NCBI GenBank assembly: GCA_902477075.1
Contig: CABSFU010000006.1
Location: 757-64,756, forward strand
Reading direction: 5' to 3'
DNA: 64,000 bases
Source: an uncultured Bacillales bacterium
Lineage (GTDB): Bacteria > Bacillota_I > Bacilli_A > RF39 > UBA660
Position 1 is the stretch's first letter; every line of letters begins with the position of its first letter. The notes beneath the pieces were generated by a model. The model was not told the origin of the DNA. It did not search any database and saw nothing but the letters and a program-made list of their open reading frames with translations. A program made the translations under genes and the position numbers. Positions 1 through 64,000 of this stretch are shown one piece after another.

Positions 1-158
1 TATACCTCATTATTGCGAACAACAGCATAGCTATCTTTTAAATTAGCATTTCCATTACGAAGCGATTTAATCTCAGTGCCTGTCAAAACGATTCCTGCTT
101 CTATTTCTTCCAATATTTCATAATCAAAATAAGCTTTTTTGTTTTTGATTTCTGTCAT
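1..158 (-). CDS. smpB: SsrA-binding protein SmpB, N-terminal part (gene continues past the window start)
   Basis: Not in the ORF track because it runs off the edge. The reverse complement from the ATG at 156-158 reads [52 protein letters not shown], a canonical SmpB N-terminus. It lies downstream of rnr as in other Bacillota. Confidence 0.85.
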
Positions 159-1642
159 TTTATCATCTTACTTTCTATATTAGAATAAACATGATTGCTT
201 CCGCCTTCATAACTCATTAGTTGTTCTAAAATACGACTTTTGTATTGAAATACTTCCGCTTTAATATCTGGATTTACGGGATAATAATTTTCAAGCGCTA
301 AGTAATTTCTTTTTAAATTGGAAAAACTATACTCAAAGCCTCTTAATATAGCATCATAAAAATCAATTTTTTGATGAATTTCATTCAACTTATCAATATC
401 TGTTAAATTGGTACGTTGCAATTCATTTAGTAATTTTTCTTTCTTTTCAAAAAAATGATCTGGTGTTCTAGGTTTTCCATTAGGCTCAAACACTTGAAAA
501 ATTACTTTTTGTTCCTCCGGTGTCAACACAGTAGAAATCAAATCGGGATGATTTGCTACTACAGAAGCAAATAAAGTATGAATGTTATAAGAATCTTTGT
601 AATATAAAGTTCTTTGATTATTACTTTCTAATTCTAAATATTTTTCGGTTTCTTCTTTTATTTTATCTTTTGACTGACGATAAGTTAAAGGGGCATAGAT
701 TTTTAAAAACTGTTCAAGCAAAATGAAAGAACAAATTTGAGCATCCGTTTCGGTACTAATAAAGTCATAATTTGCATCATAAAAATTTTTTCCTTGAACT
801 TTAGTAAGAAAAGTATCCTCTACTTGTTTAATAATATCAAAACGATTTAATGTCTTTTTCTCTTCTTTTTGGACTCCATGTTTTATTTCATGAAACAAAG
901 TTTGAAGATTCAATAAGACATCTGCAGAAGTAACCTGATAAATATTGATATATATATGGTGAATCTTATTACCATTTTTATCTATTTCAGTTCGGTATTC
1001 TCCATTTGCATTTTCTAATTTTGCAGAAAGGGTAATTTTAACCGGTTGTAATTCGAATTCATTTGCGGCGAACTTAGAAAAGCGGCAGAAAAAGTTACGA
1101 TAAACTGGTTTACTTAAAGAATATTTTCTTTCCAATATCATATTAAATATGTATCCAAAATTTTCTTCATTAGTGTCATTTTTTTCATTTAGAGCAAATG
1201 CATAACGTTCAAATTCCTCGTTTGTAATATAGGAACTATTTCTATATTTTATATAGGTATTTAAACAATTTTCATATTGAGATGTTTCTTGTAATTCTTC
1301 TAAGAAATTAGAAACATAAGTGCTATAAAATTCTGAATCAACCGATAACTCTTTTGCTTTTTTGATAACTGCTTGATTTAATTCATTATGATAAATTAAA
1401 TAGACATCATGAGCATATTTATCTTTTAAAATGCACTCAAACCAATCGGTGATCAATACAATATCAAATGTATTTTCATTCATCTTTTGAATCTCTTCTG
1501 TCATTGTTATCATTAATTTTTGTATATATTCCTCTTTGTCATAATAAGAAAAATATTTCTTATTTTCTTCAAAAGATTGAAATTTTTCTCTCAAAAAAGG
1601 GTTGTACAAGATTTTTTTTAAAAACTCTTGTTCACTTATCAT
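155..1642 (-). CDS. hypothetical protein, 495 aa, with a single HExxH motif ([10 protein letters not shown])
   Basis: Long ORF. Its TGA stop overlaps the smpB ATG (ATGA at 155-158) and its start overlaps the upstream 63-aa ORF by 11 nt. No TM segment or signal peptide seen, and no family recognised. Confidence 0.75.
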
Positions 1643-1823
1643 GTTTTCTTTCCTTTTCTTCCATTTTTTTCTTCATTTCTGTTAATTTAAATTGACAATA
1701 TTTTATTTGATCTTGATTATTCTCTTGTACTGCTAAACGTAATTTATATTCATAATATGCTATCATTTCTTCATCATTGTAACATTCATAAATTACTCTT
1801 TGTAAATTTTTCAATTTAGTCAT
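1632..1823 (-). CDS. hypothetical small protein, 63 aa, helical and charged
   Basis: ORF overlaps the rnr stop by 8 nt and the 495-aa ORF start by 11 nt, so it looks translationally coupled. No family recognised. Confidence 0.55.
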   Translation of the reverse strand: MTKLKNLQRVIYECYNDEEMIAYYEYKLRLAVQENNQDQIKYCQFKLTEMKKKMEEKERKHDK

Positions 1824-3957
1824 TTTTCTTTTCCTTCATATATTTTTTAATATTGTCTTCTGTAGCAGGGACAAAATCAATTGTTCTAGCTTCTTTATTA
1901 GCCGCTGAAACAATGACATCCATTTCATCACCTAAACGATAACCTCTTTTGTTTTTTTTGCCAATTAAAGACATGGTCGATTCATCAAAAATATAATAAT
2001 CATCCTTTAACTCTTCCATACGAATTAAACCTTCTATTAAATTAGGCAATTCTACAAACATACCAAAACTTGTAATACTACTAATCATGCCAGAATACTG
2101 TTCTCCAATATGATCTAACATATATTCAGCCATTTTCATATCGTCTACTTCTCTTTCACAATCAATAGCAGCCCTTTCTCTTTCACTTGAATGTTCACAG
2201 ATTACTTTTAATTCTGCTTCTAGTTGACTTAAATAAGTTGAATCCATTTGATGTTTAAATAAATAAGTGCGCAACAAACGGTGAACTGTTGTATCAGGAA
2301 ATCTTCTTATTGGTGAAGTAAAATGCGTATAACATTCACTTCCTAATCCAAAATGGCCAATATTTGTTGTATCATAAATAGCCTTTCTCATACTTCTTAG
2401 CATTAAAGATGATAAAATTGGATACTCTTTAACATCTTTTAAGCTATCTAATAATTTTTGCATTTCTATGGGCGTCATATTTCTTATTTTTTCCTTAATA
2501 ACATAACCTAAACTATTAACAAAAGAAATAAAGTTAGTAACTTTTTCTTCACTTGGTTTATCATGAACACGATAAACAAATGGAAGTTGCATATAATTAA
2601 TATAAGTAGCGACCGCCTCATTGGCAGCTATCATAAAGTCTTCAATTAACTTTTCGCCTGTCCCTCTTTCTCTTAAAACAACATCAATTGCTTTTCCATT
2701 TTCATCCACAATGATTTTAGCTTCATCAATATTAAAATCAATATATCCTCTTGCTTCCTTATTTTTTCTTAAAATAGAAGCTAGTTCTTGCATTACTTTT
2801 AAAGTATCAGCAAACTCTTCATATCCAGATGGTATTTCATTTTTTTCTAATATAGAGTTGACACATTTATAAGTCATCTGTTTTCTAGAGCGAATAACAC
2901 TTTCTTTAATATCAGTAGAAAGAATTTTACCAGATGGATCAATTTCCACCATACAAGATAAAGCAAAACGATCTTCTCCGGGATTTAAAGAACAAATACC
3001 ATTAGAAAGTTTATGAGGCAACATTGGAATAACACGATCAGCCAAGTAAACAGAAGTACCTCTTGTATATGCTTCTTCATATACCTTCATTCCAGGTTTT
3101 ACATAATAGCTAACATCCGCAATATGTACACCTAAATAATAATTCCCATTTTCTAATTTTTGTACTTCTACTGCATCGTCTATATCCTTTGTATCATCTC
3201 CATCAATAGTGAAAATCATATGGTTTCTTAAATCAATTCCATCGTTATTCAATCGATTACTAATTTCCGTTTCGGAAAGACTACCTGGTATTTGTTCTAC
3301 TTCTTTCATTGCTTCTTCTGAAAAAGCATCTGGAAAATCATGTTCACACACAATGGACAAAATATCTACTCCAGGATCATTAATATGACCTAATATACGT
3401 AAAACTTCACACTGATAAGTATTATCTTTTAATTTTGTGGTTGGTTTTACTAATACCTTATGTCCTGGCATAGCATTTTCATCTGTAATTAAAATATTTA
3501 GTTTTAATTTTTCATTATCTAATTTTAATTTTTTTACATTACCATCTAAAATAACAGTTCCTACTAAATTACGCATATTTCTTTGTACAATACGAACAAT
3601 TCTTCCTTCTAAATCAACACCTTTTTTAGATGTAATTTCAACAATTACTTTATCTCCATCCACTGCGCCATTTAAACAAGTTGGAGGAATAAAAACATCG
3701 TCATTTCCTTCTATATCTACAAAAGCATAATTTTTCTTTGTTCCTAAAAGAGTTCCAATTTTAACATTTTTGTTTTTAAAAGTTTCATAATTGTCTTTAT
3801 TGGTTCTCCTAATTTTTAAATTATCTTCTAAGTAATTTAAAATAACCATTACCTTTTTTAAATTATCTACTCCTTGATAATTTAATTCTTCACAAATTTC
3901 ATGTACACTAAGTGCTTTATTTCTTTTATTCAATAATTCAATAATTTGTTCTTCCAT
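1816..3957 (-). CDS. rnr: ribonuclease R (RNB-family 3'-5' exoribonuclease with C-terminal S1 domain)
   Basis: 713 aa. N-terminal winged-helix and cold-shock-like region, RNB core (IFTIDGDDTKDIDDAV, HFGLG...YTHFTSPIRRFPD) and an S1-like C-terminus (GMISSITSFGMFVELP). Confidence 0.95.
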   Translation of the reverse strand: MEEQIIELLNKRNKALSVHEICEELNYQGVDNLKKVMVILNYLEDNLKIRRTNKDNYETFKNKNVKIGTLLGTKKNYAFVDIEGNDDVFIPPTCLNGAVDGDKVIVEITSKKGVDLEGRIVRIVQRNMRNLVGTVILDGNVKKLKLDNEKLKLNILITDENAMPGHKVLVKPTTKLKDNTYQCEVLRILGHINDPGVDILSIVCEHDFPDAFSEEAMKEVEQIPGSLSETEISNRLNNDGIDLRNHMIFTIDGDDTKDIDDAVEVQKLENGNYYLGVHIADVSYYVKPGMKVYEEAYTRGTSVYLADRVIPMLPHKLSNGICSLNPGEDRFALSCMVEIDPSGKILSTDIKESVIRSRKQMTYKCVNSILEKNEIPSGYEEFADTLKVMQELASILRKNKEARGYIDFNIDEAKIIVDENGKAIDVVLRERGTGEKLIEDFMIAANEAVATYINYMQLPFVYRVHDKPSEEKVTNFISFVNSLGYVIKEKIRNMTPIEMQKLLDSLKDVKEYPILSSLMLRSMRKAIYDTTNIGHFGLGSECYTHFTSPIRRFPDTTVHRLLRTYLFKHQMDSTYLSQLEAELKVICEHSSERERAAIDCEREVDDMKMAEYMLDHIGEQYSGMISSITSFGMFVELPNLIEGLIRMEELKDDYYIFDESTMSLIGKKNKRGYRLGDEMDVIVSAANKEARTIDFVPATEDNIKKYMKEKKND

Positions 3958-4034
3958 ACTATCACCTATTAATATTATAAATTATTTTTAAATAAAAATA
4001 TAGTTTTTTTACCTTATTTTACAAATAAATTGAT

Positions 4035-4063
4035 TTGACAAAGAAGCATTGCTTTTATATAAT
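4035..4063 (+). promoter_or_regulatory. sigma-A type promoter, TTGACA-17 nt-TATAAT
   Basis: Perfect -35 (4035-4040) and -10 (4058-4063) hexamers with a 17-nt spacer, about 50 nt upstream of the 4116 CDS. Confidence 0.6.
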
Positions 4064-4115
4064 TTATATAGTTTTACATTAAATTTTGAATTCATAGTAG
4101 AAAGGAATCAAAAAA

Positions 4116-4778
4116 ATGGAAATAGATACTCGATATATTAACCAATTAGAAATCATTATTAACTTATTTACAATTGAAAATGGTATGATAAAAATTTTAC
4201 TACTAAAAAGGACAGAAGAACCATTTAAAAACTATTGGTTCTTACCTAGTAATTTGTTAATGACGTCTGAAACAATAGAAGAATGTGCGAAAGCTACTGT
4301 ATATGAATATACAAACTTTGAGTATATTGATTTAATACAATGTAACATTTTTAGTCAAATTGATCGTTTGCCAAATGAGCGTATTATTGCGAATTCTTTA
4401 ATTGGAATTGTTCCAAATATCGTTTTAAATCACCATCGATATCGTAAAAATATAGAATGCGAATGGTTCCCAATTAATGATATTCCTAAAACTGTTTACG
4501 ATCATACTAAAATCATTGAAGATGCGATTACGTTTTTAAAAAAACAAATTTGTGATCATCATCTAATTCAAAACTTTCTAGAAGAAGATTTTACATTACC
4601 AGAATTGCAATCCATCTATGAATGTGCTTATGGGAAAAAATTAGATAGAAGAAATTTTAGAAAAAGGATGCTAGCAACTGGTAAAATCATAGATAGCGGT
4701 GAAAAAGTAAAAAAAGAAACCGGTAGACCACCAAGACTATATCATTTTTGTGAAAAAGAAAATCAGATGAATCCTTAA
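4116..4778 (+). CDS. Nudix-domain plus winged-helix regulator (NrtR-like), Nudix box degenerate
   Basis: 220 aa. N-terminal Nudix-fold region. C-terminal segment LDRRNFRKRML...TGRPPRLYHF is typical of the NrtR winged-helix domain. Confidence 0.6.
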   Translation: MEIDTRYINQLEIIINLFTIENGMIKILLLKRTEEPFKNYWFLPSNLLMTSETIEECAKATVYEYTNFEYIDLIQCNIFSQIDRLPNERIIANSLIGIVPNIVLNHHRYRKNIECEWFPINDIPKTVYDHTKIIEDAITFLKKQICDHHLIQNFLEEDFTLPELQSIYECAYGKKLDRRNFRKRMLATGKIIDSGEKVKKETGRPPRLYHFCEKENQMNP

Positions 4779-4785
4779 AACAGAC

Positions 4786-4814
4786 TTGACAGACAAAACA
4801 ATATCATGTAAAAT
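4786..4814 (+). promoter_or_regulatory. promoter for tRNA-Ser, TTGACA-17 nt-TAAAAT
   Basis: -35 at 4786-4791 and -10 at 4809-4814. The tRNA starts at 4832. Confidence 0.5.
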
Positions 4815-4831
4815 GATATTCGTAGTCAATC

Positions 4832-4922
4832 GGAGACGTACTCAAGAGGCTGAAGAGGCGCCCCTGCTAAGGGTGTAGGTCGGGCAACTGGCGCGAGGGT
4901 TCAAATCCCTCCGTCTCCGCCA
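4832..4922 (+). tRNA. tRNA-Ser (anticodon GCT), long variable arm, encoded CCA
   Basis: Acceptor GGAGACG/CGTCTCC, anticodon loop CTGCTAA, long variable arm (GGTGTAGGTCGGGCAACTGGCGC) and T arm GAGGGTTCAAATCCCTC. Confidence 0.9.
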
Positions 4923-4934
4923 TTTTGAAAATAA

Positions 4935-4970
4935 AAGTCTTATTTCCTTTGTGAAATTAAGACTTTTTTT
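4935..4970 (+). terminator. rho-independent terminator after tRNA-Ser
   Basis: Stem AAGTCTTATTTC / GAAATTAAGACTT followed by a T-run. Confidence 0.7.
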
Positions 4971-5309
4971 ATGCAATATTTACAGTATTGCTAAAAATAA
5001 TAGATATCTAATTATTATGTAAAAAATATACAGTAGCACATTTTTTATAGCTTTTGGCACTTTTTATGGCACCTATTTTTCATATTACTACAATAAGTGG
5101 TATAAAATGTTAGCATTTGAAAAGTAACACAAATTTTATTAAAATATGGAAAGAAATATTATATGAATTAGAAATATTTTTCAACCTTATCTCTTATTTT
5201 AATTATCTTTTTATAAAAAAAGAAAAAATTTCATCACTCTTTTTGCTGATATTCTTGTTTTTTAACGTTTAAAATGTTAAAATTAAAAATAATTTTAGGG
5301 AGAAACTTT

Positions 5310-6785
5310 ATGAATAAAATATATTACAGTGGTGAAATATTAAATTTAAATGATCTATTAAATATCTCTTTTGATCTAGGTGATATGGAACATGTTGGTT
5401 ATAGTTCTGTCCTAACCGATAAATTTTTAGAATATCTAAATTCTTTAAAAAGGGAAAAGAAAGATAAATTTATAAAATTAATTAAGAATTATTATCCCAA
5501 CGATATCATTCGTTTACATACTCAAGAATGGTCTGATATAAAAAATACAATTAATCATGCATTTAGTGTTATTCATAATCAAGATAATGGAAAGTCCATT
5601 TCAATATTATATGAACTGATTACTTCTGAAAATGGAGATTTGTATGGAAAAGAATTATTAACTGGATTTGTCTTTCCAATTGTTAATAATGATAAAATTG
5701 AATATAAATTAAGTATTTCTAACGTTAAAAATGCTGTTTTATCGGACGATGGAGAGTTACTATTTGTCAAAACTAGAGATAAGTATTATCATAACCATAA
5801 AGACTATAGATGCCTTAATTATTCTCACCAACATATGATTTATTTTATTGAAAGTATCAATTCATTTACAGATCGCAATAAAAAGAAATTTTATCCCATT
5901 AATTTAACTGTTTATAGTTTAAAACCAATCATTCATCCTTTTGAAAATTTAAGTTTATGTGATTCTATCATTTTTAATCATAAAGTTGCCAATAAAAATG
6001 AATTAGAAGAATATACAGAAAAATTTAAAGGATTATTTAAAAAGAATTCCAAAAAAGCGTTTATCGAAAGTATAACAAAACAATATAATAAAAATATTTT
6101 TAATTCAGAAATAAAAGAAAAAGAACCAATTCAAGAAGAGAAAAAAGAGAAAATTGAAAAAGATAAATTAACACTAAAATTAGAAAATATTGAATATTTG
6201 TTAGCAAAACTAAAAAGAAAAGATAACACTTCCTATGAAACATGCCTAAAAGAATACAACAATCTTATCAATTCAGAAACGGAAATTCTTACCTTAACAC
6301 CCATCACTTTAGAAAGTCTAACGATATTAGAAGGAAAAATAGAATTTTGTTTAAATTATTCCAAAAATAAAAATATATTTGATTTATTAGATGATTTAAA
6401 AAATGAATATTTAGATAACTTTCAAAATAAGGAAGATAGAACAACTAAGTTAACTTTAACTGAAATAGATAAATTATATGAATTATTTTCAAAAGCAAGA
6501 AAAGAATACTCGCTTAAAGATCAAACAAAAATTTTAAAAGATATAGCATTCTTATATATAATGGAAACAATAGAAGATAATGATATAGATATAACTGATT
6601 TAGAAAATAGTTATTTCAGTGACCATTTAAAATATATTATGATGGTTATTCTATCTTTAATTGATGATAATACAATAAAGGATAATATATTCATTAATTT
6701 AGAGGATGAATTAAATATTCAAAACATATATAATATCATTAAAAACATAGAATTTAAAAACAATAAACAGAAAAGAAAGAAGTAA
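5310..6785 (+). CDS. hypothetical protein, about 491 aa, lysine/glutamate-rich helical C-terminal half
   Basis: The track ORF is 5274-6785. The ATG at 5310 (MNKIYYSGE) follows a GGGAG RBS. Very AT-rich and adjacent to tRNA-Ser. No family recognised. Confidence 0.65.
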   Translation: MNKIYYSGEILNLNDLLNISFDLGDMEHVGYSSVLTDKFLEYLNSLKREKKDKFIKLIKNYYPNDIIRLHTQEWSDIKNTINHAFSVIHNQDNGKSISILYELITSENGDLYGKELLTGFVFPIVNNDKIEYKLSISNVKNAVLSDDGELLFVKTRDKYYHNHKDYRCLNYSHQHMIYFIESINSFTDRNKKKFYPINLTVYSLKPIIHPFENLSLCDSIIFNHKVANKNELEEYTEKFKGLFKKNSKKAFIESITKQYNKNIFNSEIKEKEPIQEEKKEKIEKDKLTLKLENIEYLLAKLKRKDNTSYETCLKEYNNLINSETEILTLTPITLESLTILEGKIEFCLNYSKNKNIFDLLDDLKNEYLDNFQNKEDRTTKLTLTEIDKLYELFSKARKEYSLKDQTKILKDIAFLYIMETIEDNDIDITDLENSYFSDHLKYIMMVILSLIDDNTIKDNIFINLEDELNIQNIYNIIKNIEFKNNKQKRKK

Positions 6786-6868
6786 AAATTAAAACTTCTT
6801 TTTTTATATTATTAAAATAGACAATGATGCTTTATAAAAAACACTCATATATTGAGTGCTTCTCATAA

Positions 6869-7599
6869 TTATTGTGCTGTATATCCTCCATCAATTGGTA
6901 CAATAGCTCCTGTAATAAAAGATGCTTCATCACTTAATAAATAACAAATTAAATTAGCAATTTCATTAGCTTCTCCAAGGCGTCCAATTGGTAATTGATT
7001 TGCCATTACATCTTTGATATTCTGTGGCACCTGAGCTAAAATTGGTGTATCTACATATCCAGGCGCTATTGCATTAACACGAATATGATCGCGAGCATAT
7101 GTTAAAGCTAATGATCTTGTCATTTGATTAATAGCGCCTTTCGTTGCCGAATAAGCAAAGCTTGTGGTACTTCCTACTAATCCATACATAGAAGAAGTGT
7201 TTACAATTGAACCATTTCCATTTTTTAGCATTTCGGCAATTACATATTTATTCATTAAAAAGATGCCTGTCTGATTAATGGCAACAACTTGGTTCCATTC
7301 TTCTAAACTAACTTCATGAGGTTTATTGGCTCCTCCACCAATTCCAGCATTAGCTACTAAGTAATCAATATGTCCATAATGTTCTACTACTGATTGAACA
7401 CATCTTTTTACTTCTTCTTCCTTCGAAACATCACATTGTATTCCTATTACATGATCTCCTAAATCAGAAACAATTTGGTTGATTTCTTCCTTTTTATCTA
7501 CAATAGCAACAAATGCCCCTTCAGAAATCATTTTTTTGCAGTAGCCAAACCAATTCCGGAGCATCCTCCAGTTACAATTGCTACTTTTCCTTTTAACAT
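6869..7599 (-). pseudogene. short-chain dehydrogenase/reductase (SDR), frame broken in a homopolymer
   Basis: Track ORF 6869-7564 has the SDR core (NAG, SxxxxxxxxxxxxYxxxK: YSATKGAI). The N-terminus MLKGKVAIVTGGCSGIGLATAKK (from the ATG at 7597-7599) is in another frame. The frames join at the T7 run at 7531-7537, where eight would keep the frame. Confidence 0.8.
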
Positions 7600-7636
7600 A
7601 AAATCAGTCCTCCTCTACTATTTCATTATAAAACAT

Positions 7637-8191
7637 TTAAAATTTTTTAACCGATTTTTTATATAAATAACACTCTCTCTCATGAGAATTAATAATTCCT
7701 ATTGCCTGCAAATAAGAATATATTGTAATTGTTCCCACGAATCTCATTCCTCTTTTTTTTAAATCATTTGAAATGTTGTCGGATAGTTCTGAATGTGTTT
7801 TTTCTGTTTCATAAATTACAGTATTTCCAGTAAACGATTTTAAATACGAACCAAAAGAGCCATATTCTAATTGAATTTTTTTAAAAATTTTTGCATTTTC
7901 AATACTAACAATTATTTTTAAACGATTACGAATAATACTTTTATTTTGCATTAATAAATTTATTTTTTCACTTTGATAATTACAAATTTTATCAATTTCA
8001 AAATGATCATATGCTTTTTCAAATGCTTCTCTTTTATTTAAAATACACTCCCAAGATAATCCAGCTTGAAAAGATTCTAATATCAACATTTCAAGTAAAT
8101 AAGTCTCATCAAAATTTGGAATACCCCACTCTAAATCATGATAAGAAACATAAATAGGATTATCTAAATTACACCAATGACATCTTTTCAT
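7637..8191 (-). CDS. tag: DNA-3-methyladenine glycosylase I
   Basis: MKRCHWCNLDNPIYVSYHDLEWGIP...ESFQAGLSWECILNKREAF matches the Tag family. The ATG at 8191 follows a GGAGAG RBS. The track start at 8209 is a TTG. Confidence 0.85.
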   Translation of the reverse strand: MKRCHWCNLDNPIYVSYHDLEWGIPNFDETYLLEMLILESFQAGLSWECILNKREAFEKAYDHFEIDKICNYQSEKINLLMQNKSIIRNRLKIIVSIENAKIFKKIQLEYGSFGSYLKSFTGNTVIYETEKTHSELSDNISNDLKKRGMRFVGTITIYSYLQAIGIINSHERECYLYKKSVKKF

Positions 8192-8371
8192 TTTTACTCT
8201 CCTATACAAGGAATAATTAATTTTTTTATATTATCCTTTTTTATTTTTTAGTTAATTTATAAACTTAACAGAGATATTATATTATAATTAGTTTTATTTC
8301 TCAATCATTATCAATCAAATTTTTATATAAAAAAAGTAGGTTTTTTCACCTACCTTTTTGTAATTAAACTA

Positions 8372-8791
8372 TTAGTCTTCTATTTGGACATATTTTTTAT
8401 TTGGAAGTTCTTTCTTTTCTTCTTTTTTAGGAACTTCTAATTTTAAAGTACCATTTTTAAAGGATGCTTTAATATCTTCTGTTGTAATTTGATCTCCAAC
8501 GTAAAAGCTTCTTGAACATTCACCAAAATATCTTTCACGACGAACAAATTTTCCTTTTTCTTTTTCATCCTTATCAGAAGTCATAGTAGCATGAATAGTT
8601 AAATAACCATCATCTACTGCAACTTTAATATCATCTTTGTCATATCCTGGTAAATCAACAATAATAGAATAACTATCATCATGTTCTTTAATATCTGTTT
8701 TCATTACTTTACTTTCTTCTACATTAAAAAATGGATCTTTAAACATATCTTCTAACAAATCAAAATCTTTTCTTCTAGGTATCATCATCAT
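8372..8791 (-). CDS. small heat-shock protein, Hsp20/alpha-crystallin family
   Basis: Alpha-crystallin core (DIKEHDDSYSIIVDLPGYDKDDIKVAV...GTLKLEVPK). The start is ambiguous between 8791, 8797 and 8827. The AGGAAG RBS favours the MMMIPRR start. Confidence 0.85.
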   Translation of the reverse strand: MMMIPRRKDFDLLEDMFKDPFFNVEESKVMKTDIKEHDDSYSIIVDLPGYDKDDIKVAVDDGYLTIHATMTSDKDEKEKGKFVRRERYFGECSRSFYVGDQITTEDIKASFKNGTLKLEVPKKEEKKELPNKKYVQIED

Positions 8792-8903
8792 ATCCATTAC
8801 TTCCTTTCTCTTTTGTGTTGACACCAAATAGGTAGCACATCATATAACTTAATACCATGTAGGAGTTCCTTACCTCTTACACTTTACATTCTATCACATT
8901 TAA

Positions 8904-8930
8904 TTAGCATTGTCAATATGTGAGTGCTAA
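8904..8930. promoter_or_regulatory. CIRCE-like inverted repeat (HrcA operator) upstream of hsp20
   Basis: TTAGCATTG-N9-GAGTGCTAA versus the consensus TTAGCACTC-N9-GAGTGCTAA. The right arm is perfect and the left arm has 2 mismatches. It lies about 80-110 nt upstream of the hsp20 start. Confidence 0.6.
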
Positions 8931-10586
8931 TTATTTTATTATTTTATAATAAGTAGATTCAACATCGCTTTTCAATTCCAATAATTTTTCATATTTAGTA
9001 TAATGACTTCCTTCTAATACTTTATTTAATATATCTTCTACATTTAACCAGTTTTTAATACATAATATAAATTCATTACTATTTATTAATTCATCGTTTT
9101 CTAATAATGAAAAATCATAATTATTTTCGTTTATAATTAAACTAGCTTTATAAGTTGCAAATTCTGGTAAAGAACTTAAATGGGTAAAAGAATTATCATA
9201 TACATATACAAAATAATCATCTTTATAAGTAGTAGCAATATCCATTGCTTTTTGGTAATCTTTATACAAATAAACAGGTTCGTTGTAGTAAAGTCCATTC
9301 ACAGATAATAAAAGACTAATTGTGAAAAAGATTCCTTGTTTTTTTGTAGCAAAACTAAATAAATAGGCCACTCCAACTGCTATAATTGGAAATAATAACA
9401 TAATATATCTAGAAGTATAATCTTCTCCTAAAAAAGGAGCTATTTTAGCGATAGTAAATAAATACATCATACTTGGTAAAAAGATTAAACTACAATAAAA
9501 TATTTTTTTCTGATCTATTTTTGCTTTATTTTTTAGAATTAAGATAAAATAAAGAACAAGAATGAGAAATAACAAATGTTTCATACCAAATAATTTATAA
9601 ATTTGACTAAAGTAATAAATACAGCTTTGAATGATTGGCTTTGCTACTTCTCCCCCATCCCCTAATCCACGATAAGAAAAGAAAATATGATAAATACTAG
9701 CTGGATAAAATAAAATTCCAATAACAGCCGCTATCACATGCACAAAAAAATAGCGACCTAATTTTTGGTATTCTTTTTTGGTGAATAAATATGCAGATAC
9801 AAGTAAAAAAACAAATACGATATAAATACAAAAATAATACTGTGTTAAAAAGCCAAATAAAATAGTAAAAATCCATGGATATTTTTTCTCTATTTTGAAA
9901 TCTTCTTGAACGAATTTTATGGTTAGGTAAAGGTATAAAACGCTAAAAAAAGTTAACATCATATACATACGTTGAAACATTACCGTACTAATACATCCCA
10001 TACTAGCTCCATATAAAATAATGGTTGGAATCGCCATTTTTTCAATATTTAATTTTTCCATTATTTTTTTGATGATCCATAAAGTTCCTACAAAAAAGAC
10101 TAAATTGATAGTAAATATAATGTATTTAGAAAATTGACCATAAAATATAGTGGAGACAAAATGAACTAAAAAATAAAATAATGGTGGATGAACATCTCTG
10201 GCTTGATTATAATATACAGAAAAATAATTTAATACATCACCTTTTCCAATTGTTAAATAAGTAAAGGCATCTTCTTTTTGTCTAAAAATAGGTATTTCTT
10301 TGCTCAATGTTTCATCTTTTTTTAAAGTATCATAGTGAAAGAAATAATTTTTGATATTAGTTATTTTATTTTTACTATTCCATACTTGATTATAAAATAC
10401 ATCTTGAGATGCTTCTGCATAACCATAAGGTCTATAAACATTATCATAGGGATAATTACTAGAACCATAAGAAAAAATTTCATCTTCATGAAAACCTTGC
10501 TTTTGATTAATAAAATAAAACATCAAAATACATAAAAAAAACACTGTTAAAAGAAACCATTTATTTTGACTAAACCATTTTTTCAT
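8931..10586 (-). CDS. polytopic GT-C type glycosyltransferase (ArnT/PMT-like, GT39/83-like)
   Basis: 551 aa with about 12 predicted TM helices. Acidic DE motif in the first external loop (GFHEDEIFSY) and a soluble C-terminal domain. Divergent from a GT2 polyprenyl-phosphate glycosyltransferase gene. Confidence 0.6.
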   Translation of the reverse strand: MKKWFSQNKWFLLTVFFLCILMFYFINQKQGFHEDEIFSYGSSNYPYDNVYRPYGYAEASQDVFYNQVWNSKNKITNIKNYFFHYDTLKKDETLSKEIPIFRQKEDAFTYLTIGKGDVLNYFSVYYNQARDVHPPLFYFLVHFVSTIFYGQFSKYIIFTINLVFFVGTLWIIKKIMEKLNIEKMAIPTIILYGASMGCISTVMFQRMYMMLTFFSVLYLYLTIKFVQEDFKIEKKYPWIFTILFGFLTQYYFCIYIVFVFLLVSAYLFTKKEYQKLGRYFFVHVIAAVIGILFYPASIYHIFFSYRGLGDGGEVAKPIIQSCIYYFSQIYKLFGMKHLLFLILVLYFILILKNKAKIDQKKIFYCSLIFLPSMMYLFTIAKIAPFLGEDYTSRYIMLLFPIIAVGVAYLFSFATKKQGIFFTISLLLSVNGLYYNEPVYLYKDYQKAMDIATTYKDDYFVYVYDNSFTHLSSLPEFATYKASLIINENNYDFSLLENDELINSNEFILCIKNWLNVEDILNKVLEGSHYTKYEKLLELKSDVESTYYKIIK

Positions 10587-10644
10587 ACTACCACCTTATA
10601 TAAATTATAACATATTTTTTTCAAAATGTATGACATTCTAATAT

Positions 10645-10672
10645 TTGTCAAGTATAAATTTTGTGATATAAT
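10645..10672 (+). promoter_or_regulatory. extended -10 promoter, TTGTCA-16 nt-(TGa)TATAAT
   Basis: -35 at 10645-10650 and TGATATAAT ending at 10672, upstream of the GT2 gene. Confidence 0.45.
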
Positions 10673-10753
10673 AATGCACGATGAAAAGACACGAAATATT
10701 CAAAATTTAAAAAAATTGAATATAATGTGTTATAATAAGCAAGAGGTGTTTTT

Positions 10754-11695
10754 ATGATTAGTATTATTGTTCCTTGCTTTAATGAAGAAGAAGCATTACC
10801 TATTTATTATTGTGAAATGAAAAAAATAATTAAAAAAATGAAAGATGTGCCATTTGAATTGATTTTCATCAATGATGGTTCTACTGATAAAACATTGCAT
10901 TTATTAAGAGAAATGGCAAAACAAGATCCGATGGTTAGATATATTTCTTTTTCTAGAAACTTTGGAAAAGAAGCAGGTATTTTAGCAGGTTTAAAAGCAG
11001 CAAATGGCGATTATGTTGCCATGATGGATGTCGATTTACAAGATCTACCTGAATTATTGATTGAAATGTATGAAGAACTTGAGAAGAAAGAATATGATTG
11101 CATAGCTACTAGAAGTGTTTCCAGAAATGGTTACTCCCCTATTCGTAAATTTTTTACAAAATGTTATTATAAACTCATTAATAAAATAAGCAGAACAGAA
11201 ATTGTAGATGGAGCTCGTGATTTCCGATTAATGACAAGACAAATGGTCAATGCCATTTTAGAACTAGGTGAATACAATCGTTACTCTAAAGGTATTTTTT
11301 CATGGGTTGGATTTTCGACAAAATGGATTACTTTTGAAAATAGTGAAAGAAGTGCTGGTACAACCAAATGGAATTTTTGGAAATTATTTGCTTATTCTAT
11401 GGAAAGTATTATAGGATTCTCAACAATGCCACTTTTAATATCTTCAATTGTTGGATGTGTTTTTTGTCTTATTTCCTTCATTATGATCTTAGTTATTATT
11501 GCAAAAACATTGATTTTTAGTGACCCTGTTGCAGGATGGCCAAGTATGGTTTGCATCATTTTTATGGTAAGTGGCATTCAACTGTTCTGTCTAGGTATTA
11601 TGGGGCAATATTTATCAAAAACATATTTAGAAGTTAAAAAAAGACCAATATATATTGTAAAAGAAACGGAAAAAGATATAGAAAAAAAAGCTTAA
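10754..11695 (+). CDS. GT2 polyprenyl-phosphate glycosyltransferase (GtrB/CsbB-like)
   Basis: ISIIVPCFNEEE, INDGSTDKT and MDVDLQD (DxD) motifs, plus two C-terminal TM helices as in GtrB/CsbB. Confidence 0.8.
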   Translation: MISIIVPCFNEEEALPIYYCEMKKIIKKMKDVPFELIFINDGSTDKTLHLLREMAKQDPMVRYISFSRNFGKEAGILAGLKAANGDYVAMMDVDLQDLPELLIEMYEELEKKEYDCIATRSVSRNGYSPIRKFFTKCYYKLINKISRTEIVDGARDFRLMTRQMVNAILELGEYNRYSKGIFSWVGFSTKWITFENSERSAGTTKWNFWKLFAYSMESIIGFSTMPLLISSIVGCVFCLISFIMILVIIAKTLIFSDPVAGWPSMVCIIFMVSGIQLFCLGIMGQYLSKTYLEVKKRPIYIVKETEKDIEKKA

Positions 11696-12546
11696 TATAA
11701 AGCTTTTTTTAATTGTTCAATATTTTGATTAAATAAAGTAATATAATCTTCTTTGTTTGCTTTTTCCTTATCTGTTAAATTAGATAATTTATGGATTGTT
11801 AATAATTCGGCTTTTGTTTTATCTACTACTCTATTGACAACATCTGATGAATTGTTAGCATCTAAAGTTAAAATATACTTATTGCTCATTTTATTCAAAT
11901 GATTAATGGCATCACTTATCATTTTATCTGTTACTGTATTACTATCTAATGAAATGATATTAAAACCATATTTTTCTAAGAATGTCAAAGTATTAGTATC
12001 TGTGATAATAGTAGTAGTAGTTGCATTTTCATATAACAATTTTAATTTTGCATCTAAATTAGATATTTTAATTTTTAAATTCTCATAATTTTCTTCAATA
12101 CTGTTTTTTAAATAATGATTTGTAATATAATCATTCAAACCGTTTTTAATATTTAGAGCCATCATTAAGAAATTTGAAGGATCTAGCCATATTTCCTCTA
12201 CTGAATTGCTATATTCTATTGTACTAGAAGCATCAATAATCATTAAATTATGATTATTATTTACCATATCAATCACATAATCTTTTTCTTTTGTAAGTCC
12301 ATTAAAAATGTACATATCTGCTTTACTGTAATCTCTAATTTGTTTTTCAGTTAAAGAATAATTATTGATATCTACTCCATTTGGATAAATACTTTTGATT
12401 ATACTATGTTCTCCATATAAATTGTCCACAATATATTCAATTGGATAAGAAGTACTATAAATAGTAATATCTTCTAGATTATCTCTTTTAAAGCAGCCCG
12501 TTACTAGTAACAAAGATAAACATAATATTAATTTTACTTTCTTCAT
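11692..12546 (-). CDS. lipoprotein, ZnuA/TroA-like solute-binding fold, metal ligands not conserved
   Basis: Lipobox LLVTGC. Family pattern present (ADMYIFNG...EEIWLDPSN...ENYENL...LD), but the usual DPHxYE and DPHxW histidines are replaced. Confidence 0.55.
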
Positions 12547-12767
12547 GATTTTTTCTTCCTTTCAGGTACTAAATCAATACCGCCTTTTGACAAAGGATTA
12601 CATTTTAATAATCTTTTTATCGTATAATAAGTTCCTTTTATAAAACCGTGTTTTTGAAAAGCTTCTAATGCATAATTGGAACAAGTTGGAATATATTTAC
12701 AATTTTGATGAAAAGAACCTGGTATCTTTTGATAACATTTTATGAAATAAATGGCAATCTTTTTCAT
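12543..12767 (-). CDS. yidD: membrane protein insertion efficiency factor YidD
   Basis: 74 aa. [36 protein letters not shown] is the YidD signature. Confidence 0.85.
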
Positions 12768-13495
12768 CCATTACAAGTATGTTCTAATTCATTATCATGA
12801 TAGAAGATAGGAGCATTTTGTAAAGCTTTTTTTTGTTCTTCTGTAAAATCGGTAAAAGTATTCATATCAAATGTTACTTTCATTTCAAAATAAGATTCAT
12901 TTTTATCGATTTGAGAAGTAATGCCGCTTTGATATTTTAAACGATTATTCAAACTATCATAATTATTCATTTGAATTTGAAAACCAGCTAAATCCGATTT
13001 ATTTTTACCAGAAATAAAATCAATTTGTTTGACTAGTTGATTATTTACATAATAAAGGGTTCTATCATCTTTTAATGTATAACGTACAGCAGAAGCATCT
13101 TTTGTACAGGTATTAATTTGATATGATGTTGTATTGTACGCTTGACAGGTTTCTCCCTTTTCTAATAATTCTGCTGTATATTTTTGATTAACATTCATTT
13201 TAATTTGAACAATACGATTAGATAACGTTTCGTCTATTTCAAAAGGAATTAAATTTTTATCTACTAGTGTCTGTAAAAAAACACATGCACTTTGTCCTTC
13301 TTTAAAGGGATAATCATTAATATTTGATTTAGCATAATTAATTGCTGCTGAAGAAATTAATTCTATTTTTTCATTTTCTCTTTCTTCTTCTTTATCATTA
13401 AAAATTTTAAATAATGCTGGATAAGCAACAGCCGTAATTAAAGCTAATAAAACTGTTACTCCTAATAGTTCTGCTAAAGTAAAACCTTTTTTCAT
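12764..13495 (-). CDS. prepilin-type N-terminal cleavage/methylation domain protein (pseudopilin-like)
   Basis: The ATG at 13495 follows a GGTGAG RBS. N-terminus [20 protein letters not shown] is a class III signal (G/F...E+5). No family recognised for the C-terminal domain. Confidence 0.75.
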
Positions 13496-13541
13496 ATTCT
13501 CACCATTTTTATTATACATAAATTTTCTTTCTATTGTCAAA

Positions 13542-14288
13542 CTATTCAAAGAAAAGTGTTAACAAGAAAATAGCAATTCCTGAAAGAAGTCCTAATATTG
13601 TTATTTTTTTATTTTTAATTGTTTTTATTTCTGGTATTAATTCAAAGAAAACAATATAAATAATCATTCCTACTGTAATGGATAATAAAATACCTCTAAT
13701 GACATCATTAATAACACCCGATAGTAGGAACATTAAAATACCTCCTACCATAGTAGATAGAACAATAGGAAGCATAATAAGAAGTGTTTTCTTTTTATTA
13801 TTGTTAAATTTATATAAAGTAGATGTAATCATAATACCAAGGGGAATATTATGAAGACTAATTCCAATTGCTAGTAAAAGTCCCAAGTTATGATTAGTCA
13901 TAGCTGTACTATAAATAGCCATTCCCTCAATTAAATTATGTAAAATTAAAGCAATACTAGATACCATTCCAATATGAAATAAATTTTCATTGCTTACGTG
14001 TTCTTCATGATCATGATCTGGTATAAACAAATCTAAAATTTTTAGTAAGAAAATACCAATTAAAGATAGCATAATTACAATGATAATATTGGTTAAAAAC
14101 GGAAACGTTTCACTTAATAAAGAAAGGGCTTCTGGGATAATCTCAAATAATAATAATGTAATCATTACGCCAGTTGCCATACTAATAGAAAAATTCGTTA
14201 ATTTTTGGTTATTTTTTAAAAGAAATACAATAAAGGTACCTATTAAAATAGAGATACCTGCTAACAGTGTCATTCCTATTCCAAACAT
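13542..14288 (-). CDS. zupT: ZIP-family divalent metal (zinc) transporter
   Basis: Polytopic. His-rich loop PDHDHEEH and LHNLIEGMAI / SLHNIPLG motifs. AGGAGG RBS before the ATG at 14288. Confidence 0.8.
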   Translation of the reverse strand: MFGIGMTLLAGISILIGTFIVFLLKNNQKLTNFSISMATGVMITLLLFEIIPEALSLLSETFPFLTNIIIVIMLSLIGIFLLKILDLFIPDHDHEEHVSNENLFHIGMVSSIALILHNLIEGMAIYSTAMTNHNLGLLLAIGISLHNIPLGIMITSTLYKFNNNKKKTLLIMLPIVLSTMVGGILMFLLSGVINDVIRGILLSITVGMIIYIVFFELIPEIKTIKNKKITILGLLSGIAIFLLTLFFE

Positions 14289-14289
14289 A

Positions 14290-16260
14290 TTATTCCTCCT
14301 GTGGAAGTAAATCGTCAATCGTTACTTCTTTTTCAGTTTCTTTTTTATCATCTGTTTTAGAGTCTGTTTTCTCTTTTTTTTCTGAATTTGTTTTATTTTC
14401 TGCTTTATCATCTACTTTTGGTTCTTTTTTCACTGTTTCTTCTTTTGCTTTTTTAATAGTTAAAATCAAAGAAGATACCTTAGAAGCTAAAGTTCCAGGA
14501 CTATAGTTTTGTTTGATTACAGTACCAACAATTCCAGCGGATTCTGTATCATAAACATAACTTACTTTAATACCTAATCTAGCAGCTGTTTTACCAGATT
14601 GATACTTACTGTCACCAGTGAAATCAGGGATTACTTTATAATCTGGTAATTGACTATAATTACCCTTTCCAATTACTTTTTCTTCATATTTTTCTTGACT
14701 GTCAAAAGAGAAAGTTTTAATCGTTTCTTTTTCTTTTAATCCTAAATTTTCTTTCATAGCATTTGATACTTCTGATACAGATTCATTATATAAAACATAG
14801 TCATATAAACTAAGATGAGAAGATGCATCATAGATATAAGCGTCTACTCCACTCAAATATAGTCTTTGCATACTAATTAACTCATCTACATTTCCAGACG
14901 CTTTGGTTAGAACATCTTTTCCAATATTATATAAAGACAATATTTCTGTTTTTGACATATTGGTTTCTAGGTTGTTACTGATTGTATCTAATAAACTTGT
15001 AACAGTATTAAAATCAGCTGTCGATTTTAATTTATTTAAAATAGCTTTTAAAACTTCTTGTTGATGTTGTCCTCTTACAAAATCGTTACTAACATAATTA
15101 GTCCATTTACTAGAACAATAACTAGGATTTGGATGCCTATTTCTCGCAAATGCTAATGCTTGTTCACCATTGATTGTTTGTAATCCTGCTTCTACATAGA
15201 TAGTATTGCGTCCCCATTCTCTATTACTGTTTTGCTCACAGAAAGCATATGGAATATCGACATCAATTCCACCTATAGTATCTACTAATTTTACAACACC
15301 TTTAAAATTAACCTTTACATAATAATCAATTTTTACATCTAAAAAGTTTTGAATGGTATCTATCATACAACTTTCTCCATACCAAGCAGCATGTGTAATT
15401 TTATTCCTTTTTTGATTTGGAAAACAAGCAATTGGTACATAAGAATCCCTTGGAATACTTAATATGGTTGTGCTTAAAGTTTTAGGATTAAAGGTGATTA
15501 ACATTAGAGCATCTCCATTAAATGCAGCACCATTAATATCTTCTGCCTCTGAATCTACACCCATTAATAGGATGGTAAATGGTTCTGTCAATGATTTATT
15601 AGAAGATTGATTGGTAATTTCTTTTGTTTTGGTATAAATAATTTTTGTATCTTTTTCTAAATCTAAATTTAAACCATCTACATTTTGAAATCTTAAAACA
15701 TAATTACTAGGTAAGAAAATATATTTTACTTCTCCAGATGCTAAAGCCTTGATTAAAGAAAAGTAGTCATCATATTCTTTTAAATTGTTTATTTTATTCT
15801 CACTAGCAATTTCTTTTGCAATTTCTGTTTCACTAGTGTTAGAGGAATTAGATAGAATTCCTACTTTATCATTAATATTTTTTATATTTTCATTTGTTTC
15901 TTCTTTTTGAGTTACAATACTTACAGAATATATTGTTTTATCTGATGTTAAATTGTTTAATGTATTTAACGTATTTTGAATAAAATTAGAAATTAAAATT
16001 AATAAAATGGAATATATTATTAATAGAACTGTATATATAACAAATCTTTTTGTTTTCTTTTTGTAATTGATGTAATAACGTAATGAAATACAAATAAACA
16101 AAAGTATTAAAATAAAAATAACAACAATTCGTATTAAGGTTTCAATTCCTACTAAGCATAGTAAAGAATAAATAAAATATCCATTAGTAAATAATAACAA
16201 TAATAACATAACTAATAGGATTAATAATCTATAATTAAATCTTTTTACTTTATTTTTCAT
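14290..16260 (-). CDS. LytR-CpsA-Psr (LCP) family cell-wall polymer ligase with PASTA-like domain and K/E-rich tail
   Basis: N-terminal TM segments. LCP core (FTILLMGVDS...GDALMLITFNP...ILSIPRDSYV...FARNRH). C-terminal PASTA-like segment and a lysine/glutamate-rich tail. Confidence 0.85.
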   Translation of the reverse strand: MKNKVKRFNYRLLILLVMLLLLLFTNGYFIYSLLCLVGIETLIRIVVIFILILLFICISLRYYINYKKKTKRFVIYTVLLIIYSILLILISNFIQNTLNTLNNLTSDKTIYSVSIVTQKEETNENIKNINDKVGILSNSSNTSETEIAKEIASENKINNLKEYDDYFSLIKALASGEVKYIFLPSNYVLRFQNVDGLNLDLEKDTKIIYTKTKEITNQSSNKSLTEPFTILLMGVDSEAEDINGAAFNGDALMLITFNPKTLSTTILSIPRDSYVPIACFPNQKRNKITHAAWYGESCMIDTIQNFLDVKIDYYVKVNFKGVVKLVDTIGGIDVDIPYAFCEQNSNREWGRNTIYVEAGLQTINGEQALAFARNRHPNPSYCSSKWTNYVSNDFVRGQHQQEVLKAILNKLKSTADFNTVTSLLDTISNNLETNMSKTEILSLYNIGKDVLTKASGNVDELISMQRLYLSGVDAYIYDASSHLSLYDYVLYNESVSEVSNAMKENLGLKEKETIKTFSFDSQEKYEEKVIGKGNYSQLPDYKVIPDFTGDSKYQSGKTAARLGIKVSYVYDTESAGIVGTVIKQNYSPGTLASKVSSLILTIKKAKEETVKKEPKVDDKAENKTNSEKKEKTDSKTDDKKETEKEVTIDDLLPQEE

Positions 16261-16380
16261 AACAACCTCCGAGTACTATATCATTATAACCTTTTTTCTA
16301 AATATTCACAATATTCAACAATTATTTTTTCCATATTTCAAATTTTTTTACACGTATTTTTATTTTTTTAATAAAATATA

Positions 16381-16409
16381 TTGTCAGATGAAATTATTTT
16401 TGTTATAAT
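16381..16409 (+). promoter_or_regulatory. promoter for the tRNA-Cys/tRNA-Gly pair, TTGTCA-17 nt-(TGt)TATAAT
   Basis: -35 at 16381-16386 and extended -10 TGTTATAAT ending at 16409, 14 nt before tRNA-Cys. Confidence 0.6.
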
Positions 16410-16422
16410 TAAATCACGTTTT

Positions 16423-16496
16423 GGGTCTATAGCCAAGTGGTAAGGCGTGGGACTGCAACTCCCTGATCGTTGGTTCAAATCCGACTAGGCCCTCCA
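16423..16496 (+). tRNA. tRNA-Cys (anticodon GCA), encoded CCA
   Basis: Acceptor GGGTCTA/TAGGCCC (one G-U pair), anticodon loop CTGCAAC and T-loop TTCAAAT. Confidence 0.9.
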
Positions 16497-16502
16497 AAAA
16501 AT

Positions 16503-16576
16503 GCAGGTGTGGTTCAATGGTAGAATGCGACCTTGCCAAGGTTGAGACGCGAGTCCGATTCTCGTCACTTGCTCCA
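16503..16576 (+). tRNA. tRNA-Gly (anticodon GCC), encoded CCA, non-canonical T-loop TCCGATT
   Basis: Acceptor GCAGGTG/CACTTGC, anticodon stem-loop CGACC-TTGCCAA-GGTTG and a 4-nt variable loop. Position 55 of the T-loop is C rather than T. Confidence 0.85.
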
Positions 16577-16577
16577 T
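16571..16577 (+). repeat. direct repeat copy 1 (GCTCCAT): tRNA-Gly 3' end, attL-like junction
   Basis: The same heptamer recurs inside CGCTCCAT at 20911-20918 and 26987-26994, each followed by a homologous module. Confidence 0.65.
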
Positions 16578-16587
16578 AAGGAAATAC

Positions 16588-16610
16588 GCTCGAACTTTTC
16601 GAGCTTTTTT
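16588..16610 (+). terminator. rho-independent terminator after tRNA-Gly
   Basis: Stem GCTCGAA / TTCGAGC followed by TTTTTT. Confidence 0.7.
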
Positions 16611-16713
16611 AATACAACTAACTCAATTTGGGTTAGTTTTTTTGTGTACCTGCTTCAACGCGCAAAGTTTGGAAGTCATACAAAGACTATCCTACAAAGA
16701 AAGGATGGTATTT

Positions 16714-16947
16714 ATGGTAAATATTATTAAGCAAGAAGTTGTTATTGAAGAATCATTAAAAAAGAAGTTAGAACTAATATGTGAGTTTTCAAATACTACT
16801 CTAAAAATCATAAATGGTAGTATAAGAAAAATTGATAGAACTAACTTAACCTATGTTGAACCACATAGAATAATAATTAATGATATAACATTCTTGCTTT
16901 TAATTATTCTAATGAGATATTTATTGAAAACCTATCTAATAAAATAA
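16714..16947 (+). CDS. conserved IME left-end small ORF (MVNIIK...), frame-shifted relative to the unit 2 homolog
   Basis: Aligns with the 21008-21289 product (NIIK, L.YV[ED]PH+..IN..TFL). After TFLL the homology (..NLS..KLSELEEY) continues in another frame. Confidence 0.5.
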   Translation: MVNIIKQEVVIEESLKKKLELICEFSNTTLKIINGSIRKIDRTNLTYVEPHRIIINDITFLLLIILMRYLLKTYLIK

Positions 16948-17086
16948 AACTATCGGAATTAGAAGAATATTTAATTTATTTAATAAAAAAGAAATTGAAA
17001 AAGCAACTAAACATATTAATGATGAAATGAATGAAGCTGCTGAAGAATTTTATAAAACGAAAAAAGACGATGGCTTAGAAAGATAA
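16943..17086 (+). pseudogene. remnant of the MobV relaxase 3' end
   Basis: Reads ..FNLFNKKEIEKATKHINDEMNEAAEEFYKTKKDDGLER*. This parallels the relaxase C-terminus FNLFNKKEIEKATKNINNEMDEYAEDFYDDKKDKEKGDGFEL* of unit 2. Confidence 0.7.
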
Positions 17087-17100
17087 GTCATCGTTTTAAA

Positions 17101-18009
17101 TTAATTAATTTTTTTACCTTTTTCATTCATAAAAGAAAGTAGTTCAGAATCTGGTTTTGATGATAATTTACCAATTAAAATATCTTTAAATTTTTCTATT
17201 ACACTTTCATTACATTTATCAACTAACTCTGGTGTTGAACAATCATATTTAGTTATAAAATCACAGAATTCATCTACTGAAACAATTATATTTTTTTCTC
17301 TACATTCAAACATATAATCCCATAACATTTTAGTAACAAAATAATTATAAGAACTATCTTGATCAGGTAAGATTGATATACCATGTTCATCTCTTGGAAT
17401 AAATAAATTAGGTATATCAAAAGAACTTGTTATTTCAGGATTTTCATCCAAGAAGTTTAAAAATTCTTCATAATGTTCTTTATTAGCAAATCTCAAAACA
17501 ATTGCATCATTTGCTGGAAATTTTCTGAATTTACATTCTCCAATTTCTTCATCAGGATGATTTTTATAAAGTCTATCTATAAATTCTTGAAGTTTAATCA
17601 TCACTTCAATATACTTTTCTGGTTTTATTGATAAGTAAGCTTTACAAAAAACATTTTTAGTATTTTTTATTGAATAGATAAAATCATCATTTTTAACCAT
17701 ATTAGTAGATGCCCTAAACCAATTAAATGAAACACTCTCTCGTCTTTCAAAAGCTCTTTTTAAACTTTCTTCATCATTTCTTGATGGAGAATATCCTCCT
17801 GGTCTTCTAATACCAAATACATTAGCACGATCAAAGAAGTCATCAAATACCAATAAATCATATTTTAAACTTCTATTTTTTGATAAATCATATTGATTAG
17901 TAATGATTTTATATAATTCATAAAATTCTTTATCATTTTCTGCAGTATCTTTATTTGTAAAGTTATTGCTAATAAAGAATTCATAATATTTATTTAAAAT
18001 CTCTTGCAT
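17101..18009 (-). CDS. hypothetical protein, 302 aa (unit 1 cargo, third gene)
   Basis: Intact ORF, last gene of the helicase operon. No TM segment and no motif I can assign with confidence. Confidence 0.7.
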   Translation of the reverse strand: MQEILNKYYEFFISNNFTNKDTAENDKEFYELYKIITNQYDLSKNRSLKYDLLVFDDFFDRANVFGIRRPGGYSPSRNDEESLKRAFERRESVSFNWFRASTNMVKNDDFIYSIKNTKNVFCKAYLSIKPEKYIEVMIKLQEFIDRLYKNHPDEEIGECKFRKFPANDAIVLRFANKEHYEEFLNFLDENPEITSSFDIPNLFIPRDEHGISILPDQDSSYNYFVTKMLWDYMFECREKNIIVSVDEFCDFITKYDCSTPELVDKCNESVIEKFKDILIGKLSSKPDSELLSFMNEKGKKIN

Positions 18010-18023
18010 ATATTTTTACCTCG

Positions 18024-18290
18024 CTATTTAATATTCTTTTCCCATATTTTTCTTACAGCTTTTAAAGATAATGTTGATAAAGTAAAACCAATTACAGGAA
18101 CAAGTGATGTTAATAATACATAATTATATTCTCTAATTAAATATGAATAAGTAATAACAATAATATAAGTTAAAATTATAATACATATCTTTCTAGTCCA
18201 ACTTGTTTCCCAAGATTTATCTAATTCGACTCTTTTATTTCTTTCTTCTATTTTTTTAATTCTTTCTTCTAAATCCATTTGAATCTCCAT
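18024..18290 (-). CDS. small membrane protein: N-terminal coiled coil plus two TM helices (unit 1 cargo)
   Basis: 88 aa. EERIKKIEERNKRVELDKSWETSWTRK is followed by two hydrophobic helices. The start overlaps the helicase 3' end by about 35 nt. GGTGG RBS. Confidence 0.65.
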   Translation of the reverse strand: MEIQMDLEERIKKIEERNKRVELDKSWETSWTRKICIIILTYIIVITYSYLIREYNYVLLTSLVPVIGFTLSTLSLKAVRKIWEKNIK

Positions 18291-28473: not shown

Positions 28474-28665
28474 TCAATCTTTTTTTAGATTTTTTTTGAA
28501 TACCAATATTGCTTTTGCAGAATTAGTTGTAGACATTGTTACTAATTCATATCCATTTTCTATCATTTCATTAGATTTTTTTTCTACTTTTTTTGCCATG
28601 GTGTCTGTCTTTGGGGAATACTCTATAATAACAGTTTTATACATTTTTTCTACACATCCTAACAC
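28474..28665 (-). CDS. small protein, 63 aa, DUF4177-like pattern
   Basis: YKTVIIEY...NEMIENGYELVTM...ILVFKK resembles the small DUF4177 fold. This is a weak call. Confidence 0.4.
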   Translation of the reverse strand: MLGCVEKMYKTVIIEYSPKTDTMAKKVEKKSNEMIENGYELVTMSTTNSAKAILVFKKNLKKD

Positions 28666-28818
28666 ATAATAAACTAATAAATTATTATTTATATTATTTA
28701 TTATAAAAAGAATTATGTTCTATTAAGTAAGCATTATTAATTTTGACGATATCATTCATAACTACTGATTTTGAAATTTTCATTTCAATTTTTGTCATAA
28801 TCGATCATTTTCCTAAAA

Positions 28819-29656
28819 TTATTTTAAATCTAAAGTATTTTTAGAGCATCCCTTAATGCAATTACAGCAAAGTATACATTCAGTACCATTTTTTCTTTTT
28901 CTTGAATCATCTAGCATATCTACATTCATTGGACAACTTCTTATACATTATGACAATTAATACATTTACTATAATCACACTTAACTCTTAAATATGAAAA
29001 GTAACTAGACGGCTTTAGAAAAACAGTTACAGGACATATATATTTACAAAATGCTCTATTATCTTTAAATCTAAATGCCAGTAATACTCCTAAAGCATAA
29101 TATACTATGTTTCCAATTATAAAAGAAAAAAACATTATGTTTTCTAAATTATCTACTTTAAATATAAATAATGCGGAGACAAATGTTAATAATAACAAGA
29201 ATACAATATATCTAATCCAGCCAAGTTTTTTCCTATCATTTTTAGGAATTTTATAAGGCAATAAATCTAAAACCATTCCAGTCCAACAAGCATAACCACA
29301 CCATCCTCTACCAAAGAATAATGGACCGGCAATTTTTGCTACGAAATAATGTATTGTTGCAGCTTCAAATACTCCTAAAAATAAATAGTACCAAAAGCCT
29401 TCAATTGCATATTTTCCCTACATATAACGTCTAAATACACAAGTATATATGAACCAACTGCCAACTGAACAAAGTTTCTTGCATGTTAAACTTTATGCAA
29501 CATTAAATGCATTCCAGTTGATATACAAATTCCTATATAATTAAAATTTAACAAATAAAATAAATTTTTTGTAGAAACAAATAATAATATTGCAACAGTT
29601 TCAAATATTAACATTGTTATTAACATAACTTTGTTTTCTTTAATCCATTTAATCAT
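28819..29656 (-). pseudogene. membrane 4Fe-4S-binding protein, decayed (in-frame stops and a frameshift)
   Basis: Fragments in three frames: MIKWIKENKVMLITML.., ..GRGWCGYACWTGMVLDLLPYK.. (preceded by an in-frame TAG near 29418), ..FCKYICPV..CINCHN then a frameshift into CPMNVD...CILCCNCIKGC. Confidence 0.7.
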
Positions 29657-29697
29657 AATTTCTTATTCCTAACGTCTTAAAATAAACATTATATAAT

Positions 29698-32247
29698 TTA
29701 ATCTTTAAACAATTTTGCTAACAAAGGTTTAATTAATTCGTAAATAAATATTGCTATAAAGTTTATTAAAAATACTACTAATATTAAACTAATATCTATT
29801 GATGTTATACTTATTAATTTTCCAATTGGTGTAATGAATACTATGAGTTCTATTAAAAATATCAATAATAATCCATAATTCATTGCTTTATTGGAAAATA
29901 ATCCTTGTTTAACAATCGATTGTTTTAAATTTCTACAAGATATAGAATAAACTATTTCTTGAACCACCATTGAAAGAAGTGCTAAAGACATAGCTGTTTC
30001 TTGCCCATACATTTTTAAACTAATGAAGTAAGTAAAAACTACAAATATAGTTTCAATTATAGCCGAAGATACGATGCAAGATTTTATAAATGGTGTAAAT
30101 AATGGTTTATTGATTCCTCTCGGTTTTTTATTCATTATGCCATCTTCACTCTTTTCAAAAGATAGGCATATACTAGGAATAGAATCAGTTACCAAATCAA
30201 TAAATAAAATATAAATTGGTAATAGAATTGTCGTTTTAGAAAGTAGCCCTATTATAATAGTAAATATTTCAGCGAAATTACTTGATAATGAAAACACTAT
30301 ATTATTTCTAATATTATTATATATTCTTCTCCCTTCTTCAACAGCGACAACTATTGTTGAAAAAGAATCATCCATTAATACTATGTCAGAAGCTGACTTT
30401 GTAACATCAGTACCAGTAATACCCATTCCAACGCCTACATGAGCATCTTTAATAGCAGGAGCATCATTTACTCCATCTCCGGTCATTGCTACTATTTTCC
30501 CACTATTTTGCAGGGCAAAAACAATTCTCTCTTTATGGGAAGGATTTACTCTTGCATACACAGAGTATTGTTTGACGATATTTTTTAGTTCTTTATCATT
30601 ATATTTATCAAGTTCACTTCCTAGTATTGCTTCATCATCATTACTTATAATTCCAACATTTTTGGCAATAGCTGTTGCTGTGTCTATAGAGTCCCCTGTA
30701 ATCATTATTGGTCTAATACCAGCATTTTTACATAAATAAACACTTTTCTTAACACTTTCTCTAGGCGGATCTATCATTCCTAGAATACCAGCAAACGATA
30801 AATTACTCTCTTCTTTTTCTAATTCTTTAATATCTTTGGGGATATAATCCAATTTTTTATACGCAAATACTAAAGTTCTTAAAGCATTTTTAGAAAGATT
30901 TTTAACCTTATCTAAAATTTCTTTTTGTTCATTCTTAGTTAAATTTACCTTCTCAATTAAGGAATCCATACTACCTTTGCATAAAATATATACATCATTA
31001 TCAATTCTATTTAAAGTAGTAAACATCTTTCTATCACTATCAAACGGTATATCTAATATTCTCTTACATTTTTTTCTCAACTTAAGAGAATCAATTTTTT
31101 TATTATATAGATAATCATATAAACAAGTTTCTGTAGGATCACCTACATATTTATCTTCATAAATAAGGCCATCATTACAAAGAGCACATATATAATTAAG
31201 CATATTTTCATCTATTACATATTCCTCTTTAACAGTCATTTTATTTTGCGTTATAGTGCCTGTTTTATCAGAACAAATAATATCTATTGCTCCAAGCGTT
31301 TCTACAGCTTGCATTTGTTTTACTATTGTTTTCTTTTTTGCTAAATTAGATATTCCAACAGATAATGTTATTGTAATTACAGTTGGTAATCCTTCTGGAA
31401 TAGCAGCCACTGCTAGTGATGAACATAGCATTATAATTTCAAGTATTGTGTATTTATTAATTAAAGCTAAAATAAATATAAAAATTAAAATAATAAATAC
31501 TATAAATGTAATTTTTTTAGAAAGTTCTTTTATCTTTAATTGTAATGGTGTTTCTATTCTATCGATTTCATTTAGTGATAATGCAATCTTACCTATCTCA
31601 GTATTTTTCCCTGTACTTATAACTATACCAGTACATTTTCCATTAGTAATGCTTGTTCCTAAAAAAAGCATGTTTTTTTGTTCTTGAAGAATTAAGTTTT
31701 CTTTTAAAACATTGGCACTTTTTTGAACTGGAACACTTTCGCCAGTTAGTGTTGATTCATCTACTTTTAGACTCTCACATGAAAGTATTCTAATATCAGC
31801 AGGAACAGTTTCTCCAGATTCTAAATATATTATATCTCCTGGAACTAATTCTTTGGTGTTTATTACTATTATTTTGTCACTTCTTTTAACTTTACAAGTA
31901 CTAGTTTCATATTTTTTTAAATCTCTTAATATTAAAGCAGCTTTTTCTTCTTGTATAAATCCAACAATAGCATTTATAAAAACTACAAAAAGAATTACTA
32001 TAGTATCAGTATATTCATGAGAATAAAAATATCCATAAAAATATAAAAGCAACGCAACTACTAACAATATGATAATCATGGTATCATTAAATTGTTTTAA
32101 AAACCTCAAAATCCAAGGGGTTTTCTTTTTATTTAGAATGATATTTTGTCCATAATCATTTAATCTTCTATCCGTTTCTTTACTATCTAATCCATCAATA
32201 TTACTATTTAAAATTTTAAATATCTCTTCTTCATTTTTAGAATACAA
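29698..32247 (-). CDS. P2-type cation-transporting P-type ATPase (Ca2+/Mg2+-like)
   Basis: 849 aa. TGESVPV, PEGLPTVITITL, CSDKTGTITQN and TGDGVNDAPAIKDAHVGVGMG motifs, with about 10 TM helices. Confidence 0.9.
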   Translation of the reverse strand: MYSKNEEEIFKILNSNIDGLDSKETDRRLNDYGQNIILNKKKTPWILRFLKQFNDTMIIILLVVALLLYFYGYFYSHEYTDTIVILFVVFINAIVGFIQEEKAALILRDLKKYETSTCKVKRSDKIIVINTKELVPGDIIYLESGETVPADIRILSCESLKVDESTLTGESVPVQKSANVLKENLILQEQKNMLFLGTSITNGKCTGIVISTGKNTEIGKIALSLNEIDRIETPLQLKIKELSKKITFIVFIILIFIFILALINKYTILEIIMLCSSLAVAAIPEGLPTVITITLSVGISNLAKKKTIVKQMQAVETLGAIDIICSDKTGTITQNKMTVKEEYVIDENMLNYICALCNDGLIYEDKYVGDPTETCLYDYLYNKKIDSLKLRKKCKRILDIPFDSDRKMFTTLNRIDNDVYILCKGSMDSLIEKVNLTKNEQKEILDKVKNLSKNALRTLVFAYKKLDYIPKDIKELEKEESNLSFAGILGMIDPPRESVKKSVYLCKNAGIRPIMITGDSIDTATAIAKNVGIISNDDEAILGSELDKYNDKELKNIVKQYSVYARVNPSHKERIVFALQNSGKIVAMTGDGVNDAPAIKDAHVGVGMGITGTDVTKSASDIVLMDDSFSTIVVAVEEGRRIYNNIRNNIVFSLSSNFAEIFTIIIGLLSKTTILLPIYILFIDLVTDSIPSICLSFEKSEDGIMNKKPRGINKPLFTPFIKSCIVSSAIIETIFVVFTYFISLKMYGQETAMSLALLSMVVQEIVYSISCRNLKQSIVKQGLFSNKAMNYGLLLIFLIELIVFITPIGKLISITSIDISLILVVFLINFIAIFIYELIKPLLAKLFKD

Positions 32248-32284
32248 TTTTATCTCTCCTTTTTACCTATATTTTAAATTTCAA

Positions 32285-32480
32285 ATGCATATTCTATGCC
32301 ATAAATACTCCACCAGCCTAGTCAAATAAAGAAAACAATATAAGCATATAATCTTTGTTTTGCATCTTCAAAAGAATTTGTATATTCAATCTTTACTTTT
32401 TTTCCAAGTTCTTGCTAATCAGAAAGCCGGTTTTACAATTCTAGCATATCATTTTTAATTTCTTCATTAATAATGATACC
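32285..32480 (-). pseudogene. possible remnant of a transposase (integrase-core) C-terminus
   Basis: A single frame reads GIIINEEIKNDMLEL*NRLSD*QELGKKVKIEYTNSFEDAKQRLYAYIVFFI*LGWWSIYGIEY. The pattern F.....L..YI.F(Y)N resembles the end of IS3-type OrfB. Three in-frame stops. Weak call. Confidence 0.25.
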
Positions 32481-32511
32481 TCTATTTCAATAAATTTCTA
32501 TTTATCTATTT

Positions 32512-33519
32512 TTAGTTTTTATTTATCCACTCAACGGTATCTTTTATTGTATCTGTTATACTTCTCGTTTTAAAATCTAAATCTTTCTTAGCTTTTTCAT
32601 TACTAAAATTTGCATTAGATGATAAAGTATATAATGAATACTTTGTAAAAAGTGGAGTCTGTTTTTTTAAATTGTAATACATTTCAAATAAAGGAGCTAT
32701 TAACTTTGCAAAACTTATTGGTAATACTATTTTAATTTTTTTTCTTCCTTGCACATGGCAAACTAAATCACATAATTCTTTAATTGTTATATATCTGTTA
32801 GACAAGATATAACATTCCCCTTTTCCACCATTTTTACATGCGCTAATAACACCATCTGCTACATCTCTAACATCAACAAAATCATAGCCACCTTTTACGC
32901 AAGCAAACAATTTACCGTTTGCTATTTCTTTGATTAATTGAGTTAGGTGACTATTTCCAAAATCTTTTGGGCCTATAATTCCAGATGGATGAATAATACA
33001 AGCGTCTAAATTTTTACTTTTAACAGCATCTATTACATACTTTGCAGCTTCTGCCTTTGTTTTTGCATATAATCCATAAACATGATCAGGATTAAAATTA
33101 GTTATCTCTGTTATTAAGCCATTATTAGGTTTTTCTGGAATTGCATGAACACTACTAATATAGATAAGTTTTGCTTTTAATTTTAAAACTTTATCTACTA
33201 TATTTTTAGTACCATTTACATTAACATTATAAATAAGTGGATTATATTTTGATTTTATATATACAACTGCAGCACAATGAATTACAAATACCTCTTTTCC
33301 ATCAGTATTTTCAAAAACAGGGGATAAAGATTCTTTATTGGTTACATCACCATAGTATATTTTACATTTCAAATTTTCTAGTGATTTTGTTGAATCACCA
33401 TTTAACACAAAAGCTCTAATTTCATTATCAGAATCCAGTTCTAATTTTCTTATAATGTTATTACCCAAAAAACCATTTGCCCCTGTTATTATATAAATTC
33501 TTTTCACGATATTTATCAC
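32512..33519 (-). CDS. NAD-dependent epimerase/dehydratase family protein (extended SDR)
   Basis: Rossmann motif IITGANGFLGNNII and catalytic YAKTK. Confidence 0.8.
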   Translation of the reverse strand: MINIVKRIYIITGANGFLGNNIIRKLELDSDNEIRAFVLNGDSTKSLENLKCKIYYGDVTNKESLSPVFENTDGKEVFVIHCAAVVYIKSKYNPLIYNVNVNGTKNIVDKVLKLKAKLIYISSVHAIPEKPNNGLITEITNFNPDHVYGLYAKTKAEAAKYVIDAVKSKNLDACIIHPSGIIGPKDFGNSHLTQLIKEIANGKLFACVKGGYDFVDVRDVADGVISACKNGGKGECYILSNRYITIKELCDLVCHVQGRKKIKIVLPISFAKLIAPLFEMYYNLKKQTPLFTKYSLYTLSSNANFSNEKAKKDLDFKTRSITDTIKDTVEWINKN

Positions 33520-33974
33520 CTACCACTTCACTTGAAAAAATAAATTAAAAATATCTCTTCCTTATAATTGTACCACAAAATCAAGAAAATAATGAATAAG
33601 CTATTTAAACAAAAATAAATTAATTTTTATATAAGAAATAATTAGTTTTACATTTTTTCATACTATCATTGAAAGTTGATTAGATTTATTTATATTCTAT
33701 TGTTTATTCATTGCATAAGAAAATATTTTTCTATTTTCAATTTATTTGTCTATAAAGATTCATATTTCAAATTTAGAAAATACATCAAAAAGGATTAAAT
33801 TATTAACAATTTAATCCTTTTTTTATAATAAAATTGAGTATTTCATCTCTTAAAATTCTGCAATAATATTTAATACATATGTTTTTTTGTTTATGTATGT
33901 TTTTTACATCATTTTAAATTATTTCAATTCCAAGTTATTGAAAAACTATATTTATATTCACTCTTTTGAAAATT

Positions 33975-34436
33975 TTATTGATGCATTCTATAAGCTCTTA
34001 CTTTTGACAAATGAAAGCCATTCTCAACGACATTTTTATATTTGAATACATCTTCGCGAGTTTCAGGTTTTTCAATGATTTCAAAAAAATTTGCTTGTTC
34101 TATAACATTTTCTGGGGTTTGAGCTAATATTTCAGCAATAGATGGTTTAAAAAAACCATAATATCCATAAGTATGTAAACATATAAAGTCATCTACTTTT
34201 TCTAACTGATTTGAGTCTATCATATCTCGTTTATCTTCAACAGAATCCCATATATAAGAGTAATTACTTAATTCTTGCAATGTAAACTCTCTTAATAAGT
34301 ATTTGATTTCATCAATTGTGACAATTGGTTTGAGCAATTGGTATAGTTCTTTTAATCTTTTATTGCTAATAATTGGTATTTCTAATTTTTCTGGCAAAGC
34401 TATCGTTGAACTTGACAAGCCATATAATTTTTCCAT
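33975..34436 (-). CDS. hypothetical protein, 153 aa
   Basis: Intact ORF flanked by long AT-rich spacers. No family recognised. Confidence 0.55.
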   Translation of the reverse strand: MEKLYGLSSSTIALPEKLEIPIISNKRLKELYQLLKPIVTIDEIKYLLREFTLQELSNYSYIWDSVEDKRDMIDSNQLEKVDDFICLHTYGYYGFFKPSIAEILAQTPENVIEQANFFEIIEKPETREDVFKYKNVVENGFHLSKVRAYRMHQ

Positions 34437-34682
34437 GAAAATCCTCCTTACAGCTACTTATTTTACCATTTATTATCTGCTTTAACAATACTAATACACA
34501 AGATATTTTATATTAAAATTTTCAATGTACATCAAAAATCAATGCTATATTTTATGGTTAAGTATAAAAATCAAACTAATATCCAACATTTTTTAAAAGT
34601 ATGTTGGAATATTTAACTATTCTTTGTTGGATATCTTTACAAAAGTTGTTTTTCTTTTATAATAATATTAGGTGAAAATATA

Positions 34683-35240
34683 ATGAAGAAACAAGATTTA
34701 AGAATTATGAAAACGAAAAAAGCATTATACCAATCTTTAATACAACTCATGAAAGAAAAAACTTTCGAAGAAATTAGAGTATCTGATATATGTGAATTAG
34801 CGCTTATTAATCGTTCTACTTTTTATGCTCATTTTGATGATAAATATGAATTGTTATATGACTATATTAAAAACTTAAAAAATGACTTAAAAACGGAATT
34901 ATCTAAAAATAAAGAAATTTCTAATACAAAAGAATATTATATTGAAATGATTAAAATCTTATTAAATCATGTAGAAGATAAAAAAGAAATATATCGCTCC
35001 ATTATGCTTCATAATCAAAATAGTATTATGGCTGACATTATTTATAATGCTTTAAATGAAGATGCTTTAGGCCATATACAAGATAGCAAAACCAATAATA
35101 TTGGAATTCCAAGTGAAATTATATTTAAATTTTATTTAGGAGCAGTTGCTTGTATTGGAATTGAATGGTTAAAAAATGATCATTATTCTAAGCAAGATGT
35201 AATTCATTATCTAGATACCTTAATACCAAATCAATTTTAA
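34683..35240 (+). CDS. TetR/AcrR family transcriptional regulator
   Basis: N-terminal HTH (TFEEIRVSDICELALINRSTFYAHFDDKYELL). Confidence 0.85.
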   Translation: MKKQDLRIMKTKKALYQSLIQLMKEKTFEEIRVSDICELALINRSTFYAHFDDKYELLYDYIKNLKNDLKTELSKNKEISNTKEYYIEMIKILLNHVEDKKEIYRSIMLHNQNSIMADIIYNALNEDALGHIQDSKTNNIGIPSEIIFKFYLGAVACIGIEWLKNDHYSKQDVIHYLDTLIPNQF

Positions 35241-35241
35241 A

Positions 35242-35270
35242 AAAGAAATCGTTTTTGATTTCTTTTTTTA
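35242..35270 (+). terminator. rho-independent terminator after the TetR gene
   Basis: Stem AAAGAAATC / GATTTCTTT with a GTTTTT loop, followed by a T-run. Confidence 0.7.
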
Positions 35271-35273
35271 TAT

Positions 35274-35586
35274 TTACGAAATAATAGATTTTGGAATTGT
35301 GATTACTGGGCGAATGCCACCAAAGGTATAACTGGCAACATTGTAGCTCAAGTATCCACCCCTAGTCATGTGCCAAACCTATAATTTGGTCATTATCTTT
35401 TATAAAAGAAACTTTTTTTCAATTCTATGTGATCTGAATTTTTAAAATATTCTTCTTCATCTTTTAAAAACATTTCGATAAAATATTTTCTAAAATCTGA
35501 ATCAAGTAAAAATTCTCTTTTGACTTGTTATACATTATATTATTATCAAAACTAATCATGGATAAAGTTTCCAATTTTTGTTTCAT
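35274..35586 (-). pseudogene. decayed small gene with a W-x-T-R ... GGIRPVITIPKSIIS* C-terminal module
   Basis: The ATG at 35584-35586 (MKQKLETLSMISF..) is followed by multiple stops and frame changes. The last frame reads WHMTRGGYLSYNVASYTFGGIRPVITIPKSIIS*. The 3' 43 nt are near-identical to 63519-63561. Confidence 0.6.
35278..35320. repeat. 43-nt repeat (copy 1) shared with 63519-63561
   Basis: GAAATAATAGATTTTGGAATTGTGATTACTGGGCGAAT(G/A)CCAC, 42/43 identical between copies. It encodes the GIRPVITIPKSII C-terminus on the minus strand. Confidence 0.85.
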
Positions 35587-35597
35587 ATATCACTTAT

Positions 35598-35624
35598 AAG
35601 AAAAGAAGTTTCTTTGAAACTTCT
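35598..35624 (-). terminator. rho-independent terminator after rpoC
   Basis: On the minus strand, AGAAGTTTC-AAA-GAAACTTCT followed by a T-rich tract. It overlaps the rpoC stop by 2 nt. Confidence 0.6.
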
Positions 35625-38600
35625 AATCCATTAATTCTTCTTCTAATACATCAAGTGGTTCTAAAGTAGAATCAACATTCTCTAATGTATAATTACACTT
35701 TTTATACTTTCTAGCACCAGTACCTGCTGGAATTAATTTACCAATAATAACATTTTCTTTTAAACCATTTAAATGGTCTACTTTACCATGAATAGCGGCA
35801 TCTGTTAAAATTCTAGTTGTTTCTTGGAAAGATGCTGCTGATAAGAATGAATCTGTTTCTAGAGAAGCTTTTGTAATACCTAACATAACAGGACGACCTG
35901 TTGCTGGGCTTTTACCATTTAAGATAAGTTCTTTATTTTCTTCTCTAAATTGATTGATATTTACCATAGTACCTGGTAAGAAATAAGAATCACCTGAATT
36001 AACGATTTTAATTTTAGAAATCATACGTTTTGCTATAATTTCAACGTGTTTATCGGAAATATCAACACCTTGTGAACGGTAAACTTTTTGAATTTCAGAT
36101 AAAATATATTGTTGAACAGTAATTGGATCTGTTACAACCAATAATTCTTTTGGACTAATTGCACCATGTGTTAATCTTTGACCAGATACAACTTGGTCTC
36201 CAATATTAACGGCTAATTTTGCTCCATAATTACTTGTATGTTCTTTTGTTTCTACATCATTTTTAACAGAAATAATAAATTTACCATTTTGTTCTTCAAT
36301 GTTAGAAACTGTACCATTTATTTCTGAAATAGTAGCTTTACCTTTTGGATTACGAGCTTCAAATAACTCTTGTACACGAGGAAGACCTTGCGTAATATCA
36401 TCACCAGCTACACCACCAGAGTTGATTGTTCTCATGGTTAATTGGGTTCCTGGTTCACCAATTGATTGAGCTGCCATAGTACCAACTGCTTCACCAATTT
36501 CTACAATTTGACCAGTTGCTAGGTTACGACCATAACAATGTCTACAAATACTTCCTTTTGCTTTACAAGTTAAAACAGTACGAATAGAAACTTTTGTAAT
36601 ACCTGCAGCAATAATTTTATCTGCTAATACATCTGTAATATAAGTATTACGATCTACAATTACTTCTTTTGTTGTAGGATCAATTACCTTTTTATTTGTA
36701 TAACGTCCAACAATTCTATCTCTTAAGGATTCAATCACAGTACCATCTGTATTTAAGAATGCTTCTACTACAACGCCTTCATCCGTACCACAATCATCCT
36801 CTTTGATAATAATATCATGAGACACATCAATAAGTCTTCTTGTTAAGTAACCTGCATCAGCTGTTTTAAGAGCGGTATCAACGAAACCTTTACGAATACC
36901 ATGAGTTGCTAAGAAGAATTCTGACACTCTAGCACCTTCTATGAAAGAAGATGTAATTGGAATTTCAACAGCTTCACCATTTGGTTTTGCCATAAGTCCA
37001 CGCATACCAGCCATTTGGTTGTAGTTACTCATATTACCACGAGCACCTGAATCAATCATAATTGAAATAGGATTTTCTTTATTGTTATTAATAATTTCAG
37101 ATAATTCATCAGCAATTGTATTTTTAGCACCATTCCATGTAGCAATTACTTTTTCGTAACGCTCTTGTTCATTAATTAAACCACGTTTAAACAATTTATT
37201 AATTTGAGCAACTTTATCATTTGCTTCACTTAAAATTTCTTCTTTATGACTAGATGGAATAATATCCCCAATACCAATTGAAATACCAGATAAAGTAGAT
37301 TCTTTAAAACCTAAATCTTTCATCTTATCTAGCATAATAGAAGTTTCAGTAGTTTGATATCTTTTATAAATTTGAGCAATTAATTTAGTTAAAGTCTTTT
37401 TACCAAATGGTTTTACTAATGGCATTTCACTAATTGCTTTTTTAATATCTGTACCTTTTTCTAAGAAGAATTTAGATGGTGTAATTCCTTCAATATTTTC
37501 TTTTTCACCTTCATTAATATATTGGAAAGTGTCAGGGAAAATTTCGTTGAATTTTAATTTACCTACTGTTGTTACTAAGTATTTACCATTTTGTTCTTCT
37601 GTAAATAATTTATGTTTAAATCCACTTACAGGGATAGCAATTCTTGTATGTTGAGAAATTTCTCTTCTCTCAAATGCCATCATTGCTTCATCTGGATTTT
37701 TAAATACTCTACCTTCTCCAACTTCACCAGCCTTTTCAATTGTGATGTAATAGTTACCTAAAATCATATCTTGTCCTGGTGTAACGATTGGATTACCATC
37801 GGAAGGTTTTAAGATGTTATTTGCGCCTAACATTAATATTCTAGCTTCTGCTTGTGCTTCTTCACTAATTGGAACGTGAACAGCCATTTGATCTCCATCG
37901 AAATCGGCATTAAATGCAGCACAAACTAGTGGATGTAGACGAATTGCTCTACCTTCAATTAATTTAGGTTCAAATGCTTGAATACCTAATCTATGTAAAG
38001 TTGGAGCACGGTTTAATAAAACTGGATGCTCTTTAATTTTTTCTTCAACAATATCCCAAACTCTTGGATCCTGATTTTCAATCATACGTTTTGCAGCTTT
38101 GATATTTGAAGCAATATCTTTAGATACTAAGCCATTAATAACATATGGTTTGAATAATTCTAGAGCCATTTCCTTTGGAATACCACATTCATACATTTTT
38201 AAAGATGGTCCAACAACGATAACCGAACGTCCTGAATAATCAACACGTTTACCAAGAAGGTTTTGACGGAAACGTCCTTGTTTACCTTTTAACATGCTAG
38301 ATAAAGATTTTAAAGGTCTATTACCAGCACCCGTTATATTACGTCCTCTTCTACCATTATCAAACAAAGCATCTACTGCTTCTTGTAACATACGTTTTTC
38401 ATTTTGAATAATGATACTAGGAGCACCTAGTTCCATTAATTTTTTAAGACGATTGTTACGATTGATAACTCTTCTATATAAATCATTTAAATCAGATGTA
38501 GCAAATCTACCGCCATCTAATTGAATCATTGGTCTAAGTTCAGGAGGGATAACAGGAATAACATCCATAATCATCCATTCTGGTTTATTACCAGATTCTA

Positions 38601-39255
38601 AGAAGGCATCTAAAACATCTAATCTTTTAATTAAACGAACTCTTTTTTGACTAGTTCCATCTTTAATTTCCTCAATTTCTTTTTTAATTGTTTCTACTTC
38701 TTTTTCAAGATCAACTTGTTGTAATAATTCTTTAATTGCTTCTGCACCCATACCTACTCTAAAAGTATTTCCATATTTTTCATAATAAGCACGGTATTCT
38801 TTATCACTAATAATTTGTTTTTTCTCTAAAGGAGCAGCTCCTGGATCTAGTACAACATAAGATACGAAATATAATACTTCTTCTAGATCACGAGGTGACA
38901 TATCAAGGACAAGTCCCATGCGAGATGGAATTCCTTTAAAAAACCAAATATGAGAAACAGGAGTAGCAAGTTCAATATGTCCCATTCTCTCACGACGAAC
39001 TTTCGAAGATGTAACTTCTACTCCACATCTATCACAAACAATATTTTTATATCTTAATCTTTTATATTTGCCACAAGAACATTCAAAATCTTTTGTAGGA
39101 CCAAATATTTTTTCACAGAATAAGCCATCTCTTTCTGGTTTTAAAGTACGATAGTTGATTGTTTCTGCTTTTTTTACTTCTCCATGTGACCATTCACGGA
39201 TTCTTTCAGGAGAGGCAATGGCTATTCTTAACCCTTCAAAGTTATCAATATTCAT
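35623..39255 (-). CDS. rpoC: DNA-directed RNA polymerase subunit beta'
   Basis: 1210 aa. Zinc-binding [23 protein letters not shown], catalytic [12 protein letters not shown], and alignable with RpoC throughout. Confidence 0.98.
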
Positions 39256-42200
39256 TATTCCTCATCCCCTTCCATATCAAATTCATCCATATCTTCATCA
39301 AAATCCTCATCGAAATCCGGTTCTTCTTCTACTTCTTCCTCTGGTTCTTCTTCGGAAGGAGCATCAGCCATAGCTTCTAACTCTTCTGGTTCTAATGTTA
39401 AGAAGCCTTCATTTTCCGTTTCTTCTAAGTCTTTCATATCAACAAAATTACCTTCACCATCTAAAACTGTCATATCAAGTCCTAGTGCTTGGAATTCTTT
39501 CATTAATACTCTAAAGCTTTCTGGAATTCCAGATGCTGGAATTGGTGTTCCTTTTACTAAAGCTTCATAAACTTTAACACGACCAACAACATCATCTGAT
39601 TTAATTGTAATCATTTCTTGAAGAACATGAGCAGCACCATATGCTTCTAGTGCCCAAACTTCCATTTCTCCAAATCTTTGACCACCGAATTGAGCTTTAC
39701 CACCTAATGGTTGTTGTGTTACTAAAGAGTAAGGACCTGTTGATCTAGCATGTAATTTATCATCAACCATGTGGTTTAACTTAATCATATACATAATACC
39801 AACAGAAATTCTATTATCAAATGGTTCACCTGTTCTACCATCATATAAAACAGCTTTACCATCTTCATCTAAGCCTGCTTCTTTTAAAGCGTCTATAATT
39901 TCTTCTCTTGTTGCACCATCAAATACTGGAGTTGCTACATAAATGCCTAACTCTTTTGCTGCCATACCTAAATGCATTTCAAGAATTTGTCCTAAATTCA
40001 TACGAGATGGAACACCTAGTGGATTTAATAAAATATCTACTGGTTGACCATTTGGTAAGTATGGCATATCTTCTTCTGGTAAAACAAGGGAAACAACACC
40101 TTTGTTACCATGACGTCCTGCCATTTTATCCCCAACTGTAATTTTTCTTTTTTGAGCTATATAAACTCTAATAATTTTAGATACGCCAGCTGGAAGTTCA
40201 TCTGAGTCTTCTTTTGTAAAGATTTTTACATCATGAACAATACCAGCGCCACCATTTGGTACACGAAGGGAAGTATCTCTAACCTCTCTCGTTTTTTCTC
40301 CAAAGATTGCATGTAATAATTTTTCTTCTGAAGTAAGTTCAGCCATACCTTTTGGTGTAACTTTACCTACTAAGATATCATTGTAGTTTACTTCTGTACC
40401 AATACGAACAATACCATTTTCATCTAGGTTTTTACGAGCTTCTTCACTAATATTTGGAATATCTCTTGTAAATTCTTCTGGTCCTAGTTTTGTATCCCTA
40501 CATTCAATTTGATAATCTTCAATATGAATAGAAGTAAATACATCATCTTTTACTAATCTTTCATTTAAAATAACAGCATCCTCATAGTTATAACCATTGA
40601 AGTTCATGAAAGCAACGGTAACATTTTTACCTAATGCCATTTCACCACCTTCTGTAGAAGGTCCATCAGCAATAATCATATCTTTTGTAACAGTTTCTCC
40701 AAGTTTTACAATTGGAACTTGGTGATAACAAGTACCAGCATTGCTTCTTTCAAAACCGTTTAAATAATATGTATCCATACCACCTAATGTTTTTACAACA
40801 ATTTTTTTTGAATCAACATAGTCAACTACACCATCTGCTTTTGCAATCACTACTGCTCCACTATCTCTAGCAGCAATCGCTTCTACACCAGTACCAATAA
40901 GTGGTGCTTCTGCTTTTAATAATGGAATTGCTTGACGTTGCATGTTTGCACCCATTAGAGCTCTTTTCGCATCATCATGTTCAAGGAATGGAATACCTTG
41001 TGTTGCAATGGATACTACTTGTTGTGGAGAAACATCGGCATAATCTACTTTATCGGATTCAATCATAATGTTTTCACCACGATAACGAACGGGAACTCTT
41101 TCATCTAAAATTCTATTTTCGCTATCTACTTTAATAGCTGCTTGTGAAATATAATAATCTAATTCTTCATCTGCTGTCATATAAACAACTTCATCTGTTA
41201 ATTTTCTATCTACTACTTTTCGATATGGAGTCATAATAAATCCATATTCATTAACACGAGCATAACTTGCTAAAGAAGTAATTAATCCAATGTTTGGTCC
41301 TTCTGGAGATTCAATTGGACAAAGTCTTCCATAGTGAGATGGGTTAACATCACGTACTTCCATACCTGCTCTATCCCTAGATAAGCCACCAGGTCCTAAA
41401 GAAGAAAGTCTTCTTTTATTTGTAAGTTCTGCTACTGGGTTTACTTGATCCATGAATTGAGATAGCTGGCTGCTTCCAAAGAATTCTTTGATTGCTGCTG
41501 TAAGTGGTCGAATATTAATTAGAGATTTTGGTGTTACTTCTGTAATTTCTTGTGTACTCATTCTATCTCTTATTACTCTTTCAATTCTAGAAATACCAAC
41601 TCTGAATTGATTTTGTAATAATTCACCAACTTGACGAACACGTCTATTTGATAAGTGATCAATTTCATCAAAAGATCCAATTCCTTCTAACAAGTTTAAG
41701 TAATAAGATACAGATGCATAAATATCAGAGATAGTTAATCTTTTAATATCGATTGTAGCATCATTACCTATTACATTAATGATTTTTTCAGGATGTTTAT
41801 TTGAGTAAACTTTAATCATTTGAACTTTATTATAAGTATCTAAATCTTGATTAATTTGAACTTCTTTTACACCATATCCTGCTTGTAAGATTGGTTTTAG
41901 TTCACTTAAAACTTCTTTTGTAATAATACTGTCTTTTTCAACAATTACTTTTCCATCTACTTTAATAGTTTCAGCTATCTTAGCACCTAAAAGACGATCT
42001 ACCACATTTAACTTACGATTAAATTTATAACGTCCTACGCGGGCTAAATCATAACGGAATACATCAAAGAAACGAGTCACTAATTGATTTTTGGCACTAT
42101 CTAATGTAGATGGTTCACCTGGTCTTAATTTTGAGTGAATATCAATTAAAGACTCATCTGTATTTTTATTAGAATCTTTGACAATTGTTTTTTCTAAATA

Positions 42201-42845
42201 TTCATTTTCTCCAAATAAAGAATATATATCTTCATCACTAGATAATCCAATTGCTCTAAGTAAAGTTGTAATAGGAACTTTTCTTGTTCGATCAATTCTT
42301 ACATAAACAACGTCTCTAGCATCTAATTCATACTCTAACCATGTACCACGGTTTGGTATAATTTGGCTGGTAATAACAGTACGACCATTTTTATCAATTT
42401 CTTTACCAAAATAAACAGATGGAGAACGAACTAATTGAGATACAATAACTCTTTCAGCACCATTAATAACAAAAGTACCTGACTCTGTCATAACTGGCAT
42501 ATCGCCTAAATAGATTTCTTGTTCTTTTACTTCTCCTGTTTCATGATTGAAAAGTCTAGTTTCTACCTTTAAAGGAGCTGCATATGTTGCATATCTTTCT
42601 TTACATCCTTTAATAGAATATCTTGGTTGTTCAAATGAATATTCACCAAATTCAAGCGCTAAATTACCAGTAAAACTTTCCACTGGTGATATATCTTCAA
42701 ACACTTCTTTGATTCCTTCTTCAATAAACCAATTGTAAGATTTTTTTTGAATTTCTAGCAAATTGTTTAATTCAATTGCATTTTTTGTTTTTCCATAATT
42801 TCTTCTAACTCTATGGTTACTAATTTTTTGTTCTGTATAAGACAC
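39255..42845 (-). CDS. rpoB: DNA-directed RNA polymerase subunit beta, with acidic C-terminal tail
   Basis: The track ORF starts at a TTG at 42875. A GTG at 42845 follows an AGGGGTG RBS and gives an N-terminus collinear with Bacillus RpoB. The stop overlaps the rpoC ATG (TAATG). The last 40 or so residues are almost entirely D/E. Confidence 0.97.
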
Positions 42846-42981
42846 TTTTTCACCCCTATAACCTATATTTTTCAAAAGAACATAACTCGATTTAAAGTAT
42901 ATGCGTCAATAATTAATTTTATCAAATCAGTCAACTATTGTCAATGTTTTCCAATGTTCTTTTGGTTACTTTTGTCTGTGA

Positions 42982-43569
42982 TTATACATAAGTTGCTTCG
43001 ATAATGTAAAAACCTTTATTTTTACCTAATAAATGTACCTGATATTGTTTTTCTAAATCTTTGATAAGTGATTTTGCACCTTGATTTTTATTTACTACAA
43101 TAATTAAGTTTCCACCTTTTTTTAAATGATTTTTTGCTTCAAATAAAATCTTATATAAAATTTCTTTTCCTACACGAATGGGTGGATTAGATATAATTGT
43201 ATCAAATGTTTCCTTCACATTCTCATATAAATTACTTTCGTATATTTGAACATTCACATGATTCAGATTAACATTCTTTCTTGCCAATTCCAAGCTTCTT
43301 CTGTTTATATCAATCATATGAACCTTAGCATTTGTCATACTAGCAATGTAGATACCAATTGGTCCGTATCCGCATCCAAAATCTAGTACGTTTCCAGTAA
43401 TTTTGTTTACATCAATCATTTCTAATAAACTTCTTGTTCCAAAATCTAATCCTTTTTTAGAAAAAACGCCATTATCAGTTGCAAAAGTAAAATCATGATG
43501 ATTTATTTTTACTTTTTTTATTTCAATTTTACTTTTTAAATTTTCGTTATTATCAAAATATTGGTTCAT
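42982..43569 (-). CDS. class I SAM-dependent methyltransferase (RsmC/YbxB-like small-domain MTase)
   Basis: VLDFGCGYGPIG (motif I) and ISNPPIR (NPPY-like). Occupies the ybxB position between rplL and rpoB, as in Bacillus. Confidence 0.8.
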   Translation of the reverse strand: MNQYFDNNENLKSKIEIKKVKINHHDFTFATDNGVFSKKGLDFGTRSLLEMIDVNKITGNVLDFGCGYGPIGIYIASMTNAKVHMIDINRRSLELARKNVNLNHVNVQIYESNLYENVKETFDTIISNPPIRVGKEILYKILFEAKNHLKKGGNLIIVVNKNQGAKSLIKDLEKQYQVHLLGKNKGFYIIEATYV

Positions 43570-43653
43570 ATAGTCCTCCTAAATGACACCCTATTAATAA
43601 ACGGTGAAAGCCCATACTAATTTTTTAGTACAGGCCAACCCTATTTTGTTTAA

Positions 43654-44019
43654 TTATTTGAATTCAACTGTTGCGCCAGCTTCTTCAAATTTAGCTTTCA
43701 TTTCTTTTGCTTCATCAATAGATACGTTTTCTTTTACTACGCCACCATTGTCAGCGATAGCTTTTGATTCACCTAATCCAAGACCAGTGATTTCTTTGAT
43801 TAATTTGATAACTGCTAATTTGTTAGCACCAGCTGAAGCTAATACTACATTAACTGAGCTTGGTCCTTCTTCTTCAACAGCAGCTGGAGCAGCAGCTACA
43901 GCTACAGCACTTGGATCTACACCAAATTCTTCTTTCATTGCATCAACTAATTCTTTTACTTCAAGAATAGTCATTTCTTTTAATCCACTAATAAATTCAT
44001 CTTTTGTAAATTTTGCCAT
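43654..44019 (-). CDS. rplL: 50S ribosomal protein L7/L12
   Basis: 121 aa. Ala-rich hinge and C-terminal domain (KLAVIKLIKEITGLGLGESKA...GATVEFK). Confidence 0.97.
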   Translation of the reverse strand: MAKFTKDEFISGLKEMTILEVKELVDAMKEEFGVDPSAVAVAAAPAAVEEEGPSSVNVVLASAGANKLAVIKLIKEITGLGLGESKAIADNGGVVKENVSIDEAKEMKAKFEEAGATVEFK

Positions 44020-44037
44020 TTTATTTCCTCCCTTAAA

Positions 44038-44529
44038 TTATTTTTCTAAATCTTGACTATATAAGTCTAAACAAATTGATAAGTCGCGAACAACTCCCAT
44101 AAGTCCTCCAGCAAGCATTGTAAGTAATCCTTCTCTTGATGGAATAGAAGCAAGTTCTGCAAGTGTTTTTTGATCAGTGATAGCACCATCTACAACACCA
44201 ACTTTTAGTTCTAAAGCAGTGTGTTCTTTTGCAAAGTCACTAAGTACTTTAATTGGCGCTACTGCATCTTTACCAAAGGCAATCGCTTTAGGCCCATTTA
44301 AATGTTCATCAATATTGATATTTAAATTTTCTAATGCTCTTTTTGCCAATGTGTTTTTATAAATTTTGAAATCAGAGTCAGTTTCTCTTAGTTTTTTTCT
44401 AAGTTCATTTGTTTCACTAACAGTTAAACCGCGATATTCAAAAAATACAAATGATGATGCATCTTTCATTTTTGATGTAATTTCATCAACAATGTTCATT
44501 TTCTTTTCAATGATTTTTTGATTTGCCAC
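44038..44529 (-). CDS. rplJ: 50S ribosomal protein L10
   Basis: 163 aa, adjacent to rplL. Typical L10 N-terminus (..FFEYRGLTVSETNELRKKLRE). Confidence 0.95.
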   Translation of the reverse strand: MANQKIIEKKMNIVDEITSKMKDASSFVFFEYRGLTVSETNELRKKLRETDSDFKIYKNTLAKRALENLNINIDEHLNGPKAIAFGKDAVAPIKVLSDFAKEHTALELKVGVVDGAITDQKTLAELASIPSREGLLTMLAGGLMGVVRDLSICLDLYSQDLEK

Positions 44530-44689
44530 TTCTGCACCTTCCTTTCATTGATACCGAATAAAAAGCTCCCTCTAATACCTAGTGGGAGCCGAAAACTTTT
44601 TATATAAGTCCTCGGTAGGATGATTAAGCCTTAGCCCCTACTGTCTACGGTACATTCTTTCAAACACATTCATTATATCATAACATTAA
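44530..44689 (-). promoter_or_regulatory. probable L10 (rplJ) leader RNA
   Basis: 160-nt structured spacer between rplA and rplJ with GC-rich hairpins (GCTCCC...GGGAGC and CCGTAGACAGTAGGGG...CCTACCGAGG). The position matches the Bacillota L10 leader. Not folded formally. Confidence 0.4.
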
Positions 44690-45385
44690 TTAAAAGTCAA
44701 AGCTTGTTGGATCAATTTTAATTCCAGGACCCATTGTAGAAGAAACAGATATATTAAGAATATATTTTCCTTTTACAGTTGCTGGTTTTGATTTATTAAT
44801 TAATGAAACGAAACTATTTAAATTTTCAACTAATTTATCTGTATCAAATGATACTTTACCAATTAGTGCATGTACATTACCATAACTATCTGTACGATAT
44901 TCTACACGTCCTTTTTTAACTTCTTCAACTGCTTTTTTAGTATCCATTGTTACGGTTCCAGTTTTAGGATTTGGCATTAAACCTTTAGGTCCTAAAATTT
45001 TACCAATTCTACCTAATGCAGGCATCATATCTGGAGTTGCTATCATTGTATCGAAATCAAACCAATTTTCTTTTTCGATTTTTGTTAACATATCCATGTC
45101 ACCAACATAATCTGCTCCAGCCTCTTTCGCAGCTTCTGCTTGAGCACCTTTTGCAATTACTAAAACTTTTTTTGTTTTTCCAGTTCCATTTGGAAGTACT
45201 AAAGCACCTCTTAATTGTTGATCTGCTTTTTTAGTATCTAAGTTTAGATTCATAGCAACTTCAATGGAAGCGTCAAAACTAGTTGTTGATGTTTCTTTTG
45301 CTAATTGAACAGCTTCTTCTTTTGAATATAATTTTGATTTTTCAATTTTTTTAGAAGCTTCTAAATATTTCTTTCCTTTTTTCAT
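44690..45385 (-). CDS. rplA: 50S ribosomal protein L1
   Basis: 231 aa, typical L1 sequence (..[16 protein letters not shown]..). Confidence 0.97.
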
Positions 45386-45450
45386 ATTTTAACCTCCTTA
45401 TGTGGTATAACGGATTTTTTTCCTTCCACATAGGTATAAACCTATATGTT

Positions 45451-45879
45451 TTAGTCTTCTACTTTAACACCCATGTTAGCTGCAGTTCCTTCAACAATTT
45501 TCATTGCTGCATCTACATCATAAGCGTTTAAATCTGGTAATTTAGTTTCTGCTATTTCTTTTAATTGAGCACGAGTTAGTGTTCCAACTACTTCGTTCTT
45601 TCCTTTTACAGAACCTTTTTTAATTCCAGCAGCTTTTTTAATTAATTCAGCTGTTGGTGATGTTTTTAAGATGAAATCAAATGTTCTATCTTCGTAAACA
45701 GTAATTACAACTGGTACGATATCTCCCATTTTATCTCTTGTTGCATCATTGTATTTTGTACAGAATTCTTGTAAATTGATTCCTGCAGGTCCTAAAACAG
45801 TTCCGACTGGTGGAGCTGGTGTTGCTTTTCCAGCAGGTACTTGTAATTTAATTACTTTTGTTATTTTTTTCTTTGCCAC
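45451..45879 (-). CDS. rplK: 50S ribosomal protein L11
   Basis: The GTG at 45879 follows a GGAGGTG RBS ([26 protein letters not shown]..). The track start at 45888 is less likely. Confidence 0.95.
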
Positions 45880-45984
45880 GAAAAACACCTCCTTATTTTT
45901 TTCGCGTGTGGTAAAAATTGCATAATCCGTTTTGCTCCCACTTATCTATATTAAAACAATATAGCTCTAATAATATAACATATT

Positions 45985-46452
45985 TTATTTTGTTTGTAAA
46001 CTATGTTCTTGTTTTTTTTCTAAATTTAATTGAATATAAATTTCTTCCTTTATTTCTTGTATTTCTACCCCATTTATTTCTTCTGTAGCTGAAAATAAAT
46101 AGTTTAACATTTTTTGTATTTCAAACAAATGATGATTTGTTTTTACTGTCTTACCTTTATAATTCTTTGGAAATATATAATACTTTTTGTTTTCTTTTTT
46201 ATATTCTTCTAAAATAGTAGCAAATAAATAATGAACATATTCTAATAAAAAGACAATGTCTTTGTTTTTCGCATAGCAGTCATCTTCTAAATAATATAAT
46301 TCAGCATTTTCTAATATTTTATTCATTTGTTCCTTGATAATTTGACCAATTAATGTACTTCCATCAGTTCCAAAATCTTTTTCAGAAAGTAAAATTTCAA
46401 TATTTTCAATATTATTATCTACTGTATGTACTAATAAACTTACATTTCCCAT
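45985..46452 (-). CDS. hypothetical protein, 155 aa, inserted between nusG and rplK
   Basis: Its ATG is 1 nt after the nusG stop. No TM segment and no family recognised. Confidence 0.6.
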   Translation of the reverse strand: MGNVSLLVHTVDNNIENIEILLSEKDFGTDGSTLIGQIIKEQMNKILENAELYYLEDDCYAKNKDIVFLLEYVHYLFATILEEYKKENKKYYIFPKNYKGKTVKTNHHLFEIQKMLNYLFSATEEINGVEIQEIKEEIYIQLNLEKKQEHSLQTK

Positions 46453-46453
46453 A

Positions 46454-46990
46454 TTAAGCTTTTTCTATTTCAGTTAAACCTAAATCAACAATTGTTTCTT
46501 GTCCAAATAAATCTAAAGCTACTTCCAAACGTTGTTGTTCCATGTCAATTGATTTTACAGTACCAAACATATTGGCAAATGGACCTGAAATTACTTTAAT
46601 AGAATCACCAACATTTAAATTATTTCCAATATCTAATCTACTCATTCCCATACTGCCTAATATTTTATCTACTTCTTGTGGTGTTAACGGGAATGGTTTC
46701 GCACCCTTACCAGATGAACCAATAAATCCAGTAACACCAGGTGTATTTCTGACAATAAACCAAGCTTCATCTGTCATAACCATTTCAACTAAAATATATC
46801 CAGGAAACATTTTCTTAGTTTTTTCTTTTTCTTTTCCATCTTTTGTAACTTCTATTTCTGTTTGTTCTGGAACTACTACCCTATAAATATAGTCTTCCAT
46901 ACCCATTGTACTAGCGCGCATTTCTAGTTTTTCTTTTACCTTATTCTCATGTCCAGAATAAGTATTAACTACATACCATTCTTTTTCCAT
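46454..46990 (-). CDS. nusG: transcription termination/antitermination factor NusG
   Basis: 178 aa. NGN domain (WYVVNTYSGHENKV) and KOW domain (GDSIKVISGPFANMFGTV). Confidence 0.97.
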   Translation of the reverse strand: MEKEWYVVNTYSGHENKVKEKLEMRASTMGMEDYIYRVVVPEQTEIEVTKDGKEKEKTKKMFPGYILVEMVMTDEAWFIVRNTPGVTGFIGSSGKGAKPFPLTPQEVDKILGSMGMSRLDIGNNLNVGDSIKVISGPFANMFGTVKSIDMEQQRLEVALDLFGQETIVDLGLTEIEKA

Positions 46991-47169
46991 TAATGAATCA
47001 CCGTCTTAATTGTTGATAAAACAACATCTAATAGTCCAAAAAATGCGCTGAAGACTACTACAACACAAACAGTTGCGATTGAATATTTTATCAATTCTTT
47101 TTTTTCTGGCCATCTAACTTTAGCCATTTCTTTTTTTACACTTACCAAAAATCTTGCTAATTTTTTCAT
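46990..47169 (-). CDS. secE: preprotein translocase subunit SecE (59 aa, below the track cutoff)
   Basis: The reverse complement reads MKKLARFLVSVKKEMAKVRWPEKKELIKYSIATVCVVVVFSAFFGLLDVVLSTIKTVIH*. The stop overlaps the nusG ATG (TAATG). Confidence 0.85.
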   Translation of the reverse strand: MKKLARFLVSVKKEMAKVRWPEKKELIKYSIATVCVVVVFSAFFGLLDVVLSTIKTVIH

Positions 47170-47367
47170 GTAACAGCTCCTTTTTCATTATATGATTTTT
47201 TTCAAAATAAAAACACCTTTTTGCGTGTCTAAATAAATAATAGCAGTTATTATTTGATTTGTCAATAAAAGTGTTTTAAAAGTGTTCTTTATTTTTCTAT
47301 TATTTTGTTTTGTTTCTTTAATCTAATTTGCGCCAGATCATTAAAGTGATTTTTTTATTATGTTTAA

Positions 47368-48375
47368 TTAAAATTTTTGACCATATATGGCTTTAATATA
47401 TGGATTATTATTACAAGACTTGTAATAAGTTACTATCTTCCCATTAAAAATTAAATATCCACATTGATCATAACCATTTGGTATAGAAGATAACCATAAA
47501 GTATAATTTTCTGTTAGATTTGGAAACAATAATGCATTTGACATAACACCTGTTTCACTATTTTTGTAAGAAACTATAATTTGATCATAATTAGCATAGC
47601 TATCAGACAAATTCCAAGATTCCTTGTCAGCCGGTAATTTACTAATATTTTTTAAAACAACTATTTTTTTGGATAATAATTTATTGTTGATGGCATCAAT
47701 ATTTTTTTGATTGGTGTTTACCAAACTAGATAAGTTTTCTACATTGGTATTTGTTTTATCTAACTCACTTTGTAAAGCATAGTTATTTAAATTATTTTGT
47801 AATTCTTCGATATTACTTTTCATGTTTGTGATTTCATTTGTATTATTTGTTATTTTAGTATCTAATTCTGTTACTTTTTCATCTACTAAGTTATTTACTT
47901 CATCTTTGGAATATACATTACTAACATTCCCTGTTCCATTATCTAACATTGCTACATATTTATTTGTTAAGGCATCAAAGCCTATGATACAATTTCCAGC
48001 TTTTCTTTCTCCTATGATAATTCCACTATTATAGTTTTTATATACATAATAATTATTATTTGAGATACATATACTTGTATTTCCTTCTTTATCTAAATAG
48101 AGCTTTCCTTCTCCATCTATGGTTCCTCTATAATCTAGACTTTCTCCTTTTTTTGTACTTCCTTGATGTTCCTTATCAAACAAGAATTCATAGACTCCAT
48201 CATTTTCTATCGCATACAAATTGGCAGATTCTACTAATCCCTCTACACTAGACGCTAGTGCTTTCTTTTTACTTTCTTCGATTACATTTGTTATCATTGG
48301 TACTGTAATTAAAGTAATCACGGATAATATTACGATCACTGCTAATAGCTCTATTAATGTAAATCCTTTTTTCAT
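47368..48375 (-). CDS. prepilin-type N-terminal cleavage/methylation domain protein with central coiled coil
   Basis: The ATG at 48375 gives MKKGFTLIELLAVIVILSVI. An Asn-rich coiled-coil segment is followed by a C-terminal globular part. Confidence 0.75.
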   Translation of the reverse strand: MKKGFTLIELLAVIVILSVITLITVPMITNVIEESKKKALASSVEGLVESANLYAIENDGVYEFLFDKEHQGSTKKGESLDYRGTIDGEGKLYLDKEGNTSICISNNNYYVYKNYNSGIIIGERKAGNCIIGFDALTNKYVAMLDNGTGNVSNVYSKDEVNNLVDEKVTELDTKITNNTNEITNMKSNIEELQNNLNNYALQSELDKTNTNVENLSSLVNTNQKNIDAINNKLLSKKIVVLKNISKLPADKESWNLSDSYANYDQIIVSYKNSETGVMSNALLFPNLTENYTLWLSSIPNGYDQCGYLIFNGKIVTYYKSCNNNPYIKAIYGQKF

Positions 48376-48728
48376 GTCCTTCATCCTTCCTTTTTATAGC
48401 AACAAAAAAGAAGAGGTATTTAAAATACCCCCCCCCGTTTGCATATAGCAAACGTCAAAAATTCACTATCAACTGTAAAATATTTATTTAACATCCCGTT
48501 TTTTCAAAATCGTAAACTTAATTTTGGAAACTATGAGGGAAAGTATATTTCACACTTGTAAATCTTCTCATTTGCCATTAACAAACTATATTACTATTTT
48601 TTATTTACACGTCTAATATATCAAATTTTTTCTACAAAATCAATAATAATTATTTTATTCATTAAAACTAACATAAACATTTTAAAAAAAGTATGTTAAA
48701 ATAAGAAATACGAAGGAAGTGAAAATTT

Positions 48729-49946
48729 ATGGAACCACTTGCAATTTCTCTTAGACCACAAACAATTGATGACGTAATAGGTCAAAAACATTTATTAGGA
48801 GAAGGAAAAGTTCTTCGAAATATGGTAAATCATGGAAAATTGTTTTCCATGATCCTATATGGCAAACCCGGAATTGGCAAAACTAGTATTGCAACAGCAA
48901 TTGTAAATACCCTTCACATCAAATATCGATTACTAAATGCCGTTATTAATAATAAAAAAGACTTTGATATTGTTGTAGAAGAAGCAAAATTATTTGGTGG
49001 TATGGTCGTTATTATGGATGAAATTCACCGTTTAAATAAAGATAAACAAGATTTATTATTGCCCTACTTAGAAAGTGGGCTAATTACTCTAATCGGAATG
49101 ACAACTTCTAATCCTTATCACAAAATTAATCCTGCCATAAGAAGTAGATGCCAAATTTTTGAATTAAAAGAATTAGAATTTGATGATATTTTAGATGGAC
49201 TACAAAAAGCAATTAAAACCCCTTATTTAAAAGATATTCAAATTGATGAAAAAGAACTAGAAGCAATTGCTAGAATGGCTAGCGGAGACTTAAGATATGC
49301 TTACAATTTACTTGAGGTTGCTTATTATTCTACATCTGATTATCACATTACAGAAGAAACTTTAAAAAACTTAAATGCAAAACCTATGTTCTTTCATGAT
49401 AAAAATGAAGATGGGCATTATGATGTTATTAGTGCCTTTCAGAAATCAATTCGTGGTAGTGATGTAAATGCCGCTTTACATTATGCTGCTAGATTAATAG
49501 AAGCTGAAGATTTAGATATTTTATATCGAAGAATGACTGTAATAGCTTATGAAGATATTGGACTTGCTAATCCTAGTATTGGTCCTAAAGTAGAAGCAGC
49601 TATTCAAGCAAGTGAACGTCTAGGATTACCTGAAGCTAGAATACCTTTAGGAGATATTATTATTGAAATGGCACTATCACCAAAATCTAATACAGGACAT
49701 TTGGCACTCGATGAAGCCATTAAAGATATTGAAGCCGGTTCCACTGGAAATGTTCCAGACCATATTAAAACAAATTCTCCTGACTATAAATACCCACATG
49801 ACTACCCAAATCATTTTGTAAAGCAACAATATATGCCTAATAATTTAATTGGAAGAAAATATTTTAAACCACAAGTAACGAGCAAATATGAAGAAAGTCT
49901 TAAAAATATTTATGAAAAACTAGAAAAAATGTTTGACAACGAATAA
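48729..49946 (+). CDS. rarA: replication-associated recombination protein A (AAA+ ATPase)
   Basis: Walker A GKPGIGKTS, Walker B VVIMDEIHR and a MgsA C-terminal domain (AFQKSIRGSDVNAALHY). Confidence 0.92.
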   Translation: MEPLAISLRPQTIDDVIGQKHLLGEGKVLRNMVNHGKLFSMILYGKPGIGKTSIATAIVNTLHIKYRLLNAVINNKKDFDIVVEEAKLFGGMVVIMDEIHRLNKDKQDLLLPYLESGLITLIGMTTSNPYHKINPAIRSRCQIFELKELEFDDILDGLQKAIKTPYLKDIQIDEKELEAIARMASGDLRYAYNLLEVAYYSTSDYHITEETLKNLNAKPMFFHDKNEDGHYDVISAFQKSIRGSDVNAALHYAARLIEAEDLDILYRRMTVIAYEDIGLANPSIGPKVEAAIQASERLGLPEARIPLGDIIIEMALSPKSNTGHLALDEAIKDIEAGSTGNVPDHIKTNSPDYKYPHDYPNHFVKQQYMPNNLIGRKYFKPQVTSKYEESLKNIYEKLEKMFDNE

Positions 49947-50064
49947 ATTATGTACTATAATAGCACTCGCTTTAAGAAAAAGCCAATCCATATTATTGAT
50001 ACAACCATTTTTAAATACCTTTCATTATTCTTACCTTTCTATTAAGTATCAATAATATAGTTAA

Positions 50065-50095
50065 AAGCCAAGTCAAAAAAGACTTGGTTTTTTTA
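50065..50095. terminator. bidirectional terminator between rarA and the Spo0A_C-repeat gene
   Basis: Stem GCCAAGTC / GACTTGG with an A6 loop, flanked by A- and T-runs. Confidence 0.6.
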
Positions 50096-51700
50096 TACTT
50101 TAATATTTTTAACTTGAACCAATAATTTATCAATTGATTTTTTAATATAAACTTTATCTTTTGCTGTATCCATTTCTTCTCTATTTTTTTCATTAATTTG
50201 ATCACATATTTTAAAAAGAAACTTTAAAGCATCAGACAATTCTATATATCTATCATGTATAGAAGAAATCTTTTCATCTACAAAACCGTATGTATGGTTT
50301 AAATAAGTGATAATCTCATCTATATTTACATTATCATATTTTGTCATTCGAAATAACATATCAATCAAAATATTCATATTTTGAATACCAAATTTAGTTT
50401 GAATTTGATAAACCTCTTCTAAATATTTTTGTAAAGTAAAATGAAAGGAATAATATAGTAAGTTAGAAGATACCACATGTCTTTTACCATCTATATCAAT
50501 TTCTTGCTTATCTACATTATCAAATGGATAATATCCTTTTATATATTCATATATAGCATATATAGCTTCCGTATTGGTAGGCCTAGTTCCACGAATAACA
50601 GGGAAAATAGCTTTTTTATCTTCCTCACTTATTCTCTTCCAAGCGGTTTCAATAGCACGGCGAATGGCTCTTTCCACCATTTTATCATCAATGCCATAAT
50701 GTTTTGCTATTGTGGGATAGATACTCTTAGTAGCCGTGAAGTTGTAAATGTTCCAATCTTCTTTTATTATTTTTGTAATAAAATACTCAATATAATGACT
50801 TCCCTTTATTCGAGAATCAAACTGTAATTTAAAATAAATGAATTGTTTTAAATACCTTTCAAACGATATCTTAGACGGAATCTCTTGATCTGTTTCATTT
50901 GTGGTATTTTTTGATTGATAAATATTATCAAACAAAAAATATTCTTTCACATATTCATATATAGTATATATAGCTTCTGTATTGGTAGGCTTAGTCCCAC
51001 GAATAACAGGAAAAATAGCTTTTTTATTTTCATCGCTTGCCTTTTTCCAAGCCGTTTCAATAGCATAATTTATAGAACTCTCTACTTGTTTTTCACTTGT
51101 GTTATAATGTTTTGCTATCATAGGATAAATATCTTTAGTAGAGCCAAAAGCATAAATATCTAAATCTTCTCTTATTATTTTTGCAATGAAATATTCTATG
51201 TAATGGCTTCCTTTTTTTCCAATATCAAATTGTAATGTCAAATAAATTAATTCTCTTAAATATTTTTCAAATGGTAATTTAGAAAGTACTACCTGTTCTG
51301 TCTTCTCATTATCAAAAGAATAATACTCTTTCACGTATTCATATATAGCATATATAGCTTTCATATTAGTTGGTCTTGTTTCACAAGCAATAGGAAAGAC
51401 AGCCTGTTTATTTTGATCACTCATTCTTTTCCAAGCTGTTTCAATAGAATGGCGAATGGATCTTTCCACCATTTTATCATTGATGTCATAATATTCCGCT
51501 ATCATAGGATAAATATCTTTAGTAACACTCAATGTATAAATGTTTAAACCTTCTTTTATAACTTTAGCAATAAAATATTCTATATAATGACTGCCCATTT
51601 GATGACTTTGAAATTGTAGTTTAGGATAAAGTAATTGATTTAAGTAAAAATCAAAAGGTAAACTAGGATCTACGATGCCTTCTTTATCAATTTTATTCAT
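50093..51700 (-). CDS. protein with three tandem Spo0A C-terminal (DNA-binding) domains and no receiver domain
   Basis: 535 aa. The segment GSHYIEYFI.K.I.E......TK.IYP.IA..Y.......VER[AS]IR.[AS]IETAWK+...PTN.[EK]AIY.IYEY occurs three times. This matches the Spo0A_C signature (..LYPDIAKK....VERAIRHAIEVAW...PTNSEFI). Confidence 0.75.
   Translation of the reverse strand: MNKIDKEGIVDPSLPFDFYLNQLLYPKLQFQSHQMGSHYIEYFIAKVIKEGLNIYTLSVTKDIYPMIAEYYDINDKMVERSIRHSIETAWKRMSDQNKQAVFPIACETRPTNMKAIYAIYEYVKEYYSFDNEKTEQVVLSKLPFEKYLRELIYLTLQFDIGKKGSHYIEYFIAKIIREDLDIYAFGSTKDIYPMIAKHYNTSEKQVESSINYAIETAWKKASDENKKAIFPVIRGTKPTNTEAIYTIYEYVKEYFLFDNIYQSKNTTNETDQEIPSKISFERYLKQFIYFKLQFDSRIKGSHYIEYFITKIIKEDWNIYNFTATKSIYPTIAKHYGIDDKMVERAIRRAIETAWKRISEEDKKAIFPVIRGTRPTNTEAIYAIYEYIKGYYPFDNVDKQEIDIDGKRHVVSSNLLYYSFHFTLQKYLEEVYQIQTKFGIQNMNILIDMLFRMTKYDNVNIDEIITYLNHTYGFVDEKISSIHDRYIELSDALKFLFKICDQINEKNREEMDTAKDKVYIKKSIDKLLVQVKNIKV
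50500..51660 (-). repeat. three tandem coding repeats of about 130 codons (Spo0A_C domains)
   Basis: Repeats are visible at protein level and partly at DNA level (for example tatatagcttccgtattggtaggcc / tatatagcttctgtattggtaggct). Coordinates are approximate. Confidence 0.7.
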
Positions 51701-51786
51701 GTTTTCACCTCGTGAAAAACATTATATTCTTATTATTTCTTTTTCTTTTGTTTTTACATTAAAGGTGTTCAAATTGTCATGAATAG

Positions 51787-52014
51787 TCATCTAAAATCAA
51801 CTAAAATAACGTCTTCCCCTATTTTTGTTATTTGATTCCATTTTATTTCCATTTCATTTGTATTAAAAAAATGTAATTTAGAACGTGAAACAATTAAAGA
51901 AATCATTTTTCCTTGTTCATCTAATAATACATCTATAATACTTCCTACTCTTTTTCCATCTGCTACATTAACAATATCTTTATTTTGTAAATCTGATAAT
52001 CGCACTATGATCAC
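51787..52014 (-). CDS. YlmC/YmxH family PRC-barrel sporulation protein
   Basis: 75 aa. LSDLQNKDIVNVADGKRVGSIIDVLLDEQGKMISLIV is the family pattern. Confidence 0.75.
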   Translation of the reverse strand: MIIVRLSDLQNKDIVNVADGKRVGSIIDVLLDEQGKMISLIVSRSKLHFFNTNEMEIKWNQITKIGEDVILVDFR

Positions 52015-52059
52015 CTATTTAACATTATGAAAAAAAGATATTTTTATTCAAATATCTTT

Positions 52060-53640
52060 TTAACATTTCTCTAAATATTCTTCATAAGTCATATGTAAAT
52101 CTTTTACGGTTCCATCCTCTTTAATATGAATAATTCGGTTAGAGGATGTTTCAATCAATTCTTGATCAAATGTTGAAACAATAAGAGCTCCTTTAAAATT
52201 TTGACAAGCTTCATTTAAAGCTGTAATAGATTCCATATCTAAATGATTGGTTGGTTCATCTAATAGTAAAACATTTCCTCCATTTAACATCAATTTTGAA
52301 AACATAGCTCTTACTTTTTCTCCACCAGATAATACTTGAATACTTTTTAAAGATTCTTCTCCAGAAAACAACATCCTACCTAAAAATCCCCTTACAAAAG
52401 CTTCTTCCTTATTGGTAGAATAATCTCTTAACCATTCAAATAAAGATTTATCTTCTTTAAAATAAGAACTGTGATCCTTTTCAAAATAACTGATTTTTAC
52501 AGTACTTCCTATTTTAATAGTACCACTATCTGGTTGAATAATACCTGCTATAATTCCTAAAAGAGCTGTTTTAGCAATTTCATTTTCTCCTATTAATGCT
52601 ATTTTAGAATCTGGATAAATTGTTAAATTAACATTTTTTAAAATGGTTTTTCCATCTACAGAATAATTAATTTTTTCTAATGAAATAACTTCTTTTCCTA
52701 AACTTTTTTCAATATCAAAATGAATATAAGGATATTTACGACTAGATGGTTTGATCTCATCTAGTGTAATTTTCTCCAAAGCTTTTTTTCTGGAAGTTGC
52801 TTGTTTAGACTTAGATGCGTTAGCAGAAAATCTTCTAATGAAATCCTCTAATTCTTTGATTTTTTCTTCCTTTTTCTTATTAGAATCTTTCATTTGTTTC
52901 AACATCAATTGACTAGATTGATACCAAAAATCATAGTTACCAATAAACATGGTAATTTTTTCATAATCAATATCAACCATATGTGTACATACGGTATTTA
53001 AAAAGTGACGATCATGGGATACAACTAAAACAGTATTCTTAAAATTCATTAAAAAGTCTTCTAGCCATAAGATGGTTTTTCCATCCAATCCATTTGTTGG
53101 TTCATCTAGTAATAAAATGTCAGGATTTCCAAATAATGCACGAGCTAGTAAAACCTTTACTTTTTCTGTATCCTTTAAATCTCCCATTTTTTGTTCTAAA
53201 TCACAATTCATCCCAAGTCCATTTAATAATTGCGCTATATCACTTTCTAACATCCAGCCGTTTTTTTCCTCAAATCGACTTTCTAATTCAGCTGCTCTAA
53301 TACCATCTTCTACACTAAAATCTGGTTTGCTATAGATTACTTCCTTCTCTTTCATAATTTGATATAATTCAGCATCACCCATAATAATGGTGTCTAAAAT
53401 AGTATATTCATTAAATTCGTTATGATTTTGTCTTAAAATGGAAATTCTTTCGTTTTTACCAATGGTAATTTCTCCTGTAGTTGTATCAATTTCACCACTA
53501 ATTAGTTTTAAAAATGTGGATTTACCAGCACCATTGGCACCAATAATACCATAACAGTTATTATCTTTAAATTCCAAATTAACATTTTGAAACAAAGTTC
53601 TAGTTCCAAATCTCAAGCTCACATTATTTACTTTTAACAT
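52060..53640 (-). CDS. ABC-F family ATPase (two ABC domains, no TM domain)
   Basis: Two Walker A / signature / Walker B sets (GANGAGKST; LSGGEKVR; LLLDEPTN) with a charged linker. The ATG at 53640 follows a GGGTGG RBS. Confidence 0.9.
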   Translation of the reverse strand: MLKVNNVSLRFGTRTLFQNVNLEFKDNNCYGIIGANGAGKSTFLKLISGEIDTTTGEITIGKNERISILRQNHNEFNEYTILDTIIMGDAELYQIMKEKEVIYSKPDFSVEDGIRAAELESRFEEKNGWMLESDIAQLLNGLGMNCDLEQKMGDLKDTEKVKVLLARALFGNPDILLLDEPTNGLDGKTILWLEDFLMNFKNTVLVVSHDRHFLNTVCTHMVDIDYEKITMFIGNYDFWYQSSQLMLKQMKDSNKKKEEKIKELEDFIRRFSANASKSKQATSRKKALEKITLDEIKPSSRKYPYIHFDIEKSLGKEVISLEKINYSVDGKTILKNVNLTIYPDSKIALIGENEIAKTALLGIIAGIIQPDSGTIKIGSTVKISYFEKDHSSYFKEDKSLFEWLRDYSTNKEEAFVRGFLGRMLFSGEESLKSIQVLSGGEKVRAMFSKLMLNGGNVLLLDEPTNHLDMESITALNEACQNFKGALIVSTFDQELIETSSNRIIHIKEDGTVKDLHMTYEEYLEKC

Positions 53641-54874
53641 AACTACCACCCTTTAATTTTTCTATATCCACAAATACAATATTTTGATCCATATCATAAT
53701 GAAAAATATCTACATCTGTATATTCTGATAATTCTGTTTTATCACAAAGTTTATTTCCTCTTGCATAAACGAAATCTTCATCATCTACATTTTGAATATA
53801 ACCTGTTTGAAAATATTTTTTAACAATTTCGTCATTTACTAAATAATAACTACCTTCACACTTAAGAAAATATAAATCATCAATAGTGTAATAGTTTTCG
53901 CCATTTACAGTTACTTTCCAATTTTCATCAAATATAATAGGATTTCCAAATAATGACTTAATTTCTTTTTTGATTGATTTATCATAACATAAATTGTCAA
54001 TTGTTTGAGATAAATCAGAAAAATTTGCTGTTTCTTCCTGATTATGATACATATTCGATAGAATTTCATAAATATCTAAAGGACTATTTAGCTGTTTTTT
54101 CCATTCATCATTCATAAGTTGAATGAACTGACAAGCATTTTCGTATCCGACACTATTACTTAAAAAAAGTTCTACTCCTTCTACTCCTGAATCTAAATAA
54201 CTTTTAATAAAGTCATCTCCATAAATATCATAAAGAATAGAAATTTCATCATATTGTTTGGTGTATCCCTGAATATCGGAAGTAAAAAGTTGTTCTGTTA
54301 AAAAGGTTGTCATTCCTTCATCAAATGCAGTTCCTTTGCTTTCATACATGCTAGGTGATTTGTAATATACGTTATTATGATCTTTGATATACAAATTGTT
54401 AAACATATGCCATAGCTCATGGAAATAGCAATATTTTTTATTTTCTATCGTCTTATATTCATCATGCATGTAAATGGTTGCTGTCGGAATATGATAGTAA
54501 GATTCTCTATTTTTATTTTTCATCATATCCTTTTTAGTGATCTCTTTTACTTCAAATATTTTTAAGTTTTCATTAAAAACCGTTAAATCGATATCAGGAT
54601 ATTTTTCTTCTAACAAATCTATAAATTCATTCGTATAAGCTCTATATTCATCGTTAATATTCGCGTTGCTTTTTAAAGCTGTTCTAATTGTGTGGAATGT
54701 TACTTGAACTGGAAAAAATTGTTTTAATTCTTCAATAGAATCTACCCATTCATATACCGTTCTTACCTCATAGGCCTCGACTTCATTTTTTCCAAACGGA
54801 TTTTGTATCAATACTGTTGGTATCATCGCAAATAGGCATATTTTTTTATAGATCTTTTTCATTTTATATTTCAT
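53624..54874 (-). CDS. secreted or lipid-anchored hypothetical protein with an HExxH motif (CYFHELWHMF)
   Basis: N-terminal signal-like segment (KKICLFAMIPTVLIQNPFG) and a single zinc-metalloprotease-like HExxH. The 3' end overlaps the ABC-F start by 17 nt. Confidence 0.6.
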   Translation of the reverse strand: MKYKMKKIYKKICLFAMIPTVLIQNPFGKNEVEAYEVRTVYEWVDSIEELKQFFPVQVTFHTIRTALKSNANINDEYRAYTNEFIDLLEEKYPDIDLTVFNENLKIFEVKEITKKDMMKNKNRESYYHIPTATIYMHDEYKTIENKKYCYFHELWHMFNNLYIKDHNNVYYKSPSMYESKGTAFDEGMTTFLTEQLFTSDIQGYTKQYDEISILYDIYGDDFIKSYLDSGVEGVELFLSNSVGYENACQFIQLMNDEWKKQLNSPLDIYEILSNMYHNQEETANFSDLSQTIDNLCYDKSIKKEIKSLFGNPIIFDENWKVTVNGENYYTIDDLYFLKCEGSYYLVNDEIVKKYFQTGYIQNVDDEDFVYARGNKLCDKTELSEYTDVDIFHYDMDQNIVFVDIEKLKGGSYVKSK

Positions 54875-54932
54875 GATATCCCCCTTTTGTCGTGCCTAGC
54901 TATTATACCATATTTATGAGATTTTCAAAATA

Positions 54933-55709
54933 TTATTTAATTTTTTTCTTAATATGATCAATACCACTTTTTTCTAAACGGGATATTTGAGCTTGCGAAA
55001 TACCAATTTCATCAGCTAGTTCTAGTTGTGTTTTACCCATAATATATCTTTCATAAATAATGTATTTTTCTTTTTGCTTTAATTCTTTTAAAGCTTCTTT
55101 CAAGGCAATTCGATATTCTAAGGGATAGATACTATCTTTTTTATCTTCTAATTGGTCTACTAAGTAGATAGTATCTCCACCATCATTATAAATAGGTTCA
55201 AACATACTCACAACTTCCTTCATAGAATTGATGGCATTCTGAACTTCTATTTCTTCTTTATCAAGTGCTTCTGCAACTTGCTTCATGGTAGGTTCAATAC
55301 CTAACTTACTAGTTAATTCTTCCTTCATTTTTAAAGCTTTATAAGCAGTATCTTTTGTACTACGGGCAACCCTAATACTATTATTATCTCTTAAAAAGCG
55401 TTTTACTTCTCCAATAATCAAAGGACAAGCATAAGTGCTTAATTTTAAATTATAAGATAAATCAAAATTATCAATTGCCTTTATTAAACCAATAACTCCA
55501 ACTTGAAATAAATCATCCATATTATCCGTTCTCCCTGTAAAATTTTTTAAAACAGATAATACTAGTTTTAAATTACCACTTACTAACTTATCTTTAGCAG
55601 TTAAATCGCCTTTTTGATATTGTTCAAATAATATTATCATTTCTTCATTAGTTAATACAGGTATATTAGATGTATTAATCCCACTGATATCTACTTTATG
55701 TTTTGCCAT
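54933..55709 (-). CDS. sigG: sporulation sigma factor SigG-like (sigma-70 group 3)
   Basis: Collinear with Bacillus SigG: KV.I.G..TS..PVL.NEEM, GNL+LVLSV, DDLFQVG.IGL.K.IDNFDL, FEPIYNDGGD.IY and ISQAQ.SRLEK. Confidence 0.8.
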   Translation of the reverse strand: MAKHKVDISGINTSNIPVLTNEEMIILFEQYQKGDLTAKDKLVSGNLKLVLSVLKNFTGRTDNMDDLFQVGVIGLIKAIDNFDLSYNLKLSTYACPLIIGEVKRFLRDNNSIRVARSTKDTAYKALKMKEELTSKLGIEPTMKQVAEALDKEEIEVQNAINSMKEVVSMFEPIYNDGGDTIYLVDQLEDKKDSIYPLEYRIALKEALKELKQKEKYIIYERYIMGKTQLELADEIGISQAQISRLEKSGIDHIKKKIK

Positions 55710-55819
55710 AAATGCCCCTTTCTAATGTTATATTGAAAGGTTTCTTTATTTTTATTCAGGCAAAAAAATATCTAACAAAAAAATACTCTTTTTCAAGTAC
55801 TTTTTTCTATAATTCAATT

Positions 55820-57241
55820 TTAATATTGAATACCCCAAATTACAGTATGTTTTGCTTCTTTACCGCATACCACACATTTTCCTGTAACCATATCTTCATC
55901 TATAATACATCTTGATTTTGTACCTTTAATTTCTTTCATCTTAAGTTCACATTCTTCACATCCACACCAATCTGCTTTAACAAATCCTGGTTGTTTGTTC
56001 ATAATGTTTTCTACTTCTTTTAAATTAGTAGCAGTAAATGTTAATTCGTCTCTTCTTTTTAACGCACGATTATACATATCATTTTGAATGGTTTCTAACA
56101 ATTTTTTTACATATTCTACAAAATTTAAATTAATATCTTCTGCATATTTTTCACTAGTATCTCTTCTAGCAAATGTTATTTTATGATTACTCAAATCTCT
56201 AGGACCAATTTCAATACGAATAGGAATACCATTTACTTCCGCTTCGGCAAATTTAAAACCTGGCGTTTTATCTGTTAAATCGATATAGGAAATAATATCA
56301 TTTTCATTCAACTCTTGATTTATTTTATTTGCTAGAGATAAAACATTTTCATCTTTACCAATCGGAATAATAACAACTTGTTTAGGAGCAATTCTTGGTG
56401 GTAATACCAAACCTTTATCATCACTGTGAACCATAATTAATCCGCCTATCATTCTAGTTGTAGTTCCCCATGAAGTTTGATAAACATATTCTTGATTATT
56501 TTCTTTATTTAAAAATTTTACATCATAGGCTTTACTAAATTTTTGACCAAAATAATGACTTGTTCCAGATTGTAAAGCTACACCATTATACATTAAAGCC
56601 TCATTAGTAAGTGTATATTCTGCTCCAGAAAATTTTTCCTTTTCTGTTTTTCTACCAGTTATAGAAGGAATAGCTAAAATTTCATGATGAAACCATTTAT
56701 ATACTTCCATCATTTGTTTTGTTTCTTTTTCTGCTTCTTCTTCTGTACTATGGATGGTATGACCTTCTTGCCACAAAAACTCTCTACTTCTTAAAAAAGG
56801 CCTTGTTTCTTTTTCCCATCTAAGAACATTGCACCATTGATTATATAATTTTGGTAAATCTCTATAAGAAGAAACATGATCTTTATAATAATCACAAAAC
56901 ATCGTTTCACTAGTTGGACGAATGCATAATCTTTCTTCTAGTTCTTTTGATCCCCCCATTGTTACCCAAGCAACTTCTGGAGCAAAACCCTCTACCAATT
57001 CACTTTCTTTTTTTAATAAATTTTCTGGTATTAATAGAGGCATTTGCACGTTTACATGTCCTAACTCTTTAAATTTTTTATCTAAAATAGATTGCATTTT
57101 TTCCCATATAGCATAACCGTTTGGTTCTATAGCAATACAACCCTTTACATTGGTATAACTAGCTAAATGAGCTGCTTTTACGACATCTGTATACCATGCT
57201 GCAAAATCGATATCTCTACTTGTTATTTTTTCATTTTTCAT
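55820..57241 (-). CDS. proS: proline--tRNA ligase (archaeal/eukaryote-like class IIa type)
   Basis: The ATG at 57241 follows a GGAG RBS. The N-terminus FAAWYTDVV, class II motifs and C-terminal Zn-binding-like CGCEECE...CVVCGK are typical of this ProRS type. Confidence 0.9.
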   Translation of the reverse strand: MKNEKITSRDIDFAAWYTDVVKAAHLASYTNVKGCIAIEPNGYAIWEKMQSILDKKFKELGHVNVQMPLLIPENLLKKESELVEGFAPEVAWVTMGGSKELEERLCIRPTSETMFCDYYKDHVSSYRDLPKLYNQWCNVLRWEKETRPFLRSREFLWQEGHTIHSTEEEAEKETKQMMEVYKWFHHEILAIPSITGRKTEKEKFSGAEYTLTNEALMYNGVALQSGTSHYFGQKFSKAYDVKFLNKENNQEYVYQTSWGTTTRMIGGLIMVHSDDKGLVLPPRIAPKQVVIIPIGKDENVLSLANKINQELNENDIISYIDLTDKTPGFKFAEAEVNGIPIRIEIGPRDLSNHKITFARRDTSEKYAEDINLNFVEYVKKLLETIQNDMYNRALKRRDELTFTATNLKEVENIMNKQPGFVKADWCGCEECELKMKEIKGTKSRCIIDEDMVTGKCVVCGKEAKHTVIWGIQY

Positions 57242-57346
57242 ACTCTGGCTCCATTTCTTATAACATTTTATCATATTTTAAATTTTTTTTACAGTTTTTA
57301 ATTTTTTTATTTTAAAATTTACAAAAATATAGATACCAAATATTTT

Positions 57347-58048
57347 TTATTTCTTTTTAACAAATATTGCAGAATCCATATCATCCCATACAGCACGTTG
57401 TAACAAAATATCATGCTTACTAAATTCATTCATAATTCTAGTAAAATGTTTAGGATAAATAGAACCATATAAATAGTATAATTGAATTAAACCATCTTGT
57501 TTTAAAAATTCTTTTAAATCATAATACAATTTATAAATTTCTTCTTCAATCGATAATTGCTGGGATAAAAAATATTGTAATACATTAGACAAAATCATTC
57601 TATCATATTGTTTTTTTTCTAAAGATGATGAACCTACATTAAAAATATTACCAGTTATAAAATGTACTGTTTTTTCCTCTAAAATTTCTCTTAGTTTTTT
57701 ATAATTGGAATCATTTGCAAGATATAAATTCATTTTTTCTAACTGTTTTAAAGAAAACGTTTCCTCTTCTAAAAAATCAAAATATTTACTTTTCATAATT
57801 GCTTCTATTAATTTTTCTCTAGGAGTCTTTAAAATAAAATTCCTTTTGATTTCATAATACTCTGCAACCGTTTCATTAATATCAAAGATTGTTACCTCTT
57901 TCGCACCTAATAACAAACTATTAAATGCCTGATCACAAGAAGAACCTAAAGTAAAAACAGCTTTGTCTTTTACGTCCATTTGTGTAATATAACCAGCAAT
58001 ATTTTCAGTTGTAAATGGATATACCTTTTGAAAATCTTTTCCTTCCAT
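57347..58048 (-). CDS. SAM-dependent methyltransferase-like protein (DUF3419/BtaA-like pattern)
   Basis: The ATG at 58048 follows a GTGAGGG RBS. FTLGSSCDQAFNSLLLGAKEVTIFDIN resembles methyltransferase motif I. Weak assignment. Confidence 0.4.
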   Translation of the reverse strand: MEGKDFQKVYPFTTENIAGYITQMDVKDKAVFTLGSSCDQAFNSLLLGAKEVTIFDINETVAEYYEIKRNFILKTPREKLIEAIMKSKYFDFLEEETFSLKQLEKMNLYLANDSNYKKLREILEEKTVHFITGNIFNVGSSSLEKKQYDRMILSNVLQYFLSQQLSIEEEIYKLYYDLKEFLKQDGLIQLYYLYGSIYPKHFTRIMNEFSKHDILLQRAVWDDMDSAIFVKKK

Positions 58049-58106
58049 ATAAACCCTCACTTCAAATGCTGCTATACTATCACATAAATTTAAAAAATGC
58101 AATATT

Positions 58107-60014
58107 CTATTCTTCCAACATTAATTTAACAGTTTCTCCCTCAAAAATTCTAGTATTAGCTTCTGGGGATTGATAAATAACTTTAGACCCTGTTCCTGTA
58201 TATTCTACTTTAAAACTCTTTAAATTTTGTAGAGCCTCTTTTAATGGTATATTTGTAACATCTGGTACAGTAGCGTATTTTCGATCTAAATAATTATATT
58301 TTTTTTCACTAGCGCCATCTGGCTTTTTTATATTCAAAATATCAATAGATTCTTGTAAAATTGTTCTAGCAATAGGAGCGGCTATGGTACCACCATATTG
58401 AGTAATTCCCTTCGCATTATCTATTGCAATGTAAACAATGATTTCAGGATTGTTTGCTGGCATAAATCCAATAAAAGAAACAATATAATTTCCAACCATG
58501 TATCTGCCATCTTTTACCTTTTGTGCAGTTCCTGTCTTACCACCCACTCTATATCCATCAATAAAAGCATTTCTACCAGTTCCATTTGTCACAACACTTT
58601 CTAAAGCATATCTTACTTTTTCACTCGTATCTTCACTAATTACTTTTCTTTTTATTTCACTGTCAAATGATTTAACAACTGTATTGGTTTCTGGTTCATT
58701 TAAACTTTTAACAATATAAGGTTTATAAAGAGTCCCTCCATTAATAGCGGCACTCACTGCTGTTATTTGTTGAATTGGTGTTACACTGACTCCTTGACCA
58801 AATGAAGTAGTTGCTAGTTCAACTGGTCCAACATTTTCCAATTTAAACAAAATACCACTGGCTTCCCCATTTAAATCTACTCCTGTTTTTTCTCCAAAAC
58901 CAAAGGCATTAATATATTTAAATAAATTTTCTTTTCCTAATTTTTGACCAATTGAAACAAATCCTGGGTTACATGAATTTTCTACAACTTGTAAATAGGT
59001 TTGTGCACCATGTCCACCATGTTTCCAACATTTAATACGGGCATTTTCTACATGAACACTCCCACTATCAAAAAAGGTATCTTTATCTAAATCAATCAAT
59101 TTTTCTTCCAAAGCAGCACTTAAAGTAATAATTTTAAAAGTAGAACCTGGCTCATAAGTCATCCACACTGGTAAATTTCGATTAATTTCCTCTACTGTAT
59201 AATTTTGATATTCACTAGGACTAAAATCAGGACGAGAAGCGATGGCTAAAATTTCTCCTGTATTTGGATTCATAGCAATTCCAAGAGCTTGATCTGGATT
59301 GTATTTACTAACGGCATTATCTAATTCTCTTTCTAAAACAGCCTGTAATTCATAATTAATTGTCAAAGTCATATTCACTCCATCTTGTGGAGCTTCATAA
59401 CTTTCTGTTAATTCTAATTTATTGCCTTTTGCATCACTAATATACTTAATAGCGCCTGCTTTCCCTGTTAAATAAGAATCATACATTAATTCTAACCCAC
59501 TTAGTCCTTGATTATCGATTCCTACAAACCCAAGAGTATGGGATAACAAATGATCATATGGGTAAGATCTTGTACTTTCTTTTACTAAATAAACGCCATC
59601 TAACTTTAAAGCATTAATTTGATCTGCTATTTCATAAGATAATTTTCTTCCTTCGGGATGAACCCTTTCTATAGAAGTTATCTTACTGACATGTTTATAC
59701 ATATCTTCATAGCTAACATTTAAAATATTTGCTAGTTTTTCCGCTACTTCTTCTTTGTTTTTTATTTGATTTGGAATTAACACCAAAGAAGTTGTTGTAA
59801 TATTATCAGCAAGTACCACACCATTTCTATCATATATTTTGCCTCTATCTGCCATAATAGGAAGATTTCTATTCCATAGCTGATTTGCTAAAACATTCAA
59901 CTTTTTATAATCAATCACTTGTGTATAAAAAACTTTTATAACAATAGAAATGAAACAAATAATTAATATAACTAGCACTATTTTTATCCTTGCATGAATG
60001 GCTTTATCAAACAT
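58107..60014 (-). CDS. class B penicillin-binding protein with one PASTA domain (SpoVD-like)
   Basis: N-terminal TM segment, SxxK (GSTFK), SxN (SCN), KTG (KTGTA) and a single C-terminal PASTA domain. Confidence 0.85.
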   Translation of the reverse strand: MFDKAIHARIKIVLVILIICFISIVIKVFYTQVIDYKKLNVLANQLWNRNLPIMADRGKIYDRNGVVLADNITTTSLVLIPNQIKNKEEVAEKLANILNVSYEDMYKHVSKITSIERVHPEGRKLSYEIADQINALKLDGVYLVKESTRSYPYDHLLSHTLGFVGIDNQGLSGLELMYDSYLTGKAGAIKYISDAKGNKLELTESYEAPQDGVNMTLTINYELQAVLERELDNAVSKYNPDQALGIAMNPNTGEILAIASRPDFSPSEYQNYTVEEINRNLPVWMTYEPGSTFKIITLSAALEEKLIDLDKDTFFDSGSVHVENARIKCWKHGGHGAQTYLQVVENSCNPGFVSIGQKLGKENLFKYINAFGFGEKTGVDLNGEASGILFKLENVGPVELATTSFGQGVSVTPIQQITAVSAAINGGTLYKPYIVKSLNEPETNTVVKSFDSEIKRKVISEDTSEKVRYALESVVTNGTGRNAFIDGYRVGGKTGTAQKVKDGRYMVGNYIVSFIGFMPANNPEIIVYIAIDNAKGITQYGGTIAAPIARTILQESIDILNIKKPDGASEKKYNYLDRKYATVPDVTNIPLKEALQNLKSFKVEYTGTGSKVIYQSPEANTRIFEGETVKLMLEE

Positions 60015-60075
60015 AGTATCACCACTACCATTATATGTTTTTTATTTAAATTTATTAAAAAAAGCACTTATGTGC

Positions 60076-64000: not shown

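Follow-up and report, generated by a model that had tools for sequence, protein, structure and literature searches.

The locus described here raises the question of what a protein built from three copies of the Spo0A DNA-binding domain, and lacking the receiver, may do beside sporulation genes. In the usual view Spo0A is a response regulator encoded by a single gene copy, in which one receiver is joined to one effector domain and phosphorylation sets the activity. In this gut lineage the effector domain has shed its receiver, has been tandemly multiplied and has been fixed at a sporulation locus. All nucleotide positions refer to the window, i.e. the whole 64-kb stretch of DNA that was analysed.

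Domain architecture and recognition residues

The reading frame at 50093..51700 on the minus strand is intact, begins with ATG behind a GAGGTGA ribosome-binding site and encodes 535 aa. The gene is divided as follows:

50093..51700, minus strand: complete gene, product of 535 aa composed of three Spo0A_C domains and a C-terminal domain (CTD), without receiver
51320..51664, minus strand: repeat 1 (aa 13-127), Spo0A_C, recognition helix VERSIRHSIE at 51440-51469, E-R-R kept
51281..51319, minus strand: linker 1 (aa 128-140), acidic, low confidence in the structure model
50936..51280, minus strand: repeat 2 (aa 141-255), Spo0A_C fold, degenerate recognition helix VESSINYAIE at 51056-51085, both arginines lost
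50873..50935, minus strand: linker 2 (aa 256-276), acidic, low confidence in the structure model
50528..50872, minus strand: repeat 3 (aa 277-391), Spo0A_C, recognition helix VERAIRRAIE at 50648-50677, E-R-R kept
50096..50527, minus strand: C-terminal domain (aa 392-535), 144 aa, hallmark of the family, a beta-hairpin and helices in a moderate-confidence model

A Pfam scan matched PF08769 (Spo0A_C) in three stretches of the protein with an E-value of 4.1e-53 and a score of 178 bits, where 25 are required. The same scan gave no match to Response_reg (PF00072), even at E<=1. The stretch ahead of the first Spo0A_C domain is only about 12-19 residues long, and an N-terminal receiver with a phospho-acceptor Asp is absent. 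The Spo0A model TIGR02875 scored 123 bits, below its cut-off of 200, and matched with model positions 140-252 only. Three tandem Spo0A DNA-binding domains, no phospho-receiver and an unrelated C-terminal region of about 130 aa had been read from the DNA in an earlier note; the scan bears out the first two, and the third corresponds to the 144-aa CTD, for which no match was found in Pfam, NCBIfam, PDB sequences or PDB folds. Among the motifs given in that note, GSHYIEYFI is present three times (starting at aa 36, 164 and 300), the pattern VER[AS]IR fails in repeat 2 (VESSINYAIE), and PTN, located at aa 110, 238 and 374, continues in repeat 1 as PTNMKAIY instead of the proposed PTN.EAIY. Successive repeats are spaced 128 and 136 aa apart in the protein, and 384 and 408 nt apart in the DNA.

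Single repeat domains of the AF2 model superimpose on the Spo0A-DNA complex 1LQ1 with TM 0.84-0.86 and rmsd 1.9-2.8 A. A Foldseek comparison of the model with 1LQ1 and 1FC3 gave TM 0.75-0.86, placing the repeats in the six-helix Spo0A effector fold. The product of 50093..51700 is a receiver-less paralogue of the Spo0A effector domain in three tandem copies, fused to a family-specific CTD.

The base-contact residues of the Spo0A recognition helix were reportedly described by Zhao and colleagues in 2002 (1LQ1). We take E213, R214 and R217 to be the base contacts in this complex, and they are conserved in 86%, 78% and 85%, respectively, of 188 other Spo0A_C domains. Most relatives keep the E-R-R triad, as do repeats 1 and 3. 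In repeat 2 the triad position reads E-S-N, and the orthologous repeat of a relative (P0007) reads E-S-H. Canonical Spo0A contacts sigma-A through the region G227...LFG, which is replaced in all three repeats (G227 by M/A/I, LFG by IFP). The start of the recognition helix, residues 207-211, is also unlike canonical Spo0A in all three. With both of these regions altered, the protein may depart from canonical Spo0A in specificity as well as in its capacity for activation. Repeat 3 is the most basic of the three (pI 9.5) and equals the B. subtilis Spo0A domain in this respect; repeat 1 lacks this basic character (pI 6.8), and the pI of the full-length protein is 6.9.

Pairwise DNA identity between the repeats is 72-77%, with a longest exact match of 27 nt. 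Comparing repeat with repeat, dN/dS is about 0.25-0.35 (0.25 for repeat 2 against the others) at a dS of 0.68-0.98, and these ratios indicate that purifying selection acts on each Spo0A_C copy. The triplication is lineage-specific. It is old, as judged by the same divergence (dS 0.7-1.0) and by the fact that each repeat has its own orthologue in P0007.

The CTD is conserved across all family members in the alignments (pLDDT 70 in the structure model). Its origin as a fourth, degenerate Spo0A_C is not supported (hhalign probability 1%, no PDB sequence or fold match). A weak BFVD match of the CTD to a phage Spo0A-like protein (probability 0.87, TM 0.43/0.53, E 0.21) is a hint only.

Family and chromosomal locus

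The neighbourhood of the gene contains these features:

54933-55709: sigG, neighbour of the triple-domain gene
51787..52014, minus strand: PRC-barrel sporulation gene of the ylmC/ymxH family (TIGR02888, E 1e-21), conserved upstream partner
51701..51786, minus strand: spacer of 86 bp between ylmC and the gene, with the GAGGTGA ribosome-binding site at 51705-51711 and TATAAT at 51721-51726
50063..50092, no strand assigned: bidirectional terminator hairpin, common to the convergent rarA gene, end of the transcription unit

The earlier note had placed the gene near ylmC/ymxH and sigG, and both were located as listed. In the window and at six further loci (L001, L004, L005, L020, L021 and L022), ylmC is immediately followed on its own strand by the triple-domain gene or its counterpart, and the adjacency holds in every relative with available context, even at 29% identity. 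At these loci the gene order is conserved as sigG, a gene of 416 aa, ABC-F, ylmC, the triple-domain gene or its counterpart and convergent rarA, down to 29-36% identity, and the wider flanks carry rpoBC, nusG, rplA, proS and spoVD. The gene is thus chromosomal and always follows ylmC. No terminator was found in the 86-bp spacer between the two genes, and a block of the spacer, TTCATGACAATTTGAACACCTTTAATGT (51756-51783), is partly conserved in L001.

We define the ylmC-linked Spo0A_C-CTD family as proteins with at least one Spo0A_C domain (GSHY/IFP/PTNxEAIY subtype) and, behind it, the conserved CTD (~140 aa), encoded on the same strand as ylmC and directly after it. The 535-aa protein shows the domain subtype and the CTD in the alignments and has the ylmC position. 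Further members are P0007, P0009, P0010, P0013 and P0158-P0160, with P0078 being more distant. Relatives carry one, two or three Spo0A_C copies ahead of the same CTD, and one- and two-domain variants are present in near-identical strains. In P0009 the Spo0A_C domain was duplicated independently of the triplication, which suggests that extra heads may be advantageous. An identical 535-aa protein is encoded on an independent contig (L005); the 90% cluster has 63 members, and the 535-aa form is found on dozens of independent contigs.

Canonical spo0A was searched for in the 64-kb window and the fetched clade loci, a small part of the genome, and was not found there. AT-rich candidates for the clade's canonical spo0A (P0028, P0038, P0157, P0137 and P0043) were rejected, being located on contigs of other organisms with a GC of 33-42% where measured. 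In relatives whose SigG is 70-75% identical, the locus holds no Spo0A_C gene, and the gene is therefore a recent addition. For the same reason, an in-place transformation of canonical spo0A, which had been prompted by a locus with canonical spo0A after an ABC-F gene (L012), is not supported.

Proposed role and alternative explanations

The explanation that we consider best, and to which we give about an even chance, is that the protein acts as a phosphorylation-independent, multi-headed DNA-binding regulator tied to sporulation. With no receiver to restrain the effector domain, DNA would be bound without phosphorylation. This is a reasonable expectation because the isolated Spo0A DNA-binding domain binds legitimate targets unphosphorylated (PMC3485338). 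The analogy extends to receiver-deleted Spo0A constructs, in which the freed effector binds 0A boxes without phosphorylation; these are laboratory-made and have one domain, whereas the 535-aa protein is natural, multi-domain and equipped with an extra domain of its own. Repeats 1 and 3, which keep the Glu-Arg-Arg triad, would be two sequence-reading heads for 0A-box-like sites. Repeat 2 may be a structured spacer or a module for protein contacts, since both arginines are lost yet selection persists. We further speculate that the CTD substitutes for the contribution of the receiver, by oligomerisation or as a regulatory input. The pairing with ylmC suggests that the protein takes part in the sporulation programme, probably at a stage later than entry and by modulation of Spo0A-type promoters; in C. 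perfringens ylmC is specific to sporulation and requires both Spo0A and sigma-E, and in B. subtilis it is likewise sporulation-specific and controlled by sigma-E (PMC9332280).

The earlier note proposed that such a protein could bind arrays of 0A-like boxes, and no such arrays were found within the 64-kb window. Exact TGTCGAA occurs once where 3.2 are expected, and TGNCGAA nine times where 11.5 are expected. Boxes with one mismatch to TGTCGAA nowhere form clusters of at least three. Local 0A-box arrays were accordingly rejected for the window, there being neither enrichment nor clustering.

An antagonist or decoy would sit on 0A boxes but fail to engage RNA polymerase productively, or would titrate a partner of Spo0A, so that Spo0A-dependent transcription is damped or delayed. 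We regard this as rather unlikely. The lack of conservation in the sigma-A-activating region together with the recognition triad retained in two repeats would fit, as would the proposal that truncated Spo0A homologues of phages manipulate sporulation (bioRxiv 10.1101/2023.01.19.524802), but three domains, a conserved CTD and a strict and deep linkage to ylmC are not obviously needed by a pure decoy. Such an antagonist is a sub-case of the multi-headed regulator and differs from it only in the sign of regulation. It is improbable that the lineage has lost canonical Spo0A and the phosphorelay and starts sporulation with the Spo0A_C-CTD protein as its own master regulator, the CTD serving as input domain. 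Every known spore-former surveyed encodes canonical Spo0A (bioRxiv 10.1101/2022.02.25.481979), the SigG relatives without the gene point to a recent addition, and the ylmC linkage suggests action after initiation. This reading draws on the lack of canonical spo0A in the window and the fetched clade loci, which cover only a small part of the genome, on the conservation of the family as a single-locus gene in the clade, and on its ancestral form of one Spo0A_C and a CTD, which is the domain count of a response regulator. A non-DNA-binding scaffold, in which the Spo0A_C folds have taken on the binding of sigma factors, RNA polymerase or YlmC, could account for the conservation of repeat 2 despite the loss of both arginines, the neutral repeat 1 and whole protein, and the strict ylmC linkage. 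We hold it to be very improbable, as repeats 1 and 3, like most single-domain relatives, still have the E-R-R triad, TKxIYP and PTN, and the basicity of repeat 3 equals that of the B. subtilis domain.

A domesticated gene of a mobile element or phage would serve the biology of that element, such as superinfection control or defence, and not the sporulation programme of the host. Mobile elements of gut Firmicutes show an enrichment of PF08769 (PMC6907783), and Spo0A_C-like proteins occur on at least 90 viral contigs of IMG/VR and 9 phage contigs of GenBank. Of the 80 IMG/VR loci kept, 57 have an N-terminal extension of under 60 aa, which is short of receiver length, and two PHROG families of unassigned function match. 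At the locus itself, however, no integrase or phage genes are adjacent, the nearest mobile element is about 26 kb away, and the synteny of housekeeping and sporulation genes is conserved across species. The viral homologues are moreover single-domain in 80 of 80 cases, at most 46% identical over domain-length matches and in no case found with the CTD, and we consider domestication to be of similarly low probability as the master regulator. The earlier note had also named a phage or plasmid repressor family of known function as an alternative. This was rejected: the phage matches are unannotated gut phage contigs at 32-36% identity, the plasmid matches annotated at the matched position are canonical spo0A, and no close homologue of the 535-aa protein was found in phage and plasmid records. 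That the gene is an assembly artefact or a decaying pseudogene is hardly credible. The one- and two-domain variants in near-identical strains could hint at mis-assembly of repeats, but the 535-aa form was assembled independently many times, the repeats are only 72-76% identical with no exact match above 27 nt, and the intact frame is under purifying selection.

We also entertain a bolder version of the preferred regulator, which we regard as quite unlikely: the ylmC-linked Spo0A_C-CTD protein might be a second, phosphorelay-independent developmental switch of the Spo0A type, or even a replacement of Spo0A, in a clade of spore-formers with very low GC (NCBI: Mycoplasmatota). The number of heads (one, two or three) would be reset between strains by repeat recombination, thereby tuning promoter occupancy and sporulation propensity.

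Relation to known systems

Canonical Spo0A (TIGR02875; 1FC3, 1LQ1) shares with the 535-aa protein the effector fold of each repeat, the TKxIYPxIA, VERxIRxxIE, W and PTN motifs of repeats 1 and 3, and a spore-former host, in which the triple-domain gene is located among sporulation genes. The 535-aa protein differs in having no receiver and thus no phospho-switch, three effector domains instead of one, the additional CTD, an unconserved sigma-A-activating region, a repeat 2 without the presumed base-contacting arginines, and a score under the TIGR02875 cut-off. Phages and mobile elements of the gut are reported to encode spo0A homologues with a single domain and no receiver (Schwartz et al. 2023, bioRxiv 10.1101/2023.01.19.524802; Jiang et al. 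2019, PMC6907783). These homologues too combine Spo0A_C without receiver with gut Firmicutes hosts and presumed independence of the phosphorelay, whereas the 535-aa protein has three domains and a CTD and is encoded next to ylmC at a constant chromosomal position.

Metagenomes widely contain Spo0A_C proteins without receiver, among them tandem arrays with as many as six domains. The arrays are likewise head-to-tail (three domains in P0014 and P0018, four in P0012 and P0015, six in P0077), but they consist of canonical-type repeats (LGIPxxxKGYxYL...LFG...PTNSEFIA), end at the last repeat without a CTD and form a separate lineage at 24-40% identity to the 535-aa protein. Neither tandem Spo0A_C arrays nor the ylmC-linked CTD family were found described in the literature; such arrays are common and yet unstudied. 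If they bind 0A-type sites, sporulation, and hence the persistence and transmission of gut Firmicutes, would be subject to an additional, hidden level of control, and the arrays would be a natural case of a transcription factor whose valency is altered by multiplying its domains.

The pairing of the triple-domain gene with ylmC further provides a lead towards the function of YlmC/YmxH. The TATAAT box upstream of the triple-domain gene (51721-51726) has no -35 element, and could allow expression independent of ylmC, perhaps even in vegetative cells.

Domain architecture and recognition residues

The gene and the repeats of its product are as follows:
50093-51700, minus strand: intact 535-aa ORF with three Spo0A_C domains and a C-terminal domain (CTD), ATG start, GAGGTGA ribosome-binding site
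Repeat 1: aa 13-127
Repeat 2: aa 141-255
Repeat 3: aa 277-391

Pfam matched Spo0A_C (PF08769) in three stretches of the protein (E 4.1e-53) and did not match Response_reg even at E<=1; the 144 aa after repeat 3 are without family match. The NCBIfam Spo0A equivalog TIGR02875 (cut-off 200 bits) scored 123 bits, covering C-terminal model positions 140-252 only. Significant sequence matches in the PDB were limited to 1FC3 and 1LQ1, both Spo0A effector domains; with the whole protein modelled by AlphaFold2, a single domain superposes on them with TM 0.75-0.86 and an rmsd of 1.9-3.3 A. The linkers between the repeats, of 13 and 21 aa, are acidic and of low confidence in the model. The protein thus carries three Spo0A_C domains, no receiver and a C-terminal domain. 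The description in the earlier note (three such domains, no receiver, an unrelated C-terminal region, proximity to ylmC/ymxH and sigG) is correct. The repeat motifs it listed hold overall, except that VER[AS]IR is missing from repeat 2 and that repeat 1 reads PTNMKAIY.

For comparison, 188 further Spo0A_C domains and the 1LQ1 sequence of B. subtilis were aligned with the repeats. Among the 188 domains, E213 is conserved in 86%, R214 in 78% and R217 in 85%; Zhao et al. 2002 reportedly found these recognition-helix residues to be the ones that contact bases. The triad E-R-R is kept in repeats 1 and 3 and lost in repeat 2, which has E-S-N. In P0007, a relative 70% identical to the window protein, the orthologue of repeat 2 has E-S-H, and repeat 3 has E-G-R. 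TKxIYP, W224 and PTN are kept in all repeats. Positions 207-211 deviate from canonical Spo0A in all repeats, as does the region known as sigma-A-activating, where G227 has become M/A/I and LFG has become IFP. Repeat 3 has a pI of 9.5, as basic as the B. subtilis domain, followed by repeat 2 (8.0) and the neutral repeat 1 (6.8). The protein would bind DNA independently of phosphorylation, possibly through two reading heads with a degenerate module, repeat 2, between them.

No match to the CTD (aa 392-535) was found in Pfam, NCBIfam or PDB sequences. A CTD-only AF2 model (pLDDT 70.5) has two beta-hairpins and five helices, with no significant match among PDB folds. The comparison of the CTD with Spo0A_C by hhalign gave a probability of 1%, and the highest-probability match in a BFVD search was a phage "Stage 0 sporulation protein A"-like protein (probability 0.87, TM 0.43/0.53, E 0.21). 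That the CTD is a fourth, degenerate Spo0A_C domain is an unproven hint; it may serve as an oligomerisation or input domain.

Family history and selection on the repeats

A word-indexed search of 5.8 billion proteins gave only nine clusters of this family, and an exhaustive representative search added a few more distant members. The CTD is common to all of them (alignments A2 and A4), and the number of Spo0A_C domains varies.

Spo0A_C domains per protein in the CTD family (P numbers are related proteins or cluster representatives)
Three: window protein; P0007 (70% identical)
Two: P0002-P0006 (same species, two different junctions); P0009 (36%)
One: P0158, P0159, P0160 (the ORF of contig L001), P0010, P0013, P0078

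In a neighbour-joining tree of the repeats, each window repeat has its P0007 counterpart as partner; the six repeats of these two proteins make up a single clade that excludes the single-domain proteins, and the two P0009 repeats are each other's partners. This topology indicates that the ancestral form had one Spo0A_C and the CTD, that the triplication is older than the split of the window and P0007 species, and that Spo0A_C was amplified in at least two independent events.

In one strain (L004), with flanks 99.3% identical to the window, repeats 2 and 3 have become one through the clean, in-frame loss of 408 nt, with the breakpoint inside a 36-nt zone of near-identity. Assembler collapse seems an unlikely source of such variants because exact matches between the repeats are short, the longest common stretch being 27 nt. 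The copy number of the repeats is probably polymorphic within the species.

An independent contig from Logan, L005, codes for an identical copy of the window protein. The protein belongs to a 90% cluster of 63 members, MCI5552251.1 of NCBI among them, and 535-aa forms occur on many contigs. Identity between the repeats is 72-76% at the DNA level and 60-67% at the protein level; with a dS of 0.68-0.98 and a dN/dS of 0.25-0.35 between them, the copies are therefore old and each one is constrained. Selection on each repeat and the family history can both be read from these comparisons, and the gene is well supported as a genuine feature of the receiver-less Spo0A_C kind.

NCBI gives the source MAG of MCI5552251.1 the label Mycoplasmatota; for close relatives the label is Bacilli or Mollicutes. 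Yet sigG, ylmC and two PBPs, SpoVD and a second one, are all encoded in the genome, and spoIIGA-sigE, spoIIP and spoIIID are found in relatives. A phylum name for wall-less bacteria seems here to have been given to a lineage of 22-28% GC that has walls and apparently forms spores.

Genomic neighbourhood and linkage to ylmC

The neighbourhood is core chromosome, with rpoB, rpoC, rplA, nusG, proS, sigG, an ABC-F ATPase, ylmC/ymxH, two PBPs including SpoVD, and a convergent rarA. No terminator was found between ylmC and the window gene, and a bidirectional one sits 3' of the gene. The order ABC-F, ylmC, Spo0A_C-CTD gene, convergent rarA recurs wherever a contig includes those flanks: in L001 and L006 (one domain), L004, L005, L020 (P0009) and L021/L022 (P0013, 29% identical), the last with an intervening YlmH-like gene. 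The GC content of these contigs is 22-28%. The gene is thus chromosomally linked to ylmC, and a cargo gene of a mobile element was rejected on this conserved core-chromosome order.

More distant relatives were reached by anchoring on SigG. At 70-75% SigG identity (e.g. L019, L018, L017) sigG and ylmC are kept and the Spo0A_C gene is absent there; L019 has the order ftsAZ-spoIIGA-sigE-sigG-ylmC. These gene-less relatives and the constant linkage argue that the gene is a clade-specific addition, attached to ylmC ever since. In C. perfringens ylmC is sporulation-specific and dependent on Spo0A and sigma-E, and sigma-E also controls it in B. subtilis (PMC9332280). The window protein may act within the sporulation programme, and its gene gives a testable link between Spo0A-domain proteins and ylmC.

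In the 86-bp spacer upstream of the gene a TATAAT lies some 24 nt ahead of the start, without a -35 element, and a block just 3' of the ylmC stop codon is partly conserved; the L001 and L020 spacers have a TATAAT box as well. The L022 spacer is much shorter, without evident promoter, which favours co-transcription with ylmC. The timing of expression is inferred. The clustered TGTCGAA-like boxes raised in the earlier note did not appear: the 64-kb window holds one TGTCGAA against 3.2 expected, nine TGNCGAA against 11.5, and no clusters of one-mismatch 0A boxes. Spo0A contacts G2, C4 and G5 of TGTCGAA specifically (PMC3485338).

The ylmC-gene spacers of two distant family members (L020 1096-1192, L021 5302-5397) carry a repeated (G/C)TTTATAAC motif, a candidate operator, with two copies about 21 nt apart in L020. 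The window spacer has no clear counterpart.

Further features of the window:
44550-44668 (minus), 4832-4919 (plus) and 16423-16573 (plus): a leader of ribosomal protein L10 and three tRNA genes, ordinary features
21502-24537, plus: serine recombinase (Resolvase and Recombinase domains), unknown 342-aa ORF and Mob_Pre relaxase, together resembling a small, integrated mobilisable element some 26 kb away from the window gene
47368-48384 and 60076-61251, minus: two unusually long proteins (338 and 391 aa), each with an N-terminal cleavage/methylation motif of the prepilin type; their genes are inserted between those for housekeeping and sporulation, in L004 too
53624-54874, minus: 416-aa protein between sigG and the ABC-F gene, whose start it overlaps by 26 nt; without a family match in Pfam or NCBIfam; hydrophobic N-terminus and HELWH (HExxH) at aa 152; the protein is conserved in L001, L004 and L005 and may be a secreted metalloprotease

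Other receiver-less and tandem Spo0A_C proteins

Some gut phages have been described as carrying Spo0A homologues that lack a receiver (bioRxiv 10.1101/2023.01.19.524802), mobile elements of gut Firmicutes show an enrichment of PF08769 (PMC6907783), and surveys of spore-former genomes report one canonical spo0A, rarely two or three (bioRxiv 10.1101/2022.02.25.481979). No canonical spo0A turned up in the 64-kb window or in the loci of its clade that were retrieved. In an IMG/VR census all 80 viral loci encoded single-domain proteins, 57 of them with an N-terminal extension below receiver length (<60 aa). The receiver-less phage homologues resemble the window protein in this lack, but have one domain instead of three.

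Among the best 150 representative clusters, 31 proteins have at least two Spo0A_C domains, 12 at least three and one has six; a Pfam scan of 37 such proteins (32 multi-domain) found a receiver in one. No description of tandem Spo0A_C arrays or of the ylmC-linked CTD family was found in the literature, and the window gene suggests that multi-headed Spo0A-domain proteins form a class yet to be explored.

Metagenomic receiver-less arrays of 3, 4 and 6 canonical-type domains occur in P0012, P0015, P0014, P0018 and P0077. By sequence reading P0042 is an apparent fusion of two complete Spo0A units (receiver-effector-receiver-effector), with Pfam Response_reg in only 1/37 scanned, and P0064 seems to have a receiver and then two effector domains. 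On contig L012 (1651-2565) a canonical spo0A (receiver and Spo0A_C, 257 aa) immediately follows an ABC-F gene 53% identical to that of the window, and the region upstream of this spo0A has two TTCGAC(A) 0A boxes in tandem, 11 bp apart; this positional likeness may be coincidence. Contig L011 (30-1176), from a 42% GC organism, encodes a 267-aa Spo0A_C protein whose N-terminal half is not a receiver by Pfam, possibly a pseudo-receiver; a PRC-barrel (YlmC-like) gene lies 3' of it, a second, independent Spo0A_C/PRC adjacency. An uncultured Clostridiaceae MAG (L003 5246-6284) has two adjacent stand-alone Spo0A_C ORFs of 125 and 168 aa.
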